Shown here piece after piece: positions 1 to 64,000 of a stretch of 64,000 nt of DNA (position 1 is its first letter; each line of letters starts with the position of its first letter). The notes beneath the pieces were generated by a model. The model worked only from the letters and a program-made list of their open reading frames with translations. It did not search any database and was not told the DNA's origin. This DNA is from Hyphochytrium catenoides (taxonomy: Eukaryota; Protista; Hyphochytriomycota), in contig FLMG01002858.1 of assembly GCA_900088475.1 (NCBI GenBank), positions 1 through 64,000 of the forward strand, read 5' to 3'. The translations under genes were made by a program, and so were the position numbers.

Positions 1-126
1 GAGAGAGAGAGAGAGAGGAAAATGGTGATGAGGCAGAGATATAGGAGTGGAGATATGTAGAGGAGAGAGACAGAGAAGACAGAAAGTGAGAGGAGGGCAC
101 AATGAACGAGCGAGTGTTATCCATAC

Positions 127-594
127 AGATGCTGTTGGTCCGGTCCTAGGAGAGCGTTGTACTGCTCGGCCATCCCGGGCTCCTCCCCAGGCTGAGACTG
201 AAAGAGACCAGAGAGGATCATCATCAATCTATGAAGTTCGGAGAGCACGCAGATGTGCGAGAGAAAAGGGAAATCCAAGGCCTAGCACAGGTGTAGCAAA
301 GCAAACGCAATAGACAGGGGAAAGAGACAGAGAGATAGTGCGAGGGAAAGTCTATCTCCTGGATATGGGTGCCAATTCAATAACAGGTCCGCTGGAAAGG
401 GAGCGGACGAAACAGAGAGAGAGGGATAGGGGGAGAGACTGACCGTCGGGACATCCTTGATGCAAACGCTATAGTAGCCATTCCCTGTGTCGGGCGTAGG
501 AGACTGTTTAAAGCCCACGCCTAGCTTCTGGGCACCGAACTTCACCCTAAAGGCGATCTTCCACGGATCTAGAANNNNNNNNNNNNNNNNNNNN

Positions 595-645
<51 letters not shown>

Positions 646-966
646 AAATGGTGGGCTTACGGGCAGAAGCGTAAACCTGAGAAATAAATGGGAAGATCGA
701 AGTCGCCAGAGAGGGAGAAGCCCAGATAGACGTAGAAGGTAAACTAATAAGAAACGAGTAACAAACTTGGAGACTAGTCAGGCAAAGGAAGCGAAAGAAA
801 GTGCCACACGACGAAGAGACAGGGAAGAGGTAGCTAATGAGCAGAAGGAAATTGAGAGAGAGAAAGAGGGCAAGCTTTAAGATAAGTGGCCAGAAAGACT
901 GCAGTGGCGCGATAAACCGAGGTGTTTATCCTTACGTAGACTCAAAGCATTGTCAGTGGCCTGCAT
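127..966 (-). CDS. 5' part of a putative PDZ-like domain protein (3 exons; gene runs off the window's left edge)
   Basis: Phase-consistent GT-AG exons 966-936, 568-444 and 191-127 translate to MQATDNALSLHPWKIAFRVKFGAQKLGVGFKQSPTPDTGNGYYSVCIKDVPTPGEEPGMAEQYNALLGPDQQH. The pattern 'VKFGAQKLGVGF...V.I..V...G.AE' resembles the first half of a PDZ fold. One intron spans the N gap at 575-594. Confidence 0.5.
575..594. other. Assembly gap
   Basis: N run. Confidence 1.
595..645. repeat. (AG)n microsatellite
   Basis: Dinucleotide run adjacent to the N gap. Confidence 0.95.
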
Positions 967-1320
967 TGTCAGCCTATATATCCAGGAAGAGAGCAGTCTT
1001 TATTCCACGTTGACCGGCCTCCTGTAATCTTTCGACGGCTGAAGCTGACCTGCCTGCCCTTCCTGATGATTTTTATCAGCGGCCAGGGAGGCTTCTCTCT
1101 TTCTCTCTCTTCTTCTGCCTCTTTGCCAAGAGCTTGTCAGGGCTTTATCAGTAAAGTGAATGGACCAAGGTCCTTCTCAAGGGCTCTGCACAAGCAGTAC
1201 CGATCTGTCTGCCAGCCGATGGAGGAAGAAAGAGGGAAGATATATAGCGGCAATGAGTGGAAGAAGCCGAACACACAGAAGCGGAGAGGGCCGATGGGAA
1301 GGTTAAGATAATAGTGGAAT

Positions 1321-1347
1321 GCGAGAGAGACAGAGAGGGACAGAGAG

Positions 1348-1391
<44 letters not shown>

Positions 1392-1505
1392 AGCAAGACC
1401 TAGAAGGGGAGAGAAAGAGAGAGCCGGAAAGAGAGAAAGAGACACAGAGAGGGGAAAGAAAGAGAAGATATACGGGCATTGTAGAGAGAGAGAGAGAGAG
1501 AGGTC
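1321..1505. repeat. (AG)n / purine-rich tract
   Basis: Long perfect and imperfect GA runs. Confidence 0.9.
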
Positions 1506-2162
1506 GGGGGAGAGAAGAGAAGGCTGGCGAAGCGACACAAAGAGAGAGCTTCTGACTCTGACCGTTATTGCCCAGATAGCCGTTACCCACCCTTGTCAAG
1601 ACCTCACAAATACACAAGTCATATTCTTGACAGAAGCTGGCTGTCAGTTATCAGAATTCACATACAGTATGCCCCTCCTCCTCTGCTTCTTCCAATTATT
1701 GATGTTAGAAAGATTGACTTTGTTGACAATCCTATGCGAAATTACATGCTCTATTGTGAATTAAGACCAAAAGTAGGTTCAAAGCTAGCACTATCACGCC
1801 GCTTCAGAGGAAGGAATGATGGGGCAGAGGAGAGCGAGGGCTCATCAAGAGCTGAGGTCTCATGGGCGCTAAGCTCTGCGCTGACATAAGGAACGCAAGG
1901 CTGTCAGAGGCACAAGGCAGAGACGTTAAAAGCAGGAGCTGCTAGTAGTATAGCGCTTAAGGTTACATAGCCTGCCCTAGTGTTATTTATCCTCTCAGAG
2001 AAAAATGGTACAAGTGCGACGAGCATCAGTGCACAGAGAGAGAGAGAGAGGAGGAAAGAGGGGGAGAGAGGGAGAGAGAGAGGACTGATATAGAGACATT
2101 GTCTTCAAAGGTGGCGTATAGTGCCCGGTCTCTATCCTAGCGCCCTGTGGGTTGCTTTTTGC

Positions 2163-5100
2163 TTATCTACTCGACCCTGAAGATTGAGAGTGGAGTTTTT
2201 TTGCACTCAACGTTGGTGTCTTCAGCGCTTTATCAGCTGCGGCTGGAGTTACGCGCGCAGGAGTGCTGTAGACACGACCAGAAGATGAGAGCACAATCAG
2301 AGCAATAAAGTGGAGTTCATAAACAGTGAGAGGATAGGAAGCCAACCACTGAGCCAGGGAAAGCTGGACGTCATAAGAAAGAAATTGATGATGACGGAAA
2401 AGTGAGGCAGCAAGGCCAATTTACCAAATCAGTTGCAAGTGAAAGGAGAAGGGGAGAGAAGAGTGGGAGGAGAGAGACAGTGGAAGACGGATAGAGAGAT
2501 AGATGCGGACCGAGAGAGAGAGGACGGCCCACGAGAGAGAGCGGAAAGAGGGATGGAAAGGGAGCTATTCCTGAACTTCATGAGCGTCTAAGATCAGAAG
2601 ATGCTTACACTTCGTCTCCGTTCTCGGCCAAGCTGCCAAGGCTGGAAGAACTGCTTTGTCTCGATATGTCAGTAAGCACATCTCCAGCCTTTCTGACCGC
2701 TCGGGGTGTTTTCATAGCAAGGTTCAGATGCATCAGCTCCATGGCAGAATTCAGCTTATCTTGAACCATTTCTGCCAGCTCTAAAAGGGAGGAGTTAGTC
2801 AGAGAGCAGGCCACATATGCAATGGACGGGAAGATTAGGTGCAGAATGGGGGAAAGGGCATGATCCCCTGACACGTGTGGTGCCCCTTGGGCCAAGCGCC
2901 AGGAGAACCTCCAAAGGAATCTGTTCTCTATGGTACTCATCTTGACGCTGGGTTCTTCCAACTTGCGCTACACACTGCAAAACAGCCTCACTGTCCTTAC
3001 CTTCTCCTAGGAACAGGTAGTTGAAGGGCTTCTTCTCGTTGTCTTCCCATCGATAGATCTCGTGCCGCAGCCTATCCACAAGTCTGTTGGCGCATAACGT
3101 TCGTTAAGTAGGCTCGATCACATCAGAAGGAACAATTGCCGGTAGCTTCAAAACAGGGTAGCATAGGAATAAGTGCAATCATGCTCAAGTAGACACAAAG
3201 GCAAGTTCCGGCAAGAAAGGCATAAGCAGGAAATGCCAAAGAGTCATTAAGGCCAGGCGCGGCTCAGGAGGCGTAAAGGGAGGCTAAATCGGATGGGACC
3301 GTGGCAACAAAGGAAAGTCTATGATAGCCTAGAGCAGGCAAGAGCGAAAGGTGGACTGACATTGGGTACTGCTTGGCCGCCATGGCTCTAAACTTGGCTT
3401 CTTCCTGCAACCTCATAGAGTTTCCTTTCAGTCTTGAGCTGTCGCTCGCACTCGCTTCAAACTGAGCAATCTTTCTGTCCATGGATTGGATCTATGGAGA
3501 GAAGAGGTGAGCATCTGCCACTTTGTTTCTCTCTCTGTCTCGTCCTCCTCACTCCTACCTCTTCAGCCATCCGGATGATGCCTTGAATGGACTTCCACTT
3601 GGCCTCCGCAGAAGCAACAAGCTGCCGAATCTTTCTTAGCTTTCTCAGTAAGACCCACATCTCATGCAGCTCTGAGGGAATGCTCTCATCCAAGAGAGAA
3701 TCAGACCTTTCTCTCTTCGTCTCATCGGTCTTTTGATCCATTTTTTGAGAAGGTGGGCTAGGCGTAAGCGGCATCGAAGGGGCAGGGGGAGCAGGAGGAG
3801 GCGAAGATACTGAAGCTCCACCTGGCCACCAGGCAGGTAGGCTTGCCTCTTGCGACGAAGGAGGGTGAGAAGGAGTAGCTGCATTGGAGCTGGCACCCGG
3901 CCACCATCCGGGTTGCACTACTTGGACCGGAGTCGTATCAGCGCTTCCAAGTCGTTGCTGCGCACTAGTCTGACTAAGGTTATCAGGAAAATCGTCTCCT
4001 TCTCCAGGCTTCCCGTCTCTCCCTCTTTCGTCAACTCTCAGCTTTATGAGAAGATCTTGAAGAATAGCTTTCTGTTCCATAAGCTGCTTGCTGCAAGCCT
4101 CCTTCAGACTGCAGAAGATAGATTTACGGCCACGCCAACAGAAGGCAAGGGCAAAAAGTTAGACTCGAGACTCAAGTCCCAATATCAAGATCCTTTTCCT
4201 CCTTAACCCCACTCTTCACTGCGTCGCGTCTATGAATGACTGTGACATTCTCTTCCTGATTGCTCCCTCTTTCGCTCTCTCACCCCGATACCTTCAAGTC
4301 CTTTAAGTCTCTAGAAAGGACTTGAACATGATTTTGAAAGCCTCAGATGTACATAGAAAGTTGAGATGAGCAGGTGCTTACTCGTGAAGCTTTGTTTTGC
4401 ATAAGTCTTCCCTCTTGCCAGACAATGGGAGATATTGGCCCAGTTCCGCATCAAACTTCGCTCCTTCCTCCGGAGAGTTGTTGGTCTAGAAGAGGGATCC
4501 AGTTCATAATCTCATGAGCACTCAATATCGTGTATGGAGAAGCAAAAGACCGGGAGAACGAAAGGAGACACCCACACCTGGACTCTGAGGAGCAGAAGAC
4601 CACCAACATTACAGGTGAAGGGAACCCTCTTACCATCTCTAAGGCTCTGTGTACTAATTGCTGAAGTCTTTGGTTTCTCTCCTTTCTGAGATCATGAAGC
4701 TGTCGTAGGGAGTGCAGTAGCCTTTGGGCACATTTAAGAGCGGAGTCTCGAAGGGGAAGCGTGCCACCTGGAAGCAGGTAAAGGTCAGTTTCTATCCGTC
4801 ATCTACTCTTAGCTGTCAACTGCTATAATTCATATCATTTCAAAAGCGCTGATCTTGGTAAAGAGCACCTACCCGCTAATCCCTTTTCCCCAACCCCCCT
4901 CCCTGCAACAATATTCTAGTCTTCTTTTCATCCTAGACATGCTTTCTAGAGAACGAGAACTTTTTAAATAGAGTTCAGGGAAAACGTAGCCTTACCTTCT
5001 CCGCAGACACATCGGCAGCAGCTCGCTAGGTCATCCGCAGTGCCTCTGTCTGGAAGAGGGCTTTCAGAAAGAGACGTCACAGCGTGCTCCAATACCTACG

Positions 5101-8100
5101 ATTGGAAGGGACAACGGGAACAGTAAGAGAAAGCAGGCAGAATGGTGCTTGCAACAAGCAGATAACAGGGAGGGCGGAAGCCGTGAGTTCTTACCTGGCT
5201 ATAGTTCATGTCCAATTGTAATACTACTTCTCTTCCTTCTGCTATGATCTGCTCCACCAAGGCCAACCTGTGGCTCTTGATCAGCACCAAACCCCGAAGG
5301 GCGCTCTGCCACTGAACCATATCGTCTTCTCTAAGAGTCTTCCCCTGTTCAAGGGGCTTCTCCTCAAGCAATGAGGTCAAAAACGGGCTCCAACTCTCTA
5401 CAATATCCCTGAAATGGAAGTAAGGTAAGGTTAATGGGAACTGATTGCAAGCAGTGACAGAAGGAAACGATTGATAGATGGAGAAAAGGCTATGGGCCAT
5501 GCAAGATTTAGCCATCTCTTACCCTTGTTGAAGTCCAAGCTCCGACAGTAACCCCACCGCTTTCTCCCTCATAGTTGTGTGTTGAACTGTTCTGGTAGCA
5601 AGCTCCTCCTGCAAGCCAGATGCGAGCAAGCGAAGCTCCTCTTCCTGCTCCATAATTGGGAGCTCGTCTAATGGTCGACCCGCAGGCTTTTCAACATCAA
5701 CAAGCTGCATCAGACGTAAAGGAGCGGTACATGAGAAAAAGCTATGTTTGGGAACAGCATGGACAAAAATCATGGGCAGTCGCAGCAGCCAATAACGATA
5801 ATAGGAATAGCTAACAAGGAAGGAAGACAGAAGCTTCACTAGAGCTAGCCTAGTAAAGGATATAAGCTAGCACGAGAGGTAGCAGTCCGCGGAATTCAGA
5901 GCTTGGTCAGTAACGGCAAGATTAGAAATTGATTGAGGGAGAGGATCACATGGAAGATGCAGTTTCACTCTCGACCTTGCCAAGCGTCCTGACATAAGTG
6001 CTTATATCGGTTTTGAGGCTTTTGATCCTAGCCATCGTATCCTCTTTCACCTTTATTAGCTGAGGAGTGTGAATGGTCAGAAAGATTATTTAACGAAGGG
6101 AGTTATAAAGCTTGAACCTCCGTTAGCAGCCTATTGAAATGGCATATTTCATCTACCTGTTGGAGCTGCTCTTCGCAACGTCTAGTTACTGCTGCTGACA
6201 TTTCGCCTAAAGCCTCTGCTCGCCTCTCTCCTTTTATTCCAAGTTCATCCCAGAGAGAGCGGAACATCTTCACGCACAAAAAGAGAGATCAGATTGAAGG
6301 CACTTTAGCGACCACCACCAATCTAACTTCCAATCTTAACTGGAGTGATAAGGTCAAGCAGGCCAAAAAGACGAACATTACGAATGCTGAAGACAGTGAG
6401 AAAGAACAGATGGCGAAACAGAGAGAGACAAGGGGCAAGCGCGGCAGGTGCCCTCCAAGGAGGTGGACACGGGATCTATCCCTGAGGACAGAGAGGAGAT
6501 CCTGATTTTGAAATATCGATCACAGACCTCAAGTGATTCAAAAGACTTCTCTCTTTGTTTGTTTTCCTCTATTTCTGCCTTCAAGCTCAAAACTTCCTCC
6601 TGCAGCCTCTTCACCTGGCCCTCAGCTTCCTGGGCACGTACTTCCAAGCTGCTCTTGGCGCCACGAGCTAGACATATTCAACCAATGAACAAACAGAAGA
6701 AAGGTTATGCTTGATTCGGAATTTCGAGCTTTCTACGGTACTCTCTATTTTGATCACTTCTCAACACCTGTTCTACCCTATATCCGTTGCTTATGCCTTT
6801 TCAGTTGTCTCTCACCTTGTGCTTCATTTAGTTCCAAGGCCTGGATCCTGCTCTGAAGAAACGCAACGTGCTTCTGGAACAGTTTGGCAGAGACAGGGTC
6901 TTGGTTGCTTTGGGTCTCAACCTTTGCAGGCAATGCCTCTCCGTCTTAAGAAAATATGAGAGAAGGTGTGGAAATCAGTAAGCCAAACAGATGGGTGGAA
7001 TGGGAAAAATCGATTTGTATAGTGCTAGGGCTGGGGGGTAGCTACCTTCGAGGCCTGCCAACGTGCGCATGGTGGTCAAGAGCTCCTCCTCAAACTGTGT
7101 CTGTGCAGCTTCCAGTCTCTCTTCATACCTGATGGGAAGGTCATCGCGTTAGGTTACCTTAAAAGGGCCAAAGCTGCTGTCTTAGGAGTCTGCGGGTCAT
7201 CCTTGCGACAGACCTTTTGCCCATCTGGGTGAGCTTCTGGACTGCGGCATCTTTGTCATCCTCCAGTTGCTTCATTGCGGCCTTTGTCTCACGATTGCTC
7301 CTACAAACCAGCGAAAGGATTGTCAGTAGCAATTTACAAGAACGCTGGTCTTCCTAGGACCCACCAGTGTCCTTGTCTACCAACCACTATCGCTATCAAT
7401 ATCCTTCGCGAACTTTATCGCCCTACAAGCTGTCTATTCTCTAAACACCTGCACTCTAAGACCCCTTGCTCCACATTGGCATTGCCTTTGATTTAGGCCA
7501 CTCGCTTCTGTACCTGTTCACGGCTTTCTCTCTGCTCCTACATGACTCCATATCTTCCAATAGCATGATAACCAGGCTCTGGAGATCTTTGAGGCTGAGT
7601 TGTCCTAAGAGAGCTTGACCATTGGCCTCCACGATGCCCTTTTCTACCTGAGAGGAGCTGCCTAGACCGAGAGCTTCTGAGGCCTGCTCCTGCCCGGCAG
7701 CGAGCGGCTCCTAGTGGCAGGGTCTAAATTGTCGGTCTATTGTTCTCAATGCAAATGCCCTCTTTTGTTCTCACTCAGTTTTCGAATACATTTACTTCTA
7801 TTCTATTGTGACTCCGCCTGCTCTCTTGTCAGGACTCCGACTCTTCCACTTTCTGACCCTTATCTCATAAATATAGGGAGTTTCTCTGGGTCGATAACCT
7901 ATGCCCGTATCTATTTCCCTCCGTCGACGCATAGACGCTACTCGTGACGATGCTAGAGTGCTTCTGCCACTCAAAGTCGGCCTTACCTTGCTCACTCCTA
8001 GTTCTTCTACACTCTCCTGGATTGTAACCTCGCACATCCCTAGGCGTAGCTCCAGAGTCTCTAATTCAGCTTCTATCTCCTCTACATGCTCCCTCAACAC

Positions 8101-11100
8101 ACGGCTTTCAGCGTTTAGGCCGTTGCTTTCGAAAGATTTGTTGTTGTTGTCGTGGCTCTGGTCTTTCTTCTTCGTGTTGGACCCGTCCCCAAGCTTTGCG
8201 AGGATCCCGTCTCTTTCCTTAACGAGTACCAATGTCTGCAATCATTTATAAGTAATCGCATGTCCCAATATAAACCTCTTGGGAGGGGAGACTATTTTGA
8301 CATAATAGCGATATTGACGAGGTACGATGGCAGGCCTTATATATGACAACAGTCAAGATTAACGCGCACCTGTTGCAGGAGCTCTGCCCTCTTTCGGAGT
8401 GTCTGAGATAAGATCTCTTCCAGCTCTGCCTTCCTAAGCCGTGTCTGGATATAACGGTGCGTGCATGTTAGTTCGTACGCCACTGTATCAAGAGAATGTC
8501 TGTATACTCGTTCTCCCTCTTAATTTGAGTCTCGTTGCCACACATAGTTCTATTCTCTCTAGAGGTGGAGTCCACAAGCAAAAGTTACCTCTATTGTCTC
8601 AAGAAAGAGCGTACGAATATACTCGGGACTGTTGGCATCTGGCGAAGAACTGGATTGAACGATAGATCGGGCGCGTTGCCTCTTCTTCGCGAGGCGGTCG
8701 TTGAGGATTCTAGGGGCGAAAGAGTTAGTCTTGGACTCTATAATCGACCGACCACCCGTTGCTTTGAGCCTCAAAGAATGACTATGGCCAATAATTACTT
8801 AGATGTCTAACTTCAAGCATATGCTTGCATTCCTTACCGGACAAGTCTGCTCTCGGTGTCTCTTAGTCTCTTAGAAAGTTCAGAGCCCTGTTTACTCCTT
8901 CTATTCAGCTGCATGTCTTGCACCTTGAGTGATAGTTGAAGGGTATCCAAATGGAGAGACTTTCTTCGCTCTGACTTCTGCAGGAGCTCTAGCTCCCGCT
9001 TCTTGCCTTCGGTCCATGCAGTTTGCGCTGACAGAAGTTCGATCTGCTTATTCTTGAGTAGACTTCGCTGCTCCTTTAGTCGAGCGATAGAATCCTCTAG
9101 ACTGCTTATACTGCCAGAGTAATAGATGTATAAAATCAGTATCATAAGGACTGGCGCAATGGTGCTGTAAAGACACTCCAAACTGCCACAAAGCGGAACT
9201 GATTACACGTTACGTCCCCAAAGGTAAACTGTGGGAGAAGAGTCGGACTTCCTGCTTCTTATATCCCTTCCCGTCCTTACCGTTGGGATTCCCTTCTGGC
9301 GATGATGAGGACTTGCGAGAGCTGCCGCTGCTCCTGTTTGAGCGTGAGCAGTTTGGCGGAAACGTCTTCCTGAGCTTGCTGGTTCTGGGCCTGGGATATA
9401 CCATAGTGAAAAGACAGTGGAGCGCATCAGTGATGCGAAATGAAGACTAGCCAGGTTGGGGTACTTGATGGACACAGGACCCACAAGAATTCGCGTAGAG
9501 AGGAGCAAAGGCAACAACAGAGACACAACGTCGTCAAAATTGAGAGAACATCTCTTCTCCCCGGTACCGTTGGCATGCTCAGCATGTTCCGCTGTTTCTC
9601 TTCTAACTCAGAGATTGAGTCCTGGAGCCTTTGATAGTCGCTTTCAACCTGCATTCACAAGCTTTAGTGCCAAAAAGACGGGAGCTTCATCCGGTAATTC
9701 GAAGTGCACCCTCTATATCTCTCTCTGACACAAGTCCATGGCCAATTCAATCTGCGTCTACAGCTGCGTCTCCATTTGTTTATGCACCTACTTACTTGTC
9801 TGAGCTCCAGTCTTCTCGTCTTAAGTAGCTCCAGGCGTCGTCCCTTGCTCAGTAGAGCGCACTCAATCTCGGCCAGTTCTGCTTCACTCTGCAGTAAGCC
9901 GTGCATGAACAGTCAGCCTTTGACTTGTGTATACAAAAGCGCGGACGGGACTGATGGATAAGACGTAATAGAATAATTGAAGACCCTTCCTTCTAATGAC
10001 AACATTTGTGTTGCAAAGGAAGTCGGGAAAGCACCACCTGCAGCTGGTCTGAAGCAAATTGAGCTTCTCTGCGTTCCATCTCCAACAATTCGTCCAGAAC
10101 CAGAAGATCAGCGTCTACGTACTCCGGCTCCTGCAGAGACCTGGGACAATTGAAGCGCGTAAGAACCAAAGTTGAGCCTGAAGAGATGCTTGATGAAAGG
10201 TCAAATTCGCGCCGAGAGGCGCCTGGGGCGGAGGGGGGGGAGGGGAGGGGCAACATTACAAAGAGACTTAAGCAGCCCAGCGTCGAAAGAGAGAAGTGAC
10301 AAGCGTATATACGGCGCAACTAAGCATTCGGACAGAAAAGATAGAGTTCTTGTGGCTATCCTTACTCTGCAGATTCCGATCCCGGGACAGATTCAGAAGC
10401 TGTGCTGCCAGCGTTTGTCCTCTTGCTATCGCTGGGAGGCTTGAGTCCCGAAGCCGGTCTCGAAGCGTTCGTCGAAGGGAGTTTGGAAACTGGAAGAGAG
10501 GAGCCCTTCCCGGTCGCTGTTCCGGGTCCTACGGCTGCTTTCTTTGAAAGCCCAGTGCTACTGATAGAAGAGCGATTACCGCCAGCCGCTCCCCGTGGAC
10601 TAACGGCACCGCTGGGTCCTTTAGCTGAAGGTTTAGAGGCCCCAGTTTTAGGTCCCGTTGAGGAAGAGGAGGAAAGAGAGGGCGGCTCTTGATTAGGTTT
10701 TGGGGATAGAACCCGACTTGGGGTAGCGCCTGAGGCAGGTATTGAAAGGGTGGAAGCAGTAACTTCTGAGATGCGAGAGAATAGGGTTGAGAAGTACTCT
10801 TTGACGTCACTTCTCGTCAGAGCTTTTTCGGCTTCCTCGTCGTTAGTTTTCTCTTCCTCCTGTTGGAAGAGACAGGAAAGTGGAATCATAAGAAATGTCG
10901 ATTAGTTCCAAAGGTAGGCCCAGTGTGCCATATTGCTATTAAACGCCTAATCAGCTCAGCAAGAAAGCAAGTAGGTGATCAAAGGAGAGGTCGAACATGC
11001 CGCATGACGGTTTGATAGCGCTAAACTGATGTAACAAAAAGGCAAGCGTGGTGTCAGAGATGCTATCGTCTACCTTGAGAAAGACTTGCTTTACGAGTTC

Positions 11101-13840
11101 CCTCTGTAGTAACACCGAGATACTCTTCAAGCGGAGGAGTTCCGCCGAGTTGGAGTCGATATTTTTTATAGCCTGCCACAAGCGACCCAGGTGAGAGAGA
11201 GGTAGACTGTCGCGGGTGAGGTATCGAAGGGAATGGAGAGCAAAGAGCCTTCTCTCCAAGAAAAGAATAAGTTCAGAGAGGGACGGAGGCAAGACTCAGG
11301 AGGCGGGAGGAAAGATCGCATGACATGAAATGAAAGGGGAATGCTCTGACCTTGTTCTGAATGTTTTTGGCTCTGTTCGCATATCGCAAGGTATTGATTG
11401 TCTCGTTCAAATTGTCCTCCGCAGGAGACACGCAGGCACTTGCAGTCAAGGGATAGAGTAAAGGGGACCGAGGCAAGGAGGTAGATGTAAGTGGAGGAAG
11501 AACCATTTCCAGGGATAGAGTTGTTTGACCATATGCCACGATACGTGAAATAAAGCTTCAGAAGTATGCAGATGCCGGGAAGATGCCCTAGCATGAGCGT
11601 GAGCAACTTGACCAACAAAGGAAAAAGCATATAGAGTCCATCCAGCAAACTATTAGCGCAACTGAAAGGCAAGCTTGCCGTAGTGGTACTTACATAAATA
11701 GGGTCCGACTGTTCCCTCCCAATGCGTCTTGCAGAAGCCTGGTCAGCTTGGAGCTGCGATAGGGGATGTGGGCTTTCTCTCCACTCTTCTGTTTGGCCTC
11801 GGCTAGAGCGTTGATCACATTTCCTAGGGCAAGGAGTCCGACTACACAGACAGCAACTTGTTTAGGTCTCCGCTAAACGATTTGAGTAGGTGATCCTCCT
11901 CTTATCTTATCCTTATTCGTCACTCTTGATTCTGCACCTATCTCTCTAAACATCTCATCAGCGTACCGTTGATGTTAATGCCTTCTTTCATTCTAGACCC
12001 TTCCGCCCCAGTCCGTTTGATACTAGAGATTAACAAACACCGAGGGGCAACGGATGGTAAGACTCCTAAAGCTGGTACCAATACTGTGTGCTCGAAAAGA
12101 ACTTCGAGTACGGGACAGAGGGAGCCAAGGAAAAGAAATAGATATTGTCGATGATCACAAGGCAAACAATATTAGCGATAACGAAGGGCCCTCGAGGGGT
12201 CATCAATAGGAGAGCAGGCCGAGAGTCAGTCCCTGCTAACCGTTCGCTTCCTGCCAAGTCTACAAAGGTGAGTTTTGAGACGACGGTAGACTCCACAACG
12301 TCGCCATTTGAATTTTCAGGGGACGCCTCACTTTTCTCCTGAATCTATTCAGTGATCCACATTAGAAGCGATAACGCCTAGGGGTAGTTTAGCAGCACAA
12401 GATCACTCTAGTCTATACCTTTTGGGTCAGCATCACTGTGAAGACAGCGTGTGACCGACTGGACTCAGCGTTCATCAAAGTTGCCCCAGTGGTTCTTTGC
12501 AGGGAGCCCTAGTGCCAGAGAGATATAAGAACCCATACACGAAGGAACGCGAAATGGGGAAGTGTTTCTTTATGGCACAAAGCTACGAGACAGAATGGCG
12601 CCCCACCAGAATCAACTCAGCCAGAGGGCAAGATAAACGATCAAAAGCGCACCAGATGCAGTATCCTCGGCCTTACCGATCTAATGCACTCGATGGCTTC
12701 AGCTTTATTGGTGACAGGGACCTGTCGTAGTCCTTCCACCCAGACACCACCGTGGTCTTCCCGAATACGAAGTGATTCACTGCCCAAGGGATTGTGAGTC
12801 ATTCTTCAAAGGTACACCAAGTTCCCCATTATCTCGCTCGTTGCCTACTGTGCACCGGACCAAACTTTTTGCCCGAACCCTTCATACCCCTTACGTCGAG
12901 GTCTAGCGCGGCTATACTGCGCGACCTCATCTATGGAACACACCTGTCATACTGATCGTTACCAGGTAGCAGGTCCCTGATCTCCTCTCCATATATTTCC
13001 AAAAATGAGGCCGTCACCGTGGCTTCGTATCCGTCCTTCCTGGCCGCAATCTCGCCGAACAGCTCCTCAATAAAGCGAGGTATAATACCTTGATTGCTGT
13101 TCTCGGCCTGAGTGCTAGTGACACCAGAATCCATACTTCCGATGGTGTAAGTCTTGCCAGACCCAGTCTGCCCATAGACTATACGGCCATAGATCGAAGG
13201 ACGTAGTTGGAACCAATAGCCGGCATGTCATGTGAGCGGACGGGAAAGTTCGAGGAATACAGAGAATGACGAGGTATGGCAAGAGCTATAAAGGGTAGGC
13301 TGGCTTCTACAGGGTCCGAAGACAATGCAACAGAAGAGAGAGGAAAATGCCCGAGAAGAAGGATGCGGAGACATGCAAGAGCAGAGAGCGCGGGGAACAT
13401 TTGAGCAGGGATGGGAAGAGGTCGTTCCCCACGAAGGAACGAGGTGGAAGAAGTTGACGACTGTATTACCCAGAATTGTAACGTTGTAGCCATCGAAGAA
13501 AGGCTTGATTAGAGGAACTAAGGCAGCCTTGTAAAGTTCTGCAGAGGATAACATTGTCAGCATCGTGGAAGCGCTTCCTCTTCATGATGTCATCCAGATC
13601 GCACCTGTTTGAGAAGCCTGACTTGGCCACACATAGTCAAACCTAGCAAGCGTATCTATTAGGGTTGTCACAATTATAACCTGACTTCAGGTTGAAGACG
13701 TACGTGAAGCGCTTATCCTGTCCCACCAGAATCTGCTGGGCCGCAGGGTGCTGGATGCAGTCAGAGGTATGTCGAGCATGCTCATGGCCCAGTAGGGGTC
13801 GGACCCTCACCCCCACACGAATCCGGTTGGCCTCTTCCAT
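2163..13840 (-). CDS. Kinesin-4 family motor fused to a C-terminal MAP65/Ase1/PRC1 microtubule-crosslinker module (~38 exons, ~1,800 aa by hand count)
   Basis: Motor motifs are intact: RVGVRVRP, P-loop [21 protein letters not shown], switch I NAESSRSH, switch [45 protein letters not shown]. The stalk is kinesin-4-like ([12 protein letters not shown]...[18 protein letters not shown]). From 6267 down there is a MAP65-type N-terminus (RSLWDELGI) and the MAP65/PRC1 conserved motif [54 protein letters not shown]. The junctions I traced are GT-AG and phase-compatible. The last exon is 2265-2163; an alternative stop at 2605 applies if the last intron is retained. Confidence 0.85.
2605..6267 (-). other. 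MAP65/Ase1/PRC1-like module of the fusion gene
   Basis: Contains the LWDELG N-terminal helix, a helical rod and the C-terminal conserved microtubule-binding motif (about 3000-3490). This aligns by eye to the human PRC1 segment as I recall it, FERKASDPNRF...LLKEEKQR...LPKL...IELWEQEHSKAF. Confidence 0.85.
11352..13840 (-). other. Kinesin motor domain (exons 1-10 of the fusion gene)
   Basis: P-loop near 13150-13175, SSRSH near 12450, DLAGSE near 12245-12260, LRYA near 11380. Confidence 0.97.
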
Positions 13841-14321
13841 CTTATTTTCTCTATGAGGGAGAGAAGGAAGTACCGCGAGATCGGCAAGATGACGTTTAGC
13901 ATGCGAACTTTTGCGTCGCCTCCAGCATCTTTTACAATGCTATGCCTCACTCCTCGACAGAGTCAGCACCCGACAGCAGAGATGGTCCCAGCTAGTAGCC
14001 GTCCCGCTGCACGTAGGTCTCCGTGGCAAGTGGCCGCCACTCTCAGGCACGTATCATAGCGTGGAAGAGATTGCTCCTGCAGTTAGATTCACTACGCTGC
14101 CGCCTTCTGATCCGAAGAGCCAGCCTTATTGATGCCGTTTCTCCGTCTCAATGTCTCAATGCGTTGCGAAGAGACTGACAGCAGAGGTCAAGCACCATCA
14201 TCTCATAAAAACTTGGCGCGAAAAATGGGACTACCCTCACCGTTGCTTGAGGACCGCTAACGTCAATATATATTTCCGAAGCTTACCAAGGTTTCATGAA
14301 GTTTTGGTCGGTGGACAAAGG

Positions 14322-14557
14322 GTACAAGTACAAGTACAAGCACAAGTACGATAGCAGGTACAAGTACAATTACCCAAGTACCGATATCTCAAGGCTTGAT
14401 GTCTTCCATTGTCTTTGTTGAACAAGGGCTACAGAAATGTGCTTCAACTGCGTATGGGTCTACCAGGAATTATGGGCTTTCTTGTCAGTACTTGTACTTA
14501 GTACCTGAGAATAGTCCAGTTCTTGTTGCTGCTTATTACTGGGGATTGTACTTGTAC
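14322..14557. repeat. GTAC(AA)-rich imperfect inverted repeat / fold-back element
   Basis: There are 12 GTAC sites in 236 bp. The left arm is (TACAAG)n and the right arm (CTTGTA)n. A perfect 13-bp inverted repeat GTACAAGTACAAT lies at 14358-14370 / 14545-14557. Confidence 0.75.
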
Positions 14558-15080
14558 GTTCCTGAACTCGTCTCGTCTTTATTTACTCCCTCAGATTCTG
14601 AGTGGAGACTATCTAACGCAGTCTCTGTCTTGAGCGCTTTTTAGCCTATGGGTGACTGTCTGCGTGTCTCCCTCTTCCTCTCACTCGCACGCTATGTTCT
14701 GCTGAGAAGTGATCCGGAGTTGAGCTTCTTGGTTCTGATACCTGTTGTCGCCTGATCAGCGTCTGGCCGAGGGCCTGTTAGAGCTTACCTTGATGCACAC
14801 TCTATATTCTTCCTGTCTTCGTGAAGCTTGAGAAGCCTCTGCTCATTGGGTTCTACCATTGTCGTTGATTTAGTGCTCTTACGGCTTTTAATTTATTGGC
14901 GGTGCGGTGGTGGATAAGGACGAGGGGTGCGTAGATTTCAAGGGGCGGAGCTACGACCAATCTGGCATGACCCACTGGGACTTAGCGCCATCATCCTAGC
15001 CGCAGCCAGCTGTCCTTCACACTTGGACAATATTCTATTGGATTGCTTGCTTACTGCAAGTGATAGAGACTTTAGATAAA

Positions 15081-15857
15081 ATGAACTACGGCGATCCGAG
15101 TAACTTCTTTGTGGATCCCAGTACGAGCACGATGCTGGCGCTACTGCAGCAGCAGCAACAGGCGGCCAGATCGCCCATGATGGGTAATGGCCAGATGCTC
15201 CATCCTCAATTTTCTGGGGTAAGTGTAGCCGAAGCATGCACCGCGAATTAAATTCCTCTCACGCAGCCTTTACACAACTCAGCTCAACCTTCAAGGACTG
15301 GATCCACAGCAACAACAGCAACTAGGAATGACTGCTTTTATGATGGCTGCGGGAGGTCCTGGTTTAGACGGCAGTTATAACGTCGAATACGATAGCAAAC
15401 CTCACCCAAAGTCGAGTCGCGGAAACTATCGCTGTAGTAAGTGCGGCGAACCGAAGAAGGGCCATAAATGTGTGTTTCAGAGTTCAGCGCGAAAGGCAAA
15501 CGAACCTGCACCAAGCACCCGCACTGCTGCCATTCAGGTTGGTTCCGGGAAAATGCAGAACATTTAGAGCCAAGGAGGAGCGGGAGCAAGAAATTGAAGA
15601 GGGATTTGTGTTGTTGAGGCCGGGCATAAAGAGAGCCAGAGCATCCGAGCATCGAGGGACGTTCGTTGTTCATTTATCCGATGCTCAAATCTAACGAAAA
15701 GGAGAACAAGAGAGAGTAAGAGGGTCAACACAGGCATAGACGTGGGATATTGGCTGAGTGCTGACTCTGATCCGTCTATCAGGTGGAGCTTGATGAAGAG
15801 ATGACTGTTCGGACCCTTGTTTTATCCAAGCAGGGCTACCATGACCTCATGTACTAG
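15081..15857 (+). CDS. Small Gln-rich protein with a C-x2-C-x6-H-x-C zinc knuckle (putative nucleic-acid-binding regulator), 3 exons
   Basis: Phase-0 GT-AG joins give MNYGDPSNFF...HPQFSG | LNLQGLDPQQQQQLGMTAF...RGNYRCSKCGEPKKGHKC...TAAIQ | VELDEEMTVRTLVLSKQGYHDLMY*. Confidence 0.8.
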
Positions 15858-16571
15858 TTCAAAGAAGCCAAGAGACTGGCAGAAAAAGTCTCGCCGAACA
15901 AAATCCCGACGCCCCTCACCTAAAGTCTCTCACATATGCATACGAAGGAGGATACTATTTATTTTCAAGACCACTTCCACTTCGCGCACACGGCAATCCC
16001 CAGCAGAAGAATGTGGTCCTCAGAATATTGGGGCGAAAGCGCAGCATGAGCAGTCGACAGCCACGGATTTATGTTATGCTCAAGCGATTTTGGAAGTGGT
16101 GCAGCTGTATCCTAAGTCTTACATTCTTAACCTAATGGACCAAGCTCCCAGATACCGTGCTATCTTAAAGTGCCACGGCTAGGATATCCATTCCTTTCCG
16201 CCACCATGGCCTAGGGCAGTTTCCCTAGCTTTTCTGATGGTGATACAATGCATCCTCTTCCTCATGACTCATTTGACAGCTCGGCCCTCTTATTCTTGTG
16301 ATCCCTTCTCAGTCTACCAAGCTTTCGTTACGTCCACTGCCCCCTTTTCCCAGACGCAGGGGTTAAGCTACTATCGAGTGGCCTTACCACCCCTCGTGAC
16401 CGGCTAACATCGCATCCCGTTCTCGCAGCTTATGTCTGTGTTTCCTAGTCTACTATTCAATGCACGCTTCAAAATAGGATGGCACAGAGGGCCAATGGTC
16501 TAAAAGGGACCTAGTACTTATTGTTGACAACGAAGTCCAAGCTTAAGTTGATGAGCCAAATGGATCACACA

Positions 16572-19317
16572 TTACGGGGTGTGTCGTCCTTGTTCGAATG
16601 TTCCATAACCTCCTCTTCTGATACCTTCCTCATGAGGATCATGATATTCAGTCAGATAACTCTCCTTGACCTAGAATGCCAAAGAAAAGGAGGTACTTAG
16701 TAATGCGTCTAATATGATGGCCGGGAAAAGGACAAGAGACATAAGAGCGACATTCCAAGGTCCAATGGGGCGTCGACAAGGGTTGTTGTGACGAAGAAGG
16801 AAAAGTAAGACGACCACCCCTCTTTAGACTTGTCACAATATTAAAGGCAGAGATGTCATATACTGAAAGACAGTGCAGAAGGAGAACCTTCTTCTGCTGT
16901 CGCAAAGGAGTTCTGCTGAGCACTTCCTGGGCCTTGAGCGCGTTCCTGTTGATCAAAGGACTGCGCGTCATGCTAGTCGAGGCTTGATCCAATGGCGTAC
17001 GGATAACGCCCTAGATAATGGGGGAAGTAATGGGTAAGGGTAAAAATGAAGAAGACGTTAACATCCATGTCCGCAGGGGTTCCTCGAGTAACTTTTATTA
17101 TAATCTACCTTCTCTTCTTCCAATAGACCATAGTCAAAGTATGGCAAAAGTACACTGCCGTTGTACACTGCGGTGCCATACAGCAGAACCACCATACCTA
17201 CGCAGATAGTTGAATCAACGTCAAGGTATTGATAGTTGGAATGAACGGAAGAAAGTATAGGACGAAGTCTTCTGCGTATCCTACCTGCCATTTGTAGCCA
17301 GCTCCAAACCGTCCAGGGCTCGCCAAAGGAACCAGCGGTAAAAAAGTAGAAGAGGGCGAGATCAAAACCCCATACTGAGATAGGTCTGAAGTTGTCCAGA
17401 ATAGCGTGCCAGACACTGTCCAGCAGGTAAGTAGTCAGCACGGCAAAAATGTTAAAGCCCAAGATGACCAGGACGTAGATGGCAAAGATGCCTTGGATCT
17501 GCGAGCTGTGCAAGAGAAACGGCGTTAGAGAAGAATTCAACTACCTAAGAAAATGACGGACACGATTCGATTCACAGCACTCAGCAATCCAACGTAGCGA
17601 TAGCGGCTAAGTATGAGTATATAGAGGGTTGTGGAGAGTCTCTGTGAGGAGATTCCTTTAGTAAGGACGTAATACACCAAGGTCCCTGTCCAAACGAGTG
17701 GAACGAAGGAGCTCTTTCTATTTGAGCGGCGACAGGGGAAAGAGACGAAAAACAGGGGGAGTACGAGGTTGGAGGTTTACCTATTACGAAGTTGCGCCCA
17801 GCCCTCGTCAAAGCGTTCCATTGACCCATGATCACTGCCGGGGAGCATGTATGCCGTCGGGAAAACCACAAACGTTGTCAGAACGAGACCCCAGAAGCCC
17901 TCCATTCCAACAACCTGCCAATATTTTCATCAGAACGCGTTATAAGATTCTTAACACGCCACTATAAGACGAAACCAACGAGAAAAGAGAGCACTCTGAG
18001 GGTATCTAATACTATTTAGACAGAAGCCATAGGAAATGCATTTTATCAAATAGAGAGAACGTAGCCTAGCAATCGTAGTAATGGCTCCTCGTATTTGGTG
18101 TCTTACCACTAGCGGAGGCGCCCCACCGCCATCCGTCATCACGAACTCTTCGAACACGTATTGTCCAGACTGGACCAGGCAACTGAGAACAACGAAGGTA
18201 ATCCCAAGCCTAGTGGCAGCAATGGTGTTCAGCAGACATTACTGCGACTCTGCCAGGTTTGGGCTAACTTACAGGGGATTGCCGCTCGCGTTTGCCTCGG
18301 CCCCGGTATGAATCGAGTTATCGAGAAAACTAGTGAGTCCCACAAGGACAACGGCTGCAGGGAGTGCAGAGTGTTAGAACGTCTGGGAGCACAAGTTGCT
18401 AGCACATTGTGCAACAAGATGTGCTACAGCAGCTTTGATAACGTGATCTGCTTTCTTTGGGTTCGTTCATACGTCAGCGTTTATCTCAATGTTCTCGCTC
18501 TCTCTAGCATTTCCTTCCCACAAATCGTCCCCAGCTAGCAATAGCCTTTCCTTGACAAAGAACTGACCGACTGTATTCAGGAAGATGCCAAACCACATGT
18601 AAGGTCGGAGTTTATGCTTCAGCACTAGGACCTTCAACAGGGCGACGAAGATAATGACTGTGCACTTCATCAGCTATAAAGGCATCCAGATATCTGGTGA
18701 GTATGCAAACGAAAAAACGTCGAAGACTTCAAGTTTTGTACCTGGAAAGTTGAGACTGCAATATATAGCAGACCCAGGTTCTGCAGAACGGTACCAATCA
18801 GATCAAAAATGGAGGGGAAGATAAGGATCCAGAAGATTTTGGCAGGCGTCTTCGGAGCTAGGTAATGTAGCAGCAAGAGTGAGTTAGGGCCCCGTAGGTG
18901 AATGCGCGACCAGAGCAATGCAAAGACGTACCTGGCGTTGCCTTCCCACGGTGAACATACCACTGGTAGGCGTAGTGAATGGGCAGGGCAAAGACCATGG
19001 CCACAAACATGCCCCAGGTTTGCAGGATGGGCTTCTCAAACGGCCGAACCACGCCATCGATGCCGGGAGCACGGAGCCCGTACAGCACCTGCAGAGATGT
19101 GACCGCATATAAGCGACTTGCTCTCCTTGTAGGTCACTGGGCGTTACGTTACCTTTCCCGTGCTGATGAAAATCGCGGGTGCATGGTAAAGGGTCAGAGA
19201 GCCAAGTCAGTTCAGGTAGTTTAACTTGGTTAAACATTAGCACACTTACATCGTTGTCCCTGTGCCGGTGATTAGTCCCAGCGAAAAAACTGTAGCTTCA
19301 ATCAGCCCGCAACCCAT
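16572..19317 (-). CDS. SLC35F6/CRT-like drug-metabolite (DMT superfamily) membrane transporter, multi-exon
   Basis: MGCGLIEATVFSLGLITGTGTT..., FEKPILQTWGMFVAMVFALP, PSIFDLIGTVLQNLGLLYIAVSTFQLMKCTVIIFVALL, LDSVWHAILDNFRPISVWGFDL, FGEPWTVWSWLQMAGMVVLLYGTAVYNG. Multiple TM segments; the protein ends ...GGYGTFEQGRHTP*. Confidence 0.88.
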
Positions 19318-20095
19318 CTTTTCTCCTGGAAGGTAGATCGCGTTACCTTCAGCAGCCCCCTTTCTTAAACCTCCTTCGACCCAGCCTGTGACTGTGTGTA
19401 CGCTAGCGAGGGAGTCTCCACTCTTGAGCTACAACGCGCCGGGATGCTCTCAGCAATCGCCTTGGCTGAGATTTCAGTGTGGTCGGTCGCAGACGAGCGG
19501 CAAGAGCTGTCACAAGGACCACCACCCTATCAATATCCTAGCAACCGTATCATCAAGCCAGAGCACATGGTGATGGCAAAAGATCCAATTCTCAAATAGC
19601 CCGATAATAATTCTCAATATCCGAAACCTTGGCCACGAAGAAATCATAAGCTGAAAGGAAATCCTTAGGTAAATGGGAGGAATGGCCCGAGGTTAACTAG
19701 GTGGATGTGGAAGTAATCGAAATTACGTGAAAATTAAATTCGGACCTACCTCCTAATGAGTTCTTGCTTGTCTTCATCACGTTGACATCCTACGAGCTTT
19801 GAAAGACTGGCCCTCTCACCTTGAGATTGAGGTTCTGGGCATCCTGCTGTTGAGACACAAGCTTGACATCAGTAGTGGTGGCGATCTACTGGTGCTGTCT
19901 TGTTAACAAGGGGACTACCGGGTCTCTCAGTGCTCTTGAATTGCAGATGCAGCTTCTCACGAAGAGACTGGTACAGTATGAGGTATCGGCGACAGGAAAC
20001 ATTAGGCTTGCTCTCGGCGAGTCAGATCCCATCGAGCCGTGGCAGAGAGTAGGACCCTATGTTGGCCTCAGACTATCTAAAGGAAATTGGGGATA

Positions 20096-39709
<19,614 letters not shown>

Positions 39710-40059
39710 AAAGTAACCATCTACTAGTAATGACGGCCCTGGAAGTAAGGGCAGCTGAGCGTCATATGCAAAATATACCCTTCTCTTCTAGCTTCCCTTC
39801 CCTCTTTGAGAAAGCCTACGCCCTTCCTTACCACAAGGCACTTTCTAGCTCTCTAGGACTTGCAGTCATAAACTCACTGGTTCTTAGACATTACTGCGCA
39901 TAGCTAATTTTGATAGGCTCCTACCGTTAGCACTCAAAGGTGAGTGCACGCTGAGAGCAGGTGCGCTGATGGACGATTAACATAAGAAAAATGTGAAGCC
40001 TCCCTTGTTTCTTGGAGAATGCAATATCTTCATCCTGTCTGCACCGCCGATAGCCGCCT

Positions 40060-40608
40060 TTAAAGAATCTTCACTGGAACTCTGATCTCCGTTCTAAGCT
40101 CCTCCTCTGGAGTTTTATCATAGTCGTTCAGATATACCTCGTAACAGACACCAAGATCCCAGTCTTTCTGTAGCTTCTTCTCCTGCTCCTGCTTCTTCAC
40201 CCATTCCATAGCTTTGCCCCATGCTTCAGGAAGCTGGCTGTATGAGCCATTGAGAGAGAACACCGCCCAGGTCCCCGCTTTGGCCTGAATTAATCGGAGA
40301 ACTCTCTCGTCTTTTCCTCCCTGGGCGATCTCCAGAGGGTTCTCTGCAGAACCCAGAGCTTCTTTGACCTTTCCTATGTCAGCGTCACTCTTTAGGATAG
40401 CGGAAGGTTGAGAGAAGAGGCGCTCAGCAGGCGGGAGGACAGGGATAAATGTCGCCCAAGGCCCTACGAGCGCGTCGTGAAGGCCGCATTTCTGTACAAA
40501 GGCGTTGACTTTCTTCATGCCCACATTGCAGGCGGTACCCCAGTCATTATTGACCAGTTCCAAGTGTGCGCCAATGGCGTAGACATCAGGAAGATTCTTT
40601 ACCTCCAT
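40060..40608 (-). CDS. Stand-alone GyrI-like (AraC effector-binding/SbmC fold) small-molecule-binding protein, copy A, intronless, 182 aa
   Basis: MEVKNLP...; AGTWAVFSLNGSYSQLPEAW; CYEVYLNDYDKTPEEELRTEIRVPV matches the GyrI-like C-terminal signature. Confidence 0.88.
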   Translation of the reverse strand: MEVKNLPDVYAIGAHLELVNNDWGTACNVGMKKVNAFVQKCGLHDALVGPWATFIPVLPPAERLFSQPSAILKSDADIGKVKEALGSAENPLEIAQGGKDERVLRLIQAKAGTWAVFSLNGSYSQLPEAWGKAMEWVKKQEQEKKLQKDWDLGVCYEVYLNDYDKTPEEELRTEIRVPVKIL

Positions 40609-40985
40609 GGCGCGGTGTCAAGAACAGGAGAGGAAAAAAGTGCTTCAGGCTAGAGGAAAGACGCGCTGGTCCTGTTGCTCAGAGGGACGGTAGGTCTGCA
40701 CAAGGTCACTTTTGGCTTAGCTGGGAAATTGATGTTTGGGAAAAGAGTCAGAAGTATTCAAGCGCGATGGCTCAACATGAGGATGCTGTGCGGAAGTAAG
40801 AAAGGAAAGAGATCTAGACAAGGAGAGAGCATGTGAGATGGCAAGAAGTAGAGTAGAGTGCCCTGCTAAACTAAGCATGAAGAGAAGTGAGTGGGAAAAG
40901 TTCACTAGGAGGAAGAGAGAGCGATAAAGGCAAAAGAGAGAGCTGGAGCAACGAAGCGGCAGGAGAGAAGACAGGGGAGAAAGGG

Positions 40986-41030
40986 GGAGAGAGAGAGAGA
41001 GAGAGGGAGAGGGAAGAGAGAGAGACAGAG

Positions 41031-41085
<55 letters not shown>

Positions 41086-41106
41086 TGAGAGTGCGTGTGA
41101 GAGAGG
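40986..41106. repeat. (AG)n microsatellite between the two GyrI-like genes
   Basis: Direct sequence. Confidence 0.95.
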
Positions 41107-41925
41107 GGAAAACCGAGAGACAGGCCACACCTATACAAACATTCATCATTTCAGCAGTTTCGCGCGCAATCGGTGTGCTGTTATTCTAGATAAGTAACAA
41201 AGATCGTGTTGTATTGATGATAATGGTTAGTTATCTTCTAAAGGGATGCCAATGATCAGAATCTTTCTGTTTCCCGCCTATTCTGCTCTTCCTGAGTGAT
41301 GGTCTACCAGCCTGCTGATCGCCTTCCTTTTTCTCCTGCTCAGCAGTAAGAAGTCGACATGAGCTTCGACATGCCTTCTTCCACACGCAAGCCTTGCATC
41401 CACAACCAAGAGTTTGATGCTGAGTGAGGAGGAAGAGTGTGCTTGCTGCTGTTACGAGAGTATAGCCCACTATTGAGGTTAGTTGATGATGCCGAGCTGA
41501 GTGAGGACGAGGAGGGCGTGCAGTTAGTTCTACTACAGGTAAAGTGCACCGTGAAATATGCTCACCTATGATGCCACATACTAAGGGGCCGTTTATGACG
41601 TCAAAGGCAAAGTGGTGGTATCAAGCACGGGAGTAAGAAGGGGCAGCATCGTCATCTTGTCTGTTGGGAATGTTAGTACAGCGTCTGAGAGAGCGACGCA
41701 GTAAGGGACGAGGACTATAGTTGTCAACCCTCTTCTACTACTACTGGCTAACAAAGCTTTCACCTCTGCGCATCTTAGGAACCTTGTACCAGTGAAAATT
41801 TTTCGGTGCATTACGCCTAGGTTATCCACTAACTGTAGTGAAGTGTTGTTCATTACCCACTCAATGCTAGCCCAACAACAGGCTTGTATGGTGTCAGCTC
41901 TACTTGGCGGCTGCGTCCGATCATT

Positions 41926-42510
41926 CTAGGCTACTACTGTCTTTACAGGGATCCGAATCTCAGTGACGAGCTCCTCTTGGGGAGTGTCAGTGCATGAGTT
42001 ATGATAGAAATCATAGGAGAAGCGTCCAAAATCCGGGGTCCTCATCTTCCCATCGGGCCCCAGTGTGCTTCCTATCAGGCTATACGCGGTTGGCCAGGCA
42101 TTCTTCAGCTGAGAGTATGGGCCTCGGACAGTATAGATTGCATACTCTCCTGGCTCGGCATGATATAGACGGAGGAGCCTCTCACCATGTCCTTCAGGAT
42201 AAGTCTCTTTTGGGTTGTCAGAGGATGCTAGAGCCTCCTTCACTCTGGCAAGGTCAGCGTTTGGTCCTAGCTTAACGGCGGGATCGGCATAGTGCGGCTG
42301 TTCTTTTGGGTCTTGTGTATAAATGTATGCACAGCCTTGTGTCTCTGGCACGACCATTTCCAAGAGATTGAGCTTCTGCAAAAACTCAAAAAGCTTAGGG
42401 TATGACTGTTCCGCTGCCTTGCCAAAGTCCATGTCGACGATTTGCACATGGGCGCCGATAGAATTAAACGCTGGCAGCTGCTTGAACTCGATCGCCATTG
42501 CACTGGTCAT
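41926..42510 (-). CDS. Stand-alone GyrI-like protein, copy B, intronless, 194 aa
   Basis: IEFKQLP...; PGEYAIYTVRGPYSQLKNAW; SYDFYHNSCTDTPQEELVTEIRIPV; colinear paralogue of copy A. Confidence 0.88.
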   Translation of the reverse strand: MTSAMAIEFKQLPAFNSIGAHVQIVDMDFGKAAEQSYPKLFEFLQKLNLLEMVVPETQGCAYIYTQDPKEQPHYADPAVKLGPNADLARVKEALASSDNPKETYPEGHGERLLRLYHAEPGEYAIYTVRGPYSQLKNAWPTAYSLIGSTLGPDGKMRTPDFGRFSYDFYHNSCTDTPQEELVTEIRIPVKTVVA

Positions 42511-45200
42511 TCTTTTTCGTCGTCGATAAAAGAGAAGTAGTAGGCGGAAAGCGCGTCTTGGTTTGGCAAGGTGCGAGCGGCTATTTTAAGCTTAGTGTCT
42601 GTGGAGGAGGAAGCTGATTGACAAGTGGCAAGTTGCAAGCAGTAGGTAGTACGAGAGATACCCATCCAGGATGATGACTGGCAGTAGCAGCCAGTTCTCC
42701 TGAGGGAAGAAGACCAAGAACTAATGAGGAAAGACGATGGAGAGGGAAGAAAGAGAGAGGAAGAAGATCGTGCTACAACGTACTGCGCAGTTGTTGTTAT
42801 CCTCATGACCCACCGTCCTGACAACAGAGAGATGATGCCTCGTCATCTTTTATTTCACTAATGAGACCGGCTCGATTCGGAACAAAATGCATGACTATCC
42901 CTTTTATCATTGATATTGATCAGAACCAAGATCTTTGTAGAGCGGTTGGCGGGATGTCGCTGGCACCTCATCATCGCGCCTTTCTCATTCTTCTTCTGAC
43001 GATTCATTATTCCCCTTTCTTCTTCTTTATTACCGGGGTTGACACGGCCACTCATAGTAAGTGGAAGGCACTTCTTCGTCCCTCATACTGACTTCTTGGC
43101 ATCACTGCTGCTGATAACAGAGGTTGGGCCTTAGGAATAAAGCTGCATAGGAAGTAAATCAAGAGCAGCGTTACTTGTCTTCTCTGGTGGTGCAATGGAT
43201 GAGAGACGTGCTGGATCATCTGATCTTCTTTGTTCTCCAGGCTGCCTTTAACTACTTGGGGAGAGCGTGGCTACTTTGCTGGAAGGAGGAGTGGCTTGTG
43301 CTTGCGGCTTAAAGCGCCCATCGCATATGCTGGTCCACTCCTTCACCACTCTGTGGCATGCTGCTCAATAACAGTCCTTCCTTCTGCTCTACTTATCTAT
43401 GCTATTACTGCGTATAGCTCATCAGACTTTTCCCTCTACTTCTCGCTCCTAGCTTATCCCCTTATATTCCTGAAGGCTCCGTATTGGCCTTTACTCCTCG
43501 CCCCTAGTAAAAGCGTAACACCTTCCTGAAGACAACAGCGTGGTGTGCACAAAGAGGGAGGATGCCCAGTGCGAGCGAGAGGTCTAGTAAAGGTGCAGTA
43601 GTTGTGACGTGGTGAGAAACGCATTACTCATGATGCTTCTTTACTTATCTCGACTTACTATTCCTTCTAAGGTCAGGTTGACCGGCCAGTCAAATTCTTA
43701 TCTTTGGGAATGACAAATGGTGGAGACATACCTCCAATAACTATCATCGTAGTAGGCCTCATCATCATCATGTCCCTCGTTGCCACGTAGAGTAGACTAA
43801 TGACGAAGGGTTCTCAATTTCAACAATCAAGGCCGTAGCTCTCTATGAAAAGCTGTCAAACGAAGCTATGCAGGCTCTCCTCCAATCGACCGTGAACTCG
43901 TGTCCTCCTGTGGGTGAACACTTTTTGCTTTGTTCAAAGTCAGCTCTAACGCCCTTTTTACGTTCTGGTATGAGGTCGAGCGGGGTCGTGTAAGTCTTCT
44001 CGGACTGCGAAAAATTCCTAAGCACAATTATCCTGTCCCGTCTCGACGATATGATGAGAGTGGTCCCATCCATCAAGGACTATGCGAATAAAGTGAGTAG
44101 TGACGCGTCTTTGCCGACAAGAGCCCAGATAGAAGAGAAGAGGTCTACTACTCACAACAGATCATATTCATCATCAGATCACCTACTACTGCTACTACCC
44201 TTTCGGCAGCAGACGGTGGATCATTCTTCCTGATTTGCTTACTTCAACAATAGATTGCTTGTTCTTTTAATCCCCAAACACTCAGGAGGTCTCCTGATGT
44301 CAGCGTCGAGCGCTAGTAGTACGAGGTTGTTAGTTGCTTCCCCTCAAATATCTCACGATGGTTCTTTATCCTGTGGCCTTAGCTCAGATTTCTTAATATT
44401 TGCCTGTGGTAGCACAAATAACGCTTGAGCCGCTCTTTTGCAGCCCTGGTCCAGTTGTTGTCGTCGTGCTAGGCCATGACATTATTCACTGCATGCAATC
44501 CGATTATTATTGTTGAGTAGTACTAGGAGGTGCATGCTGGCACCATCTTCATCCTTCCGATGGCGGCGGCAGTCATCATCACTGCTCCACATGGCTAGTA
44601 GTTACCCTTACTTTAACTAGCTACATCATCTGCTGCTGCAATTACAGGTTTAAGGAGGATCAAGAAGCAAGTAGGCACCACGACGGACGAAGTAAAGAAA
44701 AGAGCGCCGAATGTGGTGATGGTACAAGCATGAGAAGACGGAGCGGCGTGATGATAGATATGATGATAGCTACAAGGAAGGCGGCTTATCGTGGGAGTGA
44801 GGCAGCCGTCAGATTGGGATGGGCGGCGGTGATGGTGCGAAGATCTGACTGTGTCTGCTCTGTTACACGACTTTTCATCACTGATAACAACAACAGTAAT
44901 CTTTCGTCTTCAAGAACTAAACATACAGTAACTTACTCTGGGACGGACGCTTTTTATTTTTCACAGACCCTGTACCCTTCTGGTATCCGTCGCATTTATG
45001 ACGAATCCGCAATCAGCATCAACACATGTTCGGATTTTGTACTCCACTAGATAGATAAGGAATATGTGGCGTATATTCCGGAATCGTTGGATTGTCTCTG
45101 TGGCTGTGGGGCAGTGTGGGTGGTCGGGTCGCCTGCCCCACAGCAACACGTTTGAAGCCTTCCTGAGATGCTTCCTCAGTAAATGACAGAAAGATCTCGT

Positions 45201-45298
45201 CTCTCTCTCCCTCTCTCTCTCTCTCTTTCTCTCTCTGTCTTCTGGTCCTCTGACAGTGTCCCCTCTCCCACAAGCAGGGGCCACTCTTTCTCTCTCTT

Positions 45299-45369
<71 letters not shown>

Positions 45370-45498
45370 CGCTCTCTCTCGCTCGCTCTCTCTCTCCTCT
45401 CGCTCTCTCTCTCGCTCTCTCTTTCCCTCTCTCGCTCTCTCCCTCTCTCGCTCTCTCTCTCGCTTACTCTCTTGCTCTCGCTTGCTCCCTCGCTCTCC
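45201..45498. repeat. (TC)n microsatellite / polypyrimidine tract
   Basis: Direct sequence, ~300 bp. Confidence 0.95.
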
Positions 45499-45937
45499 CA
45501 ACTTCTGCCCTACTCCGTGGTTAAGGTAAAGGTATGTCTCCTTATTCCTGTGCCTTGAATGTACCTTGTTACCTGTCCGAGGCAGGGGGTCAGGTTGTGC
45601 CAGTTCCGGTCCGATCTTCTCTCAGGTGAAGCTGCGCGTCTAAAGAGAGAAGCTTGAGATCTCTTTCTCTTGACCGAAGTGATCGTCAAGCTCAGACAGC
45701 TTTTGTGGCTTCTTCTGACCGGAACAGGAGACGGAAAGAGCGCAGGGTCTCTCCATGCTCCTGGTGTCAACAGCCTAGAGGCTAACGAACAAAAGAACCA
45801 AAGACTACGAAGGTTTTGCCGCACCCGAAGCTCGACCAAAGCCGTAGACAGCTTAAGTTCCAGAAAATCTGTCAAACTCTCCACGGCCGTCAGCGGCAGT
45901 AGCGGTTTTTGGTTCCGAAGATTCTGCTGCTGCCGCT

Positions 45938-48011
45938 ATGAAGATCAGTCAAGAAAGCCATGGGCTCTTACTCCGCAAACCCCTCTCCGGAAGAATTTAC
46001 CTTCTTTCAGAGAAGCTTCCCGAGAAGGCAACGAAGTTAAAGATGCTTCTTGGCCAAATTGGAGAAGAGGTGCGGAGACTGGAGCTCTCACAACGGGTGG
46101 AAGATCAGAGAGGCCAACTAGGGACAGGAAGTTGCTTCTCTGGTCACACCGACGAGCTAATTGGCTCACTTGCGCAGAAGGTGGTGCGAGAAGTGTCACG
46201 TTTACAAGGCTTGTCTTGTGAAGAGAAAGCCCTGATTCCAGCGAGCGAGTTAGATCGCCTCATCGGTACGGTCCACTCCCAGGCTCTTGTCCTAACCGAA
46301 CTGAAGCACCGGTCAGAGGCCCTGTATACGCTACTACTACTCCAGCCGTCACAGCCAAAGTCTGCAGGAGGAGCAAAGGATACAGAAAGTGATAACGATG
46401 CTCATTCCTTTGAACAAGTCGACACTTTCTCTGAGCCTTCCCTCCTAAATTTATCCACAGCCAGTGAACAGATGGAGATGGACTCAGACTTTGGTGATCT
46501 TATACTTCTGCCAAAGACTGAACTTCAGGCTGGACGAACAGTGGGTCAACCTTTGAATGAGGAAGGAGTAGAGAAGGCGGTCGAAAAAGTTATTATTCGC
46601 AACTTAACCAGTCAGGTCCACTATCTCCGGCAGCAGCTAGAAGTCTGTCAACTCGCCCCTGAGAGCCGAGATCAGGAGACCAGCACAGACGACCTTGGAG
46701 CAACTGAGCCAAGAGAGACATCCCTTATGGGTGTGGATGCTGAAAATGAGGTAGATCTTTCTTCTTTATAGATCCAACTCTTGGCATTTCGCTCTATGGG
46801 TCACTGAACAGTCAAGGTTTTTGACGCTGAGCGCAAATGATATCTGTTTGGCCTTGCCTTCTACGTTACAATCCTCTCTCTCTTGATTAACCTCGGCATA
46901 GTTATCTCCTGTCCCTTAGCTCCTATCTCCTTTCTTACTTATTCCTGGCGACCGCGACTTTCCTTACACTCTCTTCCACTAGAAAAACGCAACTTCAGAG
47001 ACCACAGATGTACAACCATTGGGGTCGTCGTCCTATATAGAGGTGAATCCTTCAATGCTAGAGGATCGCGTTGAGGGTAGAGGAGGCGAAGAGACTACAA
47101 GCCAAAGGCTGAAGGACAAAGCTCAACTAAGTGATGAGATAGAAAGACTCTCACGGGTCATCGCTGAACTAGAAATGAAGAGGTCAGATGATGAGTATGA
47201 GCTGTATGTGCTGAGAGACAGGCTGTCGGCAGAGCAGAGCAAGAGCCAGAGCCTGGAGGATGAGCTCTATAGATTTCTCGAGATGGTAAGAGGCATGAAA
47301 GGCACTCAGAGGCGGCACTTATCCGTGCGGAGAGCCGACTAGAGGGACTCACAGCGTTTCTTTATCAGCGTGCCGAGGAGGATACAAGGCACATAGAGCA
47401 AGAGGCAAAGAGATCAAAGTACTACGACCTTGAGTGTGGTCTCTGTGATGTGTCACGTAGGTCACCCATTTAAGCCTTATCACCGCTGTATCTCTGCCTC
47501 TGGCTGAAACCTGCACTCCATGTCTTACAGGGACCTGCCATGGCCCACAAGACCTATACTTCTGGACCACTGACATCCGGTAAGCAGGGAATCACACTTA
47601 TTTGGGCCAAAGAAGGCACTAATGAGGTTAACCCTGCCTTCACCGCCATGTCATTACTGCTCTTTACAGAGTTCTCTCCCCGTGGGCACGCTCATGCATC
47701 CCTTCATCGTCATCCTTCTTGGTAACCCCGTTCCGCATGGCACTAATGTACTTATTCCTCATCCACGCGGGAGGCCTTTACTTCTTCTGCTCGAATTTGC
47801 GAATCATATGAGATTCGTCAGTAGAGTACCCTCGTTCTTGACCCAGAAGAAGGAGCTACTTATGTCTGGTCTGACAACTCATGGGAGGGATGGGAGCTTT
47901 TATGCAGTTCGAATAGCCCCACTCTTTCCACATCCTCTGAAGCGGTTGGCTCCTTCACTTAAGGGGTTGCCCCTTCTCCTCCTGTTAGATAATACCAACG
48001 AGGAGTGCTGA
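45938..48011 (+). CDS. Hypothetical coiled-coil protein, multi-exon (5' end uncertain)
   Basis: The long ORF 45938-46750 splices in phase 0 to the exon at ~46983-47285 (LSDEIERLSRVIAELEMKRSDDEYELYVLRDRLSAEQSKSQSLEDEL, heptad-rich). Short phase-compatible exons then lead to a TGA at 48011. No recognisable domain. Confidence 0.55.
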
Positions 48012-48113
48012 AGGAGCCTGTGAGACAGATAAGCCCTTATATTATTTAATGCTGATACCCCGGAACCTCCCAACTCCATAAGACATCTTACTTTGGCACT
48101 TATCGCACCGCAC

Positions 48114-51100
48114 TCAAGCCCCTCCCATGTTCCTCATATATGAAAGCCTGAAATAAAGAGACCGTCTAGATATGACACCCGTCAGCTTCCCGTNNNNNNN
48201 NNNNNNNNNNNNNNNNNNNNNNNNNNNNNNNNNNNNNNNNNNNNNNNNNNNNNNNNNNNNNNNNNNNNNNNNNNNNNNNNNNNNNNNNNNNNNNNNTTCT
48301 CCTGCTTGACTTCTTCCGGGGCTCCCCGCGCGTTGGGCAGACGGGGTAGTTTCAGCTTCGCGATCGCTTTGAGGTTTATATTATCGATGGTCTCCGTTTG
48401 AACCTCCTTCATCAGCCCACTCTCTGCTTTCTTGCTTGAGGATCTAACGTTCAATCCTAGTATGCCACGCTTCTTAGGCGTCACGATAGGCAAATCTGAA
48501 GACTCCAGATCGATCTCTAGCAGATCTTCTTCTGCATCTTCATCCTCTAGACGAAAGCTCGGCTTCCGGGGCTGTGGCGCTCCTCTCAACCGTGGGGTTA
48601 AGTCTTCCCTGAGACCTGAGAGGTTGTACTTTTCATAAAACGCGAATAGGAAGCCAATGAGATCCTCTCGCTTGACGCAGCCGATGAAGGTCATCGCCAC
48701 CTTGTCGTCCACAATTGGAATGTGGCTAAGATGTGTCGTAGAGAGAAATCGGACTATCTCTGCATATGTGGTCGTCCTAGGTAATACGTCTAATTTACCA
48801 ATCATAAGGTCCTTGGCCATACTTTGATGCTGAGAGTCGAAGCGCAGCTTGGGAAGGTAAGGCAACCCCTTACGCATCAAGATCTGGTCGTAGACAGAGT
48901 GGCTGATGGTCTGAGCGACAGCCATGGAGACAACCGTACCCACCAAGGCCGGGAGGACGAAACGCAGCTGGCCCGTCAACTCCATGGCAATCACTTCGGG
49001 AAGAGACGACAAAGAGGCAGGAGAGAGGAGGTCAACGAGGAGTAGGAGAGCCAAAGTGGTCGTGGTTAGCGTAGGCACCTTCCTATCATAACGAGGGTGG
49101 AGTAAGGAGAAAAGCCGCTTCAAGACCCTAAACATTCCCTCAAATAGCAGAAAGACCAACGAAAGGGACATCGAGAGTGCGCCAACGCAGACAAAAGCAA
49201 AGGAAGCCCTAAAGGTTGCAACAGACAGCAGCAAAGAGAGAAGGAGCAAAGACCGTCGTAGCATACCTGCTGAGGAAAATGCATGGGTCACTGAGCCCAG
49301 CATGGCCGATGCTCCCACAACGGCGTAGCCTCCAGGCAAGATGCCTGCCGTCGGGAATAGCAGACTGATGACCTCCCCAAAGAGGCGTCCCCAGAGAGCG
49401 CCCGTTACAAAGTTGGGGAGAAAGTCTCCCGCTGGAATAGGAAGAGTGACGGACAGTGCGGTTGCAAGGGTTCTTACCACTATTGCTCCGGCCAGCGTTT
49501 GTAAGACCCCATTCTGAGATTTCCCCCAAATGTCCGGAAGCCCGCTCCCGCTAAGTAGTTGGTTTATCGTCTCTTCAAACGAGATCTGCATGTGGGGACC
49601 AGGCAGAAACAGGAGAGACGCTACCACGATGGATATAAAGAGCGGCCAAAGGAGGGGGAACCGATGAAGAATGTGATACTGCAAAGTCCGAGCTTTATCA
49701 GCGAAGTAAATGTAGAATGGGCCAAAGAAACCGAGGACCAAACCCAAAAGGGCAAAGCTGATGAGCTCAATGTTGTTGAAGGAGCTGCTGGGAAAGTTGG
49801 TGGGATAGAGTGTTCGGAAGCTGTCTGCTTCCGCTCTGTGGAGGCTTGCATATAGTTGGGAGACCACTGCTCCCGTGACCGCGGCGAAGAATCCCTTATA
49901 ATAGTTCTAGATTGGCAAAGCAGCACCAGAAGACAAATGATGGTGTAAGGAAGGCAAACTGGACAGAGAGGTAAAACGAGGTAGTTCCACGTACCGAGAC
50001 GAGGTAGAAGGTGCTAGTGACTTCTATGGAAAACAAGACACCGCCAATCGGAGCCTTGAATGCTGAAGAGACCCCAACAGCGCAAGCCGCAATGTAGACC
50101 TGTCGCCTAAGTGTCTCGCTTTCATATAACGTCTTAAAGTAGGCAAGCTTCTTCATCAGCTGGTGTGCGATAACGTTTGATATGTGGACGAACGGGCCTT
50201 CTCTTCCTACGGAGAGACCAGCTCCTAATGCGAGGACTAGTCCTATTGCCTTCGCAAAGAAAGTCCGTCTGCTAAGGTATCTCTCTGGCTCGCGGCGGAC
50301 ATCTCCAGAGAGGATGGCTTTCATCTCAGGAATACCCGATCCAGCTTTATCGGTACCAGACAAAGCGTTAAAGCGGAGGGCGTAGTAGAAGGGTGATATG
50401 TGAGACCACGCAGCTTAAACAAGTTTGGGACATTAAAAAGAACTATTCATTGACGAGACCCATACAGAGAAGCCCACTGTCCCTCTATTTCTCACCTGCC
50501 ATGGGGTCAATGAGATGAGTCCACGCTACAGAGAGCCAACCGACCATCGCAGTGAAGAAGACAAATATAAGATAGCCATAGCCTGTGTATCCTTCAAGGC
50601 TCAGAAGGTAGCTCTTTGCTTGTAGCAGGAGGCTGATCACGTGGTTCGCAAAGTAATCCAGGGTTGCCACTGAGACGGGAGAGCACAGGCAGATAAACAG
50701 GAGACGTGAGGAGGAAAAAGAGGACAAAGTGGAACATTGGACACTTAGCGGCATGCGGGGAAACAGTAGAAGTAAAGCTAGTACCTCCAAAGCCCAGGAG
50801 AAGAAGACAAAGCGTGGTCCGACTCTGCCTCTTGCAGATCGTACTAAAACTTCTCAACGTCAGAACGGGCGGCGCCATGCCAAAGACATTGTCCCAGATA
50901 TCCTGCTGCTGACTGCTTTCCTTCTATTGCCAATGTAGCGCAAGAGCAACCGATAAGTAGAAGAACAACGGTAGCCAACTGCTACATATATCGCGCCCAT
51001 AAGAATAAGGGCGATGGGAGCAGGACCCCTTGAAGCAAGACAGAAGAGTGACGATTGAGGCTATGCGGTCATGGTAACGTACCTCGGTAGCAATATCTAT

Positions 51101-51678
51101 GGCCATCCTCTTAGCCTCCTTAGCCAAATCTAACCGATAGCCGCCATAAAGTGTCCTATGATGCTCCTGCTTCTTCTCTTTCTCACTCTCGTTGGCTTTG
51201 AGAGAATGGATTGAGCTCATAAAAGCAATTATATCGTCATTTTGACCAACAGTGCCTGCATGTGCCAAGAGTGCTTTAGCCTTCCTGGTTGATGAGAAGT
51301 GTCTTCCTTCCTCTCCTCCATTCGTCAAAGTACGAGTTCTTCGATTTCTTCCAAGCCCGACATCTATGCCCCTATTCACTTACTTGACGGCTTCTTATCT
51401 GTGTCCGTCTCTTCCTCCTCCTCGAGCACCGTTGCATACTTCGGCTTCCCTCTAGTACTGGCTTGTCGTGGCGTCACTCTAGGTGAGAGAGCAGAGGGCT
51501 GCAGACGTGGCGGTAGCTGCAGCGCCGGCTTAAATTTGTTTGGCTCCTGCTTGGTGGCTGCCTTGGGTGTGCCCGTCTGTGCTATGGCAGGAGAGGAGGC
51601 ATCTAGGATATCTACGTTGATGCGACCTAGATCCTCACTATCAAGATCCGAAGTAGCGGCCTGATTGGCGCTCATCAT
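48114..51678 (-). CDS. CLC-family chloride channel with two CBS domains
   Basis: Motifs GSGIPE, GREGP, GGVLFSIEV, PAGDFLP, GGYAVVG, ELTGQ and HSVYD. CBS1 is HIPIVDDKVAMTFIGCVKREDL. After the N gap, the CBS2 end GKLTGVISRRSL...MGGA* has its stop at 48114-48116. Confidence 0.93.
48194..48296. other. Assembly gap hiding most of CLC CBS2
   Basis: N run; the reading frame changes across it. Confidence 1.
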
Positions 51679-52232
51679 TGGCAGGCGATAAGGTGTAAAT
51701 ACCCGTTATCGGAGGCTGTGGGGAAACAAGGACTGAGCTGCTCTGGCCAGTGCTCGAAGGGTCAAGGTAGAATATCGGTGAAGAGCTCAATAGATAAAGA
51801 AAGACGCTATAATGAATGCCTGGAAGAGCGAAGTAGTACGTATCAAGGGAACGCTAGTAGAGGAGCTTTTGGTTTATCCATGACAGAGTAAGGCAGGATT
51901 GCGTAGATGGAGATCCTCTTCTTATAAGCAGAGATGAAAAGCAGCGGCCACTGGCAAGAGGCACTTTATGGTCTCCTGGGCTGCATGATCGTCTCGTCTG
52001 TTGCACCTGTAGCCGGTCATGCAGTGGATTGACGAGGACATAAGATCAAGAGCCAGCAAGAGTGGGAACTGTTGGGCAGTAGGGGTCCTTTGAAGATGGT
52101 CGACAAAGGCGAGACAAGCTACAGAGATAAAGGGGAACAAGAGAGAAGACAAATACGAGGAGGGAGAACAGAGATGAAGAGAGAGCAAGAAAGATGTATA
52201 GGCGAAGCGAGCGAGTCGGATACCAAAGAACG

Positions 52233-52516
52233 AAGAGAGAGAGAGAGACAGAGACAGACAGACAGACAGACAGACAGAGAGAGAGCATGAGAGAGCAAGC
52301 GAACGAGGAGGGAGAGAACGAGCGTGCGCGAGAGAGGGGAGGAGCCAGAGAGCGAGACGTAGAAGCAAAGGCAGGGACAAGGGAAAGAGAGAGAGAGAGA
52401 GGTCAATGCGAATGCTGGGTGTGGCAGGTACCGTTGGGGAGGCCAGCGGCCTGGCCTGGGCCTCTGGCCTCAAGGTCCTCCTCCTCCTCCTCCAGCAGCA
52501 GCAGCAGCAGCAGCAG
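52233..52516. repeat. Compound microsatellites (AG)n, (AGAC)n, (TCC)n, (CAG)n
   Basis: Direct sequence. Confidence 0.9.
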
Positions 52517-55500
52517 CACCAAGCCTTGTCCCTTCGGCAGTTTGGAAACCGCCTTGAGAGCCGGTACCCGCTACTATTAGAACGGCTAACGGATGAATTA
52601 TTGAGGGAGGTCCTCTCTAGCGGGTAACGGTATTTTTATTGCTGACCAGTTTCCTTCTTCTTGGCGGTTGTTCCAATAGTTTGGATGATGATGATGATGA
52701 ATCATTGAATAATAGCCCACGCTCCTCCTCACGGACGGGATCCATCGGCGTCCCACCACTCTTCCTCTGTACGATACCCTGCTGACTGTCCTCGTTGGCA
52801 ACGCAGATTCCTCCTTCGAATCGACTAGAGGTCATGAGAAGGTTATCTATAAGAGTTTGCCTTTAGATATAAGGCGGCAAGTGAGACGATAACCCGGTGG
52901 CGCCGTTTGAGTTTAATTCTTTCAAGCATCTTTCCCGTCTCTCGACGTCATACCCCTAACATTATCTTAGAAAAAAAGTAGATTATTGATTCAGCAGGCA
53001 CTTCACTACTTATTATGCATTCATTTGCCCGAAGAAACATCTTGTTGTTGGGCTCATGTGAAAGTCTTCCTTGCTTCATACAGCTTGCTTCTCTGCAATG
53101 GATCCAGGTCAGCCAAGGTAAAGACAAAGGTAACAACCCCACTCCCCCTTCCCAGATAGGGTACATTGGAAGCCGCTAGTGGATTTTGCCACTAAAAATA
53201 TCAGACTGGCGTAGTGCTCTTAAAGTTTGTCATGTGCCAGGATAATGAAGCGGTGAGATTGACGTGCTTTGAGCGCTGTTAATAGCACCATCGTCGTGTT
53301 GTCGGAAGCAATGTCCCCATCAGTTTTAGCAAGCGGTGCCTGGAGTCATCCACCACTATAGGATTATCTTAACAATGAGGAGAAGATGGAAAGAAGAGTC
53401 GTGATGGTGGATAGTCTCTTACTAAACGAGATAGTAGCAACACTCCTCATAGTGACCGACGATGCAGTTAAGCGTTAGGGAGATCTTCTAAAGCCTCAGA
53501 ACGTGCTGAGTATGAGGCACAGGGACAAGGAGGTCAACATGAAGTGACCGACTCTATTCGACACCAGTTCAAGAGATAGGAGGTGCTCGCAGGACAGGTA
53601 GTAATAGGAAGGACCATCGTGCGATGGCTGGTTCGGGTCGCCGGCCCTTCTTGTTAAGTGTCATCTTGCTGTGGACCGGAAAAGCTTGCACGTGAGGCTA
53701 ACCTTCTGCAAGTGTGTGAGGCCTAGTGTAAGGAGACCTCTGAAAGAGAATGGAGAACGCAGGGAACGCTGCTGCAATGGACTACCAACATAATCGCGCG
53801 TATTATGAGACTATGAAAGGAAGTATTATTAGCACCTTATAGTGGGCTACATGGATGAAGAGGAGGAGAAGGAAGGGCTTCGTAATAACTGAAGGAGCGT
53901 CAGTCATCGCTATCGTTCTGCTGCTGCGGCTGTCCCCTGGCTGGGCTGTCGTCAGTTAGAATACTCTGTAACTTCCTTCTCTTGCCTGCTCTATAATCTC
54001 TCAGGTCGTAGTAAGAGCTCTCACACACAGCAAAAGAATCAGATTAGGCTACGCAGCAGGGGATGTGTACATACATCGCAGCCTTCTTTATGCCCAGGCT
54101 GATCCCCCAACCCACAACCATGTCATCGCTGTGCTAATGAGAAGTGCCAAAGGAAGTGAGAAGTGACGCCTCAACTCTTCTTAACGGTTGCCGCCTCTTC
54201 TTGATGGCGTCTCCTCCCTCTCCTCTAGGCTCATCTATTTCCCGCGCCGTCGCCACCTGTCTGATTCATCCCCAGGGCCCCATCTCGCTCCATACGCTCT
54301 TCCTCGTTCCTCTTGCTTCCCCGTAATACTGCACGAAGCATCCTCAAACTTCTGACCCTTGAAAGTGATTAGGCGTTACTGTTCAAGAGTGGTTTCGACT
54401 CCTGTCCTCATGTGATTGACGTGACGTGACGGGACAGTATCCTGTGCTCTCTGTGAGTCCAGTAACCTCCCTAATTCTCTTAGGTACCCATCTGGTGTGC
54501 AAAACGGACGCCATGGCAGCTCGAATCAGTGTGGCAGTGAAGGAAGACGCTATACAGTAGATTGTAGGAGAGAGGCACAACAGAAAGCAGCGTAAAAGTA
54601 CTGAGAGGAAAATCGGGGAGGGGAAAGCGACGGAAGTAGTAATAATAAGAGTCAATCTCTGTTTTGTTTCTTCTGGGGATGGGAACGCCTTCTTTTCGCT
54701 TAGAGAAGTGACGATATTGTTAGAGCTCTATAGAAATACCAAAGGAGAGTTGCCAGGCGAAAGCACTCTCCTTCCTCTTGGTTCTCTTTCTTTCTTTCAT
54801 TTCTTATGATTAGTGGTTGAAGTTGCATCTTCCTCTTGATGAGGGCAGGGCGTCCTTTAAATATGACAGGCTTCTGGAGAGGACGAGATGGGGAGAAAAA
54901 ACGGGCGATGAGAAAGGTAAGGCGATGGAACCAGTTCTGAGCAAGAAGGAGTACCACCTCCTAGAGAAGAGGTAGTAGATCTCTAGATGAAGAAAACGAC
55001 AATAGCAATGACAACAGCAGGAAGGTGCTTTGTCATCTCTGCCTTGCGACTATTGGTACCGTCTCAGTCGTACTATTATGCCTCTCTCTGTCCTTGATCT
55101 CTTGTACGAACCCAACGGTTGTCACTATTACTGCGCCATCGGAAAGCCTTGGCTGCGATTGGAGAGCGCGGACCGAAAGTGCAGCTTGGGCCTTGGAATC
55201 AGAGAGAGGAGACGCCTCATTTTCTTCGTCTTCTCAACTGTCTTTTCCCCTTTCCTCTTGCGCCACTCTTTTTCTCCACCTTTCCATAGGAAACTGGTGC
55301 TTCGAGTCGTGCCTCTTCACTCGCTCTTTCTCGTCGTGCAGGGGAAGTGAGAGGGGAAGGCGCCACCAGCTGAAGAGGTGGATCGAGACACACTTTGAAA
55401 GCTGTTACATTTCACATTCTTTGTAGGTTACCGCGCAACATTATTATGCGGAAATAGGGTAGACCGGGTGGTCATCCCTCCACTAAATGTGTCACAGGAT

Positions 55501-56559
55501 GGAGTGTCAAGAGAGGTGCATATACACTGATCGGCCCATCGCCTTCCTCAGCTGCACACAACAGGAAAAAGAGTAGGAAAGTTCATGTCAATTTACAGAC
55601 AAGCGGCCATTGAAGTATATCTGTCAAATATGTGTTTTTCATATATGTCGTAAAAGGAGAAATTTACAGGTGATCCATTGATCCTTCATCTTGTTCTACA
55701 GTACCCTTGTAAAGAATAAAGAATTGCTGTGTTTTTATAAATGTCTAGTTGTTTTGCAGTGATCATTTGTTTTTGACTGTCAATTATGAAGAGGAAACTG
55801 GAGCTGGTCTCCTGATTCTTCACTTCCTTCTGAAGAGTCACTGGGAGCCAGGGACCAAGCTGCAGCTCGGCTCACTGAAGGGCATGAAGGGGAAGGAAGA
55901 AGCTGGAAGGCAACAGAGTGAGGCATGAGCGGTGCGTTACTTCTGTGTGGGTCAACGAGAGAGAGAGAGAGGGGATAGAAGAGGGAGAGAGCGGACAGAG
56001 AGAAAGAAAGAGAGGGAGCAGGTGTCTAGAAAGAACCATCGGGGAGGAAAACCTTGAAGTACGAGGAGTATCGACCAGAGACAACAAGCCGTACAGTTAG
56101 GTAGCAGGAACCTTCCAGGAGGAGTAGCAACAGGACAAGGATACCCTGGAAGATGCCAGAGAGATTTAGGCAAAGCCTGGTCTCTTGACTGTTGGGACAG
56201 TTGAGCTACAGTCTGTCCTATCACCCCTAGTCTTTCTACTTAGGCAGAAGAGCTGCCAAAGCAGACTAGGAAAAGCCAGGAAAAAGAGAAGTAACAGTCG
56301 AACAACGTGCAAAGGTGAAAGCTAGTGCTGCCGGCCGTAGGAAGGCATCAGCTTCCATCGTTTCGCATCTCTCCCGTCACGGGCAGACCTGAGCGAAGGC
56401 TCCTGAGCCCAAGGTAGCACTGCCCTTTTTCTCTTCATTCCTGACTTTTCTCCCTTTCTGATCACGGCCTGGCGTCAGTTCCACCACAGCGCGGTCTGGC
56501 TATCGACGAGCATCAAAGTAGAAGCGCCGGTTATCTGGCAGACTCTAAAAGGGAGCACA

Positions 56560-57297
56560 ATGAAGATTAGCGACATGATCAACTCTTGCTCTGACGAGCT
56601 CCAAGACAGCAAAATGACGATAATGCAGGTAGCTCCAGTGCGACCCATTGATAACTCTGTGACAACACCGCCCGCTACTGTCAAGTGCGACCTTCCCCGG
56701 CTCCATATTGAGCGGAACTGGGTGGAGCCCATGGGCGTTCCCAGAAAGACCGGAATGACAACTCCGATTAGAGAAAAGGTGCTCCGCAAACTATCCATAG
56801 ATTATGCCATTCAGAAGCCCCAGTCTGGACTTCTGACGCTAACGGCCATCGCCGAGATCATCGAAGAGGACAATTTATCAGTCCGAAAGCCTAGCATTGC
56901 TGACCTGGGCATCAAGGACATAAAGCCCGCTTCGATTCTTTCTATCCACGCTGTCGTCCCAACAAGAACTCCTGCGCAATCTGAGAATCTCCCCAGTGGC
57001 CTGGCTGCAGAAGTTGTCGCTACCGATGACAGGCTGCCAAGGAAATTGGCCCGCATTCTGGCTCAGCCCCCTCTCTTGTCTTCTACTTCTTCCACCTATC
57101 GCGGACGATGCAAGTATAAGACAGGAAAATGCTTCAACGAGCGTGCCGTGAAGGTCAACGGCAGGCCTCACAACCTATGCGACCATCACAGATCGAAGCA
57201 AAACAGCAACCAGCGGAAGCTCGACAGGAAGATTCGAGAAAAACGCCACGACGTGACAGCCGTGGTCCTAGGGTCAGTAAAAAGAAGGAAGGCATGA
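56560..57297 (+). CDS. Putative transcription factor with a C-x6-C-x15-C-x2-H zinc finger and basic helix
   Basis: CKYKTGKCFNERAVKVNGRPHNLCDHHRSKQNSNQRKLDRK and a C-terminal NLS-like KRRK. A 3' splice-site-like signal at ~56420-56478 suggests an upstream exon. Confidence 0.8.
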   Translation: MKISDMINSCSDELQDSKMTIMQVAPVRPIDNSVTTPPATVKCDLPRLHIERNWVEPMGVPRKTGMTTPIREKVLRKLSIDYAIQKPQSGLLTLTAIAEIIEEDNLSVRKPSIADLGIKDIKPASILSIHAVVPTRTPAQSENLPSGLAAEVVATDDRLPRKLARILAQPPLLSSTSSTYRGRCKYKTGKCFNERAVKVNGRPHNLCDHHRSKQNSNQRKLDRKIREKRHDVTAVVLGSVKRRKA

Positions 57298-57467
57298 AGT
57301 GAGCCCAGTCATTCAGCGACTGACGGCTTGGCGAATCAACAACCTCCCACTATTCACAGCTCTGCTTTGCGGGCCAGCTTCATCACCCTATTTATTTAGC
57401 TGTCTTGCTAGGACCTGGTGCTGGCTCTTGTCGTGTTAGCATATGTTCCCTTTCCTATTGTACAAGT

Positions 57468-59998
57468 CTATATGTGGCTCCATAGAAAGCGCGGTAGACC
57501 CGTCGTTGTAGGCCTCTCCGTGTTACTTTTTAAATCTATATCGATCATTTGTCGTCTTTCCGCGTTCGACCTTCCTGTACTTCGTGCGCAAGCTGCGTTT
57601 TCTACTAAAAGCACTATCCAGTCCATCCTTGGCCTTTCTTATAGAGTCATAGAGAAGGATATTCTCCGACGTGACCACGTTCGTCACTAATAGAATATAA
57701 GGGGTCAGTAGACGTTAGGGCTGCCAAAGTGCTAGACATATCTAGGCTTACCTCGGCCTTCGCGGCCAAATCTGCCAGTCCTGCCCACTCTATGGATGTG
57801 GGAGACAACGTCTCGAGCAAAGTCGAGCTGTATCACGTGGTCTACCTAAAGGGAGCCGATGGTAGTACAAGCGAGCCGCAGCGATGAAGGTTAGTTCATT
57901 AGAGTTAAGAGTTAACCATGGTCAAGACTTACATGAGATGTGTCAATGCCTCTGGCACCCAGGTCAGTGGAGACTAACACTTTGACGTCTCCCATGAAAA
58001 ATTGTCCCAGTCTTGCCTCTCTCTCTAGGGAACGAAGATCCTATATGGCACCAGTGAGTAGGACACGACATTCTAGACTACAACCTCATCATCAAACCTT
58101 ATGAAGGGAGACAGCCGGTACTGACGATTCCTTGAGAAAAGCGGCAACACTTTCCGCTCTCTCGCCGGTCTCTACGAATACTATAGACGGCTGTCCATCT
58201 AATAGCTACATTGTGTGCACGTTACATGAGCGGCTAGAGGAAAGCGTCAGATGCAGCTTAGCATTAAACACCGACCTCGATCAGTAGCTTGTTCTTGCTG
58301 TTGCAAAGTGGTTCAGTGGTCTGCGGTGTCGGCAAAAGAGTTCCGCCAGCATCAGGGACATCTTGTAGAGAGCCATTGGGAAGTCTTGTCACTTCTAGGC
58401 TATCCGTGATAAAGATATCTTCCTCCGTTAACTTGGGGTTAAATTTGTGAAGCAGCTACGAAGGGAAGGACGGTATAAGGTAGCAAGGTAAGCTCAGGTA
58501 ACAACAGGCAGATGCGACTCATCTAGTGACCCTACGGAAGTTTTGATCCAGGAGGCTCGAGGAAACTTCTTGGTAATATAGCTGTGGACCGATAAGGGGC
58601 CATAATCGGGAATTGTGGCCTAAAGTCAGTGACCAAGAGTCAGACGATGTTCAACAACGCTGATACGACTGTATCCTATAGGACAAGCAAGCAGTCGATG
58701 AAGTGTACGAGAGGCAGGCTCCTCACCCCAGCGAACACTACTTGAGGAGCAGGAGAGCGCCAACCAGGAGTGACCTCCCGGTTAAGCACCAGGCGAGACA
58801 GGATCAGCTTAGTGTCGCGCTCATAACCTCCTGACAGCAAAAGATCAGCCTCATCCACTACGAGTACTTTGACGCTTGAGAGCTTCAAGAGTTCTCCAGT
58901 ATTTTTGATCCTAAAGTTCTAGGGGGCTATTAGAGTTAGTTGGAAGCGAGCGGAGAGGAGCGCCACGGACCCAATAGGAAAAAGGATAAACATTTAAGAG
59001 GAGGAGAACGGACAAAGGACAGAAAGATAGAGAAGATGAGCTTATTCCAAGGCACGCGTAGATTCCAGCACCAACCTCTAACAAATGGTGGGGAGTGCTC
59101 ACTAGTACTCTACGCTTGGTCAGTGATCCTGGTGCCGGTGCAGCTAGAACCTGCACTGCCTCAGCCAGCTCGCTATCGAGATCCGACGCCATCTTCTTCA
59201 CCTTAGTTTATAGTGAGTCAGAGCTTGATCAGACATGCCGGGATCATGCGAGAGGGATGAGGCTAAGAAAAAGTAAGCACCCGGACGCTATTGCGGGAGT
59301 AGACGGGGCTCAGGTGCATGGAGAACTATAGATTGAGAAGCCTTCCAGGACTGACCCTCTATGCACGCCTTCCACTCTTTATTCCATGCCCACGACAAAG
59401 AAAATAATGCTCTCAAGGCCTGCTTCTGTTTGTCCCTCCAGACAGGTAAGTGTACTCTTCAGCTTACCTGTGCTGCCAGCTCCTTGTTTGGCACTAAGAC
59501 AATGGCCACTGGACCCTTACTTGACTCTTCTGTGGTAGAGGTTACACTCACCGCAGTTGACGACTCTCCTGACCTCCACACAACGTCCCAGAGCCTCAAT
59601 AAATACGTTAGTGTCTTTCCGCTGCCCGTCTCCGCAGCGAGCACTGTGCTGGAGCCCTTAAGGAGCTCGGGTAGAGCCTGTCATCATTGGCAGAAAATGT
59701 CAGTGTCATTTTCACAGAAAGACGCGATGACGCAGAGCATTTAGCAGGCAGGAAGCCCTCTGGCGTCACCTGTGCCTGAACCTCCGAGGCCTTTCTGAAG
59801 GGGCTTCTTTGCAATCGGCTCCGTAAGCTTTCGGGGACGAAAGCCATGTCCTCGAACAAGGCTGCTTCTTGAGAACCACTCTCACTACTGAGGGCTGCGA
59901 CGTTCACAGTAAGGCTAAACCTNNNNNNNNNNNNNNNNNNNNNNNNNNNNNNNNNNNNNNNNNNNNNNNNNGGCCTGACTACGAAGTAGAGAAAGCAT
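57468..59998 (-). CDS. DEAD-box RNA helicase, RH22/DDX28-like, probably mitochondrial
   Basis: Q motif (FEDM...ASEVQ), AETGSGKT, VPNKELAAQ, STP, DEAD, variant motif III GAT, TDLGARGID, HRVGRTGR and C-terminal AFSRKRSLR. The probable start MLSLLRSQA at 59998 is presequence-like. An N gap interrupts the 5' part. Confidence 0.9.
59923..59971. other. Assembly gap in the helicase N-terminus
   Basis: N run. Confidence 1.
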
Positions 59999-60523
59999 CT
60001 GTCCTTCGCACGCACACACAGGGATTGATGATCTGCTACCAACTTGAGCCCCGTCCCGCCAGGCTCCTTATGGCTTGGGAATCATCATCAAGCAGCTCTG
60101 TCGACCTTGACGGAGAGGAGGGATCACTTGCATCACTAGGAGGCTCGATCTGTTACTTGGGAGGAAGGAGCCTGAAGGTGATGGACGGGACAGACGGATG
60201 ATGGTTCGCATCTACCACGTTCGCATAACTAGCCGGTAACGACACTAATATGGCCCACCCGTCCTGCTGAATCTGTAATAGGTTCATTTATTGTCAACAG
60301 AGTGGATGGGCGCAAGTGGGCTGAATGGGCTACAGCATGATGGGAGTTTATTTCTGAGAGACTTGGAAGTATGGAAGTTCAGGCGTCTTGCAGTCCTTGC
60401 TATAAGGCTTTTGATGCATTATGAGAAGCTGCGGCGGCTGTCCTCGCAGCTCTGGGAGCCCAGGTGGTGGGAGGCCGTGATAGACGCAGTCTTTATTACT
60501 ATCTTCGACGTGGGCAGCGCTGA

Positions 60524-62190
60524 TCACCGCTGCTTGGCTTCGTCTAGTAGCTCTATAAAGGCAGCTTGAATGGCCTTTACTACCGGATGTAGTTCTTTGC
60601 AAACGGCGGCGTCCAGAGTCACCCCAAGTCTAACCTGTAACGCCGACCAAAGTATCGTTTGTGTGAGAGCGGAGGTAACATTCTAGCTAGGCGTGATGTT
60701 GAGACGTGACAATTGCTGGTGTTACCTTGCCGTCATAGCTGCTCATGCAACCTCCAGCTATCACTGCCCCTGATGCCGGTGGCCAGGCAAAGAGGTCGTG
60801 CACCTTCCTGCCACCAAAAAAGATTGGCTTGACAGGACCAGGAACATTCGACAACACTGTGATGAGGAGGCAGTTTTTAGCTTTCTCTATAAAACTAGGT
60901 GCAACTGCGAAGTACAGGGATAATATACTCACAGACAGTGGACTTATTAGTGAGCAGCTGCTGGAGAGCTGTGACCCATGATAGCGGCAAAATGCTTGCC
61001 GCTATGAGCAGAGCAAAGTACATTGCTAGTGGTTCAGGACTTTTCTTCAGGTTCTCCATTCTCTGGTTGACCTTGGTGATAACGTCACCCACAGATTTAC
61101 TCATGCTTGTAGGGAGGTCCACGCCTACGAGGCATAACTTGTTCTCAAGCTTGATGTTCTTCATCTCTCCAGACGTGCGCATGTTCACGGGAATGATGGC
61201 ATTGCAGTCAACTAGCTCTTTGTATCCAATAGCGTACCAGTGCTTCTGAAAGCCCCTCGCAACCACAGCCATGAAGACGTCATTGACGGTTACGTTGAAC
61301 TTATTTTTGATGAGTTTTATGTCCTCCAGATCTATTGGAGGCAGCCAGCCGACGAGCCGCCGCCCTTCAGGCAGTGGGCCGTGGAAAGGGTTATTGTCTG
61401 TTCTGGAAAGGAGTTTCAGGAGCAGGACCATGGGAAGAGACAACGCGGAGTAAACAACCTTCATAAGGTTCCCCCCGTGCTTAGCGATAGAGTTCAGGGC
61501 TGATTTTTGAGACCGTCTCCCACTGTTATGACCCACAGCCTTAGGCATGAGGTCTTCTAACTTTTCGCCATCCCTTGGAGGATCCATTATTCCCTGTAGT
61601 GCCAACCCCAAGAGCCCTACGCCGTCACTCAAAGCGTGATGGAACGTCCATAGCAACACAGTCCTTCCTCCCTCATAGTTCTCAATGCACTCATAAGCCC
61701 AAGGAGAAGCGTTTTGGGGCAGTACGGAGCTATCAGAATACATTTCTCCAAGACGCTGTAGCGCTTGCTCCTCTGAAACCTCTTCCTGACCCGGGAGAGG
61801 TAAGAGCTTTGATGCCGTCATGTGCTTGTCAATAGAGAAGTCAGGATCCGGCCTAAAGTAAAAGTTTTCTCCTTGCAGCTTGATGATTGTGCAGCTAAGT
61901 CGTGGATATCTGGGTATAAGTCTCTCCAAATAGAGCTGCTTCACGGTATCCAGCGAAATTCTGTCACAGACCAAGAGGCCGACAGGAGTCATTGGATTCT
62001 TAGGATCATCTTGGGTCAAGTATTTGTCAATCAAAGAAAGCTTCGTCCAGCCCTTGGCGACCAGCGGAGAGAAGAGAACATTTTTTGTCAGATAAACTGC
62101 CAGGACAATACCCGCTACCCACCAAATTCGCGCAAGAGCGTACGCTGTCAACAACGCGCTGAAGGGCAGAGCTAGGTCTGGGACAAACAT
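60524..62190 (-). CDS. Wax ester synthase/diacylglycerol acyltransferase (WS/DGAT), 3 exons
   Basis: Catalytic HHALSDG, VTVNDV, IPVNMR, SNVPGP and SYDGKVRLGV motifs; hydrophobic N-terminus; stop TGA at 60524-60526. Confidence 0.93.
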
Positions 62191-62852
62191 CTTTCAGGTA
62201 TTGGTCCTTTTTCGGCAGATACGAAGAAGGTGACGTCTGCTGGTAGCGTGATCGGCTCTGGAGTCCTCCCAGCCTTCCTCTTCTAAGGACCAGACTCTAG
62301 GAGTAGCACCACTGCCTACGTGCACTAGTCAGAGCCGCTATCTAGGAGGGCTCTTATCACTTTTTTAATAACCTGGGCTCTTAAGAAAGAATGGCTTGTT
62401 CCAGCTGCTGTTTGTCTGCCCAAACTGTGCTCTCATTCTGAAGTTCATCGGGTCATCATGTCATCATGTCATCGCTACCTCACGTCGGCACCAGAGCAAC
62501 GAGAGCGGAGAGAGTGAAGGTGATTAGGCAGAGTTTGGCAGATCCCTTGGATTACGGTAATCAATTCCTGATAACCACAGGGTAGTTGTGCTGCCTAAGA
62601 CTCAGTTATCGTAAACTTTTCAGTGGATGGCTGGCGCGAATACAGACACAGAGCGCGGGATCTCTCAATGGTGGCGGCAACTACGCGGTATTATCACTGC
62701 AGCGTGATTAATAGAAAGACATTGCTATCGTACTCAAAGAAGTACATTATTATTGACAGAAGGCGCTTCAGACTTCATAGGACGAAGAATCACTTTCTTG
62801 CAAGCTTCAGGAGATCTGTAAGAGCTCTATTTGCCGGGACTGAGACTGAACC

Positions 62853-63603
62853 ATGGTAAGTGCTGTTCGTTGGCTATAACCTAGCGGGTTGGTGTAGATG
62901 ATCCGTCATGCCTACCACTTCGTAAATCTTTCTCTGTTACGTCAACTGGGAGTTCATTTAGTGGAAGGGTGAGGGGTTGTCCTATTGCGAACGAGGGTTA
63001 CCCCAGCAGCTAACGCTTGCGTCTAGTCGCTCGTTATCGCCCCCGAGTTCCAGCACATTCTTCGTGTTCTTAACACGAACATTGATGGACGGCGCAAGGT
63101 TATGTACGCCTTGACCTCCATTAAGGGTGTGGGCCGCCGTTTCTCAAACCTCATCTGCAAGAAGGCTGAGGTTGACCCCACCAAGAGGTGAGCTATCGCA
63201 TTTCAATAAGCCTACTACGCCCCAGCTAATCAAGAAAACTTTAGAGCCGGAGAGCTTACCAACGATGAGATCGAGCGGTTGGTAGCTATTATTCAGAACC
63301 CTCTGCAGTTCAAGATCCCCCAGTGGTTCCTGAACAGACAGAAGGACCACAAGACCGGCAAGTTCAGCCAGGTCTTCGCTAACCAGCTTGAGGGCAAGCT
63401 CCGTGACGACCTCGAGCGCCTTAAGAAGATCCGGTATGTCAGTTTCTCTAGTTGTATAAGGCTCTCCCTGTATAGGCTGACGAGGCTACTTGCTCAGTGC
63501 TCACCGCGGTCTTCGCCACTGGTGGGGAATCAAGGTTCGTGGACAGCACACAAAGACCACCGGTCGTCGCGGACGCACTGTGGGCATTGCTGGCAAGAAG
63601 TAA
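62853..63603 (+). CDS. RPS18: 40S ribosomal protein S18 (uS13), 4 exons
   Basis: Exons 62853-62855, 63027-63187, 63245-63433 and 63498-63603 give [22 protein letters not shown]...[12 protein letters not shown]...[33 protein letters not shown]. Confidence 0.98.
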
Positions 63604-64000
63604 GGTTAGAAATTGGTACGGCGGATGGTTTAGCGAGCGTCTCATGGGTGAGGTTCTTCTATTGTTCAAATAAACTACTTGACGTGCCCACCCTCTGAGA
63701 AGCTCGCCTTTTCTGTCGAAGAAGCACCGTTATAGTGGCCGTAGAACGAGAGAGAAAACAAAAGTAGCATAGGAGGTTCTACGTTTTGGCGGCTGGAACG
63801 AAGATTTTCTTGGCCTTCGTATTGGAATAGCGAAATGTCTGGTTAGGGAACCGCCTTCCCTTTAGAACTTCTAAGTCGTGATACGGAAGAAGTTATAGCG
63901 AAAGGAAATTACAGGAGTAGCGAAGGGCGCGGGCGGGAGTGGATAGATGGAGTGAACAGTGGTTGTTGGTGAGAGCTCGGCTCTGGTAAACCTTGGAGAT

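Follow-up and report, generated by a model that had tools for sequence, protein, structure and literature searches.

Between positions 13840 and 2163 on the minus strand of the window (the whole 64,000-nt stretch of Hyphochytrium catenoides DNA analyzed here), a motor and stalk of apparent kinesin-4 type are followed by a module assigned to MAP65/Ase1/PRC1, and the two are probably (about 60% by our estimate from the sequence) joined in a real fusion mRNA, the product of one gene spliced across the intron at 6527-6268. Both domains are present, intact, collinear, under purifying selection and joinable in frame. That they form one polypeptide hinges on this single 260-nt phase-0 intron, whose intrinsic features lean toward its being real. 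A sequence-only reading had proposed the fusion; its two domain identities hold, and the covalent joining that it claimed depends on the same intron. Protein and metagenome searches returned no match, and no natural kinesin-MAP65 fusion was found published in the literature.

Gene model and the kinesin half

Exon chaining and hand curation yielded a phase-consistent GT-AG chain of 41 exons on the minus strand, on which all features described below lie; it runs from an ATG at 13840 to a stop codon at 2163-2165 and encodes 1653 aa. An unbroken chain of about 38 exons had been read earlier; its phase consistency stood, and its exon number gave way to 41. Introns measure 61-343 nt (median 166), and no gap in the 11.7-kb chain exceeds 343 nt. 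Several stalk and rod exons are uncertain, and alternative choices leave the downstream frame unchanged. Among the haplotype SNPs in the modelled exons flanking the seam on both sides, 18 are synonymous and 10 non-synonymous, with codon position 3 holding 17 of the 28, a pattern which indicates that the modelled frames are real coding frames. The excess of synonymous and third-position SNPs in both halves also speaks against an artefact of assembly or modelling, in which the halves would not be contiguous in the genome or one of them would be a pseudogene. Such an artefact is very improbable. Nothing was found in its favour (DNA-run unitigs break at 6386 and 6458); the gene contains no assembly gaps or N runs, positions 3400-9399 are evenly covered by three DNA runs with no joints, and the motor motifs are intact.

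The motor domain (aa 1-356; 13840-11351) is spread over 10 exons, among them the curated N-terminal exons 13840-13704, 13642-13605, 13538-13470 and 13178-12944. Exon by exon it matches the Pfam Kinesin family (PF00225) collinearly over profile positions 79-327 (best match 72 bits), and its best PDB matches agree. In the spliced model the N-terminus reads RVGVRVRP...FTFDYVW...GQTGSGKT, then SSRSH, DLAGSE and LRYANRAK, and the P-loop (GQTGSGKT), switch I (SSRSH), switch II (DLAGSE) and microtubule-binding motifs are all intact, as had been claimed for this motor. Against the PDB, the two motor halves reach E-values of 1e-26 and 1e-52. The N-terminal 125 aa score 95.7 bits with KIF4, 85.9 with KIF7 and 75.1 with the kinesin-4 KLP-12 (7X4N), the next family being kinesin-5 at 67.4; the C-terminal 162 aa score 180.8 with KLP-12, 161.2 with KIF4 and 155.9 with KIF7, followed by OSM-3 at 153.8. 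Summed over the two pieces, KIF4 (256.9), KLP-12 (255.9) and KIF7 (241.4) stand ahead of all other families (at most 205.6), so that kinesin-4 structures lead by at least about 36 bits. The earlier assignment to kinesin-4 is thus supported, by best solved relatives alone.

In phase after the last motor exon follows a neck exon (11172-11074), of which a 16-residue stretch was singled out; presumably it resembles a kinesin-4 neck, and it has no match in the PDB. The Ser/Pro/Gly/Ala-rich linker beyond it (10859-10366) is a stop-free frame of 179 aa with no Pfam family, which may be one 494-nt exon, with a read-through of 145 codons, or two exons around a putative 237-nt intron (10797-10561) that is itself stop-free and in frame. 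The coiled-coil-type stalk (10140-6528; exons 14-27, aa 475-1057) gives weak coiled-coil-type Pfam matches only. Over aa 390-1057 the composition is 13.8% E, 13.8% L, 8% Q, 7.8% K and 7.6% R, and S and A are also abundant in the stalk. Two stalk exons, 8709-8623 and 8558-8508, are doubtful; both are multiples of 3 in length, and in one allele the second lacks 1 nt at 8515. At the distal end, codon position 3 holds 9 of the 12 listed SNPs in exons 6944-6816 and 6667-6528. No Cys-rich (KIF4) or WD40 (KIF21) family was found by Pfam on the stalk exons scanned, some small exons lying outside the scan; this agrees with the earlier reading, which saw neither tail, and the chain instead enters MAP65.

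The MAP65/PRC1 module

Over its final 596 aa the modelled protein matches Pfam MAP65_ASE1 (PF03999) in order. The N-terminal part (6267-5523; exons 6267-6157, 6059-5976 and 5704-5523) aligns with profile positions 8-128 (21.9 bits, E 8.6e-5), and with 19 aa of the upstream exon included the match covers positions 3-128 (23.5 bits, E 2.7e-5); alone, this part stays below the curated Pfam cut-off of 26.9 bits. It contains the motif LWDELG (6255-6238), whose LW we take to be the counterpart of I25 and W26 in the IWELIG stretch of PRC1.

The rod (5408-3559; exons 5408-5195, 5095-4996, 4767-4634, 4485-4382, 4310-4284, 4108-3922 and 3729-3559) was curated by eye. Its SNPs are mostly synonymous, and a Pro-rich stretch at 3921-3730, a putative intron that is stop-free and in frame, may be retained. 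A 118-aa piece of the rod had no match in Pfam, and no rod relatives were found among 1.84 billion representative proteins. The microtubule-binding (spectrin-fold) region (3491-2609; exons 3491-3361, 3071-3001 and 2780-2609) is recognized better: an 87-aa peptide spliced from these exons matches profile positions 352-429 of 477 with 32 bits (E 7.4e-8), above the curated cut-off, while a single exon of the region alone scores 18.9 bits, and the single MAP65 exon tried against the PDB did not match PRC1. At 2609 a strong donor (GT/gtaagc) overlaps a stop, and an acceptor in phase (ctacag at 2265) opens the probable last exon (2265-2163), which has no Pfam family and encodes a basic Ser/Thr tail with three Thr-Pro sites, a 23-residue stretch of it being recorded. 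All motifs quoted in the sequence-only reading were located, the 11-residue one in exon 3491-3361 and the 10-residue one in exon 3071-3001 in addition to LWDELG, and with collinear PF03999 matches, one of them above cut-off, its identification of MAP65/Ase1/PRC1 is supported for a very divergent module that is predicted to dimerize and to bind microtubules.

The intron between the two halves

The seam intron (6527-6268) falls within the gene's range of intron lengths and lies in phase 0 on both sides, with donor GAG/gtctgtg and acceptor gtgaag/ATG, exactly at the junction 6528^6267 given earlier. On splice-site, branch-motif and codon statistics all trained on the curated model of this single gene, its donor (3.7-4.0, less than the median) and acceptor (5.5-6.6) score within the limits seen in motor introns validated by homology. 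A pyrimidine run and a CTGAT branch motif at -22 precede the acceptor. Motifs of the type CTRAY occur 15-27 nt upstream of 11 of the 38 modelled acceptors, compared with 5 of 217 AGs inside introns and 10 of 397 in exons; the acceptor at 6267 has one, and the rival acceptors at 6481 and 6386 have none. These two score higher on the position matrix (8.8 and 9.5), lead immediately to stops (after G and after HS, respectively) and belong to a class of stronger decoys that is common in validated introns too.

A less likely alternative is a pair of tandem genes: a tail-less kinesin-4 that ends just after exon 6667-6528, whether it reads through the donor into a 49-aa tail with its stop at 6378 or is spliced to the acceptor at 6481 or that at 6386, and a separate MAP65 starting at ATG 6267. 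The AG before this ATG would then belong to the start-codon context, to a 5'-UTR intron as its acceptor, or to a trans-splice site, and the proteins would pair non-covalently as in animals, possibly via the RYF of the read-through tail. Consistent with this, the MAP65 exon starts exactly at the ATG, in the same AAG-ATG context as the kinesin's own start; the two rival acceptors outscore 6267; and a good acceptor-like site that precedes the kinesin ATG by 10 nt hints at 5'-UTR introns near starts in this genome. Since exon 27 lacks an ATG in all frames, translation of a transcript that begins shortly upstream would start at 6267. Against two genes stands their spacing: 3' UTR, promoter and 5' UTR would have to fit into 111 nt, compared with the 1317 nt that separate the sole tandem gene pair measurable in the window. 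The branch motif at -22 identifies 6267 as a genuine splice acceptor, and a private 5' exon would lack a good donor, no usable one being found within the 260 nt (best scores 2.6). If MAP65 began at MFRSLW, 5 residues would have to stand in for 7 further positions of the Pfam profile and for what we assume to be about 25 residues of helix 1 in PRC1; aligned together with the upstream exon, the MAP65 profile gains 5 N-terminal residues, the first 3 of them (SLE) upstream-exonic, and 1.6 bits. Chance would also be unlikely to place exactly these two partners side by side in this order and orientation.

The read-through itself (6527-6378; 49 codons ending in HS, then a stop) would supply the C-terminus of a stand-alone kinesin. 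It has no Pfam domain, and its codon score of -0.45 bits per codon is that of introns (-0.33 +/- 0.26) rather than of exon windows (0.40 +/- 0.17, minimum -0.07), coding composition ending at 6528. It carries RYF...SSL, in which RYF is the sole PhiPhi motif that the whole model, the tail included, has beyond the motor core, and translated introns would be expected to yield an R-PhiPhi just 0.015 times in 49 aa; both points count in favour of tandem genes. In one allele a deletion of 2 nt at 6511 changes the entire tail after RY, which counts against them. The C-terminal PRC1-binding motif of CENP-E is RYFDNSSL (PMC10620760), to which an 11-residue stretch of the tail is similar, but the two are spaced differently, the composition here is that of introns and the second allele is without the motif; the likeness is probably due to chance.

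A single locus with two outputs is a further reading, and an improbable one: splicing of the seam would give the fusion and retention a stand-alone kinesin-4 whose RYF tail could dock on the LW pocket of MAP65 dimers, while an internal start might yield MAP65 alone. It would accommodate the coexistence of evidence for a real intron with evidence for a meaningful read-through motif, and the intron, whose 260 nt are not a multiple of 3, is nevertheless open in frame over its first 147 nt; yet the second allele loses RYF, the tail lacks coding-like composition and the match to RYF was noticed post hoc. At similarly long odds, the intron might act as a switch between a four-headed, self-targeting midzone machine when spliced and a kinesin-4 docking via RYF when retained. 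The intron-like composition of the read-through, the deletion allele, CTRAY at 6267 and the short spacing together lean toward a real seam intron, and so toward the fusion.

Known midzone systems and the predicted product

In animals, the KIF4A C-terminal tail binds the N-terminal dimerization region of PRC1, which upholds the background given earlier, that the kinesin C-terminal region contacts the N-terminal half of PRC1 (PMC10620760). PRC1 residues 1-168 contact the kinesin through a pocket of I25, W26, M54, E57 and E58, of which I25 and W26 form a motor-binding pocket beside the dimer interface, where an N-terminal tag also sits (PMC10620760). The gene modelled here combines the same two families as PRC1-KIF4A (Xklp1), with the stalk joined at the kinesin-contacting end of PRC1 and the L-W of the pocket kept. 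Whereas the animal partners are two genes whose products meet through a regulated, micromolar, phospho-controlled PhiPhi contact, the link here would be covalent and 1:1, and the spliced product has none of the Cys-rich and PhiPhi tail of KIF4A.

Like the kinesin-4 proteins KIF4, KIF21/KLP-12 and KIF7/KIF27, to which its motor is closest in sequence, the modelled product begins with its motor and continues into a long coiled-coil stalk, but a MAP65 C-terminal module takes the place of the Cys-rich domain of KIF4 or the WD40 propeller of KIF21. With the MAP65/Ase1/PRC1 family (PF03999) it shares the N-terminal and microtubule-binding profile matches and the basic Thr-Pro tail; it differs in its divergent rod, a possible Pro-rich insert and about 1057 aa of kinesin ahead of helix 1. 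Bipolar kinesin-5 tetramers and centralspindlin (MKLP1-CYK4) also crosslink antiparallel microtubules in the midzone, and a comparable arrangement of four heads could be within reach of the fusion; the known assemblies belong to other families and assemble by the BASS domain or as a hetero-tetramer, not by a MAP65 dimerization domain.

If spliced as modelled, the product would comprise, in order, an active plus-end-directed kinesin-4 motor, neck, disordered linker, coiled-coil stalk of about 580 aa and MAP65 helix 1, continuing into the N-terminal dimerization region, rod, microtubule-binding domain and basic Thr-Pro tail of the MAP65 half. The MAP65 part would be expected to target antiparallel microtubule overlaps, where the tethered kinesin-4 may act on plus ends and overlap length, making the tail-to-PRC1 recognition of animals unneeded; the crosslinker itself would stand where kinesin-4 proteins usually carry a Cys-rich or WD40 tail with PhiPhi motifs. 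Should the stalk dimerize in parallel and the MAP65 part antiparallel, bipolar assemblies with four heads could result. If the fusion is real, a known spindle-midzone partnership would be hard-wired as a single protein.

Gene structure and allelic variation

The locus lies on the minus strand (13840-2163) and holds a eukaryotic gene rich in introns. Its exon chain was built by a small dynamic program that admitted only GT-AG introns and used iteratively learned codon and splice scores, with hand curation where family patterns decided (the motor N-terminus, the MAP65 rod and the last exon). The final model comprises 41 exons encoding 1653 aa, from an ATG at 13840 to a stop at 2163-2165, with introns of 61-343 nt (median 166) and a probable last exon (2265-2163) for a basic tail that carries three Thr-Pro sites. 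The gene coordinates, motifs and junction (6528^6267) quoted in the sequence-only reading all match the sequence. The sequence cttccttctctccctcatag, found 10 nt ahead of the kinesin ATG (13841-13870, minus strand), resembles a strong acceptor and suggests both a 5'-UTR intron ending just before that ATG and the occurrence here of 5'-UTR introns this close to start codons. Long CT/GA microsatellite-like tracts, which translate as SLSLSL or RERERE, are found on both sides of the gene's 3' end (1100-1620 and 2000-2600). Elsewhere in the window, at 20600-30000 on the plus strand, successive long open frames of up to 365 aa have the appearance of one very large multi-exon gene encoding helical repeats.

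Four elements of the model are doubtful. Exons 8709-8623 and 8558-8508 (minus strand) are uncertain, and the second is probably not real because one allele carries a 1-nt deletion at 8515 within it. Conversely, the predicted introns 10797-10561 and 3921-3730 (minus strand) are in frame, stop-free (79 and 64 codons) and Ser/Pro/Gly-rich, and may be retained coding sequence for disordered inserts; the two listed SNPs in 3730-3921 would both fall at third codon positions (frame counted by hand). Each of the four has a length divisible by three, and the frame further down is the same whichever way they are resolved. That the joined gene is an artefact of assembly or modeling is very improbable. 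No assembly gaps occur within the gene.

Three DNA runs, which gave no splice joints, resolve two diverged haplotypes over 3400-9399 that differ by approximately 160 SNPs plus 16 indels across the 6 kb. Modeled exons account for 28 of the 40 listed SNPs with the best support; of these 28, 18 are synonymous and the other 10 non-synonymous, and 17 lie at codon position 3. The SNP pattern is shared by exons 26 and 27 (6944-6816 and 6667-6528), directly upstream of the seam between the kinesin and MAP65 halves, and the listed indels all lie outside modeled exons except the deletion at 8515. Judged on sequence, both halves are live genes.

Identity of the motor and of the MAP65 module

Pfam Kinesin matches obtained by exon translation are collinear and cover profile positions 79-327; the rest of the motor profile corresponds to the spliced N-terminus, and the motor motifs, including LRYANRAK, are all intact. 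The PDB was searched with two spliced motor pieces, the N-terminal 125 aa and the C-terminal 162 aa, which scored, respectively, 95.7 and 161.2 bits against KIF4, 85.9 and 155.9 bits against KIF7, and 75.1 and 180.8 bits against 7X4N; the best scores from other families were 67.4 bits (kinesin-5) and 153.8 bits (OSM-3). Since the 7X4N entry represents KLP-12, a C. elegans kinesin-4 (PMC9451533), the top three solved relatives are all kinesin-4 proteins, and their summed lead over other families is at least about 36 bits. These tests support assignment of the motor to kinesin-4, by best hits and not by a tree, as had been proposed from the sequence alone. PDB searches with single short exons gave no match or noise. 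The stalk is enriched in E, L, S, A, Q, K and R. In the stalk exons scanned with Pfam, neither a Cys-rich nor a WD40 family appeared, in agreement with the earlier remark that such a tail is lacking.

Six spliced peptides of 83-162 aa served for the searches on the motor and MAP65/PRC1 halves together. In single-exon Pfam scans, where exons are too short to serve as a test, only exon 3491-3361 reached MAP65_ASE1 (18.9 bits). An 87-aa spliced peptide (exons 3491-3361, 3071-3001 and the exon beginning at 2780) matched MAP65_ASE1 at 32 bits (E 7.4e-8; profile 352-429 of 477), exceeding the Pfam cut-off of 26.9 bits, and a 126-aa spliced peptide (exons 6267-6157, 6059-5976 and 5704-5523) matched at 21.9 bits (E 8.6e-5; profile 8-128). 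Because the N-terminal and C-terminal matches run in profile order, the predicted module is complete and collinear from the N-terminal region through the microtubule-binding domain, and it is strongly diverged. The tests support the proposed MAP65/PRC1 identity and give the PF03999 match sought for the C-terminal part. A spliced piece of the middle rod found no match in Pfam, a 183-aa rod stretch (window 3559-4107) found no relatives among 1.84 billion representative proteins, a word-indexed protein search with 3267-3491 returned no matches, and a metagenome scan found no relatives of the conserved MAP65 exon.

The proposed intron at the seam

The whole fusion interpretation depends on a single predicted intron, 6527-6268 (260 nt, phase 0), which would join exon 27 to the first MAP65 exon (exon 28, 6267-6157). 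We consider an mRNA and protein continuous across this seam the best-supported reading, with a probability of roughly 60%. Coding composition stops at 6528: the 49 codons read through the donor (6527-6378, then a stop) score -0.45 bits per codon, compared with -0.33 +/- 0.26 for intron frames and -0.07 for the lowest 49-codon exon window, on a codon score that was learned on this gene, is dominated by coiled-coil composition and, for that reason, did not serve to scan for neighboring genes. The read-through is also T-rich and A-poor, like an intron, and in one allele a 2-nt deletion at 6511 would replace its whole tail after five residues. The donor and acceptor of the seam score within the range of homology-validated motor introns. 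A CTRAY branch-type motif lies 15-27 nt upstream of 11 of 38 acceptors (background, 5 of 217 AGs inside introns and 10 of 397 in exons). At the 6267 acceptor the motif reads CTGAT and stands at -22, with a pyrimidine run and then the first AG after it; the competing acceptors 6481 and 6386 have no such motif. Addition of 19 aa of exon 27 moves the start of the MAP65 profile match from 8 to 3 and gains 1.6 bits; of the five N-terminal residues gained, the first three (SLE) come from exon 27.

Several features count against the intron and point to a kinesin-4 gene and a MAP65 gene lying in tandem and expressed separately, a reading that we regard as unlikely though the most serious of the alternatives. 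The first three bases of exon 28 are ATG, in an AAG-ATG context shared with the kinesin start, and an acceptor-like site also occurs 10 nt before the kinesin ATG. Acceptors 6481 and 6386, which yield G-stop and HS-stop, outscore 6267 by position matrix; the matrix is a weak discriminator, an internal AG equaling or exceeding the true acceptor in 17 of 40 modeled introns, validated motor introns included. The start of the read-through (RYF...SSL) resembles RYFDNSSL, the PRC1-binding motif of CENP-E (PMC10620760). Its RYF is the sole PhiPhi motif in the model beyond the motor core, and the expected number of R-PhiPhi matches in 49 aa of translated intron is only 0.015; the likeness was spotted post hoc, and the motif is destroyed in the second allele. 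A zinc-finger reading of the read-through (C-x2-C-x12-H-x3-H) was rejected, having no Pfam support and an intron-like composition.

Separate genes would stand just 111 nt apart, stop to start, versus 1317 nt in the other measurable tandem pair of the window, two ORFs that lack introns (182 and 194 aa) at 40060-42510 on the minus strand. The tails of KIF4A and CENP-E bind PRC1 1-168, where a pocket formed by I25, W26, M54, E57, and E58 adjoins the dimer interface (PMC10620760); a MAP65 protein starting at MFRSLW would miss nearly all of the helix bearing the I-W pair, and in the fusion the stalk would run directly on into that helix. A locus with dual output, producing the fusion plus one or more separate products, is a still more doubtful alternative. 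For separate genes, exon 27 (140 nt) has no ATG in any frame, so a transcript from just upstream would have its first AUG at 6267. For the intron, no donor that could plausibly serve a private 5' exon occurs within the 260 nt. A metagenome scan for DNA of the spliced seam junction returned no matches.

A predicted motor-crosslinker of the spindle midzone

PRC1 and kinesin-4 together, as a minimal reconstituted system, mark antiparallel overlaps and determine how long these are, and how stoichiometry and regulated binding affect the behavior of that system is an active question. In the animal PRC1-KIF4A system the motor docks at one end of PRC1, and the two halves would be joined here at that same end. 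By extension from that system, the polypeptide might act as a self-targeting midzone motor-crosslinker and could form a bipolar tetramer. The literature searched describes no natural kinesin-MAP65 fusion; InterPro may nevertheless catalog one.

If the seam is false, it is still striking that two partners are encoded in tandem at this locus. If the fusion is true, it would supply independent evolutionary evidence for the interface at the motor-docking end of PRC1, could be taken directly into overlap and sliding assays as a 1:1 construct, and would hint that some lineages do without cell-cycle control of the interaction. It would then represent a new domain architecture from two known families and a natural Rosetta-stone case at a mapped interface, of clear interest to spindle biology.
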